Assembly: GCA_965116225.1 (NCBI GenBank)
Contig: OZ220495.1
Coordinates: 149,405 to 213,404 of the forward strand
DNA length: 64,000 nucleotides
DNA from: Dehalococcoidia bacterium
GTDB lineage: Bacteria; Chloroflexota; Dehalococcoidia; Bin125
Direction: 5' to 3'
Shown one piece after another: positions 1 to 64,000 of the stretch (positions are counted from its first letter, which is position 1; each line of letters begins with the position of its first letter). The notes under the pieces were generated by a model, which did not search any database, was not told the DNA's origin, and saw nothing but the letters and a program-made list of their open reading frames with translations. Both the position numbers and the translations under genes were made by a program.

Positions 1-1068
1 GTCGAGCTGACGCCGCTCGACGATCTGCTCGGACGGGCGGATGTGGTGACGCTGCACTCGTCGACCTCGTCCGACGCGCCGCCGCTGCTGGGCGCGGAGC
101 AGCTGGCGCGGATGCGGCGCGGCGCGCTACTGGTCAATACGGCGCGCGGGCGCCTGGTCGACGAAGCGGCGCTGCGGGCGGCGCTGGACGCGGGCCGGCT
201 GGGCGGGGCGGCGCTGGACGTGTTCGCCGTCGAACCGGCGCACGAGAATCCGCTGATCGCGCATCCGCTGGTGCTGGCGACGCCGCATCTGGGCGCCTCG
301 ACGCAGGAGGCGCAGGAGCGGGTCGCCGTGGATATCGCCCGGGAGACGCTGCGCGTGCTCGGCGGTCGTCCCTCGCAGGCAGCCGTGAACGCGCCGCTGA
401 TCGATCCGCAGTCGCTGGAAATCGTCGGTCCCTACCTGTCGGTGGCCGAGACGTGCGGTCGGCTGGCGACGCAGCTCGCCCGCGGCCAGTGGCGCGACAT
501 CACGATTCACTATCGCGGCGAGATCGCCAAGCACGACGTGACGCCGCTCAAGGCATCGGTCGTGGCCGGACTGCTGGCGCCGATCTCGGACGAGCATGTC
601 AACCTGGTCAACATTAACAACGTGATCGCGCATCGCGGCTGGCGCATCTTGGAACGCAAGATGCCTGACGCCGAACCGTTCACCTCGACGATCGCGGTGT
701 CGTTGCGCACCTCGTCCGGGGCCACCTCGCTGATGGGCACGCTGGAGCACGGGCGGGCGGCGGTGGTCGAGATCAACGGCTTTCAGGTGCACATCGCCAG
801 CGCGCTGCCGCGACCGGGCCGCTCGCAGGATCACCTGCACCTGCTGGTCCTGCGCAACGAGGATCGTCCCGGTCGAATCGGCGAGGTGGGCATGGCGCTG
901 GGCGGGCTCGATGTCAATATCGCCGCTATGGATGTGGGTTTCAGCGGGCGGGGAGCGGACGAGATGTCGCTGATGGCGCTGACCATCTCGCGCGCGCTGA
1001 CGGCGGACGAAGTCGACGCGCTGGCGTCGATTGACGGGGTGGAGGACGTGTCGCAGGCGCGGATGTAG
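1..1068 (+). CDS. serA: D-3-phosphoglycerate dehydrogenase, C-terminal part (5' end lies outside the window)
   Basis: In-frame from nt 1 (VELTPLDDLLGRADVVTLH...). NAD-binding/catalytic segment LGGAALDVFAVEP...ATPHLGASTQEAQERVA followed by an ACT-like C-terminal domain. Stop at 1066-1068. Confidence 0.85.
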   Translation, partial: VELTPLDDLLGRADVVTLHSSTSSDAPPLLGAEQLARMRRGALLVNTARGRLVDEAALRAALDAGRLGGAALDVFAVEPAHENPLIAHPLVLATPHLGASTQEAQERVAVDIARETLRVLGGRPSQAAVNAPLIDPQSLEIVGPYLSVAETCGRLATQLARGQWRDITIHYRGEIAKHDVTPLKASVVAGLLAPISDEHVNLVNINNVIAHRGWRILERKMPDAEPFTSTIAVSLRTSSGATSLMGTLEHGRAAVVEINGFQVHIASALPRPGRSQDHLHLLVLRNEDRPGRIGEVGMALGGLDVNIAAMDVGFSGRGADEMSLMALTISRALTADEVDALASIDGVEDVSQARM

Positions 1069-1096
1069 GGGTCGTCGAGCGGCGCGTTGAGCGGGA

Positions 1097-2317
1097 TCAG
1101 TCGAACGGATGCAGGACGAGCCCGGTGGGCAGCTTGGGCACGAAGTAGGTGCTCTTCTGTGGCATGAATGATCCGGCGTCGGCGGTGTCGATCACATCCT
1201 GCAGCGTCGGCGCGGGCAGGACGAAGCCGGCCTTGGCGCGGCCGCCCGCGACGGCCTCGATCAGCTCGCTCAGATGGTGCGTATAGGCAATCGCTTCACC
1301 GTCCGCCAGCGCGTCGGCGTCGATGCCGAGCAGCGGTTCGAGGATGGCATGCTGGAGGATCGCGGGCGCCAACCCGCGCCAGGCGTCGGGCGCGTCGACG
1401 AGCATCGCGGCGCGGGCGGCCGCGGTCGGCGTCAGTCGCCAGGCGCCGTCCGGCGTGATCAGGCCGATCTCGGCGCTGCCGTCGGGCAGCGCGTCCACCA
1501 GCTGGGCGGCGTCAAGCTCGTCGATGCGGAACCCGCGCCCCAGCTGGGCGACGAGACTGGCGGGCAGATCGACGCGGACGAGCCGGTGCGTCGCGCCGAC
1601 GACCAGACCCGGGTCCGACTGGCAGACGATGCCCATCAGCACGCGGCGCGAAGCGGAGCGCTGATCGATGGCGGCCAGCGCCGATTCGTAGCGATGGTGT
1701 CCATCGGCCATGTAGATCGTGTCGCTGGCGAAGGCGCGGCTGATCGCCGCCGCGCGGGCGGGATCGTCGATGCGCCTCAGCGTGTGCGCGTCGCCGGTGG
1801 GGTCGACGCCGATATGGATCGGCGCCAGTTCAGCGGCGTCGTCGATCAACGCCGCCAGCGCGCCGGCGCGGTCGGGGACGAACGCCATCAGCGGCGAGAC
1901 GTCCGCGCCCACGGCCGAGCGCAGCGCCGCGCGGACGGCTTTGGGCCCCGGCATCGTGCGTTCGTGGGCCATGACGCCATCGCCCCAGGCGGTGAGCGCG
2001 ACCGCGCCGAACAGGGCCCGGCGCGTCTGTCGGTCGCCGAACCGATCGTCGAACTGGTGCTCGTGCAGGTAATAGCTGGGCGCTGCGTCCCGCACGAGCG
2101 CGCCAGCCTCGCGCCAGTCGCGCAGGTGCCGAGCGGCGGCGTCGATCTCGTCGCCGCCGGCCGTCTCGATATGTGTGATCTGGTACGGGCTCGACGCCTT
2201 CAGCCTGGCGGTCTGGTCGGCGTCGACGATGTCGTAGGGCGGGCCCAGCACGGTGCCCCAGTCGTCGATCAGGGTGGGGTTGTAGCGGAGCGCTCGGAAC
2301 GGCTGGACGTCGACCAT
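1097..2317 (-). CDS. DUF1015 family conserved hypothetical protein
   Basis: ORF 1097..2806 trimmed to internal ATG at 2317 (MVDVQPFRALRYNP...), the typical DUF1015 N-terminus. The upstream extension is R/A/P-rich and overlaps the paralogue 3' flank. Confidence 0.65.
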   Translation of the reverse strand: MVDVQPFRALRYNPTLIDDWGTVLGPPYDIVDADQTARLKASSPYQITHIETAGGDEIDAAARHLRDWREAGALVRDAAPSYYLHEHQFDDRFGDRQTRRALFGAVALTAWGDGVMAHERTMPGPKAVRAALRSAVGADVSPLMAFVPDRAGALAALIDDAAELAPIHIGVDPTGDAHTLRRIDDPARAAAISRAFASDTIYMADGHHRYESALAAIDQRSASRRVLMGIVCQSDPGLVVGATHRLVRVDLPASLVAQLGRGFRIDELDAAQLVDALPDGSAEIGLITPDGAWRLTPTAAARAAMLVDAPDAWRGLAPAILQHAILEPLLGIDADALADGEAIAYTHHLSELIEAVAGGRAKAGFVLPAPTLQDVIDTADAGSFMPQKSTYFVPKLPTGLVLHPFD

Positions 2318-2639
2318 GGCGTGGGATTCTCGCAGCGCATCCGGTTTTGGCGTCGGCCCACGGAGGGCTGGACCGACGCGATGAGGCAAGCGTATCGCAC
2401 GTAATCGCACCGTGCCGCGCTGCGACGGCCGTCGCTCCCGCGCAGAGTCGCAGGCCTGCGTCCTGTGCGGGAATCTCGTTCGGCGCTCGTCGAGCCAAGC
2501 CAGCAGCGAGATGCCAACGAGCTGGGCATGACGGACGAGGCGGGAATGGCGGCAGGAAGGCGCGCCGTCGCTGCTCGACAGCGCCCCGGGCGCAGAGTGA
2601 CAAGGGGGGGCAGCGGAACGGGGCGCGGTTAACGAGCGA

Positions 2640-2672
2640 GTGGGACGAGGTCTTGCGACCCCGCCCCACTCG
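2640..2672 (-). terminator. Conserved GC-rich hairpin just downstream of paralogue A stop
   Basis: Inverted repeat gagtgggacgagg...ccccgccccactc. Homologous hairpins follow paralogues B (6815-6850) and C (23250-23281). Confidence 0.4.
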
Positions 2673-2697
2673 GGTTGTGCTCGCCGCGCTTCGGCGA

Positions 2698-5178
2698 CTA
2701 GTTGCTGATGTAGAGGATGTCCGAGCGGCCGACCGTGAAATCGCTCGAACCCGGCACCATCGTCCCATCCACAACGGAATAGCGAACCCAGGCCGAGCCG
2801 TTCCACAGGTGGACGGCGCTGGCGCCGCGACCCGAGACCAGACCGAAGACCTCCGACGCCGTTGATTCGACATCGCAGGTCCAGGTGGCGAAGCCGCTCA
2901 AGGCGCTGAGACAGTCCAGACTCGCTTCCGCCGCCGGCGCCGCGGGCGCGCCGGCCGTGCTGATCAGCACCTCGACGTCGCGCGCCGGCGTCGAATCGTC
3001 CGAGACCGTGGCTCGCACCACCGCCCGACCGGCCCCGACCACCGTCAGCGTCGTCGTCGCCTTGCCGGCTACCGTCAGCGCCGACGTATCGTCCAGCACC
3101 GCCACCGCATCGTCGTCGCCGACCAGGTCCGACACCCCGAATGCGACCATGGTGCCGTCCGCCACCGCGTTGCCGCCGGCGTCTGTGACCATCACGCTCG
3201 CCGTCACGCCCTGACCAATCTCGGTCGCCGGCACCGGATCCAGCGTCAGATCGACCTCGTCCGCCGCGCCCACGACCATGAGCGTCGTCGACGCCTTCAG
3301 CGTCCCCGACGTCACCTCAAGTGTGTACGTCCCAGCCGCCAGCGCCGATGTGATCGCCGCGTCGATGTCCAGCATCAGACTGCTCATCATCGAACCCGAC
3401 TGCGTCGTCTCGTACTTGCTCTGCGCCACCAGCGCGCCGCCCGACGTCTTCAGCATCGCCGTCACGGTCGGTACCGTAACCGCCGAACCGGAGGCGTCCG
3501 TCGCGTCAAGCATGAACGAAATCTGGTCGCGCGCGTCCGTGCCGCTATCCGCCTTGGTCGCCGCGTTATAGTCGGCCGCCTGGTCGTTGCCGACGTTGTA
3601 GCCCAACACGTTGCTGGGCGCCGCGCCGATGCTCAGCGAGGTGGCCGGACCCGAGAACCGCACCTGGACCGGGTCGGGTCGATGCACCTGACCGCCCGAG
3701 ATCACGGTCGCCGTGACCGTCGCCGTACCCGGCGACGCCGGCGCCTTCAGCTCAATCCGCATCTTGGCCGGCAGTTGGTCGCCCGACGCCCGCAGACTGC
3801 TCAGGTCGAGCTCGCAGGCCGCCGAGTTCTGCGTCTTGCAGTTCGCCGCCTGAGCCGTCTCGGACCCCATCGCGCCGATGCTCTGCGTCGACAGCGTCCC
3901 GCCCGTGGTCGTGACCACAATCGACGAGACCGCGCTCGCCTCCGACGGCTGGTTGCTCCCGCTCAACACCGACAGCGACAGCTCGGTCGTCCCCGTGCCC
4001 GCCATAATCGTGGTCGGCTCGGCCGTGGTCGCGTCGTCGACGTAGCCGTCCTTGGGCGTCGTATCCGTATCGCCGGCCATCGCCTTGCGCGGCGAACTGG
4101 GGCCGAAACTCACCGTCCCCACCTGGTTCGCCGTCGGACTCACCGTCAGCACCTTCGTGACCGTAATCGGCGTCGTGTCCAGCGCGCCCCGCTGTCCCTT
4201 GACCGTCACCGGGTAATCGCCCGCCGGCGTACCCGACGGAACGACGATCTCAATCGAGATGACATTGGTACCGGTCGTGTCCGATACCGCTCCGGGCAGC
4301 ACATTATCGGCGGTGCACCCTTTGCCCACGTAGGCGTATCCATTACTGCCGCTGCTACTGTCCGAACTGGTGCTGCCGTAGTTAACGCGGAAGCAGGTTT
4401 CCGCAAGCGCCTGATAAATCCAGTAGGCAGTTGCAGCCCTGTACGGATATTCAGAGTTCCTGAAGTATGTCTGCGAATATCCGTCGATCAGCGCGCCCAA
4501 CGGAACCCGAAGCACCCGAATGTCGGGGTCGCTATCCTTGTCGTGGTCGGCCGTGGTGATGGACCGGCTGCGATCCCGATCCAGGTAGTCATCGGGAACG
4601 GACTCGGTGCGCACCATGTCGAAGTTCAGACCGGGAACCTCGGCGCTGTTCACCAGGGCCCCGTTCTTGCCCGTCACCTTGAGCTGCACGTTCGTCCCCG
4701 CCGGCACCACGCCGTCGGACTCGCCCACGAACACGACCTCGAGCGACGGTGTCGCCTCCGGCGTGGTCGAGGGCGCCTGGTCGGCCGCATACGTCGTCAC
4801 CGTGATCGTGTAGCGGTTCAGCGCGATCCCGTTGTCGGTCACGACGATCTCGTAGACCGCCGAACCGGTGTCGTCTTCGCTATCGGCGTCCCGATCCGAG
4901 GGGGTGAAGGTGACCACCCGGCCCGACACCGAGGGGCTGTCCGACGCCAGCGTCTTGGTCCCGCCGCTCTTCCAGACCGCGCTGACCGTGCCCGTGCCCG
5001 GAATCGTCCGCGTGCACGGTACCGCCGCCGGCGTGCCGCCCTCTCCCGCCTGGGTCACCGTGCAGGCGGGCAGCGTCGTCTGCGCCTCAGCCGGTTGCGA
5101 GACCGCCGCCAGCGCGAGCGCCAACGCGACGAGCGCTGCCCCCCCCCCAATAATTTGGTTGATTTGGTTGATGCGCAT
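2698..5178 (-). CDS. Secreted Big_1 (invasin/intimin-type Ig-like) repeat surface protein, paralogue A; in frame only from secondary ATG at 5178
   Basis: 827 aa from ATG 5178 (MRINQINQIIGGGAALVALALALAAVSQPAEA, signal peptide). C-terminal ~480 aa nearly identical to the paralogues at 6870 and 23306, with Big_1-like motifs (GVTASVMVTDAGGNAVADGTMVAF). The G10 tract at 5149-5158 encodes GGG. Confidence 0.75.
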   Translation of the reverse strand: MRINQINQIIGGGAALVALALALAAVSQPAEAQTTLPACTVTQAGEGGTPAAVPCTRTIPGTGTVSAVWKSGGTKTLASDSPSVSGRVVTFTPSDRDADSEDDTGSAVYEIVVTDNGIALNRYTITVTTYAADQAPSTTPEATPSLEVVFVGESDGVVPAGTNVQLKVTGKNGALVNSAEVPGLNFDMVRTESVPDDYLDRDRSRSITTADHDKDSDPDIRVLRVPLGALIDGYSQTYFRNSEYPYRAATAYWIYQALAETCFRVNYGSTSSDSSSGSNGYAYVGKGCTADNVLPGAVSDTTGTNVISIEIVVPSGTPAGDYPVTVKGQRGALDTTPITVTKVLTVSPTANQVGTVSFGPSSPRKAMAGDTDTTPKDGYVDDATTAEPTTIMAGTGTTELSLSVLSGSNQPSEASAVSSIVVTTTGGTLSTQSIGAMGSETAQAANCKTQNSAACELDLSSLRASGDQLPAKMRIELKAPASPGTATVTATVISGGQVHRPDPVQVRFSGPATSLSIGAAPSNVLGYNVGNDQAADYNAATKADSGTDARDQISFMLDATDASGSAVTVPTVTAMLKTSGGALVAQSKYETTQSGSMMSSLMLDIDAAITSALAAGTYTLEVTSGTLKASTTLMVVGAADEVDLTLDPVPATEIGQGVTASVMVTDAGGNAVADGTMVAFGVSDLVGDDDAVAVLDDTSALTVAGKATTTLTVVGAGRAVVRATVSDDSTPARDVEVLISTAGAPAAPAAEASLDCLSALSGFATWTCDVESTASEVFGLVSGRGASAVHLWNGSAWVRYSVVDGTMVPGSSDFTVGRSDILYISN
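5149..5158 (-). repeat. Homopolymeric G10 tract (C10 on plus) inside the signal-peptide coding region of paralogue A
   Basis: Counted directly. Homologous tracts are G12 (9272-9283) and G13 (25789-25801). Confidence 0.8.
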
Positions 5179-5472
5179 CGGCGCATGTTGGCGCGCATCC
5201 GCGCAAGTCTCTGAACCATCTCCAGCCCCTTTCCCGAGACCAGTCGCCGCCCCGTCCGCTCGGGGCGCTCTCCGCCCAAGTATCGCACAGGCAATACCGC
5301 GCAAGACCCCGTATTTCGGTTCTTTTCAAGAATTTACGCTCTGGTTACGATCATTCTGCCGATTTCCGCGGCCCGCCTCCGTCGTACTCGCGCTCTGCCC
5401 GGGCCACAAGAGAACGTCATGTCCGCGCCGGGCGCGGCATGACCGTAGGGGGGGCGCGCCCCTCACCCTTCA

Positions 5473-5850
5473 CTAACTCCGATGTACTCTTCGCGCCCGG
5501 CGGCACTCTAGCGTGAAGGCGTTTTCGTCAGACTCGTTGCGCGCCCACTCGCAATCCAACGGACCGAGCCATTCGAACTCGACCTCGACGGGCTCCGACC
5601 AGCGTTGGCACTGCGATGAGTAGGCGCTGACCCGTACGCCCAGCGTGGGCCAGTTCTGGATCGGCAGATTATCGATCGTCCGCGACAGATCCGCGTCCGC
5701 GGAACCAAATTCGACCGCGTCTGCAACATTCGCGGCCGTCCGTCTCGACCTGCGCGTCCCACTCGGCTCTGGCCTTGCGCAGGGCTGTAATGGCGGCTGA
5801 ATCAAGCATTGCCGACTCCCGCCCGATATCGCACGCTTTGGCTTTGCCAC
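5473..5850 (-). CDS. Hypothetical small protein (weak call)
   Basis: ORF has a W-rich, non-biased C-terminal half (NWPTLGVRVSAYSSQCQRWSEPVEVEFEWLGPLDCEW). Start uncertain. Confidence 0.25.
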   Translation of the reverse strand: MAKPKRAISGGSRQCLIQPPLQPCARPEPSGTRRSRRTAANVADAVEFGSADADLSRTIDNLPIQNWPTLGVRVSAYSSQCQRWSEPVEVEFEWLGPLDCEWARNESDENAFTLECRRARRVHRS

Positions 5851-5895
5851 GAGTATAGGAAGCAGGCGCTGGTCGGGCCGGTTTCGTGGCGCTAG

Positions 5896-6522
5896 CTAGC
5901 CGCCGTTGCCGTTGGCATCAGGGTTGGGGTCGGGATTGCCGTTGGGATTGGGGTTAGCGCCGGGATTGCCGTTGGCATCGGGGTTAGGGTCGGGATTGCC
6001 ATTGGCATCGGGGTTAGGGTCAGGATTGCCGTTGGCATCGGGGTTAGGGTCGGGATTGCCGTTGGGATTGGGGTTAGGGTCGGGATTGCCGTTGGCATCG
6101 GGGTTGGGGTCGGGATTGCCATTGGCATCGGGGTTGGGGTCGGGATTGCCATTGGCATCGGGGTTAGGGTCGGGATTGCCGTTGGCATCGGGGTTAGGGT
6201 CGGGATTGCCGTTGGGATTGGGGTTAGCGCCGGGATTGCCATTGGCATCGGGGTTAGCGCCGGGATTGCCGTTGGGATTGGGGTTAGCGCCGGGATTGCC
6301 ATTGGCATCGGGGTTAGCGTCCGGTGGCGTTGGCGTCGGGGTTGGCGGCGGCGGCGGCGGCGGGGCTGGTGGCGTCGGCGTCGGCGTCGGGGTCGAGGCT
6401 GAAGGCCTATCGCCACCGCTGCAGCCGTCTCGGGCGTCAACCGACTCAATGGCGGCGATGGCTCCGATGATCACGGCGATGCTCAGCGCTGCCGTCGCCG
6501 CTGCTATCCGTAGGCGTTCCAT
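5896..6522 (-). CDS. Membrane-anchored/secreted low-complexity protein with Pro/Thr linker and about 14 NP(D/N)ANG decapeptide repeats
   Basis: ATG at 6522 preceded by AAGGAG (spacing 6). Hydrophobic N-terminus (MERLRIAAATAALSIAVIIGAIAAI), then a PTPTPTPPAPPPPPPPTPTPTPP linker and a tandem (DANGNPDPNP)n array. The plus-strand alternative frame (GLGSGLPLAS)n has no signal or RBS. Confidence 0.55.
   Translation of the reverse strand: MERLRIAAATAALSIAVIIGAIAAIESVDARDGCSGGDRPSASTPTPTPTPPAPPPPPPPTPTPTPPDANPDANGNPGANPNPNGNPGANPDANGNPGANPNPNGNPDPNPDANGNPDPNPDANGNPDPNPDANGNPDPNPDANGNPDPNPNPNGNPDPNPDANGNPDPNPDANGNPDPNPDANGNPGANPNPNGNPDPNPDANGNGG
5935..6315. repeat. 30-bp tandem repeat array (about 12-13 units, variants gggattgccgttggcatcggggttagggtc)
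   Basis: Direct reading of the sequence. Units differ by single substitutions (agggtc vs agcgcc vs ggggtc). Confidence 0.85.
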
Positions 6523-6814
6523 GAGGATCTCCTTCTCTGTCGCCCCGCCTGTCAGGGCACTCCCGGATATATTCGGGCAGTCGCGTGTTATGGCCAAGCT
6601 GGCAAACCGCTGCCGAACAGGTACCAGAGAGGGATAGGAAGCGGGCGAGCGGGTCGCGGAGGCTGGGCTTCGAGCGTCAGCTCGCCTTCGGACGCGTCTG
6701 GTCGATCAGCGGTCGAATGCGGCGTTGCGCACGGGGGTGGGAATGGGGCAGTTGCGCGCCGACGCCGGAGGCGAGGGCATGATCGGCATCTCCGCAGCGG
6801 AACTTAACGACGAG

Positions 6815-6850
6815 CGGGGCGAGGTCTGGCGACCCCGCCCCGCTTGGGTT
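6815..6850 (-). terminator. Conserved hairpin downstream of paralogue B
   Basis: gagcggggcgagg...ccccgcccc, homologous to 2640-2672 and 23250-23281. Confidence 0.4.
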
Positions 6851-6869
6851 GTTCGACTCTGCTCAGCGG

Positions 6870-9354
6870 TTAGTTGCTGATGTAGAGGATGTCCGAGCGG
6901 GAGACGGCGAAGTCGCTGGAGCCGGGCACCAAGGTTCCGCCGACGACCGAGTAGCGGATCCAGGCGGTACCGTTCCACAGGTGGACGGCGGTCGCGCCCC
7001 GACCGGAGACCAGACCGAAGACCTCGGAGGCCGTCGATGTGACGTCGCAGGTCCAGGCGGCGAAGCCGGTCCAGGCGCTCAGACAGTCCAGACCCACGGT
7101 CTCGGCCGCCGCCGCCGCGGGCGCGCCGGCCGTGCTGATCAGCACCTCGACGTCGCGCTCCGGCGTCGAGTCGTCCGAGACCGTCGCTCGCACGACCGCG
7201 CGACCGGCGCCCACGACCGTCAGCGTCGTCGAGGCTTTGCCGGCTACCGTCAACGCCGTCGTATCGTCCAGCACTGCCACCGCGTCGTCGTCGCCGACCA
7301 AGTCCGAGACGCCGAACGTGACCATCGTGCCGTCCGCCACCGCGTTGCCGTCGGCATCGGTGACCATCACGCTCGCCGTCACGCCCTGACCAATCTCGGT
7401 GGCCGGGACCGGATCGAGCGTCAAATCGACCTCGTCCGCCGCGCCCACGACCATGAGCGTCGTTGACGCCTTCAGCGTCCCCGACGTCACCTCCAGCGTG
7501 TACGTCCCCGCCGCCAGCGCCGATGTCATCGCCGCGTCGATGTCCAGCATCAGATTGTTCATCATCGAACCCGACTGGGTCGTCTCGTACTTGCTCTGCG
7601 CGACCAGCGCGCCGCCCGACGTCTTCAGCATCGCGCTCACGGTCGGCACCGTGACCGCGGAGCCGGAGGCGTCCGTCGCGTCGAGCATGAACGAAATCTG
7701 GTCGCGGGCGTCCATGCCCGCGTCCGCCTTGGTCGCCGCGTTGTAGTCGGCCGCCTCGTCGTTGCCGACGTTGTAGCCGAGCACGTGACTCGGCGCCGCG
7801 CCGATGCTCAGCGAGGTGGCCGGGCCGGAGAACCTGATTTGGACCGGGTCGGGTCGATGCACTGTGCCGCCCGAGATCACGGTCGCGGTGACCATCGCCG
7901 TACCCGGCGTCGCCGGCGCCTTGAGCTGAATGCGCATCTTGGCCGGCAGCGGATCGCCCGACGCCTTCAGGCTGGTCAGGTCGAGCTCGCAGGCAGCCTG
8001 ACCGCCGGTCTTACAGGTCGCCTTCTGGTCGACCAGGGCGCCGGCCGGGCCGATCTGCTCGGTCGACAGCGTGCCGCCCGTGGTCGTAATCACAATCGAC
8101 GAGACCGCGCTGGCCTCGGACGGCTGGTTGCTCGCGCTCAATACCGAGAGCGACAGCTCGGTCGTGCCCGTGCCGGCCATAATCGTGGTCGGCTCCGCCG
8201 TGGTCGCGTCGTCGATGTAGCCATCCTTGGGCGTCGTATCCGTATCGCCGGCCATCGCCTTGCGCGGCGAACTGGGGCCGAAGCTCACCGTCCCCACCTC
8301 GTTCGCTGTGGGGCTGACCGTCAGCGTCTTCGAGATGGGCGTCAGCGGCGTCGGGTCCTTCAGGCTGCGCTGACCGTACAGCGTGACGACGTAATCACCG
8401 GCAGGCGTGCCCCTGGGCACGACGAGCTCCAGCTCGTACTGGGAGGTATGGAGCGCGCCCGCCGTTTCGCCCTCGTTGCAATAGGATGGGGGGTTGGTAT
8501 TGATTGCCTTTTGGCAGCGACCCCGGAGCAGGAACTCGGCTAAGATGTACTGTAACTGCCCACTCCCGTATTTCGGATTGATTCTGCCAGTGAAGTGCGG
8601 CTCGGATGAGGTGTAGATGTCCGAACCGAGCGACGATGAGCGCGTGATCCGCACATCCATCTTGTCATCCACATCGTGATCCTTGTCGTCGACGGTTTCG
8701 TCCCCATTCCGATCCAGCGTGTCGTCGCCCCAGTAGGCGGTCCGCTTGCCGAAGAAAGTCAACCCTCCCGAAACGGTGATCCGCGTCGGCCATGCATCGT
8801 TCTTGGAGACGTACCTGACGATGACGTTCGTGCCCGCGGTGACGACGCCGTCGGACTCGCCCAGGAAGACGAGCTCGAGCGAGGGCGTCGTCGTCGTGGT
8901 CGCCGGCGCCTGGTCGGCCGCGTAGGTGGTCACCGTGATCGTGAAACGGGCCAGCACGATCCCGTTCTCGGTCGCGATGATCTCGTAGACCGCCGAACCG
9001 GTGTCGTCGTCGCTATCGGCGTCCCGATCCGAAGGCGTGAACGTCACCACCTTCCCCGACACCGAGGGGCTGTCCGCCGCCAGCGTGCTGTCCTTGCCGC
9101 TCTTCCAGACCGCGCTGATCGTGCCCGTGGCCGGAATCGTCCGCGTGCAGGGCACTGCCGCGGGGTCGTCGCCCTCTCCCGCCTGGGTCACCGTGCAGGC
9201 GGGCAGCGTCGTCTGCGCCTCAGCCGGCTGCGAGACCGCCGCCAGCGCTAGCGCCAACGCGACTAGCGCTGCCCCCCCCCCCCAATAATTTGGTTGACTT
9301 AGTTGATGCGCGTCGGCGCATGTTGACGCGCATCCGCGCCAGGCTCTTGACCAT
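6870..9354 (-). CDS. Big_1 repeat surface protein, paralogue B; out of frame at the G12 tract in this sequence
   Basis: SD-linked start ATG 9354 (gggaagagagg-N5-ATG, MVKSLARMRVNMRRRASTKSTKLLGGGG). The conserved signal core and mature protein (AALVALALALAAVSQPAEAQTTLPACTVTQ...) are in another frame and are only in frame if the tract is G11 or G14. The stop-to-stop ORF is 6870..9404. Confidence 0.65.
9272..9283 (-). repeat. Homopolymeric G12 tract in the signal-peptide region of paralogue B
   Basis: Counted directly (9 C + 3 C on the plus strand). Confidence 0.8.
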
Positions 9355-9445
9355 CTCGGCCTCTCTTCCCGGTATTCAGTCGCCGCCTCGTCCGTCGGAG
9401 GCATTGTTGCCTATTATCGCACAGCCGAACCGCGATATCGCCGTG

Positions 9446-9454
9446 CCCCCCCCC
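9446..9454 (-). repeat. Second homopolymeric tract (G9) in the conserved 5' promoter-like region of paralogue B
   Basis: Lies between an A/T-rich block (TAAATTTTTTTAC) and a putative extended -10 (TGCGATAAT at about 9408-9416, minus strand). Confidence 0.6.
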
Positions 9455-9527
9455 GTAAAAAAATTTACGCTCTAGTTACAATCGCCTGATTCCCATGCGT
9501 TGCGCGGGAATGAAGAAATTGAGTGGC

Positions 9528-11885
9528 TCACGGAGCATCCCCCGAACCCGATTGCCAGCGGGTGAGGCGAAGGGCGTTGCCCAGCACGGAAAGGGAGCTG
9601 GCGACCATGGCCATGGCGGCGGCGATGGGCTCGAACTGCCCGCGATCGCCGAACAGCCACTGGAACCCGGCCGGGACGCCGCCAGCGGCGTCGAACAGGG
9701 GTACGGCGAGTCCGGCCGCCAGCGGAATCAGTAGGATGTTGTATCCGAAGGCGAAGCCCAGATTCTGTCGGATGATCGCGCGCGCGGCGCGCCCGATCAG
9801 CATGGCCTGGGCGGCGCGCAACGGACTGGAGCGCATCAGCGCGACCTGGGCGGTTTCGACGGCGATGTCCGAACCGCTGCGCATGGCCAGTCCCAGATCG
9901 GCCTGGGCTAGGGCGGGGGCGTCGTTGACGCCGTCGCCGACCATCGCCACGCGCTTGCCGAGCGATTGCAGTCGCGCGACCCGATCCGCCTTGTCCGTCG
10001 GCAGTACCTGCGCCGACACGTCGTCGATGCCGACCTGACCAGCGACGGATCGGGTTACGGCTTCGGCGTCGCCGCTGATCAGGATCGAGTCGACGCCGCG
10101 CCGACCGAGCAACTCGACCGCGTCGGCAGCGCCGACGCGCAGCTGATCCTCCAGTCGGATGACGCCGAGCAGTTCCGCGTCCCGGGCGACGTAGACCGGC
10201 GTGGCCGGAGTGCGCGCGCCATCGGGCGGGTCATCCGGCAGGCTGACGCCCAAATCGGCCATCAGTCCGGCGCTGCCGACCGAGACCCGACGTCCGTCGA
10301 TCATCCCGCTGGCGCCGCGCCCCGGGTAGGAGATGAATTGGGATACGGCATGTTGCGACACGGCGGGCGGCGCATCGCGGGAAGGTAGGTCGCGGGATTC
10401 CGCATAGGCGACAATCGCTTCGGCCAGCGGGTGCTCGGACTGGCGCTCGACGGCCGCCGCCACGGACAACCATGCGAGATCGTCCTCGAGATACGATTCG
10501 ACGGCAACGACCTCGTGCCGACCGCTGGTGAGGGTGCCGGTCTTGTCCCAGATCACGGTGTCGATGCGCCCCGCCGCCTCGATCGCCTCGGCGTCGCGGA
10601 AGAGGATACCGAGCCCGGCGGCGCGGCCGGCGGCGGCGGCGATCGCGGCCGGGGTTGCCAGACCCAACGCGCAGGGACAGGCGACGACCAGCACGGCGAC
10701 GGCGCTGAGCAACGCGGCGCTCCAGCCCCTCTCGCCGCCGAACAGGCCCCAGGCCAGGCACGTCGTCGCGGCGATCAGGATGACCAGCGGAACGAAGACG
10801 GCGGCGAGACGGTCGGCGAGCCGCTGCGCCGGGGCCTTGGATGCTTGCGCGCGCTCGACGGTCGCCGTAATCCGGGCGAGTGCCGTCTCGGCGCCCACCT
10901 GCGCGGCGCGATAGCCGAAGGCGCCGTCGAGGTTGATCGCGCCGGCGAACACGCTGTCGCCGCGCCCCTTGGCGACCGGCGCGCTCTCGCCCGTGAGGAT
11001 CGACTCATCGACCGCGCTGTCGCCCTCGACAATCTGTCCGTCGACCGGGATGCGTTCGCCCGGTCGGACGCGAACGAGATCTCCGACGACAACCCGATCG
11101 GCGGGCAGATCCCGTTCCACGCCGTCGCGGACGACGCGGGCGGTCTGCGGCGCGAGCTGCAACAGCCGGGTCAGCGCCGAGGCGGCTTTAAGACGCACCC
11201 GCGCCTCTAGCGCGCGTCCGAGACTGACGAATCCGACGATGATCAGGGCCGTGTCAAAGAACACGTCGCGATCGGCCAGGGCTGAGTCGAATCCGCCCAG
11301 CGCGCCTAGCGCATTGTGCCCCAGCGCGATCGTGGCGCTGTAGCCCCAGGCGGCGAGAACCCCGAGCGCGATCAGCGTGTCCATGTCCGTGCTGCGACGC
11401 GAGGCGGCGAGCGCGGCGCGACGCAGATTGGGCCAGGCGCACCAGGCGAGAATCGGGGTTGCGACGGCGAAGAGGATCGGGTGCAGGAGGTCGGGGTTCC
11501 AGCCGAGGTCGGCCCAGCGATTGGCCTGCATGGCGGCGAAAATGCCCCAACCGGCCAACAAGGCCGGCCCCGCGCGGTTGAACAGGGCGCGGCTAAGCGA
11601 GAGCGGCGGCGACTCGCGCGCCGCCGACCGGTCGGGTTCGGCTTCGAGCAGTTCGTAGCCGGCGCCGCTAATCGCCGCGCCGATTGCGGGACGCTCGAGC
11701 GCGCCGTCGATCTCGATCACGGCGCGTCCGGCGAGGAAGTCGGCAGACGCCTCGACCACGCCGTCCAGCTTGAGCAGCGCCCGCTCGACGCGTCGCACGC
11801 AGGCGGCGCAGTGCATCCCGTCGATGCGCAGCGTCTGCCTGCTCGACGCGCCCGGATCGGTCGCGGTAGTCATCGCTTGCAGCAT
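9528..11885 (-). CDS. copA: Copper-translocating P1B-type ATPase
   Basis: N-terminal HMA domain (GMHCAACVRRVERAL), CPC motif (VVACPCALGLATP), DKTGTLT, GDGVNDAPAL. Confidence 0.9.
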   Translation of the reverse strand: MLQAMTTATDPGASSRQTLRIDGMHCAACVRRVERALLKLDGVVEASADFLAGRAVIEIDGALERPAIGAAISGAGYELLEAEPDRSAARESPPLSLSRALFNRAGPALLAGWGIFAAMQANRWADLGWNPDLLHPILFAVATPILAWCAWPNLRRAALAASRRSTDMDTLIALGVLAAWGYSATIALGHNALGALGGFDSALADRDVFFDTALIIVGFVSLGRALEARVRLKAASALTRLLQLAPQTARVVRDGVERDLPADRVVVGDLVRVRPGERIPVDGQIVEGDSAVDESILTGESAPVAKGRGDSVFAGAINLDGAFGYRAAQVGAETALARITATVERAQASKAPAQRLADRLAAVFVPLVILIAATTCLAWGLFGGERGWSAALLSAVAVLVVACPCALGLATPAAIAAAAGRAAGLGILFRDAEAIEAAGRIDTVIWDKTGTLTSGRHEVVAVESYLEDDLAWLSVAAAVERQSEHPLAEAIVAYAESRDLPSRDAPPAVSQHAVSQFISYPGRGASGMIDGRRVSVGSAGLMADLGVSLPDDPPDGARTPATPVYVARDAELLGVIRLEDQLRVGAADAVELLGRRGVDSILISGDAEAVTRSVAGQVGIDDVSAQVLPTDKADRVARLQSLGKRVAMVGDGVNDAPALAQADLGLAMRSGSDIAVETAQVALMRSSPLRAAQAMLIGRAARAIIRQNLGFAFGYNILLIPLAAGLAVPLFDAAGGVPAGFQWLFGDRGQFEPIAAAMAMVASSLSVLGNALRLTRWQSGSGDAP

Positions 11886-12096
11886 ATGCGGGCGTGCAGG
11901 CGATCGGCCGGCGCAACCGTCCTTTGGCGAACAATGCCGGACTCGAGTTCACTTCCATACGGAGCGGAAGCGGACTGATGTTGGTGGGCGGCGCGGCGTT
12001 CCGCTGAGGCGACGGTAAATCGCCCGTAAATCACGTTGAACGGGAGGGCGGTAGATAACGTTTGCGGCGCCTGCGGCGTGCAATGGTGGGCATCAG

Positions 12097-14961
12097 ATGA
12101 TCGACCCAGGAAAGGGGCGAACGATGCCTGGAATACCCAGTGGACGCCTAGTAATGCCGGCGGGAATCCGGATCAGGTTGGCATGCGCGGCGACGCTAGT
12201 CGCGCTAGTCGGCGGGATAGTCGTCGCGGCGCAGCCGGCATCGGCTGCGCCGCCCGCGCCGTATTGGACGAGCGCCAAGGCGACCATCGCGACGATCACG
12301 CTCAACTGGGGCATCAGCGACCCCTCCGGCGTGACCAAGTTTCAGTACCAGCAGAAGGAGGGTGGCGGCAGCTTCGGCGCCTGGACCGACGTCCCCAATT
12401 CCGGCAACGGCACCAGGAGCTTCAAGAAGACCGGCCTGACCCCGGGCACGAGTTACACCTTCAAGCTTCGCGCCGTCGCCGGAGCCACCCCCGGCGCAGC
12501 ATCGGGTACTTGGTCGAAAACGACGGAATACGTACCGTCCCCGGCCTTCTTGTCGAACCAGTTCGTCAGCACCAGCGCCTCGATCACGCTCAAGTGGAAG
12601 TCGGACAGCAGCAACGAGATCACCAAATGGGAGCTTCGCTACAAGCTGAACAGCGCCGGCTCGTTCGGGAATTGGGCGAACGTCGGCGGCGCGGCCACCC
12701 GGACGCACACGGTGAGCGGACTGACGGCCGACACAGAGTATGACTTCGAGCTGCGCGCTGTCGTTGGCAGCACGCCAGGCAGCGCGCAGGCATATACGGC
12801 GTCTACCACTGCCGCAGGGGGAACCCCAACCCCGACTCCAACCCCGCGGGTCACGACGGCCCCGCCGGCGCCGGCCTGGTCGGCCTTACAGGCCACCATC
12901 GCGACGATCACGCTCAACTGGAGTATCAGCGACCCCTCCGGCGTGACCAAGTACCAGTACCAGCAAAAGGCGAGCGGCGGCAGCTGGAGCGCCTGGACCG
13001 ACATCCCCGATTCCAACGCCGGTACCACGAGCTTCACCAGAACCGGCTTGACCCCTGGCACGAGCTACCAATTCAAGCTTCGCGCCGTCGCCGGCGCCAC
13101 CCCCGGCGCAGCATCGAATGCCCGGTCGAGTTCGACCGACTACGTACCGTCCCCGGCCTTCTTGCATGACCAGTTCGTCAGAACCCAGACGTCGATCACG
13201 CTCAAATGGAGCGCGGCGAGCAGCAACGAGATCACCAGGTGGGAAGTTCGCTACAAGCTGAGCAGCGCCGGCTCGTTCGGGAAGTGGGCGAACGTCGGCG
13301 GCGCGACCACTCGGACGCACACGGTGACAGACCTGTCACCCAACACAGAGTATGACTTCGAGCTGCGCGCTCTCGTTGGCAGCGCCTCCAGCGCCGTACG
13401 ACAATACACGACGTCTACAACTGCCGCAGGGCGGACTCCAACACCGACCCCAATACCAACCCCGACCCCAACACCGACCCCAGCGCCGCGGGTCACGGTC
13501 ACGGCCCCGCCAGCGCCGCATTTGGGGAACTTCCAGGCCACCATCGCGACGATCACGCTCAACTGGAGCATCAGCGACAGCGCCGGCGTGACCAAGTACC
13601 AGTATCAGCAAAAAGCGGGCGGCGGCAGCTGGAGCGCCTGGACCGACATCCCCGATTCCAACGCCGGTACCTCGAGCTTCACCAGGACCGGCCTGACCCC
13701 TGGTACGTCTTACCGCTTCAAGCTTCGCGCCGTTGCCGGAGCCACCCCCGGCACAGCATCGATGGAACGGTCGATATCGACGGAACACGTGCCCTCCGGG
13801 GCTTGGTTGTATGACGAATTCGTCAGGACCGGCGCCTCGATCACGCTCAAGTGGAAGTCGGACAGCAGCAACGAGATCGCCAAATGGGAGCTTCGCTACA
13901 AGCTCAGCAGCGCCGGCTCCTACGGGAAGTGGACGAACGTCGGCGACGCGACCACTCGGACGCACACGGTGAGCGGCCTGACGGCCGACACACAGTATGA
14001 CTTCGAGCTGCGCGCTCTCGTTGGCAGCACCCCAGGCCGCGTACAGAGATACACGACGTCTACCACTGCCGCCGCACAGCAGAGTCCGACGAACACGCTC
14101 AAGGTCGTGCGCGACTCCGACCCCAGCGTGATCATGGGCTCGGGGCAGGTCGAATCCGTCTCCGTCGCCGAAGGGGACAGCGAAAACACATCGCTTTCGT
14201 TCCGTCTCACGCTCGACCAGACCCCTTCGCACGACGTCAGAGTCCAGGCGACGGTCTGGGCGCCTCGCGACGCGAACGTTCGAGGACGTTCCGGCGCCGG
14301 GCGCGAGCGCGACTTCCATTATCTACAACGCCATATCACGTTCGCGGCCGGCGCCACTGGACAGGCGTTGAGCAAGCTGCTGACCGTCGAGATCATCGGC
14401 GATACCCGCGATGAAGATGATGAGACGTTCGAGGTTCGGGTCAACAACCTGCACAGCGGCGATGCCCGGGTGCGGCTGCACGGCGGCGGCAAGCGGATCG
14501 CCTTCAACGTCGTGATCAGCGATGACGACGAACCGAACGCCGAACAGGTCTCGGCGACGCCGATCATCGTCAGCGTGACCGACCAGGCCGCCGCGGAAGG
14601 GGATGCGGGCGTGAGCTTCATGGAATTCCCCGTGACGCTCAGCGGTTCGCCGTCTCACGATGTCCGGCTGCAGGTCACGGCCTGGGCCAAGGGGAAAGAC
14701 ACTGTGCGAGGAAGCCGCAAGGGCCCGGGTCGCGACTTCGGCTATCTGCGGCGTCACATCACGTTCGAGGCCGGCGCCAGCGGGGCGGCGCTGACCCAGA
14801 CGATCCGGGTTCGCATCTTCGGCGATCAGGTTGCGGAACCCGACGAGACGTTCGAGGTTCGGGTCAACAACCTGCTGACGCAGGACAAGCGAGTGCAGAT
14901 GGGCGTGGACGGCCGGACCAGGGTGACAGCGACCGGCACGATTCGCAACGACGACGAGTAG
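12097..14961 (+). CDS. Secreted protein with three tandem FN3 pairs followed by two Calx-beta-like domains
   Basis: Signal-like N-terminus (ATLVALVGGIVVAAQPASAAPPAP; likely start at 12124 or 12154). Three ~210-aa repeat units (WTS/ATIATITLNW...YQQK...TGLTPGTSY.FKLRAV). C-terminal units with Calx-beta signatures (DETFEVRVNNL, ISDDDEPNAE). Confidence 0.75.
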   Translation: MIDPGKGRTMPGIPSGRLVMPAGIRIRLACAATLVALVGGIVVAAQPASAAPPAPYWTSAKATIATITLNWGISDPSGVTKFQYQQKEGGGSFGAWTDVPNSGNGTRSFKKTGLTPGTSYTFKLRAVAGATPGAASGTWSKTTEYVPSPAFLSNQFVSTSASITLKWKSDSSNEITKWELRYKLNSAGSFGNWANVGGAATRTHTVSGLTADTEYDFELRAVVGSTPGSAQAYTASTTAAGGTPTPTPTPRVTTAPPAPAWSALQATIATITLNWSISDPSGVTKYQYQQKASGGSWSAWTDIPDSNAGTTSFTRTGLTPGTSYQFKLRAVAGATPGAASNARSSSTDYVPSPAFLHDQFVRTQTSITLKWSAASSNEITRWEVRYKLSSAGSFGKWANVGGATTRTHTVTDLSPNTEYDFELRALVGSASSAVRQYTTSTTAAGRTPTPTPIPTPTPTPTPAPRVTVTAPPAPHLGNFQATIATITLNWSISDSAGVTKYQYQQKAGGGSWSAWTDIPDSNAGTSSFTRTGLTPGTSYRFKLRAVAGATPGTASMERSISTEHVPSGAWLYDEFVRTGASITLKWKSDSSNEIAKWELRYKLSSAGSYGKWTNVGDATTRTHTVSGLTADTQYDFELRALVGSTPGRVQRYTTSTTAAAQQSPTNTLKVVRDSDPSVIMGSGQVESVSVAEGDSENTSLSFRLTLDQTPSHDVRVQATVWAPRDANVRGRSGAGRERDFHYLQRHITFAAGATGQALSKLLTVEIIGDTRDEDDETFEVRVNNLHSGDARVRLHGGGKRIAFNVVISDDDEPNAEQVSATPIIVSVTDQAAAEGDAGVSFMEFPVTLSGSPSHDVRLQVTAWAKGKDTVRGSRKGPGRDFGYLRRHITFEAGASGAALTQTIRVRIFGDQVAEPDETFEVRVNNLLTQDKRVQMGVDGRTRVTATGTIRNDDE
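12210..14100. repeat. Three tandem ~630-bp DNA repeats (FN3-pair units), roughly 85-90% identical
   Basis: Identity assessed by eye; near-identical stretches such as gccaccatcgcgacgatcacgctcaactgg recur at 12290, 12895 and 13535. Confidence 0.8.
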
Positions 14962-14991
14962 CGAGCCGTCCGCGCTCGATCGGCTCCGCGC

Positions 14992-15030
14992 CAGGGGGCG
15001 GGGGTTGGCTACGGCCCGCCCCCGCTCTCG
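14992..15030 (+). terminator. GC-rich hairpin after the FN3/Calx gene
   Basis: agggggcggg...cccgcccccg inverted repeat 30 nt after the stop. No T-tail. Confidence 0.35.
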
Positions 15031-15233
15031 GCATGCGGCTCCGTCCTGATCGGCGACGCCCGCGCCGCGGGCGTAATGATGTAGAGCGGTAGAGCGCCTG
15101 CCCGCGGCGCAGGCAGGCGACCGCTTCCCGCGACCTGATCGATCCACGCATCCCCGGCATCAGGGTCGCCGTCGCGGTCCGTCGCGCAATCGTTTGCCGC
15201 ATCTGTCGGAGCGCAGGCGATCGGCCTGCGGAT

Positions 15234-15266
15234 AGCCTGGAACTAGCCTGAGACTAGGCTGAGATC
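15234..15266 (+). promoter_or_regulatory. Three tandem 11-bp direct repeats (TAGSCTGRRAY) abutting the start codon of the ATP-grasp gene
   Basis: tagcctggaac / tagcctgagac / taggctgagat, then ATG 15267. Confidence 0.4.
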
Positions 15267-16490
15267 ATGTCGCGCGTGATGCTGCTGATCCCGACCGCCT
15301 CGTACCGAGCGCCCGACTTTATGTCAGCGGCCGACAAGCTGGGGCTTGACGTTGTCGTCGCCTCGGATGTGGATCAGCCGTTGGCGGATATGTATCCCGG
15401 TCGCTGGCTGACGCTGCCCTATCACGACATCGAGCGCGGCGCGCGGGCGGTCGCGCGTTACGCGGATCGATTTCCGCTCGACGCGGTCGTGGCAGTCGAC
15501 GATCCAGGCACGCTGCTGGCCGCGCACGCCAGCGCCGAGCTGCGGCTGTCGGGCAATGCGCCCGAGGCGGTAATCGGCACGCGCGACAAATCGGCGCTGC
15601 GTCGGGCGCTGGACGCGTATGGCGTGCGCTCCCCCTGGTGGCGCGTGTTCCAGTTCGGCGCGTCGCCGCCGCTCGACTCGTTCGCGTTCCCGGTCGTCGT
15701 CAAACCGCTAGGGCTGAACGGATCTCGGGGAGTCATGCGCGCCAACGACCCCGCCTCGCTGGCGCGGGCGATTGCGCGGCTGGGCAAGCTGCTGCGCACG
15801 CGCGCCGCGGCCGAGGAGTGCGGCGAACTGGCCGATCGCTTCCTGATCGAGCAGTACATCCCCGGTCTCGAGGTCGCCGTGGAAGGCCTGTTGCGAGACG
15901 GTGAGCTGCACACGCTGGCCATCTTCGACAAGCCAGACCCGCTGGAGGGCCCGTTCTTCGAGGAGACGATCTACGTCACGCCGTCGCGGTTGACCGAAGC
16001 GCAGATTGCGGAGGTCGTGGAGACGACGCGCCAGTCGGCGCGGGCGCTGGGGCTGCGCGACGGCCCGCTGCACGCCGAGTTGCGCCTGAACGAAGCGGGC
16101 GCTTGGCCCGTGGACGTCGCGGCGCGCACGATCGGCGGGCTCTGCGCTCGCACGTTGCGCTTCGGCGCGGGAATGTCGCTTGAGGAAATCGTCCTGCGGC
16201 ACGCCGTCAACGCGCCGTTGGAAACGCTGAACCGCGAGACGCGGGCGGCGGGCGTGATGATGATGCCGATCGTCGGTCGGGGTCGGATTACGGCCATCCA
16301 CGGCCTGGACGCCGCGGCGACAGTGCCTCTGATCGAGGCAATCGAGATGGAGGCGCGGATCGGCGACCGGCTGCTGCCGCTGCCCGAGGGCGCTAACTAT
16401 CCGGGCTTCATCTTCGCCCGCGGCGAGCATCCAGAGGAGGTGGAGTCGGCGCTGCGCGAGGCCTGGTCGAAGATCGAGTTCGCCTTCTGA
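15267..16490 (+). CDS. ATP-grasp domain protein (carboxylate-amine ligase family)
   Basis: ATP-grasp fold motifs (VVKPLGLNGSRGV, EQYIPGLEVAVEGLLRDGELH). Confidence 0.7.
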   Translation: MSRVMLLIPTASYRAPDFMSAADKLGLDVVVASDVDQPLADMYPGRWLTLPYHDIERGARAVARYADRFPLDAVVAVDDPGTLLAAHASAELRLSGNAPEAVIGTRDKSALRRALDAYGVRSPWWRVFQFGASPPLDSFAFPVVVKPLGLNGSRGVMRANDPASLARAIARLGKLLRTRAAAEECGELADRFLIEQYIPGLEVAVEGLLRDGELHTLAIFDKPDPLEGPFFEETIYVTPSRLTEAQIAEVVETTRQSARALGLRDGPLHAELRLNEAGAWPVDVAARTIGGLCARTLRFGAGMSLEEIVLRHAVNAPLETLNRETRAAGVMMMPIVGRGRITAIHGLDAAATVPLIEAIEMEARIGDRLLPLPEGANYPGFIFARGEHPEEVESALREAWSKIEFAF

Positions 16491-16551
16491 GGCTGACTGA
16501 GGCTGAGGTCACGATCCCGCGCCGCCGGACGGTTCGGTGCCGCGCGGCAGA

Positions 16552-17931
16552 TCAAGGCTCAGATTGCCTGGCGCCCCGCTGCGGTGCCGGGCGTGGCAGC
16601 AGCGGATTGATGGCGCGGGCGATGGCCGCGCCGGGCGGTCGGGCGAAGTAGATCGGCAGGATGGCGGCGTAAGTCAGGATCGCGACCAGCGTCAGCGGAA
16701 CCTCGTAGGAGCCGGTGATGTCGTCCAGCAGCCCGATCAGCCACGGTCCCAGTCCGCTGGAGAGGTTGGTGGCCATGGCGACCAGGCCGTAGATCGCGCC
16801 GAAGCTGACGTAGCCGAACACATCGGAGGTAAGCAGCGACATCAGCATGTAGATGTTGCCAATCGTGAAGCCGAAGGCGAGCACGGCGAGATAGGTCAAC
16901 GCGACGTTCTCGAACTGGATCACGATTAGTGCCGCCGTGCCCTGGACCAGGAACATGATCACGGTCAGCACGCGCAGATCGACGCGGTCCGCGAAGAAGC
17001 GGCCCACGATCAGGCGGGCGACGATGCTGCCGAAGGCCAGCATCGAGAGTGCGGTCGTAGCGGCGGTGAGCGAGCCGAGTCGCGCTTCGAGCAACGCCGT
17101 TTGATGCAAAATGAAGCCGGTCTGCGCCAGCAGCACGATGGTGAAGCTGGCGATGATCGCCCAGAACGACGCCGTGCGCGCCGCCCGACCCTTCGTCCAG
17201 ACCCGGGTCTGATTGGCCGTCGAGCGCGCGAAGTTCGACGAGGCGCGCGGCAGCGGTCGCAGACCGTCCTGGGGCAGTCCCATCTGGCCGGGATCCCAGA
17301 CGAGCGCGAACAGCACGATCGGCAGTCCGATCAGCAGGATCAGCCCGGCCATGACGGGCGTGGCCAGACTAAGGCCGAAGCGTTCGATCAGGAAGCCGTT
17401 GAGCGGGGAGAGCACGACGCCGCCGAGCGAGACGCCAGTGGAAGCCATGGCCATGGCCCAGGCGCGACGCTGCACGAACCAGCGCGTCAGCGTCGCGTTG
17501 ACCGCGACGCCGGCGCTCATGCCGGCTCCGATCGCGAGCGTGCTGTAGGCCAGGTAGAGTTGCCACAGCTCGCGGACCTGTCCAACCGCGCAGGCGGCGA
17601 CGACGACCAGCGCCAGGCCGGGCAGCATCCAGCGCTTCGCACCCTGTCGATCGATCCTCGGCCCTACCCAGGCCGCGGAGACGCCAGTGAAGACGAAGTA
17701 CATGCCGGTCGCCAGCGAGACGTCGGCGTTGCTCCAGCCGTGTAGCTCGCGCAGCGGGCTCAGATAGATGGCCAGCCCGTAGTAGCCGACGCCGACGGAG
17801 ACGAACATCAGGGCGCCACAGGCGAAGACGATCGCCCAGCCGTAGTAGAAGCGGGCCGGCAACAGCCGCGCGGCGAGCGGTCGTTGCGGCGCCAGCTGCA
17901 TTTCGTCGCGGGTCGATGGCGGACTGGGCAT
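16552..17931 (-). CDS. MFS transporter
   Basis: 12-TM-like hydrophobic profile. Start at ATG 17931 (MPSPP...) or 17901 (MQLAPQ...). Confidence 0.8.
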   Translation of the reverse strand: MPSPPSTRDEMQLAPQRPLAARLLPARFYYGWAIVFACGALMFVSVGVGYYGLAIYLSPLRELHGWSNADVSLATGMYFVFTGVSAAWVGPRIDRQGAKRWMLPGLALVVVAACAVGQVRELWQLYLAYSTLAIGAGMSAGVAVNATLTRWFVQRRAWAMAMASTGVSLGGVVLSPLNGFLIERFGLSLATPVMAGLILLIGLPIVLFALVWDPGQMGLPQDGLRPLPRASSNFARSTANQTRVWTKGRAARTASFWAIIASFTIVLLAQTGFILHQTALLEARLGSLTAATTALSMLAFGSIVARLIVGRFFADRVDLRVLTVIMFLVQGTAALIVIQFENVALTYLAVLAFGFTIGNIYMLMSLLTSDVFGYVSFGAIYGLVAMATNLSSGLGPWLIGLLDDITGSYEVPLTLVAILTYAAILPIYFARPPGAAIARAINPLLPRPAPQRGARQSEP

Positions 17932-18118
17932 GGCGAAGCTGGGTGGGGCGGGTCGACGGGTCGGATGAACGAGTCGGGCCGGCCGCCCGAGCCGATTCAG
18001 GATACGACCGAGGCGAGGCGGCTCGGCGCCGCCCGACCGACTAGACTGCCCGCGGTGCCAGCATGGGCGGCGCGCAGCGCGATCTCGGCGATCCGCGCAA
18101 TCCACGAAAGGCGGGCGC

Positions 18119-19246
18119 ATGTCCGAGCGACGCACGGGATGGATCTATCACGAGTCCTACATGTGGCACGACACGGGCAGAACGCAGGCGTTCGACCCCG
18201 AGTTGCGACGATGGATGCAGGCCTGGGAGCATTGGGAGAATCCCGATACCAAGCGGCGGCTGAACAATCTGCTGGAAGTATCGGAGTTCTCGGAGCAGCT
18301 GACGCGGCTCAAGCCGCGCCCGGCGCATGCGGAGCAGCTGCTGCGCTTTCATACGCCGGACTACGTCGATCGCATCCGGGCGCTGTCGGCGGTCGACGGC
18401 GGCGACGCCGGCGAGGGCGCCCCGTTCGCGCACGGCGGCTACGAGATCGCGCTGCTCTCGGCGGGAGGGACGATCACGGCGGTCGACGCGGTGCTCGACG
18501 GCGCGGTCGACAACGCCTATGCGTTGACCCGTCCGCCCGGTCACCACGCCGAACGCGACCGCGGTCGCGGCTTCTGCATCTTCGGCAATGTCGCCATCGC
18601 CGCCATGCATGCGCTGGCGGAGCGCGGCATCGACCGGGTGGCGACGCTGGACTGGGATGTCCATCACGGCAACGGCACGCAGCAGGCATTTTACGAGCGA
18701 CGCGACGCGCTGACGATGTCGATCCACCAGGACCAATGGTATCCGCGCGATAGCGGCGGAATGGACGAGCGGGGCGCAGGCGAGGGCGAGGGCTACAACA
18801 TCAATATTCCGCTGCCGCCCGGCAGCGGGCACGGCGCATATGTCGAGACCGTGCGCCAGGTCGTGGTTCCGGCGCTCCAGGCGTTTCGGCCCGACCTGAT
18901 CCTGCTGCCGTCGGGCTTCGACGGCAGCATGTACGATCCGCTGGGTCGGATGATGGCCTATTCCGAGACCTTCCGCGAGATGACCCGCCTGCTGATGGAA
19001 GCGGCAGACGAACTCTGCGACGGTCGGCTCGTGCTCAGTCACGAAGGCGGCTACAGTCCCACCTACGTGCCGTTCTGCGGACTTGCCGTGGTCGAGGAGC
19101 TGAGCGGGAAGCGCTCGATTGCCGGCGATCCGTTCGAGGACAACTCGGCGACGGCGGGCGGTCAGGAGCTGCAACCGCACCAGCAGGCGGTCTTGGACGA
19201 GGCGAAGCCGCTCGTGGATCGCCTGATACAGCTTGAGGGCGTATAG
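18119..19246 (+). CDS. Histone deacetylase-family amidohydrolase (acetoin utilisation / acetylpolyamine amidohydrolase-like)
   Basis: HDAC-superfamily motifs (RPPGHHAERDRGRGFCIFGNVAIA, DWDVHHGNGTQQAFYERRDALTMSIH). Confidence 0.8.
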   Translation: MSERRTGWIYHESYMWHDTGRTQAFDPELRRWMQAWEHWENPDTKRRLNNLLEVSEFSEQLTRLKPRPAHAEQLLRFHTPDYVDRIRALSAVDGGDAGEGAPFAHGGYEIALLSAGGTITAVDAVLDGAVDNAYALTRPPGHHAERDRGRGFCIFGNVAIAAMHALAERGIDRVATLDWDVHHGNGTQQAFYERRDALTMSIHQDQWYPRDSGGMDERGAGEGEGYNINIPLPPGSGHGAYVETVRQVVVPALQAFRPDLILLPSGFDGSMYDPLGRMMAYSETFREMTRLLMEAADELCDGRLVLSHEGGYSPTYVPFCGLAVVEELSGKRSIAGDPFEDNSATAGGQELQPHQQAVLDEAKPLVDRLIQLEGV

Positions 19247-19265
19247 GGACGTCGCGTCGCGCGGC

Positions 19266-19590
19266 TCAGAGCCGACTGAAGATTGCCGTCATCATCCCGA
19301 ACATGCCCGCGAACCCCAGACCGATCGCCCGGGTCATCAGGGTGAGACGCTTCTGCAATTCCCCGAATCGCTGATCCATCTCGCGCTACAACGAATCCCG
19401 CATCTCGGCGCGGACCTACGCCAGGCCGTCCTGCAACTCCTGTCGCGCGCCGTCTGCGAAATCACCCGGGTCAGACCGAGCTCGAACGCTTGCCGATCGA
19501 CGCCTGATCCATCCCCGCCTCGACCAGCCCCTCCTCAAGATCGTCCGACTATGCCTCAATCGCCGGCTCGCGCATCGTCTCAGTCGTCAT
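19266..19590 (-). pseudogene. Decayed copy 1 of a small DUF1640-like coiled-coil/TM gene
   Basis: Homologous to 22680-23145, but has an in-frame TAG after MTTETMREPAIEA and lacks the coiled-coil expansion. Confidence 0.5.
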
Positions 19591-19779
19591 GCCCTTGCCT
19601 CCGCTTTCTGCATACCGCATCCCCATCTCCTCTGCGGAACGCCGCGAACGAGGCGGAGGCGGAGTTGTGCGACTCCATCCCTCGGGCTGGCCGCCGTCCT
19701 CGTCGGCGCCATGCTATCGGGGCAGCGTGAGGTCGGTTGCGGTCCTTGCGCTGGCGCCCCGCCAGGCGCGGGTTGCATT

Positions 19780-20400
19780 GGTCAGTGCCCGATTGGGTTC
19801 CCGACGATCGTTGCGATGGTTGCGTTGCTGGCGCGAGTGGTGGCTGTCGCTGAGGGGCCATTCGGGGTTCTTGGCGATCGTTGCGAAGATTGAGGCGGCG
19901 TCAGGTGCGTCTCTGGCGGTGGTTGCGGTGGTTGGCATGCCGATCCGAGGGCGATGTTGGCGTTGATGGCATCGGTCGCCATCGGTTCGATCATTCGTGC
20001 GGCGGATATGGCGACAATTGTGGTGGTTGCGGTTGGCTTCCTGATGTCGGTTGCTCAGCTGACGCGGGTCGCGATTGCGTTCCCAAGGTTAGTTGCGATA
20101 GTTAATATCGCTCGTTCGAGAGCGGCGTTGGCGTTAATGGCATCGATCGCCATCGGTTCGATGATCCGCGTGGGAGATATGGCGACGGGTGCGTTCCTGG
20201 CGTGAGTTGCGTTGGCTGGGAGTGATAGCAGTTATCGGGTTGGATGCGATGGTCGGCTCGGCGGCGCTTGTGCGCCTGGCGACGACGGGAGCGATTGAGT
20301 TGCGGTTGGGTTCCCGGCGATCGTTGAGTTGCCGATGCCGGTTGCGCGCCCGGCTGCGGTTACGTTGATTGCGTTGGAATGCGGATCGACGTTATAGCTC
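19780..20400. repeat. Degenerate tandem repeats (period about 170 bp, GTTGCG/GATGGC-rich); probably a decayed coding repeat related to the big paralogues
   Basis: ggcgttgatggcatcggtcgccatcggttcgat... recurs at 19957 and 20127. A related segment at 22430-22620 flanks a paralogue C-terminal fragment. Confidence 0.5.
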
Positions 20401-20436
20401 CCTCGTTGGCTTTCTGGCGATGGTTGGGGCGTTGCG

Positions 20437-20476
20437 GCGCTCGCGGGGGCGGGCCGACCGCGCGTCGGCCCGCCCC
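20437..20476 (-). terminator. Perfect 17-bp GC hairpin downstream of the FN3 gene
   Basis: cgcgggggcgggccgac cgcgcg gtcggcccgcccccgcg. Confidence 0.5.
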
Positions 20477-20489
20477 CGCGATCAGCGGT

Positions 20490-21659
20490 CTACTTGCTCC
20501 ACCAGCCGTAGTGGCGGCTCTTCGACCATTGTCCGCATTGGTCGGAGTAGGCCTCCACCTGCACGCGCAGATAATGACCGGTGCCAGTCGGCAGACCGGT
20601 CACTGTCTTCGACAGCGTCGCAGCGGCGGAGCGGAAGTACTCGTCCGCGTAATCCACGTCGGTATACGCGTCGAGGTAGACGTAGTAGTTGTACTCGATC
20701 ATTTGCGCCGCGTACTTGGTCGCCTGGTTGCCGCCGGCGCTGACGTAGGCGCAGCGCTTGTCGCGCTTGCCACCGATGGCTCGCGGCTTCTGCCAGCTGA
20801 TCGTCACCTCACCCGACGTGCTCGTATCGACGCTCAGGTCGCGCACCGGAAACGGCGCGCGCAACTTCCGCGTCGCCGGCGCAGACGGATTCGTGTTCGA
20901 CGCCGACGTCCAGAAAAACGCCGTCGCCAACTCCGATTCCTCCCCGCAACCGTCCTCCGACTCCGCGTACACCTCCACGTAATGCCGGTACGGATAGTTC
21001 AACTCGTCCACGTACCAACTCGTACCGCTATCGATGCGCAGCGACTCGGCCACCATCGGCATCGTCGGCGCCACCTCGTACACGCGCACGAAGTAGCCGG
21101 CCGTGGGACAATAGCCGCCGTCGCCGTGGCCGCCGCTCGTCCAGGAAATCAGGGCGCTATCGTAGCCCGCCTGCACCGTCAACCCGGTCGGCGTACTGGG
21201 CAACGTTCCAGCCGCGCCGTACGGCTTGGCGCTGACCGTATCCGAGGCCGGGCCGATCCCGCCTGAGTTCTTGGCCCGCAGCTCGAAGCTGTAGCTCACC
21301 CCGCTGCCGTCCAGCGACCTGACCCGGTAGAAATCCGTCCAGCTGCCGCCGGCCGCAGTCCAGCTCCCCCAGGCGCCACTGCCCTTGCGCTGCCGATATT
21401 CGTAATTGTCGATGGCCCGAACCTCCGCCATCGACGGATGATTCCACTTCAGCGTGACCGATCGCGGCCCCGCAGTGGCGAACAACCCCTCCGGCTTGGT
21501 CAGCGTCACGCTCTGCCCGAGCGCCGACTCCGAGCCGAACGCGACCAGCCCGACCAGCAATCCGGCCATCGCCAGCAGACCCCAACGAGTCAGGAACCGA
21601 GACCTGTGATCAGCACGCAATATGCGAAGAGGGGCGTTGAGCCCTGGTGGGTAAGACAT
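20490..21659 (-). CDS. Secreted fibronectin type III domain protein
   Basis: ATG 21659 (MSYPPGLN...RWGLLAMAGLLVGLVAFGSESALGQS, signal peptide). FN3-like motifs (SVTLKWNHP, YEYRQRKGSGAWGSW, YSFELRAKN). Confidence 0.7.
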   Translation of the reverse strand: MSYPPGLNAPLRILRADHRSRFLTRWGLLAMAGLLVGLVAFGSESALGQSVTLTKPEGLFATAGPRSVTLKWNHPSMAEVRAIDNYEYRQRKGSGAWGSWTAAGGSWTDFYRVRSLDGSGVSYSFELRAKNSGGIGPASDTVSAKPYGAAGTLPSTPTGLTVQAGYDSALISWTSGGHGDGGYCPTAGYFVRVYEVAPTMPMVAESLRIDSGTSWYVDELNYPYRHYVEVYAESEDGCGEESELATAFFWTSASNTNPSAPATRKLRAPFPVRDLSVDTSTSGEVTISWQKPRAIGGKRDKRCAYVSAGGNQATKYAAQMIEYNYYVYLDAYTDVDYADEYFRSAAATLSKTVTGLPTGTGHYLRVQVEAYSDQCGQWSKSRHYGWWSK

Positions 21660-21894
21660 CCGAACATCTCCTGTGCATCTCCAACGATGCCAGCGCCCAA
21701 CCCGAGCGCCCGGCGATAGCGGCACATTAGCCACGACGCCCGCAGCCGATCAAACGCGCCAAGCGATATTCGGTAACCTTCGCCCGAATCGAGTTAAGCG
21801 GAACAAGCTTATCGTCGACCAAATTCGTTATGCTCGCGCCCGGCGCGAGCGCGGCGACGCACCGAGCAGGTGGAACGTCGGCGAGCAGCGCGGT

Positions 21895-22143
21895 TCAGAG
21901 AGCCGATTCAGCATCACGCTGAGCATCGCGCTCATTAAGCCAAACATACCCGCGAACCTGTGCCAAGCCGTCCTGCAATTCCCAGCGGGTCGCCGTCTGC
22001 GAGATCACCCGCGTCAGACCCAGCTCGAGCGCCTGCCGGTAGGCCCGCGCCGACGCCTGATCCATCCCCGTCTCGACCAACCCTTCCTCCAGATCGTCCG
22101 ACCATGACTCAATCACCGGGTCGCGCACTGTCTCAGTTGTCAT
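21895..22143 (-). pseudogene. Copy 2 of the DUF1640-like small gene; TM segment lost by frameshift/deletion
   Basis: MTTETVRDPVIESWSDDLEEGLVETGMDQASARAYRQALELGLTRVISQTATRWELQDGLAQVRG, then out of frame relative to copy 3. Fused directly to the paralogue fragment upstream. Confidence 0.45.
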
Positions 22144-22199
22144 GCCGTCGCCTCCGTCGTCGGCATACCGCATCCCCTGAGCGGCGGCGCTGCGCTGGC

Positions 22200-22500
22200 G
22201 ACGCGAGACCAGACCGAACATCTCCGACGCCGTCGATTCGACATCGCAAGTCCAGGTGGCGAAACCGGTCAAGGCGCTCAGGCAGTCCAGACTCGCCTCG
22301 GCCGGCGTCGCCGACCCGGCCCGCCCGCCGTGCTGATCAGCACCTCGACGTCGCGCTCCGGCGTCGAATCGCCCGACACCGTCGCCCGCACCACCGACCG
22401 ACCGTCGCCGACCACGGTCAGCGCAGCGAAGATTGAGTCGGCGTCGGGCGCGGCGCTGGCGGTCGTTGCGAAGGTTGGGTTGCTAGCGCGAGGGCAGCGT
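22200..22500 (-). pseudogene. Fragment of a fourth Big_1 paralogue (C-terminal region only, frameshifted)
   Basis: Encodes VVRATVSGDSTPERDVEVLISTAG and LDCLSALTGFATWTCDVESTASEMFGLVS in two different frames. Lacks the last ~60 codons and the terminator. Confidence 0.55.
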
Positions 22501-22679
22501 TGGCGACGGTGGCGTCTGTCGAGTAGGCGGCGCCTGGAGTTATGCGATGTCAGTTGCTCAAGTCGCATAGGTTGCGATTGCGTTCCTTGCGGCGGCGTGA
22601 TGCCGACGCCCTACACGGGAATCACGGACCGGCCAAGGACGAGGAAAAGGCCAGCAAGCGAAGTGGCGGCCCGCAGGGC

Positions 22680-23145
22680 TCAGAGCCGAACGAGGAGCGC
22701 GGTCATAAACCCGAACACGCCCACGAACCCCAGACCCACCGTCCAGGTCAACAGATTGAGCCGCTTCTGCATCTCCCCGAAGCGCTGATCCATCTCCCGC
22801 TGCAACTGATCCCGTATCTCCCGCATCTCAGCGCGCAACTGGTCGCCCATTTCCTTCATCTCAGCGCGCAGCTGTTCCCGCATCTCCCCCATCTCCCGAC
22901 GCAGGTCGCCCATCTCCCCGCGAACTTGCGCCAAGCCCTCATGTAGCTCTTGCCGACCCTGCGCCAAGCCGTCCTGCAGCTCCTGCCGCGTTGCTGTCTG
23001 CGAGATCACCCGCGTCAGACCCAGATCGAACGCCTGCCGATAGGCGTGCGCCGATGCCTCATCCATCCCCACCTCGACCAGCCCCCTCCTCCAGATCGTC
23101 CGACCATGCCTCAATCACCGGGTCGCGCACTGTCTCAGTCGTCAT
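22680..23145 (-). CDS. DUF1640-like small coiled-coil protein with C-terminal TM, copy 3 (frameshift at a G5 run near the 5' end)
   Basis: From ATG 23145 the frame breaks after EEG (gaggagggggctggtc; copy 2 has one fewer G). Downstream frame gives MDEASAHAYRQAFDLGLTRVISQTATRQELQDGLAQ...LRAEMKEMGDQLRAEMREIRDQLQREMDQRFGEMQKRLNLLTWTVGLGFVGVFGFMTALLVRL. Confidence 0.5.
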
Positions 23146-23249
23146 GCCGTCGCCTCCGTCGTCGGCATACCGCATCCCCTAGGCGGGGCTCGGTCAGGCC
23201 CGCGCGGGGGTGCGGCATGACCGTAGGGCTAGCGCGCCGTTAACTACAA

Positions 23250-23281
23250 GTGGGGCGGGGCCTTGCGACCCCACCCCACTC
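23250..23281 (-). terminator. Conserved hairpin downstream of paralogue C
   Basis: agtggggcgggg ccttgcga ccccaccccact. Confidence 0.45.
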
Positions 23282-23305
23282 GGGCTGTTCGCCGTTCCTT
23301 GGCGG

Positions 23306-25845
23306 CTAGTTGCTGATGTAGAGGATGTCCGAGCGGCCGACGGCGAAGTCGCTGGAGCCGGGCACCATCGTCCCATCGACCACCGAGTAGCGGACCCAGG
23401 CGGAGCCGTTCCACAGGTGGACGGCGCTGGCGCCCCGACCCGAGACCAGGCCGAACACCTCCGACGCCGTCGATTCGACATCGCAGGTCCAGGTGGCGAA
23501 GCCGCTCAAAGCGCTGAGACAGTCCAGGCTCACCGCCTGGGCCGGCGCCTCGGGCGCGCCCGCCGTGCTGATCAGCACCTCGACGTCGCGCGCCGGCGTC
23601 GAGTCGTCCGAGACCGTGGCGCGCACCACCGCGCGACCGGCCCCGACCACGGTCAGCGTCGTCGAGGCTTTGCCGGCTACCGTCAGCGCCGACGTATCGT
23701 CCAGCACCGCCACCGCATCGTCGTCGCCGACCAGGTCCGACACCCCGAACGCCACCATGGTGCCGTCCGCCACCGCGTTGCCGTCGGCATCGACGACCAT
23801 CACGCTCGCGGCGACGCCCTGACCGATCTCGGTCGCCGGCACCGGCTCCAGCGTCAGATCGACGCTGTCCGCCGCCCCCACGACTATGAGCGTGGTTGAC
23901 GCCTTCAGCGTCCCCGACGTCACCTCCAGCGTGTACGTCCCCGCCGCCAGCGCCGATGTGATCGCCGCGTCGATGTCCAGCATCAGACTGCTCATCATCG
24001 AACCCGACTGCGTCGTCTCGTACTTGCTCTGCGCCACCAGCGCGCCGCCCGACGTCTTCAGCATCGCGCTCACGGTCGGTACCGTAACCGCCGAACCGGA
24101 GGCGTCCGTCGCGTCAAGCATGAACGAAATCTGGTCGCGCGCGTCCGTGCCGCTATCCGCCTTGGTCGCCGCGTTGTAGTCGGCCGCCTCGTCGTTGCCG
24201 ACGTTGTAGCCCAACACATTGCTGGGCGCCGCGCCGATGCTCAGCGAGGTGGCCGGACCCGAGAACCTGATCTGGACCGGGTCGGGTCGATGCACCGTGC
24301 CGCCCGAGATCACGGTTGCGGTCACCGTCGCCGTACCCGGCGACGCCGGCGCCTTGAGCTGAATCCGCATCTTGGCCGGCAATGGATCGCCCGAGGCCCG
24401 CAGACTGGTCAGGTCGAGCTCGCAGGCCGCCTGGCCGTTGCTCTTGCACTTTGCCTTCTGGTCGACCAGGGCGCCGGCCGGGCCGATCTGCTCGGTCGAC
24501 AGCGTCCCGCCCGTGGTCGTGATCACAATCGACGAGACCGCGCTCGCCTCCGACGGCTGGTTGCTCCCGCTCAACACCGACAGCGACAATTCCGTCGTGC
24601 CCGTGCCCGCCATAATCGTGGACGGCTCCGTTGTCGACGCGTCATCGATGTAGCCGTCCTTGGGCGTCGTATCCGTATCGCCCGCCACCGCCTTGCGCGG
24701 CGAACTGGGGCCGAAACTCACCGCCCCCACCTGGTTCGCCGTCGGACTCACCGTCAGCACCTTCGTGACCGTAATCGGCGTCGCGTCAACCGCGCCCCGC
24801 TGTCCCTTGACCGTCACCGGGTAATCGCCCGCCGGCGTCCCCGACGGAACGACGATCTCAATCGAGATGACGTTGGTGCCGATGGTCTTGTTGGCGCCCC
24901 CTACCTGTCCGGGGAGCGGATTGTCGCTGTCGGCGCCCGAGCACCCCGCGCCCAGGTAACTGCCGTCGCTCGAACTGCTCGTACTGATGTACTCGACTAC
25001 GCCGCCAACAGTCCTTGAGCCGCCGTAGTTATAGCGGAAGCAGGTTGCCTCAAGCGCCTGATAAATCCAGTAGCTGGCGCCCGACCTGTATGGGAATTCC
25101 TGATTGGAGACTTCGATCTTTGACCCATCCCTCGACTCGATGTACGGACCTAACGCAACCCGAGCCACGCGCACATCGGGGTCGCTATCCGCGTCATGGT
25201 CGGCGGTGGTCCAGGAGCGGCTGAGGTCTCGATCCAGATAGTCATCGGGAACGTACTCGGTGCGCAGGAAGTCGAAGTGCAGACCGGAAGCCGCGATGCT
25301 GTTCACCTGGGCGCCGTTCTTGCGGGTCACCTTGAGCTGCACGTTCGTGCCCGCCGGCACCACGCCGTCGGACTCGCCTACGAACACGATCTCCAGCGAG
25401 GGGGTCGTCTCCGGTGTGGTCGAGGGCGCCTGGTCGGCCGCGTAGGTGGTCACCGTGATCGTGTAGCGGTTCAGCGCGATCCCGTTGTCGGTCACGACGA
25501 TCTCGTAGACCGCCGAACCGGTGTCGTCGTCGCCGGTCACCCGGTCCGACGGCGTGAAGGTCACCACCCGACCCGACACCGAGGGGCTGTCCGACGCCAG
25601 CGTCTTGGTCCCGCCGCTCTTCCAGACCGCGCTGACCGTGCCCGTGCCCGGAATCGTCCGCGTGCAGGGCACTGCTACCGGCGTGCCGCCATCCCCAGCC
25701 TGGGTCACCGTGCAGGCCGGCAGCGTCGTCTGCGCCTCAGCCGGCTGCGAGACCGCCGCCAGCGCAAGCGCCAACGCGACGAGCGCTGCCCCCCCCCCCC
25801 CAATAATTTGACGCGCATGCGCGCAACGATGTGAGTCATCTTCAT
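23306..25845 (-). CDS. Big_1 repeat surface protein, paralogue C; out of frame at the G13 tract
   Basis: SD-linked start (aaagggag ATG AAG ATG at 25845/25839; MKMTHIVARMRVKLLGGGG) is in frame with the mature protein only if the tract is G11 or G14. The stop-to-stop ORF is 23306..26116. Confidence 0.65.
25789..25801 (-). repeat. Homopolymeric G13 tract in the signal-peptide region of paralogue C
   Basis: Counted directly (2+10+1 C on the plus strand). Confidence 0.8.
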
Positions 25846-25931
25846 CTCCCTTTCGCAGGATCCGTCTCCGCCCCGAACGGCCGAGGCGCACTTGGCAAGT
25901 ATCGCACGGCGTCGCATGTCGTATCGCCGTA

Positions 25932-25943
25932 CCCCCCCCCCCC
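25932..25943 (-). repeat. Second homopolymeric tract (G12) in the conserved 5' region of paralogue C
   Basis: Same position as the G9 tract of paralogue B, next to AAATTTTTTGAC and upstream of TGCGATACT. Confidence 0.6.
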
Positions 25944-26102
25944 GTCAAAAAATTTACCCGTGATTTACAATCAACGAACCCGTAACCCGTCGATTGACGT
26001 GATCCATCTCCGTCATGCCCGGCTGGCCCGGGGCTCTCGCTTGCAAGGCGGGGAACAAGACGCCCGCGCCCGGCGCGGGCATGCATGACAGGAGGCGGCG
26101 TT

Positions 26103-26942
26103 TCAGATCTCAGCATGCGCGCCGCGATGGCGCATGCGGGCGACGAAGACGGGCGGAATGTCGGGGAGATGAGCCCAGCTGAGGCGCATGGTCGGCTCGT
26201 CGGCGTCGCCCTCGCCGCCGTCGCTGATCGACGGTTCGCGGATGCCGTCGAGCACCCAGCCGCGGTCGAAGGCGGCGCTGAACAGCTCGGTCAGGGTTCG
26301 ATGGAAGTACGGCTGGAGGCTGGGTTGACCGACCGCGGCGATGCCGCGCTGCGCGCCCGTGTTCCGATAGCCGCTGATGCGCACGCCTGTTTCTTGGATC
26401 AGTTCGCCGTCCGGCGTCTCCATGCGCTCGGCGAACAGGCGCACGTCGGGTCCTGGATTGAAGGCGGGATGCAGGATCGAGAAGACGAACGGCGCGTTGT
26501 CGGCGAGGACGAGCGGGAGCATGTCGAACAGCGGCGTGATCTCGGCGATATCCATGAGCGCCATGTTGCAGACGACCGCGCCGAACGGCGCGCCGGCGGC
26601 GCCCGCCAGCGCGGCCAGGGCGGAACGATCAGTGGCGTCCAGGCGCATCCAGCGGATTTTGACGCCCGTGGAGCGCTGATCGGCTCGGTCGAGTTGCGCC
26701 TTCGAGCCGTCGGTCGCGGTCACCGCAACGCCGTGACCGGCGAGCTGTCGAGCGAAGGCGCCGTTGCCGCAGGCGATCTCCAATACCCTGTTCGGCAGCG
26801 GCTGGAGCAGCTCCAGGCTGGCGGGGAAGACCAGCGTTCGCTGCCAGTAGTTGCCCTCGTCGCCCTGGACCTGGTCCCAGAATTCAGCGTTCTGCTCCCA
26901 CGCCTCCAGCGATTCGTCGTTGTGTTCGGGATAGTCGATCAT
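26103..26942 (-). CDS. Class I SAM-dependent methyltransferase
   Basis: VLEIACGNGAFARQLAGHGVAVTATDGS (motif I). Start ATG 26942 (MIDYPEHND). Confidence 0.75.
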   Translation of the reverse strand: MIDYPEHNDESLEAWEQNAEFWDQVQGDEGNYWQRTLVFPASLELLQPLPNRVLEIACGNGAFARQLAGHGVAVTATDGSKAQLDRADQRSTGVKIRWMRLDATDRSALAALAGAAGAPFGAVVCNMALMDIAEITPLFDMLPLVLADNAPFVFSILHPAFNPGPDVRLFAERMETPDGELIQETGVRISGYRNTGAQRGIAAVGQPSLQPYFHRTLTELFSAAFDRGWVLDGIREPSISDGGEGDADEPTMRLSWAHLPDIPPVFVARMRHRGAHAEI

Positions 26943-27028
26943 GGCGAACCGCGCTCGTTGATACCGTAAGCGCAAAACCAGACCGTAATGAGGCCGCGCC
27001 GCGGGCTGCGGCGGCTGCTCGCCTCGGC

Positions 27029-28030
27029 GTGCGGAAGATCACTGTATCCCAAATGCGGCAGGGGGACATCATGAGCGCACCGCTACCCGTGATCATCCAG
27101 GGGCTGGGACCGATCGGATTGCGAATCGCCGAAGCGGCGCTGCAGGATCCGTTGCTGGAATTGGTCGGCGCCGTCGAGATCGATCCCGATATGGTCGGCA
27201 GGCCGCTGTCCGACTTCGTCGAGCGCGCCCCCGAGATCGCCATTCGACGGTCGGTCGCGGCGGCTCGCGTGGACGCGCGCGCGGACGGCGGCATCCTCCT
27301 GCACTGCACCGGTTCCTACCTGGAGCGGGTCGCGCCGCAGATCGAGGAGGCGCTGCGGCAAGAGCTGCACGTCGTCTCGACCTGCGAGGAGCTGGCCTTC
27401 GCCCAGGCGCGACACCCGCAGCTGGCCGCCGGGCTCGACGTCCTCGCCAGACGGGCGGAACGAACGGTGCTCGGCACGGGCGTCAATCCGGGCTTCCTGA
27501 TGGATGCCCTGCCAGCCTCGCTGTCGTCGATTTCGCACAGCATCCGCTCGGTCTCGGTCAAGCGGGTGCAGGATCCGTCCCGTCGGCGCATCCCCTTCCA
27601 GGAGAAGGTGGGAATGGGCATCTCAGTCGCGCAGTGGCAGTCCAAGCGCGACGCCGGCGGCTTCGGCCACGTGGGACTCGAGGAGTCGGCGCGACTGCTG
27701 GCCTACGCGCTGGGCTGGAAGCTGGTCGACTGGCGGCACGAGATGGTTCCCTGCGAGGTTGCCGGGCGGGAACTGGTCGCCGGCACGCTCGAGACGCTGG
27801 AGGGCGCGACGTTCGACGGCCGCACGGTGCAGCTGCACTTCGAGGCCAACGCCTCGGTCGAGGCCGAGTACGACGAGATCACGGTCGATGGCACGCCGCC
27901 GCTAAAGCTGCGCTTCGAGGGCGGCGTCTTCGGCGACGACGCGACCGCGGCGGCGGTACTGCGCGCCGCGCGGGTGATCCCGCACACGCGTCGCGGGTTA
28001 ATGACGGTGCTGGACCTGCCGCTGCGCTAG
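27029..28030 (+). CDS. NAD(P)-binding DapB-like / diaminopentanoate dehydrogenase-family oxidoreductase
   Basis: Rossmann N-terminus (PVIIQGLGPIGLRIAEAAL). A start at 27071 is also possible. Confidence 0.55.
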   Translation: MRKITVSQMRQGDIMSAPLPVIIQGLGPIGLRIAEAALQDPLLELVGAVEIDPDMVGRPLSDFVERAPEIAIRRSVAAARVDARADGGILLHCTGSYLERVAPQIEEALRQELHVVSTCEELAFAQARHPQLAAGLDVLARRAERTVLGTGVNPGFLMDALPASLSSISHSIRSVSVKRVQDPSRRRIPFQEKVGMGISVAQWQSKRDAGGFGHVGLEESARLLAYALGWKLVDWRHEMVPCEVAGRELVAGTLETLEGATFDGRTVQLHFEANASVEAEYDEITVDGTPPLKLRFEGGVFGDDATAAAVLRAARVIPHTRRGLMTVLDLPLR

Positions 28031-28125
28031 ACGCCGCCCCAGCAAGCCCTCCGCGCGAGGCCCAAACCCAAGTCCGGAACGCTGATCGGCGGTCGTTAGA
28101 CTGGCGAGCGAAGGGCAGGGCGAAT

Positions 28126-28635
28126 ATGGATTTCGACGACCGAGCCTTCCGCAACGCGTTGGGCATGTTCCCCAGCGGCGTCACCGTGATCACGACCGGC
28201 ACGGCCCCAAACTTCGTTGGCATGACGGCGCAGTCGTTCTCCTCGCTATCGCTCGATCCGCCGCTGGTGCTGGTCTGCGTCGACAAGCGCGCCAGCGTGT
28301 TGCCCCTGCTCAGGGAAACCGGCGCCTACACCGTCAACATTTTGCCCGACACGGCGATGGACACGTCGAACTTCTTCGCCAGCAGCAAGCGACCGCCGCC
28401 GCCGCATCAGTTCGACGAACATGCGCACCAGCTGGGCCATACCGGCCAGCCGCGACTCGCGCAGGCGACGATGGTCTTCGACTGCCGCATCCACTCGCTG
28501 CTGGACGGCGGCGACCACGAGATCATCGTGGGCGAAGTGCAGGCGTTCGAGCGGCAGTCGGACGACGAGCCGATCCTGTTCTACGGCGGCGACTATCGCA
28601 AGCTGGCCCCGCCTGATCCGTCGATGAGCTGGTAG
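28126..28635 (+). CDS. Flavin reductase domain protein (HpaC-like)
   Basis: ATG 28126. Flavin-reductase motifs (FRNALGMFPSGVTVITT, MTAQSFSSLSLDPPLVLVCV). Confidence 0.75.
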   Translation: MDFDDRAFRNALGMFPSGVTVITTGTAPNFVGMTAQSFSSLSLDPPLVLVCVDKRASVLPLLRETGAYTVNILPDTAMDTSNFFASSKRPPPPHQFDEHAHQLGHTGQPRLAQATMVFDCRIHSLLDGGDHEIIVGEVQAFERQSDDEPILFYGGDYRKLAPPDPSMSW

Positions 28636-28677
28636 TCCGCCCGCCGACCAAATCGAACGGGTGACAAGGAAATTCAG

Positions 28678-29298
28678 ATGACGGTCCCAGGCAAAATCGG
28701 ATTGGCGCTCACGGCGACAGCGCTGGCGCTCGGCGCGATCGGATTCGCGCTGGGGCAGAGCCTCAGCGGCACGGAAGACGTGCGGATCGCCGCCAGGAAA
28801 CTGGCCGACGGCAAGATCGAATTCGCGCTGGAACAGGATGGCCAGCGCATCCTGCCGCGCTCGCGCTTCTTCCCCGCCAGCGCCCAGGTCGATCGATGGC
28901 TCAGATCGTCTCCGGTAAGTATCGACGTTGAAGCAATCCTGGCAGAGCGAATCCGCGAAACGGAGCAACAAGAGGCCATGCAGAGCAGCCGCTCGCTGTC
29001 CGGCAGCGGCGACGCTTATCAGTCCGCCGGTCATTTCGCCGCCGGGCACTATGTCTGCATAGCTGAGGTGAGCGAAAATGACAGTGGATATGGCAGCGGA
29101 CTCTTCGCCGTCACCTCATACGGCGAGGATGGTTCCTATGGTGCCTTGCACGTCAACGAGATCGAACACTCCTATCGCGCCACAACGCGTTTGATGGTTG
29201 GATCGGGATGGTCCGCCGATGTCCCGGTTGGAGAAGTGTTCTTCGATGTGGCCGCGGCGCCCCAGGGACGTTGGTCAATCGTCTGTACGCGACAGTAG
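28678..29298 (+). CDS. Secreted hypothetical protein
   Basis: Signal peptide (MTVPGKIGLALTATALALGAIGFALGQS). Confidence 0.55.
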   Translation: MTVPGKIGLALTATALALGAIGFALGQSLSGTEDVRIAARKLADGKIEFALEQDGQRILPRSRFFPASAQVDRWLRSSPVSIDVEAILAERIRETEQQEAMQSSRSLSGSGDAYQSAGHFAAGHYVCIAEVSENDSGYGSGLFAVTSYGEDGSYGALHVNEIEHSYRATTRLMVGSGWSADVPVGEVFFDVAAAPQGRWSIVCTRQ

Positions 29299-29389
29299 CG
29301 AGGAGATCGACCCATAAGGTTCTGGGTGGCGATGCCTGTACAAACCTGTACATAGCGGACTACGAAACCGCGCTTGAGATTACTTGCCA

Positions 29390-29660
29390 ACGCCCTCGAA
29401 TTGGACGGCGGCGAGCCCGAGATCAGCGTGGGCGAGGCGCGGGCGCGAGTCGGGCGACGAGCCGATCCCGTTCTACGGCGACGGCGCTGACGATCAGCCC
29501 GATCGGATTCGCGCTTGGTCAGAGCATCAGCGGCACGGGCGGATCGAATTCGGCCTGTGGCAGGACGGGACGGTCCTGCGGCCCGACGCTAGGTTCTGCC
29601 CCGCAAACGCCCAGTCTCGGCAAGTGCTTGCGCTCGTCGCCAATCGAGGTCGCCGCTGAA
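29390..29660 (+). pseudogene. Decayed duplicate of 28490-28930 (3' end of the flavin reductase plus 5' end of the secreted protein)
   Basis: Roughly 70-80% identical by eye; the reading frames are disrupted. Confidence 0.5.
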
Positions 29661-29915
29661 GCAAGACCATGACAAGACCCTGACAGGATCATGACATACA
29701 CCACATACACCGCCCCAGCGCGTTGGTGGCGAGCGACCGTATCGCAACTCCGACGCCCGGTTCGCGCGGCGATATCATCCACCGAGCGACCGGGCTGCCA
29801 GGCCAATCGGCCACTGGAATCGCCAATCGAGGTACAGAGAACAGATAGCGCTGCCGCGATGGCCGGAGCTCGTGCTTGGTAGCCGATAGCCGAATACCGC
29901 CACAACGGCATCGAG

Positions 29916-29927
29916 CCCCCCCCCCCC
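29916..29927 (+). repeat. C12 homopolymer immediately upstream of TATATT, 37 nt before the DinB-like start
   Basis: tcgagCCCCCCCCCCCCatatattcaacc...ATG(29965). Confidence 0.7.
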
Positions 29928-29964
29928 CATATATTCAACCGACATCCCCGACCTGGACTCCGCG

Positions 29965-30573
29965 ATGACCGACGATAATGACGCGCCGATTTCAACACCG
30001 CAGACAACCCGCGACATGCGCGCGCAGGGAATGCCTGAGCGACCGCTGCTGGCGACCGATCCGCCGCTGCCCGCCGACGACTTCGCGCCCGCGCTCTGGG
30101 TTCCGCTGACGCGCGCGTTGCGCGCGCGGCGGCGGCTGATCCGCATGGCCGAGTCGCTGCCGGCCGCGCAGTGGTTGCGCCAGTCGGCGGCGCCGAATTG
30201 GTCGCGGCGCGACCTGCTCGCCCACCTGGCCGCCTCGGATCGGCGCTACCACGACGCGCTGATCGCCGCCCTCAACCAGGCGCCGCTCGAGAATTGGCGA
30301 CCCGACCCGGCCCAGCCAGGGCCCGATCTGGATCGCGCCAACGCGCTGGGCGCCGGGCGCTATGCAGGTCAGTCGGTCGAGCGGTTGGCGGCGCATCTGC
30401 GGGCCGGAGCCGACAAATCGGTCACGCTCCTGGCGGCCTTGAGCGAGGAACAGGTGCTCATGCGAATGGGCTTCGCCGGCAACGCCCTCTCGCTGCTGGA
30501 AGCATGGGCGTCGCACGATAACGATCACGCCGACGACATCATCAACGGACCCAGAATGATGCGCACCCTCTGA
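29965..30573 (+). CDS. DinB/YfiT-like (mycothiol maleylpyruvate isomerase N-terminal domain-like) protein
   Basis: WSRRDLLAHLAASDRRYHDALIAAL, then H-rich helical segments. Confidence 0.5.
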   Translation: MTDDNDAPISTPQTTRDMRAQGMPERPLLATDPPLPADDFAPALWVPLTRALRARRRLIRMAESLPAAQWLRQSAAPNWSRRDLLAHLAASDRRYHDALIAALNQAPLENWRPDPAQPGPDLDRANALGAGRYAGQSVERLAAHLRAGADKSVTLLAALSEEQVLMRMGFAGNALSLLEAWASHDNDHADDIINGPRMMRTL

Positions 30574-30607
30574 CGCCGCTCGCGACTCTCGTCACCGCAT
30601 CGTCTCT

Positions 30608-30795
30608 CTCAGCCTTACTTCCATCGAACCCTGACCGAACTCCTCAGCGACGCCGTCAACCGCGGGTGGGTGGTTCGACGGCACCCGCGAACCGTCGAAC
30701 ACAGACGGCGGTGAGGGCGATGCCGACAATCGCCATCGGCCGGGCCCACTTCCTCGACACACCACCAGTCCTCGGCACCTACCTCCGCCATCGCG
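30608..30795 (+). pseudogene. Frameshifted remnant of the C-terminus of a SAM-methyltransferase paralogue (homologous to the 26103-26290 gene end)
   Basis: PYFHRTLTEL...GGEGDAD... matches PYFHRTLTELFSAAFDRGWVLDGIREPSISDGGEGDADEP. No upstream gene body is present. Confidence 0.55.
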
Positions 30796-30802
30796 GCTGA
30801 CC

Positions 30803-32428
30803 TCAGTCCAGTTCCGGTTTTTGTCCTACCCATCCAATTACGGTCTTCTTTTCGTTTCTATCGTAGCGGAAATAAATTCGGACAACTCGATTCGCACTTC
30901 CGCCTCCCAGCCTCGCATGTAGATCATATACATCTATATCCTTGCTCGCAGGGTTGCGAAAAGTACGCTTCTGACGTCTCGTATCACTTTTACGCACACC
31001 GGAGCTTTCAGGAGCAACATTTACACCTTGCTCAGAGAACCAATCAATGGTACGCTTCCCAATATTACCATTCAACTCGATCATCGTTGCTGCATATTTG
31101 TCCAATACCATAAACGTACGAAGGATTTTCTTCGGTGGCCCCGCAGATGGATCGAGCCCTTTTACACCATCATCCACATCCATTCCAAATGCGAGCCTCT
31201 TGTACTCTCGGTTAGCTATATCTATAGCTTCGCTTACGCTTTTAGGAGAATGATCTGGTGCTTTCTTTTGATCGCGTTCCGATCGCACTTGATCGAGTTC
31301 CTCAAGCAAACTATCACATCTGTCTTGCAAGTCATTTTGAGAGTTAGATTTTTCACTCAGTTCCTGTTGGATGCGACGCAATTCTTCTCCGTGTGATTCC
31401 TTAAGCTGAATTATTTGCGCTTCCAGTTTTTTGTTTTCGTCTTCGAGGTAGTTGATCCATTCTTCACCCTGAAGGTTCTCAAGTCGCTCACTTTTGTATG
31501 CTTCGGTAACAGACTGGATGATCTGCGGGTCAGGTAACGTCGCTGCTTCGGCAAATATCGCCGTCTTGATCTCGCGCTGTGTATTGTCGAGGGCATCTTC
31601 TGCTTCCTTCCCCCAGAGTTTCACATGATGAGGCCAATACCGATGGAATTGCGGCTCGTCTGTACCTGGGCGTATCGGCCAGTATATGCGGATTGCTCCA
31701 GAGAAGCAGCTCCACTCGCGACCGACTAAATCACTTAGCTCCCATGCCCCCGCTACGTCGAGGTGAGCGACATGTGCTACTCCGAAGAGATCGTCTTGGA
31801 AGGAACGGAGGACTCGGTCAGGAGGGAACGGTGAGGGATAATTGTTTGAGGAAATAACGACGATAGGAAGAGTACGGCTTTCATCCCAGATGCTCTCTTG
31901 AAGCAGAAGAGCTCCAGTATCCCCGAAGTAAACTGAGTGATTGCCCTGCACAGATGTGTTTCCAGCTTTCCACTGGTGTGCGGTACCTATCTCCCGCACT
32001 ATCCTGGGGCATTTCAGATCAAGCCCAGGTCTTGGAGTAACTGCGTACTGATCGGCAATCACTTCGGCAATCAATTGACAGCGCGCAGAGAGTACGAGCC
32101 TGTTGTTGCCAGAGGCAATTTTAAGATCTGTTCGGATCGTCGATCCTGAGTCTCCATAAGGATGAGTGAGCTCTAGACTGAGCAGTTTATGAGCCTGGTC
32201 GTCGTGAGTGAGACTGTCGACGGACAGAGACAATGTTCCTTCACGTCCATCACGAAGAATGATGGTTTTTAAGCTCAGGGGTTCTGAATCACCAGTAAAG
32301 TCAAACCGGTCTTTTGCTTTCCGATCTACCCATGCAGATGTCATCTTCATGTATTGATCAAATCGATCAAAAGCCTCAGTAGGCTCTGTCGTTTCAGCTT
32401 GTAGTGAGTAGGCGAGGTAGTTCGTCAT
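30803..32428 (-). CDS. Orphan 541-aa protein in an AT-rich island: N-terminal globular domain, central coiled coil, C-terminal RelE/ParE-like strand motif
   Basis: The 30.8-32.45 kb region is clearly lower in GC than its flanks (estimated by eye at roughly 45% against a ~68% background). Coiled-coil segment LEAQIIQLKESHGEELRRIQQELSEK. C-terminal RVVRIYFRYDRNEKKTVIGWVGQK. No recognisable family. Confidence 0.6.
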   Translation of the reverse strand: MTNYLAYSLQAETTEPTEAFDRFDQYMKMTSAWVDRKAKDRFDFTGDSEPLSLKTIILRDGREGTLSLSVDSLTHDDQAHKLLSLELTHPYGDSGSTIRTDLKIASGNNRLVLSARCQLIAEVIADQYAVTPRPGLDLKCPRIVREIGTAHQWKAGNTSVQGNHSVYFGDTGALLLQESIWDESRTLPIVVISSNNYPSPFPPDRVLRSFQDDLFGVAHVAHLDVAGAWELSDLVGREWSCFSGAIRIYWPIRPGTDEPQFHRYWPHHVKLWGKEAEDALDNTQREIKTAIFAEAATLPDPQIIQSVTEAYKSERLENLQGEEWINYLEDENKKLEAQIIQLKESHGEELRRIQQELSEKSNSQNDLQDRCDSLLEELDQVRSERDQKKAPDHSPKSVSEAIDIANREYKRLAFGMDVDDGVKGLDPSAGPPKKILRTFMVLDKYAATMIELNGNIGKRTIDWFSEQGVNVAPESSGVRKSDTRRQKRTFRNPASKDIDVYDLHARLGGGSANRVVRIYFRYDRNEKKTVIGWVGQKPELD

Positions 32429-33099
32429 TGCTGTTGGCTCCTCGACAGGGCTTAGGGCGCTCCGGCGCGCCGCTCATCGGGTGGGTAGCGGCTTGCGAGG
32501 CATACAATAGGAGGTTGAGCACAGAAGATCAAGAGTGATCCCAGCGGGCCGACGCGATGAGATCACGCAGGATATTATCCGCGCGCCACCCCGGCATCTC
32601 CGCGCACGCGGAATCTCGCTCCCGCGCGGTTGACTGTCTCGCCTCCGCTACGCCTCTGCTGTAGTGTCCGCAGACGGCCGAACCCCGCATCAAGCCGACG
32701 ACCCCATGCGCCAGGAACGACATCAACGCCAATATGGCATCATCGACAGCCAAGGCCGACAAGGCCGGATCGACCACCCGTCACCCCCAATCGCCCCAAA
32801 TCGGTAACAGCGTCTCCCGTTGTGTGGCATTCCGACGCCGAAACGCCGCCCTGGCCGCGTTTGGTCGTCTCCGCCATCACGCTAATTTCCTTCCACCTCA
32901 ACGCGCTGCAAGCCCACTCCGGCAACACCGTCACCGAATCCGCTATCGCCCCATCCATCGCCGAAGCCAACTCAGACAAGACCGCCATCGCCCTCGGCGA
33001 AGCGGCCGCCCGCCGGCGGGTTGCAAATCCGTCCGATGGGCACGGGCGGCGGTTGGGGAGGGGATGGCGTCCAGGCGGGCGGAACCGAGGATGCGAGTT

Positions 33100-33999
33100 T
33101 CAGTGCTCACCCTCTGCTGAGCAGTCCGTTGCGACGGTGATGATCGCCTCGGCCACTGCGTCGGGGCGGCGCATGGGGATGAAGTGGTCCGAGTCCTCGA
33201 CCGCCCGCTCAAACGCGTTGGGAAACACATCGGTCACCTGCTGAGCGGTCGGCGAGCCGTGGCCTTGGGCAGCGCCGGCGCGCAGGATCAGGGTTGGTTG
33301 CCGGACGCGAGCCAGATCGGGCCACGGATCGACGGTCGGCGCATGCTCGAAGCACCAGGCCTCCACCGTCGGATCGCATGCCAGTTCCCACTCGCCCAGC
33401 CTGTTTGTCGGGTTGAGCCCGTAGCGGACATAGCGCTCGACCGCCTCGCGCGTCCAGTGCGTGAACGCGCCGCGACCGATCAGGGACTCCGCCATCTCCT
33501 GCGGGTCGCTCCAGATGCGCCGGCGCTTGCGCGCCAACTCGGCAAGGTCGCCGGGCGCTGTCGGCGGCATCGATCCGCGAGGATTGATCAACACGGGATC
33601 GATCAGCGCCAGCGACTCGATTCGGTCGCTGACGGCTGCGGCGATGGCGCAGACGCAGCCGCCCATCGAGTGGCCGGCGGCGACCACATCCGTCAAGTCC
33701 CGCTGTTCGAGCCAGGCGCTCAGATCGGCCGCCATCTCGCGCCAGTCCGCGCCCGCCTTATCGGATGGCGCCTGCGAAGCGCCGTGACCACGCATGTCGA
33801 GTGCGAACACGCGCCAGTCTTCGGGTAGCAAGCGAACCACATCGTCCCATGTCCGGGCGTGAAAGCCGGTGGCGTGAATCAGGACGGCCGAACGGGCGGG
33901 TTCGGCCGCGGCCGGCCACTCCCAGACCCGCAGGTCATAGCCGCGGACGCGCTCAGTCGATGCAGTGGGCAGCGATCGGTGGTTCATGGACGGATGCAC
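33100..33999 (-). CDS. Alpha/beta-fold hydrolase
   Basis: Nucleophile elbow (GHSMGG), then HATGFHARTWDD. Confidence 0.8.
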   Translation of the reverse strand: MHPSMNHRSLPTASTERVRGYDLRVWEWPAAAEPARSAVLIHATGFHARTWDDVVRLLPEDWRVFALDMRGHGASQAPSDKAGADWREMAADLSAWLEQRDLTDVVAAGHSMGGCVCAIAAAVSDRIESLALIDPVLINPRGSMPPTAPGDLAELARKRRRIWSDPQEMAESLIGRGAFTHWTREAVERYVRYGLNPTNRLGEWELACDPTVEAWCFEHAPTVDPWPDLARVRQPTLILRAGAAQGHGSPTAQQVTDVFPNAFERAVEDSDHFIPMRRPDAVAEAIITVATDCSAEGEH

Positions 34000-36014
34000 T
34001 CCCTACCGGACTCGGGATACGGAAATCCTCGTGCTCTCCAGCAGGCGAAGTGCGCATAGAATTCCTCAGTACCGATACCCCAGAATTGGCGGAAAACCTG
34101 TTCGCCAGCACGAGCCCGCGGGCTCGCGACACTCCTATCCTCCACTTCCGGGGCGAGCCGCGACTGCACGGACAGCGCGCGATAGTATTCGGCGACCGAC
34201 TTGCCGTCGCTGTACGCCTCAAGCCACTCCGTCGCCAGTGCGCCGAGAGCATACTCGGGCGAACCCGAGCTGTTCTCGAGCCTTGGATCATCGAGTGCGA
34301 TATCGTAGCCGCGGGCGGCGGTTACAAGGGGTTCTCTGGCATCAGACCAGGCTTCGTCGAATGCGCCGGCCGCGTACTTGAGGGCGACATACTCGGCAGA
34401 ACCCTCCAGCATGAACGGCGGATAGCTGTTCAGGACGTTGTATCGCTCGGGAAACGACCAGGCGCTTTGCAAAACGTGAAAGTACTCGTGAGCGTATGTG
34501 CCGCCATCCAACAGGCACAGCGCGCCAATCCGTATGGCCGCCGAGGCAAGGCCGCAACCGGGATCACGCGAATCGACTCGCCATGCGACTCCGTCGGCGA
34601 GAAACCCGAATGCATCAACGAACCATTGCTCCACATCGGCGACGATTTGTCGAATCTCATCAGCCCGCGCTTCCGCTAAAGTACCCAAAATAATCACGCG
34701 ATCCGTCTCTGTCGAAAACGGCGGCGCCACCATACGGCGATACGACTCGACACCCGAATAGAACTCATCCCGCGATAGCCCAAATGCGTGATCGAGCGCG
34801 GTCACTGTCACACCGCTGGCTGCGAGGTGATCGAAATATCGGATCAGGCTCTGATCGCCGAATGTCTCCGCAAGGTAGCGAATGACGAGGAATTGCAGTG
34901 GGCGTATGTCGAAGCGCGCATCAACGAGACCGAGCTCCGCCAGGGGAACTGTGACGGATCGCGCCTCAGACAAGTACGCGGAAGCTTGATCACGCTCTCG
35001 ATCAGGCCCAAGCGATGCAAAGCCAACGTATGCGGTATATCCATACCAAAGGCTGTAATCAAGCAGCGTGCGCAGGCGCGCTGCTCTGACCGACTCGACG
35101 GCGACCAGCGTACCTGCGATTTTGGCGATATGGTCGACGCAACTACGGTTGACCAACATCAGCGAATAGGTACCTCCCACGCCGGGACATCCACCGCTTG
35201 GTCTAGCGCTCGGGAATCCCGGCGTTCGTCCATGGTCGGTCAGCAGCGTGTGCGCATCATCCCAATCCTGGGCGACGAAGATGGTATATCGATCCTGCAC
35301 CGCGCCAAAGCGTTCAGCGAGGAGCCGTTCCGCACGACGCACCTCATCGGCGACGCGTTCACGAACTGCTTCGGGCAGCTCGGGCGAAAAGTGGATCACG
35401 CCAGGCGGCTCGACGGGGCGGTTCCAGCTCTGGTCGGCAAGAAGATACAGCGCCATGCGGTCGCCGTACTTCACCGTGGGCGCTGAAGGTGTTAACTCTC
35501 GGACCTGAAGATCGCGGACCGGATACGCATCCCAGGACTGGTTGTCCGCGTTCCACAGCATCACCCCGAATACGTGGGCAAGGTCCAGGCCCCGTAACGC
35601 ATCCGCGAGGGGGACATCATCAGCGCCAAGCCAGCGAAGGACGTTCGCCCCAGTTTGGAGATCCACTCGACCGACAGCAGGTATCGACACACCGCCGTCC
35701 ACCATCGCCACCGTCAGCGTTACTATCGCCTGACCCGGGCCGGTCTCCCTCACCAAAGCCTCGGCCGCCTTGCCGTTAACCACGAACACCACGCCGTCGG
35801 ATTGATCCCGATCTACATCGATGTACCAACTGCCGTCCGCAAACACCGTCGTCGAGCCCAACTCGTCGCCCGAACCAGCGCGCGCGGCAATCTCGTCACC
35901 CGCCGTCGCCCCCGTCCCGTAAAACCGGTACGGCGGCTCCTGCTGCGCCGATGCCATCGCCAGCGCCGACGCCGCCAACGCAATGATCGTCAAGGTTGCG
36001 GCGAGTGGTCGCAT
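33984..36014 (-). CDS. Secreted putative zinc metallopeptidase (HExxH)
   Basis: Signal peptide (MRPLAATLTIIALAASALAMASAQQ). Single HEYFH motif (AHEYFHVLQ). Confidence 0.5.
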   Translation of the reverse strand: MRPLAATLTIIALAASALAMASAQQEPPYRFYGTGATAGDEIAARAGSGDELGSTTVFADGSWYIDVDRDQSDGVVFVVNGKAAEALVRETGPGQAIVTLTVAMVDGGVSIPAVGRVDLQTGANVLRWLGADDVPLADALRGLDLAHVFGVMLWNADNQSWDAYPVRDLQVRELTPSAPTVKYGDRMALYLLADQSWNRPVEPPGVIHFSPELPEAVRERVADEVRRAERLLAERFGAVQDRYTIFVAQDWDDAHTLLTDHGRTPGFPSARPSGGCPGVGGTYSLMLVNRSCVDHIAKIAGTLVAVESVRAARLRTLLDYSLWYGYTAYVGFASLGPDRERDQASAYLSEARSVTVPLAELGLVDARFDIRPLQFLVIRYLAETFGDQSLIRYFDHLAASGVTVTALDHAFGLSRDEFYSGVESYRRMVAPPFSTETDRVIILGTLAEARADEIRQIVADVEQWFVDAFGFLADGVAWRVDSRDPGCGLASAAIRIGALCLLDGGTYAHEYFHVLQSAWSFPERYNVLNSYPPFMLEGSAEYVALKYAAGAFDEAWSDAREPLVTAARGYDIALDDPRLENSSGSPEYALGALATEWLEAYSDGKSVAEYYRALSVQSRLAPEVEDRSVASPRARAGEQVFRQFWGIGTEEFYAHFACWRARGFPYPESGRECIRP

Positions 36015-36031
36015 CGCAAGCGCGTCGCGGG

Positions 36032-36946
36032 TTATGTGCGGCGTTTCACTGCGCCGCGGCCGTCGCCGAATGGATCATCGCGCCACTCGAGCGCGACCTT
36101 GAGCCCTTTTTCGCGCCCGATCCTGGCGAATTCGTCGATGCTCGGGGCCTCGTGCCAGATGGCATCGAAGTCGGCGCCTTCCGATGCCGCCGTGCGCAGG
36201 CCCATCAGCTCGAACCAGCGATTGGTGGAGTGCTTGTGCACCGTCAGACCGTCCAGCGGCACGTGGGCGATTCGCTGACAGAAGGCCATCGTCTCTTGAT
36301 CGAGCGCCTCTTCGGGGTAGGCGCGATTGATCATGCCGATCCGTTCCGCCTCGTCGCCCTCGACGGTATCGCCCGTGAAGAGCAGTTCCTTCGTCTTCAG
36401 CATGCCGATCTTGACGGGCCACAGGCCCAACGTCGGGGGGATGCCGATGGCGCGACCGGCGGGATGCCCGAAGCGAGCCGTCTCGGCGGCGAAGACGATG
36501 TCGCAGGCGCCGATCATCTCGCCGCCGCCGGCGAGGCACCAGCCGTGCACCTGGGCGACGATCGGTTTGCGGTACGACCACATCCACATCCAGCGCTCGA
36601 CCGAGTCGCGCAGACCCTCGCGGTCGAGCGCGATCCGCGACTCGCCCAGCTCCCAGGCCTGCTCGCCGCTGCGGCGGTTGGGTCGCCAGTTCAACGACCC
36701 GCCGCCGGGCGTCAGGTCGTAGCCGGCGCAGAAGGCGCGGCCGGCGCCTTTGAGTCGGATCACGCGCACGTCGTCGCCTGGGTTCAACTCGCGCAGCGCC
36801 GCCTCAAGATCGTTCCGCAATCCACCCGAGATGGCATTCAGCTTTTCAGGGCGGTTCAGCGTGATCGTCGCGACCGGTCCATCGAGTTCAACCAACACGT
36901 TCTCGTACTCAGTTGCGGGTTCGGTCATGGGCTCAGTCATGGTCAT
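36032..36946 (-). CDS. Enoyl-CoA hydratase/isomerase family protein
   Basis: Crotonase-fold motifs (LNRPEKLNAI, GAGRAFCAGYDL). Confidence 0.8.
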   Translation of the reverse strand: MTMTEPMTEPATEYENVLVELDGPVATITLNRPEKLNAISGGLRNDLEAALRELNPGDDVRVIRLKGAGRAFCAGYDLTPGGGSLNWRPNRRSGEQAWELGESRIALDREGLRDSVERWMWMWSYRKPIVAQVHGWCLAGGGEMIGACDIVFAAETARFGHPAGRAIGIPPTLGLWPVKIGMLKTKELLFTGDTVEGDEAERIGMINRAYPEEALDQETMAFCQRIAHVPLDGLTVHKHSTNRWFELMGLRTAASEGADFDAIWHEAPSIDEFARIGREKGLKVALEWRDDPFGDGRGAVKRRT

Positions 36947-37018
36947 TGCCCCCCTGTCGGATGCCGCTGTCGGCCAATCTCTGCGGCTATTGGCTATTGA
37001 TGATGTGGTAGTGGAATG

Positions 37019-37879
37019 CTAGCCGCCGCGGGAGCGGGCGGCCGGCGACGTCTTGCGCCGCTTCGCGCGACGAAACTCGGCGTACTCGTCGTGGTGCTGC
37101 TGACAGAACCTGCGCAATCCTAGCGCCGTCTCAATCGGGCTGGCGAGATCGTCTGCCCTGCGACAATCCTTCCAGGCGCAGCGAAGCGGCGCGCTTTCGT
37201 CTGCGCGCGGAGCATTGGCGCGCGCCCGCGCTTCGCGTTCCGACTGATCGCGCGCTTCGCGCTCTCGCCTGAGTTGATCGAGATCGGCGAGAGTCTGCTT
37301 CCGCATGTCCTCGACCTGTCGCCGCTGCGCTTCGGTCTCGGCGCGGGCTTCGCGCTCTCGTTGTTGATCGACGCGACGCGCTTCCTGTTCGCGTCGTTCT
37401 TGCGCTTCGTCTTGCTCGCGCTGTTCGTCTTGCTCGCCTTGTCCTGCTTCCTGCTGTCTCGCTTCGAATTCAGCGCGGCGACGCGCCATCTCTTCCTGAA
37501 ATGCATCATTCTGCTGTTGGGATTTGCGAGCGCGACCCTGGACGGCTGATCGTCGACGGGCTCTACGCCGTTCTTCCGCTTCGCGCCGTCGGCGAAACGT
37601 GTTGAGTATCTGCTCGCGGTCCGCCTCGGTGACGTCCGGCGCGGGCCGATACAGGTCCTCGCCCGCCTGCGGTATGGAGGGGTTGTCGAGTTGCTCGATC
37701 AGCAAATCATGCGCCGCCTGCAGCTGTGTGAACCGCTCTGACGCGTCGGGCGCATCCGACACATCGGGGTGCACTTCTTTCGCTTTGCGACGGAACGCCT
37801 TGCGGATCTCATCCGCCGACGCGCCCGGTTCGACGCCCAGCAGTTCGCCTGGGTCGTAAGCGCCAGACACGGCGATCAA
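37019..37879 (-). CDS. J-domain protein with a long Arg/Glu-rich charged region and C-terminal Cys-containing tail
   Basis: J-domain (YDPGELLGVEPGASADEIRKAFRRKAKEVHPDV), then (R/E/Q/A)n, then CAWKDCRR...FCQQHHDEY. Alternative (TTG) start. Confidence 0.65.
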   Translation of the reverse strand: MIAVSGAYDPGELLGVEPGASADEIRKAFRRKAKEVHPDVSDAPDASERFTQLQAAHDLLIEQLDNPSIPQAGEDLYRPAPDVTEADREQILNTFRRRREAEERRRARRRSAVQGRARKSQQQNDAFQEEMARRRAEFEARQQEAGQGEQDEQREQDEAQERREQEARRVDQQREREARAETEAQRRQVEDMRKQTLADLDQLRREREARDQSEREARARANAPRADESAPLRCAWKDCRRADDLASPIETALGLRRFCQQHHDEYAEFRRAKRRKTSPAARSRGG

Positions 37880-37979
37880 CCTCGCCTCGCAACTCGGCGG
37901 CGCGCACTCGCGCGGAGGGTTTCATCAAGCAGATGCGCCTGCCCCTCGCCCGTAGCCGTCATGGCGCTCATAAGCTCGC

Positions 37980-38507
37980 TCATGTGGCCAACGATAGCGC
38001 GACAGCCGAGACGCGCGCGCCCAGTGAACGCGCCTGTTCCCGATCCAGATCCGTCAGCTTGCGCACCGCTGTGGCACCGTAGTAGCTGCCCGAGTGGTTC
38101 ATCGTCGATGTCCAGGGCAAGCCGACGATCAGCATGCCATGGCCGATCAGCAGATGCACGATCTGTAGTAGCGTCGCCTCGAGTCCGCCCGAGGGGCTCC
38201 AGCCGGCGCTGAACGCCGCGGCAGGCTTGCCGGCCAGTTCGCCCGACTCCCACAGGTCGCCCGTGTAGTCCCACCAGTGCTTGAGTCGACCGGTGATGCC
38301 GGTCCAGTTAGGGCTTCCCAGAATCAGCGCGTCGCAGGCGACCAGCTCATTCTTGTCGGCGATGTCGAGCGGCCGATCCCAGACCTCGACACCCTCGATC
38401 GAGTCAGCGCCCTCGACGATCGACGCCGCCAGTTCCGCGACCAACCCTTGCGAGTCGTACAGCACCAGCACGACGACCTTCCCCGACTGCGCGGACGCTT
38501 GCGCCAT
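37980..38507 (-). CDS. Flavodoxin-like NAD(P)H:quinone oxidoreductase (WrbA family)
   Basis: Flavodoxin-fold N-terminus (KVVVLVLYDSQGLVAELAASIVEGA). Confidence 0.7.
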   Translation of the reverse strand: MAQASAQSGKVVVLVLYDSQGLVAELAASIVEGADSIEGVEVWDRPLDIADKNELVACDALILGSPNWTGITGRLKHWWDYTGDLWESGELAGKPAAAFSAGWSPSGGLEATLLQIVHLLIGHGMLIVGLPWTSTMNHSGSYYGATAVRKLTDLDREQARSLGARVSAVALSLAT

Positions 38508-39034
38508 CAGAGCTCCGTCTCGAACCAGGCCGACTGACCCGGCATCTCCTCGACGCCGACCCGCAGCCGCGCCAGACCGGGCGGCGCCGAAGACGCCAGC
38601 GACTGCGTCAGCCGTTCGGCAATGTACTCAGAGAGCCGCTCCGCCGTGCTGTTGTCGATCGGCAGCGCCGCGACGTCGCGTTTGGGCAGTCGATATGGAT
38701 GCTCGTCCCGGTATTGAATGATGTAATGCGTGTCGTCGTCGCTGATCGTCAGCGCGCGCGAGTGCATCTGCAACAGGAATTTATGATCGAGCGTCTCGCA
38801 GATCTCGCGCGTCAGACGCTTGAGCAGCGAGAAGTCGATCACCCACGATTCCTCGCTCAACGGTCCGACGACCTCGACAAACACGTCGTAGTTGTGACCG
38901 TGGATCGGCTCGAGCTCATCGGCGAAGGTGGCGAAGTGGCCGGCGGCGAAGCGCAGACGTTGGCGCTCGACGCTGACGGCGTGTCTCGCGTTTGGGCTCA
39001 TATCTGCGCTCGTGTCTGCGCGCTGATCGGGCAT
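38507..39034 (-). CDS. 6-pyruvoyl-tetrahydropterin synthase family protein (QueD-like)
   Basis: PTPS-family motifs (FAAGHFATFADELEPIHGHNYDVFVEV). Confidence 0.75.
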   Translation of the reverse strand: MPDQRADTSADMSPNARHAVSVERQRLRFAAGHFATFADELEPIHGHNYDVFVEVVGPLSEESWVIDFSLLKRLTREICETLDHKFLLQMHSRALTISDDDTHYIIQYRDEHPYRLPKRDVAALPIDNSTAERLSEYIAERLTQSLASSAPPGLARLRVGVEEMPGQSAWFETEL

Positions 39035-39056
39035 CGATGCAGCCTACCCTGCGTCG

Positions 39057-40307
39057 ATGAATGCGCCCCGTCTGAGCGAGTGGACTCAGTGGGCGGCCAC
39101 CTGGCGACCGGCGCTGCTGCTTGGTCTGCTTACGGTCGGCGCGTACGGCGTTCCCATGTACGGATTCGGCGTCTTTACCGGTCCGATGCAGGAACAGGCC
39201 GGTTGGTCGTCGGGGGCGGTCAACGCCGCGTTCATGGGTTCGTATCTGCTCGGCGCAGCCGCGTCGCTCGTGTCGGGATGGGCGCTGGACGCGATTGGCC
39301 CGCGGTCGGTGCTCTGGATCGGCCTGGTGGCTGGCACCGTGATCATGATTGGCGCTTCGTACGCGGAACAGATCGAGCTGTTCATCGGTCTGTGGACGAT
39401 CGGCGGCGCGATCACCATCGCTGGGCTGTTCTACAACGTGACGATGCCGATTGCAGCGCGGATCTATCCCGATCGCCAGACCGCCGCGATGGCCGTCCTG
39501 GTGACGACGGGAGGCTTCTCCTCGGTCGTCTTTCTGCCCTTGGCGGGACTCTGCGCCGAGGAGTTCGGGTGGCGCTGGGCGGTGCGGATGCTCGTTGTCC
39601 TGGCTGCGATTCTGGCTCTGCCGGCGGCGCTCACGATTCGTCGCCTGCCGACCCTGCCAACGTCGACCGGCGGCGGGCAAGCGGCGGTGTCCGACGTTCT
39701 CAGTGATCAGCGCGGCTACGTCAGCATCGGCAAGGCGCTGCGCTCGCGGGAGGCGCAGGTCACGATCGCGATGGCGCTGTGCAGCTCGTTCGGGCTCGGC
39801 GCGCTGCTCAATCACTTCGTGCCCGCGGCGACCGCGGCTGGGCTCTCGCTGACCGCCGGCGCGTCGTTGACCGGGCTGCGCGGTTTCCTGTCGCTGCCGG
39901 GGCGCGCGTTAATCGGGCCGATGGCGAGCTGGCTCGGACTGCGACCTACGCTCGGCGTCAGCTATCTGGTGACGTTGCTGGGGACGCTCAGCCTGATCGC
40001 CGCGGGTCCGACATTCTGGATTTACCTGTCGGCGGTAATCGCCGGTCTCGTCTGGGGTCAGATGATGCCGTTGCAAGGATTGATCGCGGCCGAGGTCTAC
40101 GGACTGAGACGGTTGGGCACGCTGATGGCGATTCAGACGTCGGCCGGTAACGTAGCGCTCGCGATTGGCCCGTTCGCCGCTGGCGTGCTGCTGGATGAGG
40201 TCGGCGGCGACTACCAGCCGGTGCTGGCCGCGATCGCCGTGATGAACGCTCTGACCTTCCTACTGCTGGTTCTGCTGACCCGCGTGCACAGGCGGGGGTT
40301 AGGCTGA
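39057..40307 (+). CDS. MFS transporter
   Basis: 12-TM profile. Confidence 0.8.
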   Translation: MNAPRLSEWTQWAATWRPALLLGLLTVGAYGVPMYGFGVFTGPMQEQAGWSSGAVNAAFMGSYLLGAAASLVSGWALDAIGPRSVLWIGLVAGTVIMIGASYAEQIELFIGLWTIGGAITIAGLFYNVTMPIAARIYPDRQTAAMAVLVTTGGFSSVVFLPLAGLCAEEFGWRWAVRMLVVLAAILALPAALTIRRLPTLPTSTGGGQAAVSDVLSDQRGYVSIGKALRSREAQVTIAMALCSSFGLGALLNHFVPAATAAGLSLTAGASLTGLRGFLSLPGRALIGPMASWLGLRPTLGVSYLVTLLGTLSLIAAGPTFWIYLSAVIAGLVWGQMMPLQGLIAAEVYGLRRLGTLMAIQTSAGNVALAIGPFAAGVLLDEVGGDYQPVLAAIAVMNALTFLLLVLLTRVHRRGLG

Positions 40308-40333
40308 TAGGCAATCACAGGAGGATTGGGATT

Positions 40334-41125
40334 ATGGGACAACTGGGCGGCAAGATCGCGCTGGTCACCGGCGCGGCGCGAGGGATCGGCAAGGGCATCG
40401 CGACCGAGTTGGCCAAGGCGGGCGCCGAGATCGTGATCTGCGATGTGCTGATCGACGACGCCTTCCGCACCGCTGGCGAGATCCAGAATCGACACGGCGT
40501 CACGGCCATCGCGCTAGAGATGGACGTCACCAGCGACCACTCGATCGCTACCAACGTCGAGAACGCGATCGCCGAGATGGGGCGCATCGACATTCTGGTC
40601 AACAATGCCGGCGTCGCCCCCGACCATCTCAGCCAGGATGAGGTTGAATCGGACTGGGATCGCTGTTTCGAGGTCAACCTGAAAGCGATCTGGAAGGTCA
40701 GCCGCGCGCTGATTCCGCACTTCAAGTCGAATGGCGGCGGCAAGATCGTCAACATCGCCTCGATCGCGGGGCGACAGGGCGGCACGATCGCGTCCTACTC
40801 GGCGTCCAAGGCAGGCGCGATTAGCATCACGCAGTCGCTGGCGACCGACCTGGGTCCGCACAACATCAACGTCAACGCGATTTGCCCCGGTCTGCTGTGG
40901 ACCGACCTGTGGCGCAAGCTCGAAGGCATGCTGATCGGCGACGACGCGGATGAGGTGGTCGACCGACGCCAGGCATTCGAGGCGGGCATCGCCAGCCGTA
41001 TGCCGCTGGGCCGAGAGCAGACGCCAGAAGATATCGGCAAAGCCGTCGTCTTCTTCGCCTCCGACGACGCCAGGAACATCACCGGGCAGGCGCTCAACGT
41101 CGACGGCGGCATGCGGATGAACTGA
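40334..41125 (+). CDS. SDR-family oxidoreductase
   Basis: Cofactor motif (GKIALVTGAARGIGKGIA) and catalytic YSASK. Confidence 0.85.
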   Translation: MGQLGGKIALVTGAARGIGKGIATELAKAGAEIVICDVLIDDAFRTAGEIQNRHGVTAIALEMDVTSDHSIATNVENAIAEMGRIDILVNNAGVAPDHLSQDEVESDWDRCFEVNLKAIWKVSRALIPHFKSNGGGKIVNIASIAGRQGGTIASYSASKAGAISITQSLATDLGPHNINVNAICPGLLWTDLWRKLEGMLIGDDADEVVDRRQAFEAGIASRMPLGREQTPEDIGKAVVFFASDDARNITGQALNVDGGMRMN

Positions 41126-41170
41126 GATCGGGACGACTTACTCTGCGTCTGTCGCACGGAAGGAACAGGC

Positions 41171-41977
41171 ATGACCGACGAACTGCTCTATGACGTCCAG
41201 GATCACATTGCGGTGATCAGGCTCAACCGTCCGGAGAAGCTGAACGCGTTCTCGAACGAGATGCTCGACGCCTGGCAGGAGTCGATTGTCCGCGCCTCGG
41301 TCGATCAATCGGTGCGGGTGATCATCGTCACCGGGGAGGGTCGCGGCTTCTGTTCCGGGGCCGATGTGGGACGCGAGCGGGCCGGGTCGGATGTGCTGGG
41401 CGGCGACCCCAACGCGCCGGCGGCGAACCGCAACTCGCTGCGAAACTCGGTCCAGCGGGTGCCGCGGGCGCTGTTCAACTGCGAGAAGCCGTATATCGCC
41501 GCGGTCAATGGGTCGGCCGTCGGCGCGGGTATGGACATGGCGTCGATGGCCGACCTGCGCATCGCCTCCGATCGAGCCAAGTTCGGCATGGCCTATGTGC
41601 GGATGGCGCTGATCCCCGGCGACGGCGGCTGCTACTACCTGCCACGCATCGTGGGGATGTCGAAGGCGCTCGAATTGATGTGGACGGGCAAGATCTTCAG
41701 CGCGCAGGAAGCGCTCGAGATGGGTTATGTCAGCAGGGTGGTCGAACACGACGAGCTGATGCCGGCGACATTCGAGCTGGCGGAGCAGATCGCGAAGATG
41801 CCGGCCGTCTCGGTGCAAATGATCAAGCGTCTCGCCTATCGCTCGGCGGAGACTGGTCTGCACGAGTCGTTGGAAATGGCGGACCACGCGATGGTGATCG
41901 CGCGTTCGACGGAGGACGCCAAGGAAGGCCCGCGAGCCTTTGCCGAAAAGCGCGAGCCGAACTTCCAGGGGTTCTAG
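41171..41977 (+). CDS. Enoyl-CoA hydratase/isomerase family protein
   Basis: Crotonase-fold motifs (LNRPEKLNAFS, GEGRGFCSGADV). Confidence 0.85.
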   Translation: MTDELLYDVQDHIAVIRLNRPEKLNAFSNEMLDAWQESIVRASVDQSVRVIIVTGEGRGFCSGADVGRERAGSDVLGGDPNAPAANRNSLRNSVQRVPRALFNCEKPYIAAVNGSAVGAGMDMASMADLRIASDRAKFGMAYVRMALIPGDGGCYYLPRIVGMSKALELMWTGKIFSAQEALEMGYVSRVVEHDELMPATFELAEQIAKMPAVSVQMIKRLAYRSAETGLHESLEMADHAMVIARSTEDAKEGPRAFAEKREPNFQGF

Positions 41978-42432
41978 CCGCGTCGCCTCGCCATTCGCGC
42001 GCACGCAGGAATGACAGACTGGTGGCTCAGCGGCGTGACCGTGACCTGATCGGCGACCAGTTGGACAGCGGCCTCCGCCAACTTGCTCCGCAGTCTCAGG
42101 CGGTACAAGCGACAGTATCTCTTTCGCCACTAGGTGCACTCGCACTATTAGCGCACCGGCGATTCCGGTACCTTCCGGCAGTCCCTCAATCGTTTTCAGC
42201 GCCCGCTGGAATCTCGTTCCTATCGGACGACGCGCCGTCTCAAAGGACGTTTCGGGTCGGGTTGCGCGACGGGATTCCGGTACACGCGCGCAGACCCGTC
42301 GAGCACAGGCGGGAATCCCACGTGCGCGGGACTAACGGATCGTTGGCATGATGTCATCAAGAGCAATAAGGTTGCAAACCGCCAAGGCGGTTTCAAAAGC
42401 GTAATGTTGGAATTGGAGCGAGGAGGCATAAC

Positions 42433-42681
42433 ATGACTGGCCGCAACCTGATCCGCTACGTCGATTACCCGGCGGCGCTGATCGTCGGTGGAGCGCTTTT
42501 CGGTGGCATCGGGTGGTACATCCCCTCTTCCTGGGTTGGAGTGCCATTGATCGCTCACATTGTGATCGTGACCGGCTTCGCGCTTCGACCAACATACCAC
42601 CGACTGATTCTGGCGTTCACAGTCACCTTTCTGATGTGGTGGCCTTTCTGGGCAAGAGGATTGATCTGGAGCGACCACTAA
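42433..42681 (+). CDS. Small 2-TM membrane protein (82 aa)
   Basis: GAGGAGG RBS then ATG 42433. W-rich ends (LMWWPFWARGLIW). Confidence 0.6.
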   Translation: MTGRNLIRYVDYPAALIVGGALFGGIGWYIPSSWVGVPLIAHIVIVTGFALRPTYHRLILAFTVTFLMWWPFWARGLIWSDH

Positions 42682-42690
42682 GACCACTAA

Positions 42691-42972
42691 TTGGATGGCA
42701 GGTCTCTAGGGCGCGGGTATCTCGGCCCGCGCCCTATTTCGGTCGGCGAGCGGGGGAGAGATGTCCAGGAGCGTCGAATTTCCGGTGGTGCGATTATCGG
42801 CGGGACGGTGGGGTGGTACTTCGGTTATTTCTTTGGGTTCTTGCTGGGCGCGCACGTTGCAATCGTGGTCGGCTTCGCGCTGGAACCGACTCGGCGACGA
42901 CTGGGGCTGGCGCTCGCGGTCACCTTCCTAATGTGGTGGCCCGCCTGGCTGGGGCAGTGGTTTTGGGAATAG
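42691..42972 (+). CDS. Tandem paralogue of the small 2-TM protein; start codon unclear, possibly degenerate
   Basis: ...GGAIIGGTVGWYFGYFFGFLLGAHVAIVVGFALEP...LMWWPAWLGQWFWE aligns with the first copy. Only a TTG at 42691 opens the frame, and it would span the hairpin. Confidence 0.4.
   Translation: MDGRSLGRGYLGPRPISVGERGRDVQERRISGGAIIGGTVGWYFGYFFGFLLGAHVAIVVGFALEPTRRRLGLALAVTFLMWWPAWLGQWFWE
42699..42726 (+). terminator. Perfect 10-bp hairpin after the first small membrane-protein gene
   Basis: agggcgcggg tatctcgg cccgcgccct, followed by atttcgg. Confidence 0.5.
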
Positions 42973-43008
42973 GACGCTGCAGCGCCCCGCCTGTGCGGAG
43001 CGGGAGCG

Positions 43009-43386
43009 TTATTCGTCCGAGACGTAGATCGTGCCGTCCGACACGCGCGTGTTAAAGGTCTGAATCGCGTCCGGCTCGATCTTGTTCTTGATAAACGGCG
43101 GTGGCGGCGGCATCAGCTTGTGGATCAGGTTCCAGATGCCGTTGGGCAGCCAGCGCTTGGTCTTGCCCGTGCGCATGTCGAACTCCGAGTCGTGCCAGGG
43201 GCAGACGATGTGGGCGTTCTTGAGTTCGCCTACGGAGAGCGGCGCGAAGAGGTGCGGGCAGCGATCCTGAACGGCGAAGATTTCGCCATGCACGTTGGCG
43301 ACGCAGACGCGCGTGCCGTCCAGATCGGCGGCGGTGACGTCGCCCGGTCGCAGTTCGGACAGCGGGCAGACGGCGGTCTCGGTCAC
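43009..43386 (-). CDS. Rieske [2Fe-2S] domain protein
   Basis: CPHLFAPLS...CPWHDSEFD (two Cys-X-His boxes). Confidence 0.8.
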   Translation of the reverse strand: MTETAVCPLSELRPGDVTAADLDGTRVCVANVHGEIFAVQDRCPHLFAPLSVGELKNAHIVCPWHDSEFDMRTGKTKRWLPNGIWNLIHKLMPPPPPFIKNKIEPDAIQTFNTRVSDGTIYVSDE

Positions 43387-43678
43387 GGCGGCCTCCCTCG
43401 TCTCGGGTGATTTCGAACTCCGCTGCCCCGATCATCGCGCGGCGCTCGCGCACAGTCAACGCGGGCAACGCAGGCGGCTCCTCGCGGCGGGAACGAGATT
43501 CCCGCATTTGCGGGAATGAAGGCGTTGTCAGGCGGCCAAGAGGCCTCGCCGTCGTAGCGGGAATGTGGCATCTAGCTGACGCACGCGTAACTCGTATCGA
43601 CCTGTATCACCCGTACACTGGGAGTACGGCGATCGCCATTGACGATCGGCGCTGACGATGAGCACTGGATGGTGAATT

Positions 43679-44527
43679 ATGCACTTCGAGCAGTACCTCT
43701 TCCCGCCGCGCGTGGCCGTCATTGAGGTCGCCGGGCAGATTGGCGCCCGTCTCAATCCACGCGAGCTGAGCCGAACTCTGCACAGCGTTCGGGAGAATCC
43801 CCGTTACCCGTCCGTGGTGCTCGACATCGACTCGCCCGGCGGCGGGGCGGCGGCATCCGAGGCGCTCTATCTCGCCGCCAGGCGGCTGGCCGAGGAGAAA
43901 CCGGTCGCCGCTGCGATTCGCGGGGTCGGCGCGTCCGGCGGCTTCATGATCGCCTGCGCCGCAAATCCGATCTTCGCCTTGCCGACGTCGGTGGTCGGCT
44001 CGATCGGCGTGATCTGGACCGCACCGATGATCTCCGAAGCGCTCGACCGCGTGGGGGTCAAGATGCGCACACGAGCGGCCGGGGAGTACAAGGACATGGG
44101 GTCGCTATTCCGCGATTCGACGCCTGAGGAGGACGCCAAGCTGGACGCGCTGATCCACTCGGTCTACGAGCGCTTCGTCGACATCGTCGCCGAGGGTCGC
44201 CCGGACTTATCGCGCGATCGTGTCGCCGAGCTGGCGTCGGGCGAGATCCATACAGGCACCGAGGCACACGAACTAGGACTGGTCGATCGCCTCGGCGACC
44301 TGCACGACGCGGTCGCCTGGGCGGCCGACGCGGCCGGTATCGAGCCGCGCACCACGTTGGTTCGCCCGAAGCGCGGCATCCTGCACCTGCTGATGTCGCA
44401 GGGGGCCGACTCGATCGCCAACGCGGTGGTCGATGCCGTGACCGAACGACTGGACACGGCACGGTCGGAGTGCCTGCTTGAGACGCGACTGCGCAGATAC
44501 GCAGGTAACCGGGCACGTCTGGGCTAG
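43679..44527 (+). CDS. sppA: Signal peptide peptidase SppA (S49, 36K type)
   Basis: VVLDIDSPGGGAAASEALY...ASGGFMIACAA. Confidence 0.8.
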   Translation: MHFEQYLFPPRVAVIEVAGQIGARLNPRELSRTLHSVRENPRYPSVVLDIDSPGGGAAASEALYLAARRLAEEKPVAAAIRGVGASGGFMIACAANPIFALPTSVVGSIGVIWTAPMISEALDRVGVKMRTRAAGEYKDMGSLFRDSTPEEDAKLDALIHSVYERFVDIVAEGRPDLSRDRVAELASGEIHTGTEAHELGLVDRLGDLHDAVAWAADAAGIEPRTTLVRPKRGILHLLMSQGADSIANAVVDAVTERLDTARSECLLETRLRRYAGNRARLG

Positions 44528-45663
44528 TTCGCGGCAGGTACGCGGGTGGGGCGGGGATAGATAATGTGGACGCCTTCGAGCGAGGGGATGAGTCGCTCGA
44601 TTGCCGTTCTCAGCTGATCGAGGTTGCGCTTCTCGCGCGCGGAGACCGCGATCGCCTGGACATCCAAGCGATCGTTCAGCTCCGCGAGCGCACCCTCGAC
44701 GGGGGCGTCAAGCGCGTCGATCTTGTTGAGCGCGGTCAGCGTCGGTCGCTGGTCGACGCCGAGTTCGCGCAGGGTTCGCTCGACGCTTTCGATCTGCTCC
44801 AGCACGTCCGGCGAGGCGCCGTCGACGACGTGCAGTAGCAGGTCGGCCTCTTCCAGTTCTTCCAACGTGGCGCGGAACGCCGCCACGAGCTGGGTGGGCA
44901 ATTTCTGAATGAAGCCGACCGTGTCGGAGAGCAGCACGGTGCGAGCCTCGGAGAGTCGGCAGCGGCGGGTAGTCGGATCGAGGGTCTCGAAGAGGCGGTC
45001 GCGTGCGCGGATGTCAGCGTTGGTCAGCGCGTTCATCAACGTCGATTTGCCGGCGTTGGTATAGCCGACCAGCGCAACGAGCGGGATGCCGGCGCGGTCG
45101 CGCTGGCGACGGTGCTGTTGTCGATGCGTCCGCACGCGCTCGAGGTCCTGTTTGAGCCGTTTGATCTGGTTGCGGATTAGGCGACGGTCAGTCTCAAGCT
45201 GGGTTTCACCGGGGCCGCGCGACCCGATGGCGCCTTCCATGCGCTCGAGGTGCTCCCACTGTCCGGTCAGTCGGGGCAGCAGGTACTCGTGTTGGGCGAG
45301 CGCGACCTGGACGACGCCTTCGCGGGTGCGTGCGCGCTGGGCGAAGATATCGAGGATCAGCGCCGTGCGGTCGATCACCTTGATGCCCAGCCGCCGCTCC
45401 AGCGTGCGCTGCTGTGCGGGGGTCAGTTCGTCGTCGAAGATGGCGATCGTGGCACGCAGCTGCTCGCGCAGCGCGACGATCTCCTCCAGCTTGCCCTTGC
45501 CGACATATGAGTTGGGGTCAGGATGTCGCAGTCGCTGCTTGACGCGGGTCAGCGGCATCGCGCCTGCGGTGACGGCGAGTTGCGCCAATTCCTCGAGCGA
45601 TGCGTCGATGTTCCAGTGCGCCGAGCGTCGCGAGTCGACGCCGACCAGAATCGCCCGTTCGCG
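44524..45663 (-). CDS. hflX: GTPase HflX; the N-terminal domain is encoded in frame but no canonical start codon is present
   Basis: G-domain (LVGYTNAGKST, DTVGF, NKID). The track ORF starts at TTG 45588, but the HflX N-domain (RERAILVGVDSRRSAHWNIDASLEEL) continues in frame upstream with no ATG/GTG/TTG back to a TAA at about 45826. Confidence 0.75.
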   Translation of the reverse strand, partial: RERAILVGVDSRRSAHWNIDASLEELAQLAVTAGAMPLTRVKQRLRHPDPNSYVGKGKLEEIVALREQLRATIAIFDDELTPAQQRTLERRLGIKVIDRTALILDIFAQRARTREGVVQVALAQHEYLLPRLTGQWEHLERMEGAIGSRGPGETQLETDRRLIRNQIKRLKQDLERVRTHRQQHRRQRDRAGIPLVALVGYTNAGKSTLMNALTNADIRARDRLFETLDPTTRRCRLSEARTVLLSDTVGFIQKLPTQLVAAFRATLEELEEADLLLHVVDGASPDVLEQIESVERTLRELGVDQRPTLTALNKIDALDAPVEGALAELNDRLDVQAIAVSAREKRNLDQLRTAIERLIPSLEGVHIIYPRPTRVPAAN

Positions 45664-45868
45664 CGGCGGATGGGTCGGATGCCGTCGGCGGCGTTTGCCA
45701 CCCGGCGGTCCTGATGGAAGGTTACGTTGGCGCGGAATGAGGACCTCCGTCGCTACGTCTATGCACGCATCATGCCTGTCGCAAGGCGGGGGACGCGATT
45801 CAGTCTGGCCAGAGCGAGCGGAGCTTTACATGCGGCAGGAACCTCCCACATCGGTTAGTTGATTCAGC

Positions 45869-47032
45869 TTAGCGCGACGTGAAGGCGGCAATGCGGTTGA
45901 CGCCTTCGTCGACTTCGTCGTCGGGGAGGGTGAGGCTGAGGCGGATGTAGCCTTCGCCGGCGGGGCCGTAGCCGTTGCCGGGGGTGACGACGACTCCCTG
46001 CTCCTCGATCAGGCGGGCGGCGAAGTCGGCGGAGGTCTCGCCCTCGGGGATTTTGGCCCAGATGTAGAGGCCGGCTTTGGGGTTGGTCACATCGAGGCCG
46101 ATCGAGCGCAGCGCGTCTACGACTTTGTCCCGGCGACGCTGGATGATCGCGTTGTTGGCCTCGATCACCGACTGGTCGCCGTCGAGCGCAGCGATCGCCA
46201 TCTGCTGGATCGCCTGGGGAATGCCCGAGTCGATGTTGGACTTGACGCGTAGCAGGGGATCGACGAGCTCGGCGTTGCCGCATGCCCAGCCGAGCCGCCA
46301 GCCGGTCATGTTGAAGGTCTTGGAGAGCGAGAAGAACTCCATCCCGGCTGCCTTGCCCGATGGTCCCTGGAGGTAGGCGGGCGCCTCGTAGCCGTCGAAG
46401 GTGATGTCGCAGTAGGCGTTGTCGTGCAGCACGGCGATCTCGTTCGTCAGCCCGAACTGCGCGGCGCGTTCGAAGAAGTCGACGTCGGCCAGCGCGCCGG
46501 TCGGGTTGTTTGGGTAGTTGATCCAGAGCACGCGCGCACGCGCGCACGCGGCGGCGGGTACGGCGTCGAGGTCGGGCAGAAAGTCGTTGTCGGCGGTCAG
46601 GGGCAGGTAGTGCGACGTACCGCCGGCGAACATTGTGCCGATCGCGTAGACGGGATAGGCAGGATCGGGGACGAGCACGACGTCGCCCGGGTCGATGAAA
46701 CAGAGCGCGGAGTTGGCGATGCCTTCCTTGGCTCCGATCAGCGGGACGATCTCGTTGGACGGGTCGAGTGAGACATCGAAGCGCCGTGCCATCCAGCGGG
46801 CGATGCACTCACGCAGTTCGGGCAGGCCTTCGGTCTCCGGGTAGCGATGGTTGGCGGGGATGTCGGCGTGTTCATGCAGCGCATCGAGGATGTGCGGGTG
46901 GGTGGGCAAGTCGGGGTCACCGATGCCGAACGAGACAACACGCACGCCCTTCTCGCGCTGTTCGGCGATCTTGCGTGAGATCTCGACGAACAGATAGGGC
47001 GGCAGGTTCTGAACCCGTCTGGCTATACGCAT
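45869..47032 (-). CDS. Class I aminotransferase, LL-diaminopimelate aminotransferase-like
   Basis: RVQNLPPYLFVEI...SLSKTFNMTGWRLGW. Confidence 0.75.
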   Translation of the reverse strand: MRIARRVQNLPPYLFVEISRKIAEQREKGVRVVSFGIGDPDLPTHPHILDALHEHADIPANHRYPETEGLPELRECIARWMARRFDVSLDPSNEIVPLIGAKEGIANSALCFIDPGDVVLVPDPAYPVYAIGTMFAGGTSHYLPLTADNDFLPDLDAVPAAACARARVLWINYPNNPTGALADVDFFERAAQFGLTNEIAVLHDNAYCDITFDGYEAPAYLQGPSGKAAGMEFFSLSKTFNMTGWRLGWACGNAELVDPLLRVKSNIDSGIPQAIQQMAIAALDGDQSVIEANNAIIQRRRDKVVDALRSIGLDVTNPKAGLYIWAKIPEGETSADFAARLIEEQGVVVTPGNGYGPAGEGYIRLSLTLPDDEVDEGVNRIAAFTSR

Positions 47033-47071
47033 GTCGCGGCTCTTTCGCTCGGTGATTCTCAGGCGGCGCGG

Positions 47072-48013
47072 TTAGAAGCGGCCCCAGATCTTGCCGACCT
47101 TGACGTAGGTGACGACCCGCTCGTCGTAGCGGCGCTGCACCTCGGCTGGATCAGCGGGGCGCTGGTAGGTGAGCTCGTTGGTGACATGGCGGAAGTTGAA
47201 CTCGCGCAGCAGCGGATCGCCGACACTGCCGCCGTCGACGCGTAGCGTCATCGCGCGGCGATTCGCGTCCGCGCCGCGCTGCATTGCCGTGGCGAGCAGC
47301 GCGCGCGACACTTGGGCGTAGTCATGATCGGGATGGACGATCAGCTCCTCGGCCGAGATACCGCGCCGCTCCGTCGGCACGGTGCGGATGTAGCCGATGA
47401 TCGCGTCGCCTGAGCCAGCGCGCTCGGCCAGGCCGATCCATTCGGCATCGTCGAAGAATTGGGTGGCGAGCGGCGGCGCATGCGCCCCTTCGCCGGCCGC
47501 CTGTCGCTCGATCTCGACGATCGCGCCGGCGTCGTCCGGCGATGCGTCGCGGACCGTGAGCGCCTCGTTCAGCTGAGGCAGGTTCTGGTCGCGCACGTCG
47601 CGGCAACGCATGACCGAGACTTCAGAGGGCGAACTGAATCCGGCGCCGATCATCATCGGCTCGATGTAGTGTCGATGGGGAAAATCGGCGAAGTCGAGCA
47701 TCATCAACTCGGACTGGGAGTGTTCCGTCGCCAGTTCGCCCATCTGGTTGAGCAGGTTGGTCAGATGCAGGCGGATGTGGTTGACCGTGTCGAACTCGTA
47801 GAAGACGCGCAGGTGGCGACCGTAGGGAACGCCGATCACGTAGCCGTCATCGCACTGGGTCGAGAGCATGCGCGGCTGGCGGACGAGCGCATCGTAGTCG
47901 AGTTCGGGCAGGTTACGGTAGACGAGATGTTTCGAGGCGAGCGTCTCGTGCAGGTCACGCACCATACCGGGGACGACATCCTGCGCGTGTCGCGTGTAGT
48001 CGGGAATGACCAT
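47072..48013 (-). CDS. Hypothetical protein with C-terminal GNAT-like acetyltransferase domain
   Basis: Loose acetyl-CoA-pocket-like segment (AGAIVEIERQAAGEG...AIIGYIRTV). Confidence 0.5.
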   Translation of the reverse strand: MVIPDYTRHAQDVVPGMVRDLHETLASKHLVYRNLPELDYDALVRQPRMLSTQCDDGYVIGVPYGRHLRVFYEFDTVNHIRLHLTNLLNQMGELATEHSQSELMMLDFADFPHRHYIEPMMIGAGFSSPSEVSVMRCRDVRDQNLPQLNEALTVRDASPDDAGAIVEIERQAAGEGAHAPPLATQFFDDAEWIGLAERAGSGDAIIGYIRTVPTERRGISAEELIVHPDHDYAQVSRALLATAMQRGADANRRAMTLRVDGGSVGDPLLREFNFRHVTNELTYQRPADPAEVQRRYDERVVTYVKVGKIWGRF

Positions 48014-48073
48014 CAGCTATCCATTTCCTGGCGATGTGTTCCTATGGCTGTCGGGGATCAGAGGCGTTGGCGC

Positions 48074-48976
48074 TCATTCGACGCCCAACAGGTTGATGTC
48101 TAACTGACCTTCGAATGAGAACGAAGCAGACCCAGTCATGAAGACGGACTCGCCCGGATTGTCTCCATCGCCCTCCCAATAGATCTCGACATCACCTCCG
48201 GGCATGGAGGCAGTCACATTCTCGTCGACTAAGCCGCGCAGATTGGCCGCGACCACCGCGGCGCAGGCACCGGTGCCGCAGGCGAGCGTGAGTCCGACAC
48301 CACGCTCCCAGATACGTATCCTAAGGTGAGTGCGCGACAGCACCTCGACGATCTCGACGTTGGTTTTGTTGGGAAAGTCCGGGTTCCGCTCCACGATCGG
48401 TCCGTAACGATCGAGCGGGAAATCGTCGATGTCCTGGCCTTCGTTGAGGAACCACACCGCGTGCGGATTGCCCATGCTGACACAGGTGAAATCGATCTCG
48501 CCGTGTGGAAACTCGATCGGATGCCATAGGACCGGCCCTCTGCCTCGATGTCGAACGGGAATTTCGTCTGGTTCGAGCCAAGGGCGCTCCATGTCAACGG
48601 TGACAGTATCGATCTTGCCGCCCGCACAGTCGAACACATACGCGTCGAGCACGCCAGCACCGGTTTCGATCGAGAGCGTCTCCCCGTCAAGCTCGAATCC
48701 GGCCCGTTCGATCAGGTACTTGGTGAAGCAGCGGAATCCGTTACCGCACATTTCGCCGTCGGAGCCGTCGGCGTTGACGATCGCCATGCGTGCCGCAGCG
48801 CGGTCGGAATCTTCGGCGATCAGCATGCCGTCCGCGCCGATGCCGAAATGGCGATCGCAGATACGTGGGGCCAGCGCCGACCAGTCGATCGCTCTGAGGT
48901 GCGCGTTCTCGCCGAGCGCGTCGATCAGCACGAAATCGTTGCCCGCGGCCTGCACCTTGAGGAATGGAATCGACAT
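48074..48976 (-). CDS. dapF: Diaminopimelate epimerase
   Basis: MSIPFLKVQAAGNDFVLID...catalytic Cys motifs (MCGNGFRC, ACGTGACA). Confidence 0.85.
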   Translation of the reverse strand: MSIPFLKVQAAGNDFVLIDALGENAHLRAIDWSALAPRICDRHFGIGADGMLIAEDSDRAAARMAIVNADGSDGEMCGNGFRCFTKYLIERAGFELDGETLSIETGAGVLDAYVFDCAGGKIDTVTVDMERPWLEPDEIPVRHRGRGPVLWHPIEFPHGEIDFTCVSMGNPHAVWFLNEGQDIDDFPLDRYGPIVERNPDFPNKTNVEIVEVLSRTHLRIRIWERGVGLTLACGTGACAAVVAANLRGLVDENVTASMPGGDVEIYWEGDGDNPGESVFMTGSASFSFEGQLDINLLGVE

Positions 48977-49015
48977 ACACACGCTCCGGCACGGTTTTCG
49001 GCGACTGCGTGCATC

Positions 49016-49945
49016 TTACTCAAGCAGGTGCAGCGGAACGTCAGCCGCCCAACAGATTGATGGATCGTCGCGGCGGAACCAGGCGCGTTGGCGTCGGGCG
49101 AAGCGGCGAGTCGCCTGGATGACCGCCGCTCGGGCTTCCGACAGGGGCAGATCGCCACGCAAATGCGCCAGCACCTCGCGGTAGCCGATTGAGTCGAATC
49201 CGGGCGCGGCGGCGGTTAGGCCGTCAGCCAGCAGATCGCATACTTCCTCGACGAAACCGGCTTCGAACATCGCCTGCGCGCGCTGAGCGATGCGCTCGTC
49301 GATCTCGCTCAGCGGCAGATCGGGCGCGACGGCGCGCGAGCAGACCGGCTCGCGCCGTCGCTGCCACTCCGAGATTGGCGTTGCGGTGGCGCGGTAGACC
49401 TCCAGCGCGCGGATCAGGCGGCGAACGTTGGAGTCGCCTATGCGAGCAGCCGCCGCCGGGTCGACGCGCTGCAACTCGTCGAAGAGCCGCGCGGACGGCT
49501 GCGCGGCGAGCGACTGGCGGTAGTCCGAATCCGCTTCAACCGGCGGGACGATCCATCCTTCGAGCAGGGCGCGCATATGTTGTCCGCTGCCGCCGACGAG
49601 GATTGGTCGCTTGCCGCGCGACTGGATGTCGGCGAGCGCCGCGCGCGCGGCCGCAAGGTACTCGCCGAGCGAATAGCGCTCAACCGGATCGACGATATTG
49701 AGGCACCAGTGCGGAATCTCCGCCTGCATCACCGCCGACGGCTTGGCGGTACCGATATTCAGCCGACGGTACATCTGCCGAGAGTCGACTGAGACGATCT
49801 CACCGCCGAGCTGTCGCGCAATCCGCATCGCCCATTCGGATTTGCCGGACGCGGTCAGCCCGACCACCGCAATCAGCGGCGGCTGATCAGCCTCTCCGCG
49901 AGCGTCAGCCTGCGGCGATGGACCGTGTGATGGCGATGAAATCAT
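49016..49945 (-). CDS. miaA: tRNA dimethylallyltransferase
   Basis: P-loop (LIAVVGLTASGKS), then VSVDSRQMYRRLNIGTAKP. ATG at 49945. The track ORF extends upstream through tpiA in another frame. Confidence 0.85.
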   Translation of the reverse strand: MISSPSHGPSPQADARGEADQPPLIAVVGLTASGKSEWAMRIARQLGGEIVSVDSRQMYRRLNIGTAKPSAVMQAEIPHWCLNIVDPVERYSLGEYLAAARAALADIQSRGKRPILVGGSGQHMRALLEGWIVPPVEADSDYRQSLAAQPSARLFDELQRVDPAAAARIGDSNVRRLIRALEVYRATATPISEWQRRREPVCSRAVAPDLPLSEIDERIAQRAQAMFEAGFVEEVCDLLADGLTAAAPGFDSIGYREVLAHLRGDLPLSEARAAVIQATRRFARRQRAWFRRDDPSICWAADVPLHLLE

Positions 49946-50657
49946 CAGGCTCGAGCGAGGCGCCGCCGACGAGCGCGCCATCGATGTCGGGCTGCGCCAT
50001 GAAGTCGGCGATGTTGTCGGGGTTGACGGAGCCGCCGTAGAGCATGCGCACTGTTTCCGCCGTGTCGGCGTCGAGCGAGTCGGCGAGAACGGAGCGAATG
50101 TGGGCGCAGGCCGTTTGCGCCACATCGGGCGTGGCGGCTGTGCCGGTTCCGATCGCCCAGACCGGCTCATAGGCGATGATCAGGCCCGGCGGCGCGGGGG
50201 CGTCGCCGAGTGCAATCCTGACTTGTCGAGCGAGCACAGCGGCAGTGCGCCGGTTCTCGCGCTCGGCCTCGGTCTCGCCGACACAGAGAATCGGCGTCAG
50301 GCCGTAGGTCTCGGCGGCGCGAAGTTTGAGCGCCAGCGCCTGGTCGTCCTCGCAGAAAAGCTGCCGACGCTCGGAGTGTCCCAGAATGACCGTGTCGGCG
50401 ACCTCGCGCAGCTGAACCGGTGAGACTTCGCCTGTATAAGCGCCAGACGGTTGCGTGTGCATGTTCTGTCCGGCGATATGGACGCCAGTGTCGGCGAAGT
50501 ACTCGCTGACCAGGCCGAGTTGCGTAAAGGACGGCGCGAGCACCACCTCGACACCATCGATGTCGACAATGCGGGCCAGACCTTGACAAAGCGCGCGCGC
50601 TTCGTCGTTGGTCCCGTTCATCTTCCAGTTGCCGGCGGCGATCGGAATTCGGGTCAC
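49905..50657 (-). CDS. tpiA: Triosephosphate isomerase
   Basis: MTRIPIAAGNWKMNGT...AYEPVWAIGTG. Confidence 0.9.
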   Translation of the reverse strand: MTRIPIAAGNWKMNGTNDEARALCQGLARIVDIDGVEVVLAPSFTQLGLVSEYFADTGVHIAGQNMHTQPSGAYTGEVSPVQLREVADTVILGHSERRQLFCEDDQALALKLRAAETYGLTPILCVGETEAERENRRTAAVLARQVRIALGDAPAPPGLIIAYEPVWAIGTGTAATPDVAQTACAHIRSVLADSLDADTAETVRMLYGGSVNPDNIADFMAQPDIDGALVGGASLEPDDFIAITRSIAAG

Positions 50658-51880
50658 CCAGCGTCCTCCTCGTCGTCAGGTTCGGCGTCGGGCAGGACGG
50701 CGATGCCGGGCAGGTCGAGTCCCTGCAGGTATTCGAGCGCCGCACCGCCGCCGGTGGAGACGTGGCTCATCTTGTTGGTCAGACGGAACTGCGCGACGGC
50801 GGCCGCGGTCTCGCCGCCGCAGATGACGGTTTTGGTCTGTCTCTGCTTGGCGAGCGACTCGGCCATAGCGCGGGTTCCGCCCGAGAACGCCTCGCGTTCG
50901 AACAGTCCGAGCGGTCCGTTCCAGACCACCGTGTCGCAGGCCTTGATCGCGTCGCTGAACAGCTCGACGGTAGCCGGCCCCACGTCGAGGATCCGCCAGT
51001 CGTCTGGCATCTCTTCCTCGCCGAAGACGAGCGGTTTAGCGCGCGGCGGCTCGTCGGCGCCGCGGGCGATGACGCAGTCGTTGGGGATGAGCAGATCGCA
51101 GTGTTCGGATTCGGCGATCGCCGCGACCTCGTTAGCCGCTTCGACCATATTCTGTTCGAGCAGCGAATCGCCCGTGGGCATGCCGCGCGCGAGCAGGAAC
51201 GTGTTCGCCATGGCGCCGCCGATTGCGATCACTTCAGAGAGTTCCGCCAGGCGCTCCAGCAGACCGAGCTTGTCCGACACCTTCGCGCCGCCGCAGATGA
51301 AGCCGAGCTTGCCGGCTCGCCCATTGCGGATCGGTTCCAGGGCGGCGATCTCGTGCTCGATCAACAGGCCGGCGGCAGCGGGCAGCAATCGCGCGACGGC
51401 ATGGGTGGACGCATGCGCGCGGTGCGCGGCCCCAAATGCGTCGTTGACGTATGCGTCGGCGAGCGCGGCGAGCTGCGCGGCGAAGTCGAAGTCGTTCTCC
51501 TCTTCCTCTTCGTGGAAGCGGAGGTTCTGCAGGACCATAACCTGGCCGGGCTTGAGGTCGCGAGCCATCTGCGCGGCGATCTCGCCGACGCAGTCGGGTG
51601 CCATGCTGACGTTCATCCGCAGCGCCCTCGCTAGGCGGACCGCGGCCGGTGTCAGGTCGAAGGCGGGATTGCGCTCGCCGCGCGGTCTACCGAGGTGGGA
51701 GCAGACGACGACCGAGGCACCCTGAGCGAGCGCGTATCTGAGCGTCGGAAGGGCGGCGCGGATGCGGCCGTCGTCGATCACCCGACCGCCGTCCATGGGA
51801 ACGTTCAGATCCAGCCGCAAGAGCACGCGCTTGCCCACCAGATCCAGATCACGAATCGAGGTTTTGCTCATCCTCTTCAT
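50654..51880 (-). CDS. pgk: Phosphoglycerate kinase
   Basis: KTSIRDLDLVGKRVLLRLDLNVP, then N-terminal domain motifs. Start at 51880 or 51871. Confidence 0.9.
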   Translation of the reverse strand: MKRMSKTSIRDLDLVGKRVLLRLDLNVPMDGGRVIDDGRIRAALPTLRYALAQGASVVVCSHLGRPRGERNPAFDLTPAAVRLARALRMNVSMAPDCVGEIAAQMARDLKPGQVMVLQNLRFHEEEEENDFDFAAQLAALADAYVNDAFGAAHRAHASTHAVARLLPAAAGLLIEHEIAALEPIRNGRAGKLGFICGGAKVSDKLGLLERLAELSEVIAIGGAMANTFLLARGMPTGDSLLEQNMVEAANEVAAIAESEHCDLLIPNDCVIARGADEPPRAKPLVFGEEEMPDDWRILDVGPATVELFSDAIKACDTVVWNGPLGLFEREAFSGGTRAMAESLAKQRQTKTVICGGETAAAVAQFRLTNKMSHVSTGGGAALEYLQGLDLPGIAVLPDAEPDDEEDAG

Positions 51881-51957
51881 CGTTCCATGCGCCATGCGGG
51901 GACGACGTGCGCGTTGAGCCATGTCCATTATCCGCCTTGCGTCCTGCGCCCGCGCGT

Positions 51958-52461
51958 TCAGGCCATGGGCGAGAGCTCAGCCTGCGGCTGCGCTTCGATC
52001 GCGGTCGCGCCCGGCTCGCTGTGGCGGGCCTCGACGGCGGCCAGCTTGGCCAGTCGGCGAACGTGTCGTCCGCCTTCGAACTGGGCCGCGATGAAGGCGT
52101 CCACGATCTCGCCGGCTAGCGCGTAGCCGGTGACATACGAGCCAAGCGCGAGAATGTTGCAGTCGGTGTGTTGCCTGGCGCGGCGCGCGGTCCAAGGGTC
52201 GGGGCAGAGGGCGGCGCGGGCACCGCGCACCTTGTTGGCGGTGATGCTGACGCCGACGCCGTTGGAGCAGATCACGATGCCGAGCTGGTGCTGGCCGTCG
52301 ACAACGGCCTCGGCCAAGGGGGCGGCGATATCCGCGTAGTCGGTCGACTCGCTGGAGGCGGGGCCGAAATCATGGACCTGATGCCCTTGCTTGGTCAGCC
52401 GATCTCGCAGGCGCTCTTTCAGCTCAAACCCGGCATGGTCGCCGCCAATCGCGATACGCAC
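51958..52461 (-). CDS. rpiB: Ribose-5-phosphate isomerase B
   Basis: MRIAIGGDHAGFELKE...ICSNGVG. Confidence 0.85.
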   Translation of the reverse strand: MRIAIGGDHAGFELKERLRDRLTKQGHQVHDFGPASSESTDYADIAAPLAEAVVDGQHQLGIVICSNGVGVSITANKVRGARAALCPDPWTARRARQHTDCNILALGSYVTGYALAGEIVDAFIAAQFEGGRHVRRLAKLAAVEARHSEPGATAIEAQPQAELSPMA

Positions 52462-52485
52462 GTGTTATTGCCTCATCTCATCTGT

Positions 52486-53181
52486 TCAGGAGACCGGGTC
52501 TAGGTCGGAGAGTCCCCAGTGCTGCATCAGCAGTTCAGCGACCTTCGCGCTGAGCGTCGGCCCGCGCCGCACCACGCGCGGGTCTCGGCCTGTGCAGTCC
52601 AAGATAGTCGAGGCGGCACCAGCAGGCACGACTCCACCTTCATCAAGTATGTGGAGCAATTCACTATCTGGAATCGCCGAGGTCGAGGCGTCGAATTGGC
52701 GGCGCGCATCGGCGGCGGTCAGCGAGGCCGGTTGGCCGTGAACGTTCGCGGATGTGCCGGTCAGCGGCTCGTCGGCGAGGTCGAGCAATGCGCAGGCGAG
52801 CGGGTGATCGGGAATCCGCAAGGCGATGGTGGCACCGTTGACCGCCCTACTGCGCCACGACGCTCGCCTGTTCACGATCAGGGTCAGCGCGCCGGGCCAT
52901 GCCGACTCCGCCAATGCCTGCAGGCGGTCGTCGAGCGGCGCGGCGATTTGCGCCAAGTGATCGCGCCAGCGCGCGGGCGGCAGGAAGACGGGAAGATTCT
53001 CGCCCTGCGGACGGTGCTTGAGCCGGAACACTGCGGCTACCGCCTGATCGTTCGCGGCGGCGGCGCTGAGGGCGTACTGCGTATCGGTCGGCAGGGCGAC
53101 GACTCCGCCTCGTCGCAAATGCGCAACCGCTTGATCCAGTGCGCCGAATGACACAGCCGTAGCATACCCCGCGCGTATCAT
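52486..53181 (-). CDS. tsaC: L-threonylcarbamoyladenylate synthase (TsaC/YrdC/Sua5 family)
   Basis: GGVVALPTDTQYALSAAAANDQAVAAVFRLKHRP. Confidence 0.8.
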   Translation of the reverse strand: MIRAGYATAVSFGALDQAVAHLRRGGVVALPTDTQYALSAAAANDQAVAAVFRLKHRPQGENLPVFLPPARWRDHLAQIAAPLDDRLQALAESAWPGALTLIVNRRASWRSRAVNGATIALRIPDHPLACALLDLADEPLTGTSANVHGQPASLTAADARRQFDASTSAIPDSELLHILDEGGVVPAGAASTILDCTGRDPRVVRRGPTLSAKVAELLMQHWGLSDLDPVS

Positions 53182-53204
53182 CGTGGCGTGGCACAGGGCA
53201 TAGC

Positions 53205-54773
53205 GTGATACAAGGCGATTTCCAGCACGAATCGATCGTGATCGTCGATCTCGGCTCGCAGACGGCGATGCTCATCGCGAGGCGTGTGCGGGAGCTCAAC
53301 GTCTATTGTGAACTGGTTCCGCCGACGGCGTCGTGGGAGCGCGTTCGCGGGCTGAATCCGCGCGGGATCATCCTCAGCGGCGGACCGTCCAGCGTTCACG
53401 ACGAAGGCGCGCCGAACGCGCCCGACTGGGCGCTGGACGGTCGGATGCCGGTGCTCGGCATCTGCTACGGGATGCAGGCGATGGCGAAGCAGCTAGGAGG
53501 GCGCGTCGCGTCCGGGCGCGAGCGCGAGTTCGGCGCTGCGTACATCTATCCGCAGGCGGGTTCGGCGCTCCTTGATGATCTGCCGCGGCCGATGCCCGTC
53601 TGGATGTCGCACGGCGACCGCGTTGATGAGCTGCCGAGCGGATTCCGCTCGCTGGCTGGGACGGACAGCATTCCGATCGCGGCGATGGGCGACGACGCCG
53701 GGCGCTTCGGCATCCAGTTCCATCCCGAGGTGGCGCACACGCCGCATGGACTGCACCTGTTGGGCAACTTCGTCCACGAGATCTGCGGCTGCTCGGGCGA
53801 TTGGGACGCGGTGCACTTCATTACCGAGACGGTGGAGGCGATCCGCGATCAGGTCGGCGACCAACGCGTGATCTGCGGACTGTCTGGCGGCGTCGATTCG
53901 TCCGTCGCGGCGGCGTTGGCGCATCGCGCGGTGGGCGATCAACTCACGTGCATTTATGTCGATAACGGTCTGATGCGGCTGGGCGAGACCGTGCAGGTCG
54001 TCGATACCTTCGATCGAGTGATGCGGATGGACCTTCGGGTCGCCCGGTCGGGCGATCGATTTCTGGAGGAGCTGGCCGGCGTCGCCGATCCGGAGACCAA
54101 GCGCAAGCGTGTCGGCGAAACATTCATCTCGGTCTTCGAGGAGACGGCGCTGGAGATCACGAAGGAGGACCACGGCGTCGACTATCTGGTGCAGGGCACG
54201 ACTTACCCCGACGTGGTCGAGAGCGCCGGCTCCGGACAGGGCTCCGCGACGGTGATGATCAAGTCGCACCACAACGTCGGCGGGCTACCCGACGATCTGC
54301 GCTTCGAGCTGATCGAGCCCTTACGCCACCTGTTCAAGGATGAGGTGCGCGAAGTCGGGCGCGAGCTGGGGCTGCCGGAGGAAATTGTCGGTCGGCAGCC
54401 GTACCCGGGCCCCGGTCTGGCGATCCGCATCATCGGCCCGGTGACGCACGAGAGGATCCGCGTGCTGCAACTAGCCGACGCTGTGGTGATGGAAGAAATC
54501 GGCAACGCCGATCTCTATCGCGATCTGTGGCAGTCGTTCGCGATCCTGACCGATACGCGCAGCGTTGGCGTACAGGGCGACGCCCGCACCTACGGTTGGG
54601 TCTGTGCACTCCGAGCGGTGACCGGCGACGACGCGATGACCGCCGACTGGGCGCGGCTTCCATACGATGTGTTAGGGACTATCGCGAATCGGATCGTGAA
54701 CGAGATACCCGAGATCAACCGCGTCGTCTACGACATCACTTCAAAGCCTCCGGGCACGATCGAGTGGGAGTGA
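53205..54773 (+). CDS. guaA: GMP synthase (glutamine-hydrolysing)
   Basis: GATase Cys box (GICYGMQ), PP-loop (SGGVDSSV), C-terminal dimerisation domain. Confidence 0.9.
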   Translation: MIQGDFQHESIVIVDLGSQTAMLIARRVRELNVYCELVPPTASWERVRGLNPRGIILSGGPSSVHDEGAPNAPDWALDGRMPVLGICYGMQAMAKQLGGRVASGREREFGAAYIYPQAGSALLDDLPRPMPVWMSHGDRVDELPSGFRSLAGTDSIPIAAMGDDAGRFGIQFHPEVAHTPHGLHLLGNFVHEICGCSGDWDAVHFITETVEAIRDQVGDQRVICGLSGGVDSSVAAALAHRAVGDQLTCIYVDNGLMRLGETVQVVDTFDRVMRMDLRVARSGDRFLEELAGVADPETKRKRVGETFISVFEETALEITKEDHGVDYLVQGTTYPDVVESAGSGQGSATVMIKSHHNVGGLPDDLRFELIEPLRHLFKDEVREVGRELGLPEEIVGRQPYPGPGLAIRIIGPVTHERIRVLQLADAVVMEEIGNADLYRDLWQSFAILTDTRSVGVQGDARTYGWVCALRAVTGDDAMTADWARLPYDVLGTIANRIVNEIPEINRVVYDITSKPPGTIEWE

Positions 54774-54775
54774 GC

Positions 54776-55207
54776 GCATTGGTGATCGCGATTTGCATGA
54801 GTATGTCGCTACGTCACCGCCTGCCGAGTGTCTGTGGAAGGCTAGAAGCCGCCGGCCACACGGTGCTAACGCCGGTCGATACGCGAGAGTTCGATTACGA
54901 GCGCGCCAACGATCAGCAGCGAGCCGAACTGAAGCGGGAGAAAGACCTGATCCGCACGCATTACGAGAAGATCAAGGGATCGGACGCGATCTTGGTGCTG
55001 AACGAGGATCTGCCCGGCAAGCCCAGGTACATCGGCGGCAACAGCTTTCTCGAGATGGGCTTCGCCCATGTGCTCGACATCCCGATTTATCTGATACAGG
55101 ACGTGCCCGAGTCTCCCTATCGCTCAGAGATGCTGGCCATGGATCCGATCGTGATCCACGGCGACCTGAGCGAGATTCCCGCAAAGCTGCCATCGTCGCT
55201 GGGCTAG
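54776..55207 (+). CDS. Nucleoside 2-deoxyribosyltransferase-like protein (weak)
   Basis: GTG start. ILVLNEDLPG...YIGGNSFLEMGFAHVLDIPIYLI resembles the family core. Confidence 0.45.
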   Translation, partial: ALVIAICMSMSLRHRLPSVCGRLEAAGHTVLTPVDTREFDYERANDQQRAELKREKDLIRTHYEKIKGSDAILVLNEDLPGKPRYIGGNSFLEMGFAHVLDIPIYLIQDVPESPYRSEMLAMDPIVIHGDLSEIPAKLPSSLG

Positions 55208-55216
55208 CCTCAGGCC

Positions 55217-56518
55217 ATGCGCATCCTGGTTGTCGGTGGCGGCGGACGCGAGCACGCGCTGGCCTGGAAGCTGTCCCGATCGCCCGCTTGCGCGGCGATC
55301 TTCACCGCGCCGGGCAACGCGGGCACGGCCGCGCTAGGCGAGAATCTCGCGATTCGAGACTCCGACATCGACGGCATCTGCGCGGCGGCGGTGGAGCGGC
55401 GGACGGACCTGGTGGTCGTCGGGCCGGAGGCACCGTTGGCGATCGGCCTAGTCGATGCGCTGACAGAGCGGGGGATCCTCGCGTTCGGGCCGAGTCGGGC
55501 GGCGGCACGGATCGAATCCTCGAAGTGGTTCGCCAAGTCCATCATGCGGGATGTCGGCGTGCCGCATGCTCGCGGCGAGCTGTTCGAGTCCGCACAGGCG
55601 GCGCACAAGTGGTTGGAGATTCTGGGACCGGACGCGTTACCGATCATCAAAGCCGATGGGTTGGCGGCTGGCAAGGGCGTGATCGTGCCCGATCGGATCG
55701 AGGACGCGCACGCCGCGATTGACGAGCTGTTCGGCGGCGCGTTCGGCTCGGTGGGAGGGCGGATTGTGATCGAAGATCGGCTCTCGGGCAAGGAAGTCTC
55801 GGCGATGGCGATCGTCTCCGGGACCAACATCCTGCCGCTACCGCTGAGTTGCGACTACAAGCGCATTCTGGATGGTGATCGGGGACCGAACACCGGCGGC
55901 ATGGGCGTCTATGCGCCGCCCGGATTCGTGGTCGACGCCGAGCGCGTGTTCGACGTGATCCACCAGCCGGTCGCGGAGCAGCTGGCGGCGGACGGCGGCG
56001 AGTTTCGCGGATTGCTGTACGCGGGGTTGATGGTCGATGACAGAGACATACACGACGCATCTGACGTGCATGTGCTGGAGTTCAACGCCCGTTTCGGCGA
56101 TCCCGAGACGCAGGCCGTGTTACCGCTGCTCGACGGCGATCTGCTGCCGTTGCTCGCCGCCGCGGCGCGCGGCAAGACGCTACCGCACGACGCGATCAGG
56201 CAGAGCAGTCGGGCGTCCGTCAGCGTGGCGATCGTCAGTGGCGGCTATCCCGGTCGTTACGCGATCGGCGCGCCCATTCAGGGGCTGGATGCCGTCGATG
56301 ACGATGATCGCGGGGATTACTCGGTGCACGTGTTTCAGGCTGGAACCGCCATCGACGATGATGGTCGGACGGTGACGGCCGGCGGGCGCGTGCTCGCCAT
56401 TACCGCCGTCGCCGATACGCTGGAAGCGGCGCGCGCGATCGCCTACGACCAGGCGCGTCGGATCACGTTTGACGGCTCGTTCTATCGCACCGATATCGCC
56501 CAACGGGAGCTGTCATAG
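55217..56518 (+). CDS. purD: Phosphoribosylamine--glycine ligase
   Basis: MRILVVGGGGREHALAWKL...ATP-grasp core. Confidence 0.9.
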   Translation: MRILVVGGGGREHALAWKLSRSPACAAIFTAPGNAGTAALGENLAIRDSDIDGICAAAVERRTDLVVVGPEAPLAIGLVDALTERGILAFGPSRAAARIESSKWFAKSIMRDVGVPHARGELFESAQAAHKWLEILGPDALPIIKADGLAAGKGVIVPDRIEDAHAAIDELFGGAFGSVGGRIVIEDRLSGKEVSAMAIVSGTNILPLPLSCDYKRILDGDRGPNTGGMGVYAPPGFVVDAERVFDVIHQPVAEQLAADGGEFRGLLYAGLMVDDRDIHDASDVHVLEFNARFGDPETQAVLPLLDGDLLPLLAAAARGKTLPHDAIRQSSRASVSVAIVSGGYPGRYAIGAPIQGLDAVDDDDRGDYSVHVFQAGTAIDDDGRTVTAGGRVLAITAVADTLEAARAIAYDQARRITFDGSFYRTDIAQRELS

Positions 56519-56530
56519 AGAGCGGCAAGC

Positions 56531-56896
56531 ATGACGACAGAGACGACCCACACGACACGGACGATCAAGCCAAACCTGCAAGCGCATGACAAGGTCGCGG
56601 CCATCGACATGTTCGAGGGCATCGCCCGACGCACGTTGAACGCCGGCGCGCGCACGTCAATCCACGAGATCCAGATCGCGGCGGGCTACGTGGTACCGAT
56701 GCACACGCATCCGCACGAACAGATCGGCTATCTCGTCTCGGGACGGGTCAGGTTCGAGCTCGGCGACGAGGTACGGGAACTGTCGGCCGGCGACTCGTGG
56801 ATCATCCCATCCGAGGTACCGCACGAGGTCACGGCGATCGAGGACTCGGTTGCGCTGGACATCTTCTCTCCCGCTCGCGAGGAGTACATCCCCTGA
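56531..56896 (+). CDS. Cupin domain protein
   Basis: Two cupin His motifs (PMHTHPHEQIGYLVSG...PHEV). Confidence 0.75.
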   Translation: MTTETTHTTRTIKPNLQAHDKVAAIDMFEGIARRTLNAGARTSIHEIQIAAGYVVPMHTHPHEQIGYLVSGRVRFELGDEVRELSAGDSWIIPSEVPHEVTAIEDSVALDIFSPAREEYIP

Positions 56897-58188
56897 TGAT
56901 CCCCCGTTATCAACGCGCACAGATGGCGGCGCTGTGGACCGATGACGCCAAGTGGCGGCGATGGCTGGATGTCGAGATCGCGGTCGTCAACGCCTGGGCC
57001 GACGAGGACGTCGTGCCGCGAGCGGACGCCGAGTTGATCGCCGCCCATGCGGGATTCGACGTCTCAGACATCGATCGTTACCAGGCCGAGGTTCACCACG
57101 ACACGCTGGCGTTCCTGCGCTCGGTCGCCGACACCTTGGGCGCGGAATCGCGCTGGGTGCATCATGGGCTAACCACCTCGGATGTCTGGGACACTGCGTC
57201 GGCACTCCAGATCCGCGATGCGGCGCGGATCATCGAGGATGACCTCGAACGACTCGAAACCGCAATCAGCAGACGCGCCGTTGAGCACAAGCATACGCTT
57301 TGCGTTGGCCGCACGCACGGCATCCACGGCGAGCCGACGACGTTCGGCCTCAAGCTCGCCGGCTGGGTTGATGAAACACGACGCAATCGGCGGCGGCTGG
57401 CCGATGCCATCGAGTCGGTTGCCGTGGGCAAGATCTCCGGTGCCGTCGGCACCCACGCGACGGTGCCACCACACATCGAGGAGCGCGTTTGCCGCGAGCT
57501 GGGGCTAGGCGTCGAGGCGATCTCGACGCAGGTGGTGCAGCGCGACCGCCACGCGCACTTTCTCTCCACGCTGGCGGTGATCGCCGCCTCGCTGGAGCGG
57601 TTCGCGACCGAGATTCGCCATTTGCAGCGCACTGAGGTGCGCGAGGTGCGCGAGCCGTTCGCCGAGGGCCAGGCCGGGTCGTCGGCGATGCCGCACAAGC
57701 GCAACCCCGAGAAGGCGGAGCGCGTCTGCGGACTGGCCCGCACGATCCGCGCCAACGCGATGACCGCACTGGAGAACGTGGCACTCTGGCACGAGCGCGA
57801 TATCTCGCACACCTCGGCCGAGCGCATCGCGATCCCCGACGCCTGCTTCGCCCTAGACTACATCACCGACATGCTGGCATGGATCGTCGACGGGCTCGTG
57901 ATCGACGCTAAGCGGATGCGAGCCAACCTAGACTCGTCCTATGGGCTGATCTACAGCCAGCGCGTGATGCTCGCGCTGACCGAAGCCGGGGTCGGCCGCG
58001 ACGACGCCTACAAACGCATCCAGCGTTATGCGATGCGGGCGTGGGACGAGGGCGCCCAGTTCCGCGAGCTGATCGAAGCCGACGAGCTGATCACGACGGC
58101 GCTCGATCGGGATGCGTTGGACGCGCTGTTCGACCCCGCCTATTTCACGCGGTACATCGACGAGTCCTTCGCGCGGCTGGGATTGTAG
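56896..58188 (+). CDS. purB: Adenylosuccinate lyase
   Basis: MIPRYQRAQMAALWTD...SSAMPHKRNP. ATGA overlap with the cupin stop. Confidence 0.9.
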   Translation: MIPRYQRAQMAALWTDDAKWRRWLDVEIAVVNAWADEDVVPRADAELIAAHAGFDVSDIDRYQAEVHHDTLAFLRSVADTLGAESRWVHHGLTTSDVWDTASALQIRDAARIIEDDLERLETAISRRAVEHKHTLCVGRTHGIHGEPTTFGLKLAGWVDETRRNRRRLADAIESVAVGKISGAVGTHATVPPHIEERVCRELGLGVEAISTQVVQRDRHAHFLSTLAVIAASLERFATEIRHLQRTEVREVREPFAEGQAGSSAMPHKRNPEKAERVCGLARTIRANAMTALENVALWHERDISHTSAERIAIPDACFALDYITDMLAWIVDGLVIDAKRMRANLDSSYGLIYSQRVMLALTEAGVGRDDAYKRIQRYAMRAWDEGAQFRELIEADELITTALDRDALDALFDPAYFTRYIDESFARLGL

Positions 58189-58195
58189 TTCGGAG

Positions 58196-58408
58196 ATGGC
58201 GGGCGACTCGGGCAAGGCAGGCAACGAGCCGAACTGGGACAATCAGACGATCTGGACGGGCGACAACCTCGAGATCATGCGGGGGATGAACTCGGCGTCG
58301 GTGGATTTGATCTACCTCGATCCGCCGTTCAACTCGAACAAGGACTATCTTACTCATTCATTGTCAGCCTATTCCGTAACTGGCAGAGACTTCCTTGTTG
58401 AATCGTAA
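58196..58408 (+). pseudogene. N-terminal stub (about 65 aa) of a beta-class DNA methyltransferase
   Basis: Retains target-region/motif IV (WTGDNLEIMRGMNSASVDLIYLDPPFNSNKDY), then terminates. AT-richer DNA follows. Confidence 0.6.
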
Positions 58409-58966
58409 CGGATCATGCCAATAACATCCAATACAGCTACCGTTATACCGATCGTTGCCTTTGAAATGGCTCACGGCATACCCGAGTCGTTTCGCATCGA
58501 ACCTATTATCGGTCTCCCTGCACTCTTTACAATGCTGTCGTTTAGCAAGATTGACCGCTTTCGAAAGCGGCTGGAAATCGTCAATCGTTACCAGGTTCGC
58601 GTCTGACAGGCGCGGATCATCACGGCGGCCATCCTTATGATCGACTTCAATTTGAGCGCCAACGGCCAGCACGGCGCAACGACGAGACGCCACTTCCCGC
58701 TTGATGTGCGACGGGATTGGTTTCAGGATGGGAGACTTCTTCTTTCCTTGAAGCTCTACACTCACGATCTTATTCCCGCTCTTGTTTCGGCGGACATTGT
58801 ATTCAGCGGCGAGCGCTCCATCATCTCGACACCAACTTCCTCCATTGCCTAGCTGTAACCTTGCATATCTGCCGACAAATTCGGTGATCGGCACGGTGCG
58901 ACTAAAGCCGTCTTCGTCAGGCTCGGCAAGTTCGAGGAACAGTTGCTTAAGTGTAATTCGGGCCAT
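58364..58966 (-). CDS. Putative restriction endonuclease (HNH/Zn-finger-like) partnered with the adjacent methyltransferase
   Basis: Lower-GC gene. His/Cys-rich catalytic-looking segment (EVDHKDG...CKECRETDN...CIGCYWHD). Start overlaps the methyltransferase stop by about 20 nt. Confidence 0.45.
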   Translation of the reverse strand: MARITLKQLFLELAEPDEDGFSRTVPITEFVGRYARLQLGNGGSWCRDDGALAAEYNVRRNKSGNKIVSVELQGKKKSPILKPIPSHIKREVASRRCAVLAVGAQIEVDHKDGRRDDPRLSDANLVTIDDFQPLSKAVNLAKRQHCKECRETDNRFDAKRLGYAVSHFKGNDRYNGSCIGCYWHDPLRFNKEVSASYGIG

Positions 58967-59666
58967 CGTCGATTCTCCGCCTAGCCGCCAAGACGTATTG
59001 TTGATCGATATCACAGCCAGCGAAACGTCGTCCCAGATTCAGCGCGGCGACCGCCGTGGTGCCGCTCCCGACAAAGGGATCGATCACCAGGTTACCCGGC
59101 TTGCTGTGTTTATCGATCAATTCCTCGAACAGCCCTAATGGCTTTTGAGTGGGGTGAATTCGGCGTCCGTTATGACGGGGAATAGGCATCGAGTAGACGC
59201 CGTTGTCGTAACTGCTGTTGAAGGTCGGCTTGCCACCTTTGACGCAATATACCGCTGTTTCTCGGCTGTTCGACAGATACGTCACCTTACTGTTGAGCGG
59301 TACTGGGTTCGTCTTTTGCCAAACGATTTGGCGGAACATTCTAAATCCGGCCGCCTCAAGCGCGCAACGGAGTTCGCCGATCTTCCAGAGGTCATACCAG
59401 ACGATTGCCACTCCACCCATGCGCAACACTCGGTACAGCCCAGCGGCGAAATCGCCCAGATCGATCTCGGCGTGATCCCATTCGCCAAAGTCCATCGAAA
59501 CGGCGAATCGTTGGACACCGTTGCGCACGTTGGCAAAGCCGGTCTCCCGACTGATCGCATAGGGCGGATCGGTGAGCGCAAGATCAACGGATCTCGGAGG
59601 GATACCGACCAAGAAGTCTCGATAATCCGTGCATTCGAGCACTGTCACGCGGTTGATCCTCCGCAA
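58947..59666 (-). CDS. DNA methyltransferase (N6-adenine/N4-cytosine, DPPY type)
   Basis: Motif IV (LALTDPPYAI), motif I-like (DPFVGSGTTAVAA), and RIHPTQKP. Confidence 0.8.
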   Translation of the reverse strand: MRRINRVTVLECTDYRDFLVGIPPRSVDLALTDPPYAISRETGFANVRNGVQRFAVSMDFGEWDHAEIDLGDFAAGLYRVLRMGGVAIVWYDLWKIGELRCALEAAGFRMFRQIVWQKTNPVPLNSKVTYLSNSRETAVYCVKGGKPTFNSSYDNGVYSMPIPRHNGRRIHPTQKPLGLFEELIDKHSKPGNLVIDPFVGSGTTAVAALNLGRRFAGCDIDQQYVLAARRRIDDGPNYT

Positions 59667-59985
59667 TTGAGTCTGAGTCGTTTCCGCGTCATCACACGAG
59701 CAGTCCGCGCCTGCTTTGCAATAGTCTGGCGCGGTCGTTGATTGCGATGACGCGCGAATCCACTCAGGCCAGGTAACCGCGCACGGCTAAGGTCGGCGTG
59801 GTCGAGCTTGCCAAGGGCTGGATACGTCATCCCCGCATCCTCTCTGGAGAGACAGTGTACCCAAATCAGGACAACTATCTACCCTCCTGGTGATCAGGGA
59901 CGGACGCCCGGGCTGGAGGCGCTGATTGCGCGATTGACAGCACAGGACATTCGGCAGGACTAGGATTCAGGGGAAGGAGTCTGCG

Positions 59986-60897
59986 ATGAGCGTGATGATG
60001 GAATCCAACCTCGAGCTGCCCAGATACTCGGGCAAGGTGCGGGACATCTACGATCTCGGAGATCGGCTGCTGCTGGTCGCCACCGACCGCGTGTCGGCGT
60101 TTGACGTCGTGCTGCCGACCGGCATTCCCGACAAAGGCTGCGTGCTGACGCAGATGTCGGCGTTCTGGTTCGACGCCACCGAGTCGGTCGTGCCCAACCA
60201 CATGATCCGCGTGGTCGACTCGACAGACAATCCCGACATCCCGGTCGGGTTGGGCCCTGAGTACATCGGGCGCTCGATGCTGGTGCGTAAGGCGCGGCCG
60301 GTCAAACTCGAGGCGATCGTGCGCGGGTATCTGGCCGGCTCGGGCTGGGCCGAGTATCAGCGCGACGGCAGCGTCTGCGGGATCCCGTTGCCGGGCGGGC
60401 TGAGCGAGTCGGAGCCGCTGCCAAATCCGATCTTCACGCCGTCGACGAAGGCGGAAATCGGCGAGCACGATAAGAACATCAGCTATGAACGGTCGGTGGA
60501 GATCGTCGGCGAGGCAATCGCCAACGCAGTCAGGGTGCGTTCGATGGCGCTCTACACCTACGGCCTCGCGCGGGCGCAGGAAGCAGGGTTTTTTCTCGCC
60601 GACACTAAGTTCGAGTTCGGCATCACCCAGAACGAGCAAGGCGAGGACGAGGTGATCCTGATCGACGAGGCGCTGACACCGGACTCGTCGCGATTCTGGG
60701 ACGCCGAGATTTATCGGCCAGGCCAGTCGCAGCCGTCCTACGACAAGCAGCCGCTGCGCGACTGGCTCGCCTCGACCGGCTGGAACAAGGAGCCGCCCGG
60801 TCCGTCGCTGCCTGACGATGTGGTCGAGCACGTCCGCAGTCGCTACCGCACCGCCTTCGAGCGCGTCAGCGGTCGGCAGCTGATCACGGCCGGCTGA
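59986..60897 (+). CDS. purC: SAICAR synthetase
   Basis: LLLVATDRVSAFDVVLPTGIPDKG... Confidence 0.9.
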   Translation: MSVMMESNLELPRYSGKVRDIYDLGDRLLLVATDRVSAFDVVLPTGIPDKGCVLTQMSAFWFDATESVVPNHMIRVVDSTDNPDIPVGLGPEYIGRSMLVRKARPVKLEAIVRGYLAGSGWAEYQRDGSVCGIPLPGGLSESEPLPNPIFTPSTKAEIGEHDKNISYERSVEIVGEAIANAVRVRSMALYTYGLARAQEAGFFLADTKFEFGITQNEQGEDEVILIDEALTPDSSRFWDAEIYRPGQSQPSYDKQPLRDWLASTGWNKEPPGPSLPDDVVEHVRSRYRTAFERVSGRQLITAG

Positions 60898-60912
60898 GTG
60901 GGATAACGGGAG

Positions 60913-61176
60913 ATGCGTTACCGAGCCGAGATTCATGTCACGCTCAAGCCGACGGTCAACGATCCGCAGGGACTCGCCATCCGCGGCGGGCTGCGCGCGC
61001 TCGGCTACGACGGCGTGGAGACTGTCCGCGCCGGCAAGTTCATCGAGGTCTGGCTGGAAGCGGATTCGCCGGTCGAGGCGCAGCGTCTGGCGGATGAGAT
61101 GTCGGATCGGTTGTTGGCGAATCCGGTGATCGAGGATTACGCTGCCGCGATCATCGAGATCGCGGCAGCGGAGTAA
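60913..61176 (+). CDS. purS: FGAM synthase PurS subunit
   Basis: MRYRAEIHVTLKPTVNDPQG. Confidence 0.85.
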   Translation: MRYRAEIHVTLKPTVNDPQGLAIRGGLRALGYDGVETVRAGKFIEVWLEADSPVEAQRLADEMSDRLLANPVIEDYAAAIIEIAAAE

Positions 61177-61303
61177 GTCTCCACCACTCTCTGTCATTGT
61201 CGTCATTTCCACGTCCTGCGCAGGCATGGCAAGAATAGACACGGGCAACGAGGTTGAGCGCGACCGGGCTGCGTCGCGGGGCGCGGTTGGGTCTGGGTCT
61301 GGT

Positions 61304-61888
61304 CTAGCTCAAGGCACCTTTGGTGCTGGGCGCGCCCACGTCGTCCACGACGCGGGCTGCGTCGCGGAGGCAGCGGGCGAGCGCTTTGAACGCGGCTTCG
61401 GCGATGTGGTGCTCGTTCTGGCCAGCGAGCTGTCGGACGTGGAGTGCGCAGCGCGCCTCGGTCGCGATGGTCTCGAGGATATGCGACACCATGGACGACG
61501 GGAGGGCACCGATGATCGGCGCGGGAAACTCGAGCGCGATCCGCGCATAGGGACGCCCGCTCAGGTCGAGCGCTACGTGGATCAGCGCTTCGTCCAGCGG
61601 CACGGTGCGATCGGCGAATCGGGCAATGCCGGAACGGTCGCCCAGCGCGTCGTTCAGGGCGCGTCCCAAGGCGATGGCGACGTCCTCGGACGTGTGGTGC
61701 GCGTCGACGTGCAGGTCGCCGCTAGCTTCGACGGTGAGGTCGACGCCGCCGTGCCGCGCGAGCTGATGCAGCATATGGTCGAGCATGCCCACGCCGGTGG
61801 CGATCTGCGCCTCGCCATCGCCGTCGAGATTGAGCGACACGCGAATATCGGTCTCGCCGGTGACACGAGTAACGGTCGCTGTGCGCAT
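61304..61888 (-). CDS. hisB: Imidazoleglycerol-phosphate dehydratase
   Basis: MRTATVTRVTGETDIRVSLNLDG...GMLDHMLHQLARHGG. ATG at 61888. Confidence 0.85.
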   Translation of the reverse strand: MRTATVTRVTGETDIRVSLNLDGDGEAQIATGVGMLDHMLHQLARHGGVDLTVEASGDLHVDAHHTSEDVAIALGRALNDALGDRSGIARFADRTVPLDEALIHVALDLSGRPYARIALEFPAPIIGALPSSMVSHILETIATEARCALHVRQLAGQNEHHIAEAAFKALARCLRDAARVVDDVGAPSTKGALS

Positions 61889-62010
61889 AGTTCCACCATG
61901 TCCAGGCATGTTCCCATGCGTTGCCTCATGCCGGGAACACTGTTTAGATTAGCGCGCTGATAGGCTACGGTCCGTTCCGCAATGCGCTCAGGCGAGGTGC
62001 TTGAGCTGCC

Positions 62011-62460
62011 TTGGGCATCGGAGGGTTTGATATAGAGCGGCAGGAACTGATCGCCTTACTCAACGAGGACCTGGCATCCGAATTGGCGGCGATGGTGACC
62101 TACATCGCCTTCGCTGCGCGGGTCGATGGACCGTATCCACCGCGACTGAGCGGTTTCTTCTCCGCCGAGGTCTCTGGCGAACAGGAGCATGCGGTGTACC
62201 TGGCCAACAAGTATTGTCGCGCTCGGCGGCGAGCCGACCACGCGGCCAACCGAGGTGTCGCTCCCGAGGGGCAATCGGGCGATGCTGGAGTATGCCCTGG
62301 AAATATGGAGCGGGCGGCGGCACGCTATGTCGTCCGCGCCCGGCAGGCAGAGGAATTCGGCGACATCGGGCTGAAGCTCTCGTTGGAGGATTTCATCCGC
62401 GATGAATCGGCGCACGTGGAGGAAACCGAGGCGATTCTCAGGCACTGGGGGGACGACTGA
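62011..62460 (+). CDS. Ferritin-like (Dps/bacterioferritin-fold) protein; the central 100 bp reads better in another frame
   Basis: Ferritin-like motifs in frame 1 at the N-terminus (ELAAMVTYIAFAARV...EQEHAVYLANK) and C-terminus (EEFGDIGLKLSLEDFIRDESAHVEETE). The middle matches KIVALGGEPT...LEYALE in frame 2. Confidence 0.55.
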   Translation: MGIGGFDIERQELIALLNEDLASELAAMVTYIAFAARVDGPYPPRLSGFFSAEVSGEQEHAVYLANKYCRARRRADHAANRGVAPEGQSGDAGVCPGNMERAAARYVVRARQAEEFGDIGLKLSLEDFIRDESAHVEETEAILRHWGDD

Positions 62461-63118
62461 TCCGTGACGCAGGGCGCACGGTGGTTCGCTGCTCGATTGC
62501 GTAGAGATCGTCCATCCCGGCCATCCGCTGGATATCGCGGTAGAGTGACATCAGCTCATCGATCCCTCGCCCTGACGTTCCGCCCTCAGCGATGTTCCGA
62601 TAGGCGTCCCGCATCGCGCCATAGGCGGCGACCTGGCCGGTGAGCGGATCGATGAGGAGCGTGAATCCGTGCTGCACCAGTTCGGCGCGGTCGAGCCGAT
62701 CGGCGGGTGCCATCATCGACAGCAGGCCGCCCAGCACTCGACCTGCCTCAGCGATCTGGGCCGGATCACTGGCGAATAGCATCAGTACGTTGGCACCCGC
62801 CTCGCGATAGGCGGCGCAGCGCTCGATCGCGCGCACGGCCCGGGTCGCATGCAGCGCGTCGCCGAATCCGACGCCTCCATCGGCGATCAATGCAATCTCG
62901 GAGCGAGCCGCGATCTGGCGCGTCAGTCCCGTCACCTCCGTGATCGTCAGCAGCGCCTCGGAGACGGCCAGCTGGAAGCCGAATCCGCCGCCGGAGAGAT
63001 AGGCAGCCTCGAAGCCAAGCGACTCGACCAGTCGAGCGGAGAGCGGGTCGAGCGCCACCGGGGCCAGAATGGGCTGTCCAGAACGAACCAGGTTGGCGAA
63101 GCGTCGTCGGTCGGTCAT
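62438..63118 (-). CDS. PEP mutase / isocitrate lyase superfamily protein
   Basis: AAYLSGGGFGFQLAVSEALLTITEV...LIADGGVGFGDALHATR... Confidence 0.7.
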   Translation of the reverse strand: MTDRRRFANLVRSGQPILAPVALDPLSARLVESLGFEAAYLSGGGFGFQLAVSEALLTITEVTGLTRQIAARSEIALIADGGVGFGDALHATRAVRAIERCAAYREAGANVLMLFASDPAQIAEAGRVLGGLLSMMAPADRLDRAELVQHGFTLLIDPLTGQVAAYGAMRDAYRNIAEGGTSGRGIDELMSLYRDIQRMAGMDDLYAIEQRTTVRPASRISRPPSA

Positions 63119-63995
63119 GGCAGTTGTCTTGGTGGTGCGAAACAATAAGCTGATACGAGAAAGATACCGGCTACCAAGTGCCATCAAGTATCGTGAGGAC
63201 ATGGACGATCCAAACACAATCGGAGGCGAGAACGCGGCAATGTTGCGTTATGTCATATCCGCGAGCGCGTTTCTGGAACGGGATTTCGATCCTGGGCACT
63301 CTGGAATCATCTGCGGCGACTCGCTCGAGGTGCTCCCGCATCTACCCGATGATTCCGTCGACCTCATCCACACAAGTCCGCCATACAACATCGAGAAGCC
63401 GTATGCTTCGGGCATCACCGACAAGGCACCACTCTCAGAGTATCTGGAATTTCTGGACTCAGTGATTGGCGAGATCAAGCGAGTCGTGAGGCCTGGGGGA
63501 TCGATCTTTTGGCAAACAGGATACACCCAGTATGATGAAGCAGGGAGCGAGATCGTCCCAATTGATCACCTGAGTCATGTAATGTTCCGTGGTGATCCGC
63601 ATCCAGTCCAGCTGTGGGACCGGATCATCTGGCGCTATTGGGGCGGACACGCATTCACAAAGAAGTTCACGAACAAGCATGAGACTATCATGTGGTGCGT
63701 GAAACCGGGGGCAGAACCGCGGTTCTGCGTAGAAGAGGTGCGCGAGCGGGCCAAGAGCTACGACAAGCGCAACAACTTCTGGGGACGGAATCCGGGGAAC
63801 GTCTGGGATGTGGATCGAGTCGCCTTCGGTAGCAGCGGGCAGACTTCGCATATCGCCGTGTTCCCGGAAGAAGTCACAGAGCGAATTGTTCGAGCGTGTT
63901 CGTCGCCCGACGATTTCGTACTTGACCCTTTCTCGGGAAGCGGTACAGTAGCAAAAGTAGCGCGAGGATTGGGACGCCGCTGGTTAGGCATTTGA
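63117..63995 (+). CDS. DNA methyltransferase (SPPY motif; N4-cytosine/N6-adenine, beta class)
   Basis: Motif IV (DLIHTSPPYN) and motif I-like (DPFSGSGTVAKVA). Start at 63117 or 63201. Confidence 0.75.
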   Translation: MAVVLVVRNNKLIRERYRLPSAIKYREDMDDPNTIGGENAAMLRYVISASAFLERDFDPGHSGIICGDSLEVLPHLPDDSVDLIHTSPPYNIEKPYASGITDKAPLSEYLEFLDSVIGEIKRVVRPGGSIFWQTGYTQYDEAGSEIVPIDHLSHVMFRGDPHPVQLWDRIIWRYWGGHAFTKKFTNKHETIMWCVKPGAEPRFCVEEVRERAKSYDKRNNFWGRNPGNVWDVDRVAFGSSGQTSHIAVFPEEVTERIVRACSSPDDFVLDPFSGSGTVAKVARGLGRRWLGI

Positions 63996-64000
63996 GATTT

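Follow-up and report, generated by a model that had tools for sequence, protein, structure and literature searches.

Damaged small genes and an adhesin remnant in a Dehalococcoidia genome: probable decay of a tandem two-gene cassette

What has left a 4-kb stretch of a Dehalococcoidia genome crowded with damaged genes, directly downstream of an intact surface-protein gene? The stretch lies in a 64-kb window, which is the whole of the DNA analysed. On the minus strand downstream of the intact adhesin paralogue C are found three damaged copies of a small gene, a fragment of an adhesin gene, an intact FN3 gene and two repeat blocks. An earlier description made from the letters of the DNA (the sequence-only reading) had listed these elements, and all are present on that strand at or near the positions it assigned. 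Similarities within the window are well above chance, with E-values of 1e-10 to 1e-83. Ordinary genes, a deacetylase and a methyltransferase, stand at the edges of the region, and no recombinase was found among the open reading frames scanned around it. With a probability of about 0.7, the stretch is the decaying end of an array in which a two-gene cassette, for a small tail-anchored protein and a large surface protein, is repeated in tandem, and its damaged genes are neutral remnants of birth-and-death turnover.

Paralogue C (26116..23306, minus strand; 23306..25845 in the listed part) is intact and shows a 100% match to the annotated protein P0053. It consists of a chain of Ig-like beta-sandwich domains and a conserved 80-aa C-terminal domain, and Foldseek matches its AlphaFold model to PrgB Ig-like domains, macroglobulin domains and S-layer proteins. 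The adhesin gene of the cassette encodes a secreted surface protein of this kind, about 800 aa long with Ig-like domains and the conserved 80-aa domain at its end. Adhesin paralogues number at least 17 in the source genome (2.6 Mb) and intact small genes 9, both on the source contig; the small genes code for 129–257 aa. Just past the paralogue C stop codon a G+C-rich hairpin (GTGGGGTGGGG ... CCCCGCCCCAC) is read directly at 23250..23279 on the minus strand. It is terminator-like without a T run, and was missed by the consensus terminator scan because that scan demands a T tail. A homologous sequence follows paralogue A at 2623–2686.

The small protein displays a conserved 50-aa head, an A-T-R/K-x-E β-layer motif, a coiled-coil stalk of 11-residue repeats that varies in length, and a C-terminal TM. 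The C-terminus is hydrophobic in every intact member, and an AlphaFold monomer model predicts one long helix over residues 29–135. The combination of coiled-coil stalk and single C-terminal TM characterizes the family and, within the window, would be present only in copy 3, if repaired. DUF1640/CCDC90 proteins form a homotrimeric head-neck-stalk assembly; a Foldseek search with the monomer model of the small protein gave no significant match. PDB chain 6h9l_A ("Uncharacterized protein"), which we take to be a DUF1640 homologue, matches the small protein weakly (E = 0.31).

The label DUF1640-like, given to these genes in the sequence-only reading, fits their layout and motif but not their Pfam scores. 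An N-terminal head, coiled-coil stalk and C-terminal TM anchor are shared with DUF1640/CCDC90 proteins (PF07798; MCUR1, CCDC90B and prokaryotic homologues), and the stalk opens with A-T-R/K-x-E, which fits the β-layer consensus [aliphatic]-A-T-K-[polar]-[DE] reported to stand prominently where the C-terminal stalk of DUF1640 proteins begins (PMC4786415). A51, T52 and E55 are invariant in 19 members and position 53 is R or K; however, the preceding residue is Thr, not aliphatic. The stalk also differs in being built from a variable number of 11-residue repeats resembling apolipoprotein repeats, and the head MTTETxxDPxIEAWSDxLEE... is particular to this Dehalococcoidia group. Against a PF07798 gathering threshold of 33.5 bits, copy 3 after repair reaches 16.5 bits (E = 0.008) and intact P0004 19.2 bits, while 9 of the 19 family members match at E ≤ 0.01, the best with E = 9.3e-7.

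Damage is graded across the three small-gene copies. Copy 3 (23145..22680, minus strand) was located by tblastn with the intact P0004 and P0008 and is full length, with head, β-layer motif ATRQE, hendecad coiled coil and C-terminal TM. Its two collinear HSPs lie in adjacent frames, which bears out the proposed frameshift in a G5 run: an extra G in the run 23086–23082 (GGGG to GGGGG) shifts the frame by +1 after codon 20. The copy is otherwise collinear with intact family members, and its 144-aa open reading frame is absent from the annotated proteins of the source genome. If the extra G is an assembly error, as it may be, copy 3 is intact.

Copy 2 (21895..22143, minus strand; repeat comparison and tblastn, with the junction read from the sequence) has 64 good N-terminal codons followed by an internal deletion of about 225 bp between GTTCGYGGG direct repeats, with the junction between GTTCGCGGG and GTTCGTGGG. 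The sequence-only reading had this copy lose its TM. This is inexact, as the TM-coding 3′ end (21958–21919, with FAGMFGLMSAML at 21956..21921) is kept, but in another frame after the deletion. The 82-aa product is the annotated protein P0076 in the source genome. This head-only product might be expressed, because its RBS is kept and it is annotated. Alignment of the three upstream regions places its leader GGGGATGCGGTATGCCGACGACGGAGGCGACGGC, including a GGAGG RBS, at 22144..22184 on the minus strand, abutting the adhesin fragment. The leader (about 40 nt) is conserved, and compared with unit 3, the paralogue C unit, some 230 bp ahead of it have been lost, which comprise the end of the adhesin gene, the terminator and the spacer.

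Copy 1 (19266..19590, minus strand) is heavily decayed, and tblastn gives three HSPs in three frames. An in-frame TAG had been proposed here and is present (W14, at 19551–19549), but it is one of at least six lesions. The reading frame also shifts after codon 31 and again after codon 51, two CAG codons have become TAG, a W ahead of the TM has become R, and the coiled coil is shorter. At the DNA level copy 1 is 81–83% identical to copies 2 and 3. Residues invariant in the family are altered in copies 1 and 2 (D8E, W14 to stop, F39L). Upstream of copy 1, at 19668..19707 on the minus strand, local alignment to 23306..23263 finds a 43-nt remnant of the sequence directly past an adhesin stop codon, the first half of the terminator. 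Its score of 36 is reached by none of 500 dinucleotide shuffles, whose maximum is 28.

The adhesin fragment (22445..22186, minus strand) is truncated at both ends. An HMM of 820 positions built from 19 adhesin paralogues, searched against the six-frame translation, finds in about 240 bp its positions 697–782 in two frames (59 and 46 bits), and DNA alignment with A, B and C agrees. The frameshift is produced by two extra bases in a linker, and the fragment spans positions 3–42 of the 80-aa C-terminal domain. Identity to A, B and C is about 82–88% at the DNA level, compared with 86–92% among the intact genes. It is identical to none of the 19 paralogues, the best match being 57 of 63 residues. 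At about 22192–22185 the fragment is joined to the leader and RBS of copy 2, with terminator and spacer gone, and an open reading frame (22272..21895) runs through both. Thus the earlier description of a frameshifted C-terminal piece of a fourth paralogue, fused without spacer to copy 2, holds up. In comparison with intact relatives, the fragment and copies 1–3 all carry disabling lesions. Substitutions private to the fragment fall 7/6/7 by codon position, compared with 5/9/25 for the variation among A, B and C; in this small sample the fragment appears to evolve neutrally, with purifying selection lost.

The FN3 gene (20490..21659, minus strand) is intact, is annotated in the source genome and encodes a secreted FN3-domain protein of 389 aa (Pfam fn3, E = 2.5e-12). 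A strong hairpin follows at 20480–20442, and a 96% identical paralogue is present elsewhere in the genome. FN3-adhesin fusions found in relatives have an N-terminus similar to the signal peptide and first FN3 domain of this protein.

Remnants of adhesin 3′ flanks lie upstream of all three small-gene copies: copy 3 follows paralogue C, copy 2 the 240-bp fragment and copy 1 the 43-nt remnant. The sequence-only reading also suggested a synteny comparison. Of 12 loci in other Dehalococcoidia MAGs, 7 encode a protein with this 80-aa C-terminal domain and carry between one and three small genes 2–5 kb upstream of it in the same orientation; thus the duplicated unit is a real two-gene cassette. The pairing is not obligatory, since adhesins A, B and C in the window are intact without a small gene directly upstream. 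A role of the small protein as membrane partner of the adhesins, as had been proposed, is suggested by synteny, its sole basis, but the predicted tail-anchored topology leaves most of the protein cytoplasmic. A functional link of the two proteins may exist. With adhesin material ahead of each copy, a neutral fragment, intact members of both families and the synteny, the proposed duplication of an adhesin-plus-small-gene unit followed by decay is supported.

Three units of the cassette are still discernible. Unit 3 retains its adhesin, paralogue C, with one frameshift in the small gene. Unit 2 has undergone three deletions, which removed about 700 adhesin codons, the adhesin 3′ end with its terminator, and the coiled-coil part of the small gene; at least one took place between short direct repeats, and we infer the order of the deletions. 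Unit 1 is reduced to the terminator remnant and a small gene with multiple mutations. These remnants drift neutrally as by-products of turnover in a large family.

The two C/A-rich repeat blocks are less readily placed. Block 1 (about 20420..19760, minus strand; self-blast, repeat families D5 and D11) contains about 3.5 degenerate units of 153–171 nt. It aligns with itself at offsets of 153–171 nt and multiples (62% over 359 nt, E = 2e-19), and its best pair of units is 84% identical at 171-nt spacing, yet the array is too degenerate for TRF. Block 2 (about 22620..22424, minus strand) is one unit abutting the adhesin fragment. The homology of the two blocks had been proposed together with an alignment as the check, and nhmmer finds it at 20084..19883 of block 1 (E = 3e-10; 76% over 96 nt). 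Neither block matches Pfam or Rfam, and block 1 also shows no match in PDB, in metagenome contigs or among 1.84 billion protein representatives.

The sequence-only reading took the blocks for decayed coding repeats of an adhesin, which seems distinctly improbable. They do border adhesin 3′ remnants on the 5′ side, at the place where an adhesin body should be, and in block 1 a minus-strand frame of about 230 codons is interrupted by only 3 stops. However, the HMM of the 19 paralogues is silent even at E = 10, as is a DNA profile built on the 3′ ends of adhesin genes at E = 50, and Smith-Waterman scores against adhesin C, the FN3 gene and the NP-repeat gene stay within the range of shuffles. Absence of similarity between blocks and paralogues is one of two outcomes which that reading had itself named as counting against it. 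The absence of any Pfam family or protein relative, unit mismatches with no third-position excess (11/15/17) and an in-frame TGA at the same position in both blocks argue in the same direction. The blocks may instead be a functional non-coding element of the cassette, such as a C/A-rich leader, a regulatory RNA or a recombination hotspot. The strong strand asymmetry of block 1 (C 40%, T 11% on the minus strand) would agree with this, as would a 29-nt motif, GGGAACSCAAYCG..., that occurs 6 times and within the window only in the blocks, and a related locus (L002) in which the small gene lies between C/A-rich direct repeats of about 120 bp. Such an element is nonetheless unlikely. Units are only about 60% identical, the RNA fold is not significant on either strand (z = −0.77 and −0.74), Rfam gives no match, and the blocks are absent upstream of intact A, B and C, were not found in the 12 related loci, and show no detectable relation to the conserved leader of distant relatives. 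Occupying the exact place expected for adhesin 5′ parts, the blocks most likely represent non-coding spacer or leader DNA, copied along with the units, rather than adhesin sequence. Spacer DNA is the default reading, since no origin of the blocks was identified.

Two further explanations concern the remnants as a whole. As in Borrelia vls, Neisseria pilS and Anaplasma msp2, a promoterless partial surface-protein gene is found near full-length paralogues, and the fragment, perhaps with the blocks, could be a silent archive donating sequence to expressed paralogues by gene conversion. The genome has a large paralogous surface-protein family, the fragment lacks promoter and 5′ end, and the poly-G tracts otherwise equip the family for variation. 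We consider this very unlikely, because in place of multiple in-frame partial cassettes over the variable region, with tracts shared with the expression site, there is one frameshifted fragment of the conserved C-terminal part (HMM 697–782), not of the variable N-terminal half. Unlike in those systems it drifts neutrally with no sign of conversion tracts, its private changes being even across codon positions. It is further from A, B and C (82–86%) than these are from each other, and has no exact protein-level match among the 19 paralogues. The least probable alternative, and a highly improbable one, is that mis-joining of paralogous repeats, or homopolymer errors, produced the lesions and junctions during metagenome assembly or sequencing. 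In its favour, the source is evidently a complete contig of MAG type, the related genomes are likewise MAGs, and the sole lesion of copy 3 is one base in a homopolymer. However, collapsed or chimeric identical repeats are excluded because the copies are 11–19% diverged from each other and from intact paralogues. Copy 1, moreover, has its many independent lesions and the deletion junctions are clean with microhomology, so that an error is plausible only at the copy 3 G5 run. A diversity-generating retroelement TR/VR pair, in which the repeats would differ only at adenines of one copy, was also considered and rejected, as the 20 fragment-specific differences use all four bases, with A in 2–3.

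Decay of a tandem cassette array agrees with known birth-and-death surface-protein families in its tandem units, graded decay, short-repeat deletions and neutral remnant. There is no essential difference; what is added here is a conserved gene pair as the unit of duplication. No published description of the small-gene/adhesin pair or of its poly-G switches was found.

These tracts are found beside the debris. G10, G12 and G13 tracts occur in the signal-peptide region of adhesins A, B and C, and none of the three has its canonical start in frame; in paralogue C, the G13 tract at 25801–25789 puts the start MKMTHIVARMRVKLLGGGG at 25845 out of frame. G9–G12 tracts, G9 and G12 among them, lie in promoter-like upstream regions of the family, and loci of relatives carry G14, G9 and G17. 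Homopolymers of at least 8 bases in the 5′ coding region or promoter are thus a property of the neighbouring adhesins and not of the remnants. Compared with the poly-G phase-variable surface proteins of Neisseria, Campylobacter and Bordetella (PMC2831843, PMC1891110), the adhesins resemble SSR contingency loci in the placement of tracts within a multigene surface-protein family, in tract length fixing the reading frame relative to the canonical start, and in the pseudogene debris common beside such families. They differ in that the host is an uncultured high-GC Dehalococcoidia bacterium, in which switching is putative, and in that the finding here is debris, not a switch. Our verdict is that the region represents ordinary birth-and-death decay of a surface-protein family, with the poly-G tracts in the adhesin signal peptides as the more interesting by-product.

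All elements of the 4-kb gene graveyard (~19250-23300) lie on the minus strand, flanked by a histone-deacetylase-family gene (18119-19246, plus strand) and a methyltransferase gene (26975-26103, minus strand). The window is high-GC DNA (~66%), and its genes have their closest counterparts in metagenome-assembled Dehalococcoidia genomes (MAGs). The minus strand also carries three intact adhesin paralogues of ~800 aa, A (5304..2698), B (9404..6870) and C (26116..23306), which show no above-threshold match in Pfam. The label "surface protein/adhesin" is reasonable, since the AlphaFold model of paralogue C displays a string of predicted β-sandwich domains followed by a small C-terminal domain, with Foldseek matches to Ig-like domain arrays (e.g. 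PrgB), macroglobulin domains and S-layer proteins. Between adhesins B and A there is an intact minus-strand gene (5896-6522) with no Pfam match, the NPDANG-repeat gene, whose product combines a hydrophobic segment at the N-terminus and a Pro/Thr linker with near-perfect tandem NPDANGNP(D/G)(P/A)NP repeats (DNA period 30/60 bp). Upstream of adhesin C, the methyltransferase gene start (26121-26315) is a 77.6% inverted repeat of 30610-30797, over 196 bp; a low-GC stretch at 31-33 kb (GC 0.49-0.57) adjoins the latter arm and holds a 541-aa open reading frame without a Pfam match.

A profile HMM of 19 paralogues gives a sole match in the 4-kb region, at 22445..22186. This match spans positions 697-782 of 820, divided between two frames, and in the DNA alignment the variable linker has two additional bases. 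The fragment ends within the 80-aa C-terminal domain (positions 3-42 of 80 covered), fused to the conserved leader that precedes copy 2 of the small DUF1640-like gene. Compared with the unit of adhesin C and small-gene copy 3, ~230 bp are missing, consisting of the adhesin 3′ end, the hairpin and the spacer. HMM and DNA alignment thus bear out the sequence-only reading of a C-terminal fragment of a fourth paralogue, frameshifted and fused to copy 2.

The evidence argues for a drifting pseudogene, and speaks against a diversity-generating (DGR) template or a donor cassette that is being maintained. Private substitutions of the fragment are distributed 7/6/7 by codon position, compared with 5/9/25 for the variation among the three intact adhesins. 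Its identity to A, B and C is 82-86%, lower than the 86-92% that these show to one another. No exact match to any of the 19 paralogues is found, and the differences are not adenine-specific. This substitution spectrum led to rejection of the DGR hypothesis. Site-specific inversion of the shufflon type was rejected as well, as there are no meaningful inverted repeats and no recombinase is seen among the neighbouring open reading frames scanned.

The small gene is present in three lesioned copies, all on the minus strand. Copy 3 (23145..22680) aligns over its full length with intact family members, in two adjacent frames. The switch is at a GGGGG run (23086-23082) where intact relatives imply GGGG, in agreement with the frameshift first read there; this single homopolymer lesion may be a base-calling error. 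Copy 2 (22143..21895) has 64 good N-terminal codons followed in frame by unrelated sequence. Its junction sits between two short direct repeats, caGGTTCGCGGG at the coiled-coil start and ggGGTTCGTGGG in the TM segment of copy 3, and a deletion of ~225 bp of the microhomology type explains this copy. The DNA of the TM helix is kept in another frame (21956..21921, FAGMFGLMSAML); thus copy 2 is damaged and fused as described earlier, but to say that it lost its TM is inexact. Copy 1 (19590..19266) carries the in-frame TAG that had been pointed out, at W14 (19551-19549), but this is not the only lesion: there are two frameshifts, two more TAG codons in place of CAG, and a stalk of reduced length. 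Family-invariant residues are altered in copies 1 and 2.

Nineteen members of the small-protein family share a highly conserved head, MTTETxxDPxIEAWSDxLEExLVEAGM...AYRxAFELGLTRVISQTATRQELQDGL, followed by 11-residue repeats in varying number and a C-terminal hydrophobic helix; the structural model is a short helical hairpin and then one long helix. The Pfam CCDC90-like/DUF1640 model matches 9 of the 19 members, with scored examples (copy 3, 16.5 bits; another, 19.2 bits) well below the gathering score of 33.5. A search of PDB gave chain 6h9l_A ("Uncharacterized protein") at E = 0.31, which we take to be a prokaryotic DUF1640 homologue. Foldseek yields no significant match for the small-protein model, and the only match in PHROGs is a coiled-coil one, to a family of unknown function. 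An A-T-R/K-x-E sequence, invariant at the head/stalk boundary in the 19 members, matches the β-layer consensus reported by Hartmann et al. at the start of the stalk in DUF1640 proteins (PMC4786415). The earlier label of DUF1640-like therefore fits the small protein by its layout and its β-layer motif, but with Pfam scores below gathering, formal membership is not established.

Head and stalk are expected to be cytoplasmic, because the small protein has a C-terminal anchor and no signal peptide. A direct extracellular partnership with the adhesin is therefore doubtful. A functional link between the two proteins, such as the membrane partnership first suggested, is inferred from synteny.

The association of the two genes is seen in the window and beyond. 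A 43-nt stretch upstream of copy 1 (19707..19668) aligns with the sequence that immediately follows the paralogue C stop codon; its score of 36 is reached by 0 of 500 dinucleotide shuffles. With this remnant, adhesin 3′ material precedes all three small-gene copies, each time preserved to a different degree. Elsewhere among Dehalococcoidia MAGs the small gene is found singly or as two or three tandem copies, and in 7 of the 12 related loci compared it is followed, 2-5 kb downstream on the same strand, by the gene of a large protein with the same 80-aa end (domain HMM matches, E = 1e-13 to 1e-41). The small gene-adhesin pairing is thus older than the source genome, and a duplication unit of adhesin plus small gene, as first suggested, is upheld by the remnants and the synteny alike. 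In a tandem array it makes no difference whether the small gene or the adhesin is named first. A 46-nt piece of the copy-3 spacer (23193-23238) recurs upstream of adhesin A (5416-5460, 82.6%), followed by a GACGGAGGCG RBS-like remnant without a small gene, which hints at a possible fourth small-gene copy, fully deleted. A scan of JGI metagenome contigs for the small gene found nothing.

The FN3 gene (21659..20490, minus strand), annotated and intact, is found at the place in the order assigned to it before. Its paralogue P0075, elsewhere on the source contig, is 96% identical, which makes this section of the locus part of a recent segmental duplication.

Two degenerate repeat blocks, strongly C/A-rich on the gene strand, accompany the debris. 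Self-alignment of block 1 (~20420..19760, minus strand) gives offsets of 153-171 nt and their multiples; the units are ~60% identical (E = 2e-19), the best pair 84%. Block 2 (22620..22424, minus strand) is one unit and matches block 1 in nhmmer with E = 3e-10. The self-alignment and this match show the blocks to be real and mutually related, as had been proposed for 19780-20400 and 22430-22620, and they carry a 29-nt motif absent elsewhere in the window.

That the blocks are decayed adhesin repeats, as the sequence-only reading held, is not borne out. The adhesin HMM does not match them even at E = 10, an nhmmer profile of adhesin 3′ ends run over the whole window finds the fragment and nothing in block 1, and Smith-Waterman scores against adhesin C and the FN3, large FN3/Calx-beta and NPDANG-repeat genes are within the range of dinucleotide shuffles. 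With tblastx only low-complexity noise appears, and an apparent link to the NPDANG-repeat gene fails in Smith-Waterman comparison with shuffles (z = -0.2, 1.1). Conceptual translations show no Pfam or PDB match, and the most open frame of block 1 gave 0 hits in an exhaustive HMMER search of 1.84 billion proteins. Differences between units show no third-position excess, and an in-frame TGA is common to both blocks at the same position. RNA folding of block 1 is not better than shuffles on either strand (z = -0.77, -0.74), Rfam gave nothing credible over the region at gathering or at E ≤ 5, and an exact-pattern scan of JGI metagenome contigs for the block core found nothing. That the blocks are a decayed form of the leader conserved before adhesins in distant relatives was also considered and rejected, no match being found. 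Each block lies between the preceding gene and adhesin 3′ remnants, directly 5′ of the latter, at the expected place of an adhesin upstream spacer or 5′ body. The simplest reading is that the blocks represent spacer/leader DNA of a lost adhesin subtype, joined by deletions to the remaining sequence.

The leader between small gene and adhesin in the distant MAG species is ~300 nt long and conserved at the DNA level (L002 5540-5833, L003 5675-6000, L008 5421-5734, L009 6415-6707), with a TTACG-N4-CGTAA palindrome, GATGATCACnACGTGGAAA and CCATGyGyGGGCGGGGCC. It belongs to no Rfam family, shows weak covariation (4 sequences only) and is absent from the window. In L002 the small gene is flanked by a ~120-bp direct repeat (4806-4925, 5418-5535) that is extremely C/A-rich (A 0.30, C 0.45-0.49); its presence on both sides suggests insertion or duplication of the small gene within a C/A-rich leader. 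The locus of the closest relative (L001 1274-1451) contains a c-di-AMP riboswitch (Rfam RF00379, 82.5 bits), unrelated to the cassette.

Poly-G tracts are found in the signal-peptide codons of adhesins A (G10, 5139-5148), B (G12, 9272-9283) and C (G13, 25789-25801), in promoter-like upstream regions (G9, 9446-9454; G12, 25932-25943) and as an orphan G13 (29916-29928). The canonical adhesin start (M..LARMRV..KLLGGG-AALVAL...) is out of frame in A, B and C; in the source-genome annotation 5 of the 17 paralogues start after the tract and others are in frame through it. In the closest relative, G14 and G9 tracts stand at the corresponding positions, and the tracts located in relatives are G14 (L001 5679-5692), G9 (L004 5915-5923) and G17 (L007 5480-5496). 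Poly-G within signal-peptide codons is a hallmark of phase-variable loci, and from sequence the pattern looks like slipped-strand phase variation. Searches of the full-text literature found no paper on phase variation or homopolymeric tracts mentioning Dehalococcoidia, nothing relevant on surface proteins of sponge-symbiont Chloroflexi, and no description of poly-G in adhesin signal-peptide codons or of a DUF1640-like/adhesin pairing across several MAG species.

Taken alone, the region is ordinary gene debris, properly annotated as pseudogenes, and the phenomenon is ordinary birth-and-death decay; the main idea of the sequence-only reading, a record of turnover in a surface-protein family, holds. 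A wider reading, to which we give roughly one chance in four, is that the two genes would make up a functional surface-display module found only in one clade of uncultured Dehalococcoidia, pairing the tail-anchored DUF1640-like protein with the Ig-like surface protein that ends in a private domain of 80 aa. The adhesin of the module would be switched by poly-G slippage, and the module would be amplified to ~17 copies in the 2.6-Mb genome. On this view the graveyard would be a fossil record left by cassettes that turn over rapidly, and the C/A-rich blocks would mark its recombination and deletion breakpoints.

The worth of the region is as evidence that, in an uncultured Dehalococcoidia lineage, genes of a very large family of surface proteins are duplicated and lost at a fast pace. 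The surrounding Dehalococcoidia system, with its conserved DUF1640-like/adhesin pair, family of at least 17 and putative poly-G switches, deserves separate study. We know of no function for prokaryotic DUF1640-type proteins; the pairing and the poly-G tracts, if confirmed, would give them a testable genomic context and would extend contingency-locus biology to the Chloroflexota.

Follow-up and report, generated by a model that had tools for sequence, protein, structure and literature searches.

Paralogue C and its relatives in the analysed window (64,000 nucleotides of a Dehalococcoidia contig) are probably slipped-strand contingency loci, in which a poly-G tract inside the signal-peptide codons would serve as a translational switch and a second, non-coding tract as a probable promoter-proximal modulator; the switching itself we infer from sequence. 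The original prediction had proposed such loci rather than random homopolymers, and every available in-silico test gave the outcome that this proposal predicts.

The coding tract separates start codon and mature frame

Paralogue C is encoded on the minus strand, where the C13 run of the plus strand at 25789-25801 is read as G13 within the signal-peptide codons. Across the tract the minus strand reads aaagggagATGAAGATGACTCACATCGTTGCGCGCATGCGCGTCAAATTATTG(G13)CAGCGCTC, an exact match to the sequence quoted previously, and the first G of the run completes Leu codon 15 (TTG). A ribosome binding site, AAAGGGAG, precedes two in-frame ATGs (25845 and 25839) at the start of the signal peptide MKMTHIVARMRVKLL (25837-25854, minus strand, as read from the sequence), and the ATG at 25839 has the better Shine-Dalgarno spacing. 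Translation from the ATG at 25845 through G13 reaches a dead end after 46 aa, which bears out the predicted phase OFF, a call that depends on how a 13-nt homopolymer was resolved in the consensus of a metagenome assembly. The 70-aa open reading frame listed at 25705-25917 (minus strand) is also present. The mature-frame open reading frame is intact and lies one base off the start-codon frame; it comprises 827 codons (23306-25788, minus strand), runs from AALVALALALAAVSQPAEA|QTT... to ...DILYISN and a stop, and its product is 100% identical to P0001.

The tract of paralogue C was then resized in silico. Lengths of G11 and G14 yielded products of 845 and 846 aa, while G12 and G13 yielded 35 and 46 aa. 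Both OFF frames run into stops within 29-55 codons. The tract consequently toggles a Shine-Dalgarno-linked start into and out of frame with an intact open reading frame of more than 820 codons, and the predicted requirement for G11 or G14 holds. The signal peptide of the in-frame product displays a canonical n-h-c layout of the Sec type ending in AEA|Q.

Paralogues A and B, both on the minus strand, carry their tracts at the same codon position as paralogue C (TTG + Gn), in agreement with the claim that a long G tract occupies the same point of the signal peptide in all three genes. Paralogue A has G10 at 5139-5148 (ATG 5219; mature open reading frame 2698-5138) and would be ON at G11, and paralogue B has G12 at 9272-9283 (ATG 9354; mature open reading frame 6870-9271) and would be ON at G11 or G14. 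Read from their Shine-Dalgarno-linked ATGs, 5219 and 9354, both are OFF, as is paralogue C, and all three copies of the window are therefore out of frame. The three tract lengths given originally (10, 12 and 13) are correct but their assignment to three different frame classes is not, since 10 and 13 are both 1 mod 3 and 12 is 0 mod 3; together the copies fill two OFF classes. Resizing switched the frame likewise in A, in B and in three loci of a related genome (L001, L002 and L006). An all-OFF set is expected of a contingency family, yet miscalled lengths would give the same picture.

A fourth family copy in the window, at 21895-22568, is a clearly decayed fragment. Alternative starts for the mature frame were also considered. 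Candidates are MRINQINQIIGGG in paralogue A and an upstream ATG at 9404 in paralogue B; in paralogue C the mature frame is open upstream to 26116, giving a 936-aa open reading frame, with a GTG near 25893 by eye. None of these starts has a Shine-Dalgarno sequence and two would read through the non-coding motifs described below, and we regard them as artefacts, since long frames tend to stay open in DNA of 65% GC.

Long G runs exceed chance and lie in genes under selection

Four G/C runs of 12 or more occur in the window, where an independent (iid) model would predict 0.13 and a first-order Markov model 0.007. The earlier count of at least four such runs is confirmed, while its estimate of about 0.3 expected is replaced by these lower values. 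Six G/C runs reach 9 or more, background runs reach 7 at most (G7 occurs at 2604-2610 and 5448-5454), and the long runs all sit at homologous paralogue positions, with the exception of one upstream of a DinB-family gene. The long G runs of the window are beyond chance. GGG accounts for only 17% of the Gly codons and three in succession have a probability of about 0.005, so the G run is no by-product of glycine coding.

The possibility that the out-of-frame paralogues are decaying pseudogenes, dead duplicates within a redundant family, draws on the OFF state of three of three window copies and on the decayed fragment of the fourth. Against this, each OFF copy carries a single lesion, located at the tract and followed by more than 800 intact codons, and all three are under purifying selection (dN/dS of 0.13-0.5 between copies and 0.22-0.28 across the C-terminal 500 codons). 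Shine-Dalgarno sequences, start codons and upstream motifs are likewise conserved among the window copies, and we regard the pseudogene explanation as scarcely credible.

A second, non-coding tract lies upstream

A second G tract of paralogue C, G12 at 25932-25943 (minus strand), had been overlooked in the original prediction. It is non-coding, lies 86 nt upstream of the ATG and is probably promoter-proximal. A run scan located a corresponding non-coding G9 tract in paralogue B (9446-9454, minus strand), 91 nt upstream of its ATG, while paralogue A has no upstream tract and carries ACGGGGTC at the homologous site. Two motifs, each found upstream of the three paralogues only, flank the tract. 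Just 5' of it is the A/T-rich GTAAATT (25951-25957, minus strand, in paralogue C), and on its other side is CGTGCGATACT (consensus YGTGCGATAMT; 25898-25908, minus strand), a candidate extended -10 element (TGC-GATACT) that the sigma-70 consensus scan did not call. The two motifs stand 41 nt apart in A, which has no tract, 38 nt apart in B (G9) and 42 nt apart in C (G12).

By eye, the upstream tract of the window copies lies about 27-29 nt 5' of the conserved TGC-GATAMT, at which the sigma-70 scan was negative, and in the related contig OZ242034.1 it lies 6-8 nt 5' of TTGAYT. These distances would appear to put the tract 5' of the -35 element and not in the -35/-10 spacer, although the placement is uncertain, the promoter position being a reading of conserved motifs. 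A sigma-70 consensus promoter scan of four upstream regions called none, and an intrinsic-terminator scan of the same four regions returned no matches, leaving a terminator role for the T-run beside the upstream tract unsupported. A promoter ending in TAAATT just 5' of the tract, with the implication that the G run is transcribed reiteratively, was set aside because no -35 element stands at a workable spacing. Scanning the entire window with Rfam (at gathering threshold) and for tRNAs detected no known RNA element accounting for the tracts.

Tract lengths vary among related genomes

The two-tract layout of paralogues B and C (one coding tract and one about 90 nt upstream) recurs in two other Dehalococcoidia genomes. 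A search for a second assembly of the source species, using an exact 26-nt pattern against metagenome contigs, gave 0 matches, and tract lengths were therefore compared in these sister genomes. In OZ242034.1 (a Dehalococcoidia MAG) the upstream tracts range from G11 to G19, and the coding tract is G11 and ON in L002, L006 and L016, G12 and OFF in L001, and interrupted in L003. ERZ25068678 contig_2 has coding tracts of G12 and G9, both OFF. The orthologues L016 and L017, which share 92% nucleotide identity, differ by one G in the coding tract (G11, ON, versus G12, OFF). Over 10 loci in the 3 genomes, coding tracts measure 9-13 nt and upstream tracts 9-19 nt. A comparison of independent assemblies had been proposed as a check, and in the sister genomes the lengths do differ, with a mixture of ON (G11) and OFF (G9, G12) alleles at the same signal-peptide position. 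No record was returned when P0001, P0003, P0019, P0023 and an ATPase of the window were looked up as exact proteins, and a cluster look-up showed single-member clusters.

These lengths bear on the explanation that the tracts are real but miscalled, with every copy truly in frame (at G11 or G14) and expressed constitutively. The residual errors of long-read consensus fall mainly in long G/C homopolymers, a 13-nt run in such a metagenome consensus may be one base too long or too short, and the contig name of a sister genome (ctg6947_128x_c) resembles the naming of a long-read metagenome assembler. An OFF tract is, by definition, never more than 1 nt away from an ON length, and three of three window copies are OFF. 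However, tracts of the same class were called exactly G11 and in frame in a comparable assembly (L002, L006 and L016), and two further members of the source genome, P0003 and P0009, are judged in frame from their annotated LLGGGA N-termini alone. The upstream tracts span 9-19 nt among paralogues, far more than a one-base error. The housekeeping genes of the window align to Pfam models end to end, indicating that the consensus is generally sound. Moreover, a constitutive gene would be expected to shed a mutable tract, as the relatives with interrupted tracts have done, but here runs made of GGG alone are kept despite the codon bias. A miscall is unlikely on this evidence, and a conserved 10-13-nt G run in the 5' coding region would be intrinsically hypermutable even if the called lengths were wrong.

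Recoding offers another route to the mature frame. Under this explanation RNA-polymerase slippage or ribosomal frameshifting on the G run, where tRNA-Gly can re-pair in any frame, would allow out-of-frame alleles to be expressed continuously at a reduced level, with tract length acting as a rheostat. Runs of 10-13 identical bases are slippery for polymerase and ribosome alike, as best documented for A/T runs, and the OFF-frame peptides are short and unconserved, with nothing to argue for a function of their own. On the other side, neither a stimulatory structure nor a conserved signal for recoding is present, the Rfam scan is negative, and the in-frame G11 alleles and interrupted, fixed alleles of the related genomes are typical of DNA-level phase variation. 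We consider recoding very unlikely as the principal explanation; it can coexist with DNA slippage, the two not being mutually exclusive.

A family of hypervariable proteins with a predicted Ig-like fold

The source genome encodes at least 15 paralogues on one 2.60-Mb contig. The members are about 820 aa in length and are predicted to be all-beta and Ig-like in a structure model with a mean pLDDT of 66. Alignment of 15 paralogues delimits a hypervariable block, located in paralogue C at 24875-25342 (minus strand; approximately residues 145-300 of P0001), in which mean pairwise identity is 17-46% as opposed to 80-90% in the flanks, and identity between paralogues is mosaic. Pfam and NCBIfam searches with the paralogues gave no significant match, and a weak precomputed Big_1 match exists on the relative P0022. 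The product is predicted to be surface-exposed, as judged in silico from the Sec-type signal peptide of the ON frame and the adhesin- or S-layer-like Ig array.

Among the annotated N-termini of the 15 paralogues, 2 are in frame (LLGGGA), 7-8 have displaced starts and 5 are tract-less or interrupted; some members with an interrupted tract are permanently in frame. A protein-pattern scan of metagenomes detected the distant relatives L007-L009 (36-48% identity), in which there is no homopolymer of 8 or more; the tracts are an addition specific to one lineage and not a family-wide trait.

Proposed mechanism and comparison with known systems

Paralogue C is one of a multigene family of predicted secreted surface proteins, which are built as tandem Ig-like arrays and contain a hypervariable block. 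In the mechanism that we propose, its expression would be gated by a hypermutable poly-G tract sited where the basic n-region of the Sec signal peptide gives way to the hydrophobic core. Slipped-strand mispairing during replication would add or remove Gs, and the lengths that are 2 mod 3 (G11 and G14) alone bring the ATG with its Shine-Dalgarno sequence into frame with the mature protein, the three or four tract-encoded Gly residues presumably being tolerated within the signal peptide. At G13 the product is the 46-aa dead-end peptide, leaving paralogue C OFF in the assembled majority genotype. A putative second layer is the non-coding poly-G tract 86-92 nt upstream of the ATG, between the A/T-rich GTAAATT and the probable core promoter, whose length probably tunes transcription through the spacing and helical phase of the flanking elements. 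With many paralogues switching independently, the population would present a changing selection of surface proteins that differ in antigenic or adhesive character, and phage or a host such as a sponge are likely selective pressures.

A close functional counterpart is the opa family of Neisseria, which has about 11 paralogues with CTCTT repeats in the signal-peptide coding region. Both are multigene surface-protein families with hypervariable regions and a repeat within signal-peptide codons, where slippage moves the mature protein in or out of frame; both would switch independently at each copy, as is presumed here, and both display mosaic identity among copies, consistent with recombination. 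They differ in that the repeat is here a G homopolymer joined by an extra upstream tract rather than a pentamer, and in that the product is a tandem Ig-like array of about 820 aa in Chloroflexota rather than an 8-stranded outer-membrane barrel in Proteobacteria. With its homopolymer repeat, lack of a Pfam match and Ig-like fold, the paralogue family works like opa but is no Opa member.

Two tracts per gene are also present in Helicobacter pylori sabA (promoter poly-T and 5' coding CT repeats) and in N. meningitidis porA (promoter poly-G and coding poly-A). As is proposed for the present genes, the promoter-near tract tunes transcription and the coding tract gates translation. Here, unlike in sabA and porA, both tracts are poly-G, the upstream tract apparently lies 5' of the -35 element rather than in the -35/-10 spacer (a placement that is uncertain), and the layout is repeated across a gene family and three genomes.

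Treponema pallidum tpr genes have an upstream poly-G tract. The promoters of Bordetella pertussis fim2 and fim3 contain poly-C (homopolymer survey PMC1891110). These systems resemble ours in that surface-protein genes are preceded by a G/C homopolymer, the length of which differs from one paralogue or strain to another; there the length modulates transcription and the tract has been mapped experimentally against the promoter, whereas here the sigma-70 scan was negative. Poly-G/C contingency genes of Campylobacter jejuni, Neisseria and Haemophilus, for instance hmbR and hpuAB (PMC3786947; for Campylobacter see the review PMC8355987), resemble the present loci in having G/C homopolymers of about 8-13 nt in 5' coding or intergenic positions, an ON state in one of three length classes, and long tracts that are over-represented against a background that avoids them. 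Those organisms are, however, host-restricted pathogens of low or mid GC in which switching has been proven experimentally, while the present genome has 65% GC and comes from an uncultured organism that is proposed to switch.

At the level of the protein, the predicted string of beta-sandwiches and the Sec signal peptide recall the intimin/invasin Big adhesins and S-layer proteins. The present family differs from these in having no significant Pfam or NCBIfam match, no beta-barrel anchor, and a family-specific conserved C-terminal domain ending in ...DILYISN. The predicted resemblance is one of fold only, at a mean pLDDT of 66, and falls short of placing the family among the Big adhesins.

Significance

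Phase-variable contingency loci are textbook biology in a handful of host-adapted pathogens, and are essentially undescribed in Chloroflexota and in uncultured environmental or symbiotic bacteria. Full-text literature searches found no report of contingency loci for Dehalococcoidia, Chloroflexi or sponge symbionts. What we describe would be a known mechanism in a new phylum (Chloroflexota) and a new protein family. The chances are about even that it constitutes the first contingency system of Chloroflexota, a two-layer poly-G switch that controls, in combination, 15 or more hypervariable Ig-like surface proteins of uncultured Dehalococcoidia that are possibly marine-sponge symbionts; the only host link comes from a sponge metagenome, which contains a relative with 48% identity. 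If the system is real, a lineage known from metagenomes only would practise bet-hedging surface variation, existing long-read data would already contain the tract-length distributions, and ON/OFF patterns could be set against phage load or compared from one host individual to the next. If the bacteria are indeed sponge symbionts, a slow-growing, non-pathogenic symbiont lineage would be varying its surface stochastically under pressure from phage or host. The public gene calls for several family members (for example P0001, P0002 and P0004) have arbitrary, displaced starts, and if the system is real, homopolymer "errors" in MAGs should therefore not be blindly polished out.

Results

On the minus strand, the start of paralogue C reads as a ribosome binding site (AAAGGGAG), ATG (25845) AAG ATG (25839) ACT CAC through AAA TTA TTG, and then a run of 13 G residues (25789-25801; C13 on the plus strand), exactly as given in the original prediction. 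The first G of this run completes Leu codon 15. Translation of the assembled G13 allele from ATG 25845 yields MKMTHIVARMRVKLLGGGGQRSSRW... and ends at 46 aa. The predicted dead end of 70 aa corresponds to an ORF that is indeed present (25705..25917), but that length needs an upstream ATG in the same frame. Resizing the tract in silico demonstrated that G11 and G14 restore a product of 845-846 aa, as had been anticipated, with G12 giving 35 aa and G13 46 aa. The N-terminus of the in-frame product (basic n-region, Gly3-4, hydrophobic core AALVALALALAAV, SQPAEA|QTT) is a predicted textbook Sec signal peptide.

The coding tract occupies the identical signal-peptide codon position in paralogues A (G10, 5139-5148, minus strand, ATG 5219) and B (G12, 9272-9283, minus strand, ATG 9354), and in both the mature frame is likewise offset from the Shine-Dalgarno-linked ATG, so that they are classified as OFF. 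The three lengths had been assigned to different frame classes, which proved incorrect: 10 and 13 share one class (1 mod 3), with 12 in another (0 mod 3). The ON class (2 mod 3) is not occupied by any of the three window paralogues.

The longest background homopolymers in the window (65% GC) measure 7 nt. Six G/C runs of at least 9 and four of at least 12 were detected, the latter against expectations of 0.13 (iid model) and 0.007 (first-order Markov model), which upholds the earlier view that long G runs exceed chance. Two sites that are homologous among the three paralogues account for five of the six long runs. GGG makes up just 17% of the Gly codons used by genes of the window, and the run is therefore kept or regenerated at the nucleotide level rather than being a by-product of glycine coding. 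Published surveys describe poly-G/C runs as generally under-represented in prokaryotic genes (PMC2831843). Separately, an intergenic C13 at 29916-29928 (plus strand), directly followed 3' by ATATATTC, lies 36 nt 5' of the start codon (ATG) of a DinB/MDMPI-family gene (29965..30573, plus strand); it may represent a further hypermutable tract linked to a promoter, here that of an unrelated gene and with poly-C on the sense strand.

A second, non-coding tract, overlooked in the original prediction, precedes paralogue B (G9, 9446-9454, minus strand, 91 nt 5' of the ATG) and paralogue C (G12, 25932-25943, minus strand, 86 nt 5' of the ATG); paralogue A has no upstream tract. GTAAATT(T)n adjoins the tract on its 5' side and YGTGCGATAMT lies ~27-28 nt 3' of it; in the window these motifs are found only upstream of A, B and C, where they are spaced 41, 38 and 42 nt apart, respectively. 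TGC-GATAMT is a possible extended -10 element. If it serves as such, the tract would sit just 5' of the -35 position and its length would govern both the spacing and the helical phase of an A/T-rich UP-like element. A promoter scan of four upstream regions with the sigma-70 consensus called none.

The mature-frame ORF of paralogue C (23306-25788, minus strand) is 100% identical to the database protein P0001, whose 2,601,622-bp contig also encodes 14 other paralogues (59-85% identity). Mean identity across the 15 proteins is 80-90% in the N-terminal part and over the C-terminal 500 residues but just 17-46% in a block spanning residues ~145-300. Overall identity among A, B and C is 74-85%, and their DNA identity is mosaic in sliding windows (for example, 90% for B/C where A/B is 66%), a pattern consistent with recombination between copies. 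A decayed 3' end of a further paralogue (21895-22568, minus strand; residues ~712-789, 83-88% identity) is joined to an incomplete second copy of the 144-aa coiled-coil/TM gene (22680..23114) found downstream of paralogue C, and seems to be the remnant of a recombination or deletion event in the family.

Pseudogenisation of A, B and C would also explain three broken frames. This is very unlikely, as it is contradicted by a dN/dS of 0.13-0.5 among the three OFF copies (conserved parts) and by the presence of one lesion per copy, located at the tract; judged from these sequences, A, B and C are not pseudogenes.

Searches of Pfam and NCBIfam gave no significant match for the paralogues. An AlphaFold model (mean pLDDT 66) depicts an all-beta string of sandwich domains, which Foldseek matches to tandem arrays of Ig and macroglobulin-like type. 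Among 1.8 billion cluster representatives, a profile search returned 366 relatives that have in common the C-terminal ~500 residues, a terminus (...DILYISN) of very high conservation and Sec signal peptides, with GGG in the signal peptide restricted to the few closest. These signal peptides are near-identical throughout the family (MRLSHLTALAVMIALVGAMFVA..., MIGTLARKRTNL...), and the conserved ~80-aa C-terminal domain ending ...DILYISN may serve in surface anchoring or sorting and be as yet undescribed. Directly downstream in the more distant relatives L007 and L009 is a conserved gene for an acidic 200-aa protein with a C-terminal TM.

Judged by their annotated N-termini, 2 of the 15 paralogues would be in frame with a tract (LLGGGA), 7-8 would have displaced starts and 5 would be tract-less or interrupted. 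Public gene calls place the starts of the out-of-frame paralogues (P0001, P0002, P0004-P0007, P0011) arbitrarily, at a TTG that follows the tract (MALALAAV...), at an internal ATG (MRINQINQIIGGG...) or at one further upstream (MPPTDEAATEY...). In the window such calls affect 5139-5219, 9272-9404 and 25774-25801. The proposed phase-variable architecture is hidden by public annotation.

The same gene family is carried by two other Dehalococcoidia genomes, OZ242034.1 (2.46 Mb, ~46-50% protein identity) and ERZ25068678 contig_2 (2.49 Mb). In OZ242034.1, L001 is OFF (upstream G15, coding G12), and L002 (P0016; G19, G11), L006 (G13, G11) and L016 (P0022; G11, G11) are ON; L003 combines an upstream G18 with an interrupted coding tract (CTGGCGGGGGCA) and is permanently in frame. 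The order there is GTAAATT-type A/T-rich repeats, tract, TTGAYT 6-8 nt 3' and ATG 89-92 nt 3' of the tract. Locus L017 of ERZ25068678 contig_2 holds two OFF genes, one on the minus strand (G11, G12) and one on the plus strand (G14, G9). The comparison of tract lengths between assemblies that had originally been proposed could be made for this sister lineage, not for the species of the window: the L017 minus-strand gene is the L016 orthologue (92% identity along 900 nt that take in the adjoining gamma-glutamyltranspeptidase gene), both have an upstream G11, and their coding tracts differ by a single G (G12 vs G11).

Consensus miscalls of tract length are a rival explanation. We regard this as improbable, given that exact G11 is called in the same kind of assembly, that upstream tracts span 9 to 19 nt, that a mutable tract is kept notwithstanding codon bias and that the window's housekeeping genes are full-length.

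Around gamma-glutamyltranspeptidase (GGT), one sister genome has the paralogues in tandem; in the other they diverge and GGT is truncated (L017 vs L016/L002). The P0025 5' region is chimeric between L002-like and L006-like sequence; these arrangements suggest inversion or recombination between paralogues. L017 also has a coding G8 run (410-417), ~70 nt 3' of the coding tract and interrupted in L016 (GGGCGGGG), which may illustrate how tracts arise or are lost. A distant paralogue in a fourth Dehalococcoidia MAG (CBDCDO010000001.1) is followed, ~1.2 kb downstream, by a G9 run (L005, 4339-4347).

Discussion

The frame logic, the selection on the copies and the comparative variation in tract length are demonstrated here, and a contingency system explains them best. 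Probably, slipped-strand mispairing changes the length of the coding tract and turns translation ON or OFF; the upstream tract would modulate transcription, and each paralogue would switch independently to generate a changeable surface repertoire; both the switching and the promoter role we infer. Transcriptional or ribosomal slippage would instead give constitutive leaky expression, an explanation that we consider less probable even than miscalling and that is compatible with slipped-strand switching.

The Neisseria opa genes are a multigene hypervariable family gated by a repeat in signal-peptide codons, and the present paralogues are organised likewise. They also resemble the poly-G contingency genes of Campylobacter, Neisseria and Haemophilus in mode of action, and their dual tract recalls the arrangement of H. 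pylori sabA and N. meningitidis porA, but the proteins fall outside the families of all of these. Full-text literature searches found no report of phase variation for Dehalococcoidia, Chloroflexi or sponge symbionts. The mechanism is already known; what is new is the phylum, the protein family and a dual tract conserved family-wide.

The window's GMP synthase is 63-68% identical to its named relatives, which belong to 'MAG: Dehalococcoidia bacterium' and 'Chloroflexota bacterium' entries. The nearest genomes for the paralogue family are also Dehalococcoidia MAGs, and one 48%-identical relative comes from an Illumina assembly of an Aplysina aerophoba sponge metagenome. FN3 and Calx-beta proteins are also encoded in the window, and 'eukaryote-like' domains of this kind are reportedly enriched in sponge symbionts (PMC5649159). 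Life as a sponge symbiont would be plausible for the organism. The proteins concerned are a large secreted protein with six FN3 domains and Calx-beta (12097-14961, plus strand) and a second FN3 protein (20490-21734, minus strand).

Follow-up and report, generated by a model that had tools for sequence, protein, structure and literature searches.

An AT-rich gene within a lineage-specific segment

The window analysed here, a 64,000-nucleotide stretch of DNA from a Dehalococcoidia bacterium, carries on its minus strand an intact gene (30803-32428) that starts with an ATG codon and encodes a protein of 541 aa, with the coordinates, strand and length given in the original prediction. A Shine-Dalgarno-like GAGGAG, read from the sequence, is found on the same strand 9 nt 5' of the ATG (32438-32443). 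The gene has a GC content of 48.1% versus 65.3% for the whole window, close to the approximately 45% and 68% previously estimated by eye, and the dip stands when computed precisely. In sliding windows of 1626 bp, for instance, GC has a mean of 0.653 (SD 0.034) and its lowest value, 0.482, at 30801, with the gene lying 5 SD under the mean. In 60-bp windows, GC falls from 0.70 to 0.45 at 30800 and rises from 0.50 to 0.73 at 32440, and because the steps sit exactly at the gene's stop and start codons, the dip is coextensive with the coding sequence. GC at third codon positions (GC3) is 0.45 in the gene, compared to 0.81-0.88 in four neighbouring genes, and 0.67 in an adjoining 676-aa ORF that is lineage-specific. 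A scan for sigma-70 promoters returned zero sites, terminator-like matches occurred at chance level only, and an Rfam search of 29500-34000 yielded one sub-threshold chance match.

The gene is part of a lineage-specific segment of 2517 bp (30576-33092) that stands in place of the spacer found between the DinB-family (DinB_2) and alpha/beta-hydrolase genes of the closest related genome, L001. That spacer is ~110 bp long, and the gap between the two genes measures 128 bp in L001 versus 2.5 kb in the window. Homology detected by blastn against L001 stops at 30575 and restarts at 33112. When the L001 spacer was aligned locally, the breaks fell at 30575 and 33093, and the segment contained no remnant of that spacer. 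The flanking genes are core, syntenic and also present in L001, and the segment is absent at the syntenic L001 site. The GC content of 48% against 65%, the low GC3, and the absence from L001 all support horizontal acquisition, in keeping with the earlier view of a compositionally foreign single-gene insertion. The lack of an integrase, tRNA or repeat boundary was likewise borne out, as the window is devoid of tRNA genes, the scan of neighbouring ORFs turned up neither integrase nor transposase, and the repeats around the island, among them a 13-nt pair (30783 and 32869), are just 12-25 nt and at chance level. The neighbours scanned (~26.1-36.9 kb) encode metabolic functions or secreted proteins and have no match in PADLOC.

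The upstream part of the segment (32429-33092, 664 bp) has a host-like GC content of about 0.63-0.66 and a weakly gene-like codon-position GC of 0.64/0.54/0.75. With blastn and tblastx it matched none of the loci retrieved and nothing else in the window. It includes an ORF of 82 aa (32529-32777) on the minus strand, 100 bp upstream of the 541-aa gene. Neither this ORF nor the remainder of the 664 bp has a match in Pfam or PADLOC.

Relationship to HEC-07 and domain architecture

The 541-aa protein had been described as an orphan that matched no recognised system, a description overturned by profile searches. The PADLOC HEC-07 model PDLC04161 aligns residues 138-534 with profile positions 141-544 of 553 (E=3.3e-28; 73% of the protein), leaving the N-terminal 137 residues uncovered, and three more HEC-07 models (3e-7 to 5e-4) extend back to residue 84. 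A second PADLOC match is to NsnC of the Menshen system (PDLC03912, E=3.2e-17, residues 359-537). The guess of a defence or toxin gene was thus right in kind. A profile search recovered 685 cluster representatives (50% identity) at E<=1e-30, all of about 500-570 aa and collinear, and HEC-07 models were matched by each of the 50 aligned relatives that were scanned. Identity to most family members is 16-28%, with one representative, P0007, at 39%. A word-indexed homologue search identified four relatives, a repeat with the subclade alignment added none, and the subclade alignment had no match among genome and metagenome contigs.

HEC-07 is Hma-embedded candidate 07 of the Payne et al. 2024 preprint, represented in PADLOC-DB v2 by PDLC04158-04161. 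By the preprint's account, HEC-07 was one of seven tested systems that reduced phage plaquing, and did so as a single gene; the protein concerned, WP_039244286.1 of Pseudomonas aeruginosa NCTC13717, was expressed in E. coli, and is described as having an AdoMetDC-like N-terminal domain, a thioredoxin-like domain without CxxC, and a RelE-like C-terminus (bioRxiv 10.1101/2024.01.29.577857). The same preprint presents embedding in Hma systems as the context in which HEC-07 was defined, and a distant family member (P0006, locus L008) is found in such an Hma-type locus, with a helicase, a DUF1156 methylase, a DUF499 ATPase, and an adjoining DUF3644 gene. The gene studied here shares with HEC-07 its single-gene form, a length of ~540 aa, a significant collinear HMM match, a thioredoxin-like middle domain without CxxC, and a RelE-like C-terminal domain with conserved His and Arg residues. 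It differs in residing outside an Hma system or recognisable defence island, and in its host, which belongs to the Chloroflexota and is not a proteobacterium.

We consider it likely that the gene encodes a horizontally acquired, stand-alone HEC-07 single-gene anti-phage protein, a reading that includes the mechanism and origin proposed below. Such a gene would extend a recently described and mechanistically uncharacterised family to the Chloroflexota, in the form of a gene that stands alone rather than within a defence island. It opens no new category of system, HEC-07 having already been published as a single-gene anti-phage system.

Domain calls are based on an AF2 model of the full-length protein (pLDDT 91.3). 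In the model, the N-terminal domain (residues 1-120; 32069-32428, minus strand) is a single helix on a curved antiparallel beta-sheet, for which Foldseek found weak matches to PsbP, START/Bet v 1 and TBP-like folds. The AdoMetDC-like fold that the preprint assigns to this part of HEC-07 was not reproduced among these weak matches, and the domain is presumed to be sensory or regulatory. The middle domain (residues 140-250; 31679-32011, minus strand) is a thioredoxin-like alpha/beta domain by Foldseek (probability 0.95-0.99, TMt 0.5-0.6). Both a CxxC motif and a Walker A motif are absent from the 541-aa sequence, the latter in agreement with the original prediction. The best-conserved residues outside of the RNase domain are P141, R185, P188, G216/A218/V220, G244 and P251. 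Among the viral structures of BFVD, matches were to thioredoxin-type domains only, with no full-length viral relative.

A helical stalk follows (residues 274-385; 31274-31609, minus strand), which holds one 64-residue helix (322-385) where a long coiled coil had been proposed. The stalk is the source of all the weak coiled-coil-type matches in Pfam, NCBIfam and PHROGs, and searches of these databases and of PDB sequences with the 541 aa gave insignificant matches of this type only. Kinship with SMC proteins, Lamassu LmuB or BREX BrxC was considered on the basis of such matches and rejected. The same matches, together with surroundings that lack a defence island, could be taken to indicate a cellular role other than defence, with the protein acting as a stress-responsive RNase or regulator, or as a structural coiled-coil protein, that merely shares domains with defence proteins. 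We regard such a role as very improbable, given that the SMC-related, BrxC and LmuB matches fall short of significance and lie within the helix only, that the gene is foreign in composition and absent from the closest relative, and that the protein matches a defence family along its full length.

The C-terminal module (residues 398-541; 30806-31237, minus strand) consists of a helical subdomain and a RelE/BECR-fold beta-sheet carrying H504, R517 and K537, and has a pLDDT of 94.4 in a model of the domain. The suggestion of a RelE/ParE-type fold at the C-terminus was upheld, since RelE, HigB, YoeB, PfiT and RelE2 occupy the top Foldseek ranks. The scores are modest (E-values 0.05-2, TMt <=0.61), and the fold call thus rests on the consistency of the match list and on homology to NsnC, which spans the C-terminal ~180 aa. 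A PDB search with a profile of the domain returned nothing. In NsnC, the C-terminal domain (PB-BECR1) has an H-R-H triad at the positions of the H-D-H residues of YafQ (PMC12065111). The present protein shares with NsnC the BECR/RelE-like fold and an H-R-(H/K) triad at positions comparable to those in YafQ. Its N-terminal part bears no relation to the inPIN domain that NsnC carries (PMC12065111), and neither an NsnA (DUF262/ParB) nor an NsnB (ABC ATPase plus DUF3696) gene flanks the ORF. Whereas the RNase of Menshen is controlled by an ATPase, the module here is fused to presumed sensor domains.

The predicted fold of the last ~100 residues also resembles that of type II toxins of the RelE/ParE superfamily (RelE, YoeB, HigB, YafQ and HP0892), and by analogy RNA cleavage leading to translation arrest would be expected. 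Sequence similarity to these toxins, however, is below detection in Pfam or PDB sequence searches, and the domain is joined to further domains totalling about 400 aa. The RelE-family fold is compatible with the gene being the toxin of a toxin-antitoxin or addiction-type selfish module that stabilises itself or neighbouring DNA, the antitoxin being unrecognised, such as the 82-aa ORF positioned upstream on the same strand, or intramolecular. In addition, family members at loci L008 and L009 are directly preceded by MqsA/HTH-like and SecB-like genes, a layout reminiscent of toxin-antitoxin-chaperone systems. Yet no antitoxin gene was identified: the 82-aa ORF, which is the sole small ORF next to the gene, matches no antitoxin family in Pfam or PADLOC, has a weak coding signature, and is missing upstream of the homologues in two related contigs, L004 and L005. 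The large conserved N-terminal domains are unlike classical 90-aa RelE toxins, and the tested HEC-07, as the preprint describes it, functions as a single gene and gives protection from phage. An addiction-type module is therefore unlikely.

Catalytic residues and proposed function

The H-R-H triad of the family reads H504-R517-K537 in the 541-aa protein. In the family alignment, the column of H504 is His in 96 of 96 sequences and that of R517 is Arg in 95 of 96, whereas position 537, occupied by Lys here, is His in 93 of 96; in the tested HEC-07 protein, the C-terminal His is given as H543. Substitution of a near-invariant His means that catalytic competence is not guaranteed, and raises the question of whether the gene is a catalytically dead or decaying relic, either a non-functional cassette or a non-catalytic binder. 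The clearly degraded state of the related L004 copy, and the adjoining pseudogene fragment of a methyltransferase, would fit with decay. On the other hand, the 541-codon ORF is intact in AT-rich sequence that is prone to stop codons, and the other invariant residues of the family are all retained. Furthermore, Lys recurs at position 537 in 7 of the 149 top family representatives, including the closest relative, and in several separate representatives, P0007 among them, it is accompanied by a conserved G-x-K-P motif, which favours a functional variant that is tolerated. In E. coli RelE itself, Lys, Arg and Tyr serve instead of His. A relic is thus quite unlikely, and the recurrence of Lys marks a natural variant within the family that gives no ground for excluding the protein from it. 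The uninterrupted ORF, the good Shine-Dalgarno sequence and the retained invariant residues are counted as intactness. The recurrent His-to-Lys change at a presumed catalytic position would also offer natural mutations with which to test the RelE-like RNase mechanism proposed here.

For the anti-phage protein, the most likely function, by inference, would be that of an RNase triggered by infection that shuts down translation. In the uninfected cell, the N-terminal domains, stalk-mediated oligomerisation, or both, might keep the RNase domain inactive. The RNase could then be released by a phage-derived cue that the N-terminal and thioredoxin-like domains sense, and would cut RNA, most likely mRNA and possibly on the ribosome as do RelE-family toxins. 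Cleavage would result in translation arrest, and the infection would be aborted.

The methyltransferase stump and the origin of the gene

Just beyond the 3' end of the gene lies the 3' stump of a SAM-dependent methyltransferase gene (30610-30800, plus strand), corresponding to residues 221-285 and the stop codon, frameshifted, and with a host-like GC content of 66%. A tblastn search with the 290-aa paralogue encoded at 26103-26975 located the stump at 30610-30798, in three frames with two frameshifts, confirming the methyltransferase remnant that had been reported on this flank. The stump is convergent with the HEC-07-like gene, its TGA (30798-30800) being 2 bp from the stop codon of that gene. 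It is 79.8% identical to the resident methyltransferase gene and 78.1% identical to the L001 orthologue, versus 86.6% between the latter two, and has thus diverged further from both than they have from each other.

One explanation for this arrangement, that the island truncated a local methyltransferase gene, was rejected because the missing 5' part would overlap the conserved DinB_2 gene and because the syntenic L001 site has no methyltransferase. The stump is most likely not the leftover of a gene disrupted by the island, and instead came together with it. In the L004 and L005 contigs, the homologues are likewise convergent on the 3' end of the same methyltransferase gene. Both this arrangement and the divergence of the stump add to the case for horizontal acquisition. 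The convergence, taken with the short gap in L001, suggests that the gene probably came from a related Chloroflexota lineage that carried the methyltransferase stump.

Arrival would have occurred without an integrase, probably by recombination with DNA of that related lineage. In the donor lineage, homologues would be situated convergently beside a conserved SAM-methyltransferase gene, such that the 190-bp stump was carried along, and the landing site would be the junction of the DinB-family (DinB_2) and hydrolase genes, which would be prone to rearrangement. If so, the stump represents an unusually clear trace of a single defence gene moving between related genomes with no dedicated mobility gene.

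A further extension, conceivable though rather doubtful, is that the subclade with the Lys variant, comprising this gene, P0007 and the decayed copy of L004, constitutes a Chloroflexota-specific HEC-07 lineage that moves without an integrase by targeting, or recombining through, the 3' end of the SAM-methyltransferase gene, and in which the H-R-K triad possibly reflects RNase chemistry or regulation altered relative to the H-R-H majority. Were this true, the stump would be a footprint of homology-assisted cassette transfer of single defence genes. In the case of the L004 copy, an IS5-type transposase lies upstream, the N-terminus is absent, and the catalytic strands are gone.

An AT-rich gene of the HEC-07 family

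The single AT-rich gene of the original prediction is an ORF of 541 aa with an ATG start on the minus strand (30803..32428), as described. Recomputed precisely, its GC content is 48.1% versus 65.3% for the whole window, and the minimum among all 1626-bp windows (0.482 at 30801) lies about 5 sd under the mean of 0.653 (sd 0.034), which marks the composition as foreign. In 60-bp steps, GC falls from 0.70 to 0.45 at 30800 and climbs from 0.50 to 0.73 at 32440, indicating that the dip comprises the coding sequence and nothing beyond. GC3 is 0.45, versus 0.81-0.88 in four neighbouring genes; that of the adjacent lineage-specific 676-aa ORF is 0.67. The ORF is intact, a Shine-Dalgarno sequence (GAGGAG) can be read 9 nt 5' of the ATG, and the gene is missing from L001, the locus of the closest related genome. 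Neither a Walker A motif nor a CxxC was found in the protein, no tRNA is present anywhere in the window, and the island is surrounded by short repeats at a level expected by chance, in agreement with the predicted lack of a Walker box and of tRNA or repeat boundaries. A 13-nt imperfect direct repeat (30783-30795, CTCCGCCATCGCG; 32869-32881, CTCCGCCATCACG; 2086 bp apart) brackets the gene, but as one among many similar short matches it is probably due to chance.

Sequence searches of Pfam, NCBIfam, PHROGs and the PDB returned insignificant matches only, to the helical region of the protein. The PADLOC-DB model PDLC04161 for HEC-07 (Hma-embedded candidate 07, a single-gene anti-phage family) matches aa 138-534 over profile positions 141-544 of 553 (E=3.3e-28), with weaker matches to three more HEC-07 models, and models for NsnC, the Menshen effector, cover the C-terminal third (best E=3.2e-17, aa 359-537). 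A word-indexed search yielded four relatives only; a HMMER profile search that took in 1.84 billion cluster representatives yielded 5717 at E<=1e-3, of which 685 reached E<=1e-30. Among the 5717, the top 150 are nearly all 500-570 aa long and mostly align end-to-end or from about profile position 90, and HEC-07 models are matched by all of the aligned members scanned (50/50). Thus, the protein is not the unrecognisable orphan it had been taken for, but a new, divergent, stand-alone member of a known defence family; the claim of novelty fails, the guess at a defence or toxin function was a good one, and a housekeeping or structural role finds no support. Two features are of modest interest, namely an H-R-K triad and a hitch-hiking methyltransferase stump.

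Payne et al. (bioRxiv 10.1101/2024.01.29.577857) defined HEC-07 and HEC-08 from the Hma-embedded context. Of the nine systems they tested, seven lowered plaquing in E. coli; among these was HEC-07, a single-gene candidate whose tested representative came from Pseudomonas aeruginosa NCTC13717. A context of this Hma type surrounds the distant family member P0006, which in locus L008 lies inside a helicase/DUF1156-methylase/DUF499-ATPase locus with an adjoining DUF3644 gene.

The methyltransferase stump and the origin of the island

The predicted remnant of a methyltransferase paralogue was recovered by tblastn with the protein of the resident SAM-methyltransferase gene (26103-26975), as aa 221-285 spread over three frames at 30610-30798 on the plus strand. 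The stump is convergent with the HEC-07-like ORF, with 2 bp between the stop codons. Its identity is 79.8% to the resident gene and 78.1% to that of L001, whereas the latter two are 86.6% identical over the same columns, which shows that the stump was not copied from the resident gene recently. The resident gene itself has a weak PADLOC mad2 match (E=8e-12, methyltransferase domain only). Since its orthologues are syntenic in L001 and lie beside HEC-07 homologues in the related loci L004 and L005, this match probably reflects a generic similarity between domains and not a function in defence.

L001 retains the order methyltransferase, DAP_DH_C-domain gene, flavin reductase, DinB-family (DinB_2), hydrolase and enoyl-CoA hydratase, with 128 bp separating the DinB-family and hydrolase genes. 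Homology with the window ends at 30575 and restarts at about 33093, leaving 2517 bp without an L001 counterpart. The 664 bp of this region upstream of the HEC-07-like gene have host-like GC and no match in the loci compared or the rest of the window; an 82-aa same-strand ORF within them has no family match in Pfam or PADLOC. The subclade of the HEC-07-like gene has only two other members, and both lie in this kind of neighbourhood. In the case of L004 (74-2855), a 39%-identical homologue is convergent toward an intact methyltransferase orthologue, followed by flavin-reductase and DinB-family genes. This homologue is a pseudogene: it matches aa 72-490, the first ~70 codons are missing, the catalytic strands are lost, and its immediate upstream neighbours are ORFs for an IS5-type transposase (DUF4096, DDE_Tnp_1). 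In L005, the C-terminus of the same methyltransferase is found in convergent orientation ~50 bp past the intact member, P0007, and is identical to ...PDIPPVFVARMRHR at 11 of 14 residues. The most parsimonious interpretation is that, in related genomes, the usual place of this HEC-07 lineage is downstream of that methyltransferase, and that in the window lineage the gene would have been copied in along with 190 bp of the donor methyltransferase 3' end.

Predicted architecture, triad and mode of action

An AF2 model built with a 96-sequence alignment (pLDDT 91.3) predicts an N-domain in which one helix packs against a curved beta-sheet (aa 1-120), an alpha/beta middle domain (aa 140-250), a helical region (aa 274-385) that includes a single 64-residue helix (322-385), and a C-terminal part (aa 398-541) in which an antiparallel sheet comes after a helical subdomain. 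In a Foldseek search of the PDB, the modelled middle domain is assigned to thioredoxins (probability 0.95-0.99), and the N-domain has no more than weak PsbP, START and TBP-like matches. In the sections of the preprint available, HEC-07 is described as having an AdoMetDC-like N-domain, a thioredoxin-like second domain without CxxC, and a C-terminal domain like the RelE-family toxin HP0892 with a conserved histidine, H543; no RNase assay on any HEC-07 is mentioned in that account (bioRxiv 10.1101/2024.01.29.577857). AdoMetDC was not recovered by Foldseek against the PDB for the N-domain here. The protein also matches the C-domain of NsnC, PB-BECR1 of the Menshen system, a BECR/RelE-superfamily RNase domain whose H-R-H triad occupies the positions of YafQ's H-D-H (PMC12065111).

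P141, R185, H504 and G535 are invariant in the 96-sequence alignment, and at least 90% of the sequences keep R517, F520, G532, G244, P251 and a G216/A218/V220 motif; at the sequence level, H504 and R517 are thus conserved. The column after the last strand holds His in 93/96 sequences and Lys (K537) in the 541-aa protein and P0007, its closest full-length relative (39% identity), so that the H-R-H triad reads H504-R517-K537 here. E. coli RelE uses Lys, Arg and Tyr, not His. This His-to-Lys change, together with the decayed L004 copy, points toward the gene being a dead relic; however, the ORF is intact, the invariant residues are kept, and Lys recurs across the family, being present at position 537 in 7 of the best 149 representatives inside a conserved G-x-K-P motif (one Asp and one Glu also occur). 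Such recurrence suggests that K537 is probably a tolerated variant, and not a sign of decay.

From the HEC-07 family and knowledge of RelE/BECR domains, we infer that the C-domain would act as an RNase kept in check by the N-terminal domains, the helical stalk or both. The RNase would be released once the conserved N-terminal and thioredoxin-like part senses a cue from a phage, and RNA cleavage would then arrest translation and abort infection.

As a rival explanation, the RelE fold suggests a toxin-antitoxin or addiction role, as does the arrangement upstream of P0006, although no antitoxin is identifiable at the window locus. P0006 is directly preceded by MqsA/HTH_31-like (172-aa) and SecB-like (152-aa) genes (L008 9050-11569; L009 537-3056), each either directly adjoining the next gene or sharing a few bases with it, in a layout resembling that of toxin-antitoxin-chaperone (TAC) modules. 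The Hma-type locus of L008 contains this entire set, beside the DUF3644 (HEC-08-like) gene. Given this layout, some HEC-07 proteins may be controlled in trans.

Variable segments around the landing site

The island lies between the DinB-family (DinB_2) and hydrolase genes, at a junction that is an inversion breakpoint within the clade. The DinB-family gene adjoins the hydrolase in L001 and the window, whereas in L004 and L007 the flavin reductase and DinB-family gene adjoin Peptidase_S49 and Rieske genes. Several long metagenome contigs, including five of 2.4-3.5 Mb, carry orthologues of the flanking hydrolase (76-85% identity); some sources label these contigs as Chloroflexi/Chloroflexota MAGs. 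Downstream of the hydrolase, L002, L006 and L007 vary, with CoA-transferases, a 395-aa gene without assignment, or ParD-like and radical-SAM genes.

Two further lineage-specific insertions flank the landing site. The segment 28636-30036, between the flavin-reductase and DinB-family genes, is missing from L001 and contains a 206-aa ORF (28678-29298) with a signal-peptide-like N-terminus. A decayed tandem copy follows, in which 29402-29483 matches the flavin-reductase 3' part (28502-28591) at 81% identity and is succeeded by a frameshifted copy of the ORF's N-terminus. The 676-aa ORF (33984-36014; lower GC, 0.57-0.63), also with a signal-peptide-like N-terminus and with no Pfam or PADLOC match, separates the hydrolase gene from that of enoyl-CoA hydratase, two genes with 6 bp between them in L001, and is the third strain-specific insertion within 8 kb.

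A second low-GC islet (58364-59666, ~0.55) lies between two genes that, from their translations alone, are purB-like and purC-like. It carries two overlapping genes on the minus strand, one for a restriction endonuclease of the IceA/NlaIII type (Pfam ICEA, E=3e-48), the other for an N6_N4 DNA methyltransferase (E=2e-33; PADLOC MTase_II, E=3e-46). Together they look like a type II restriction-modification pair gained by horizontal transfer.
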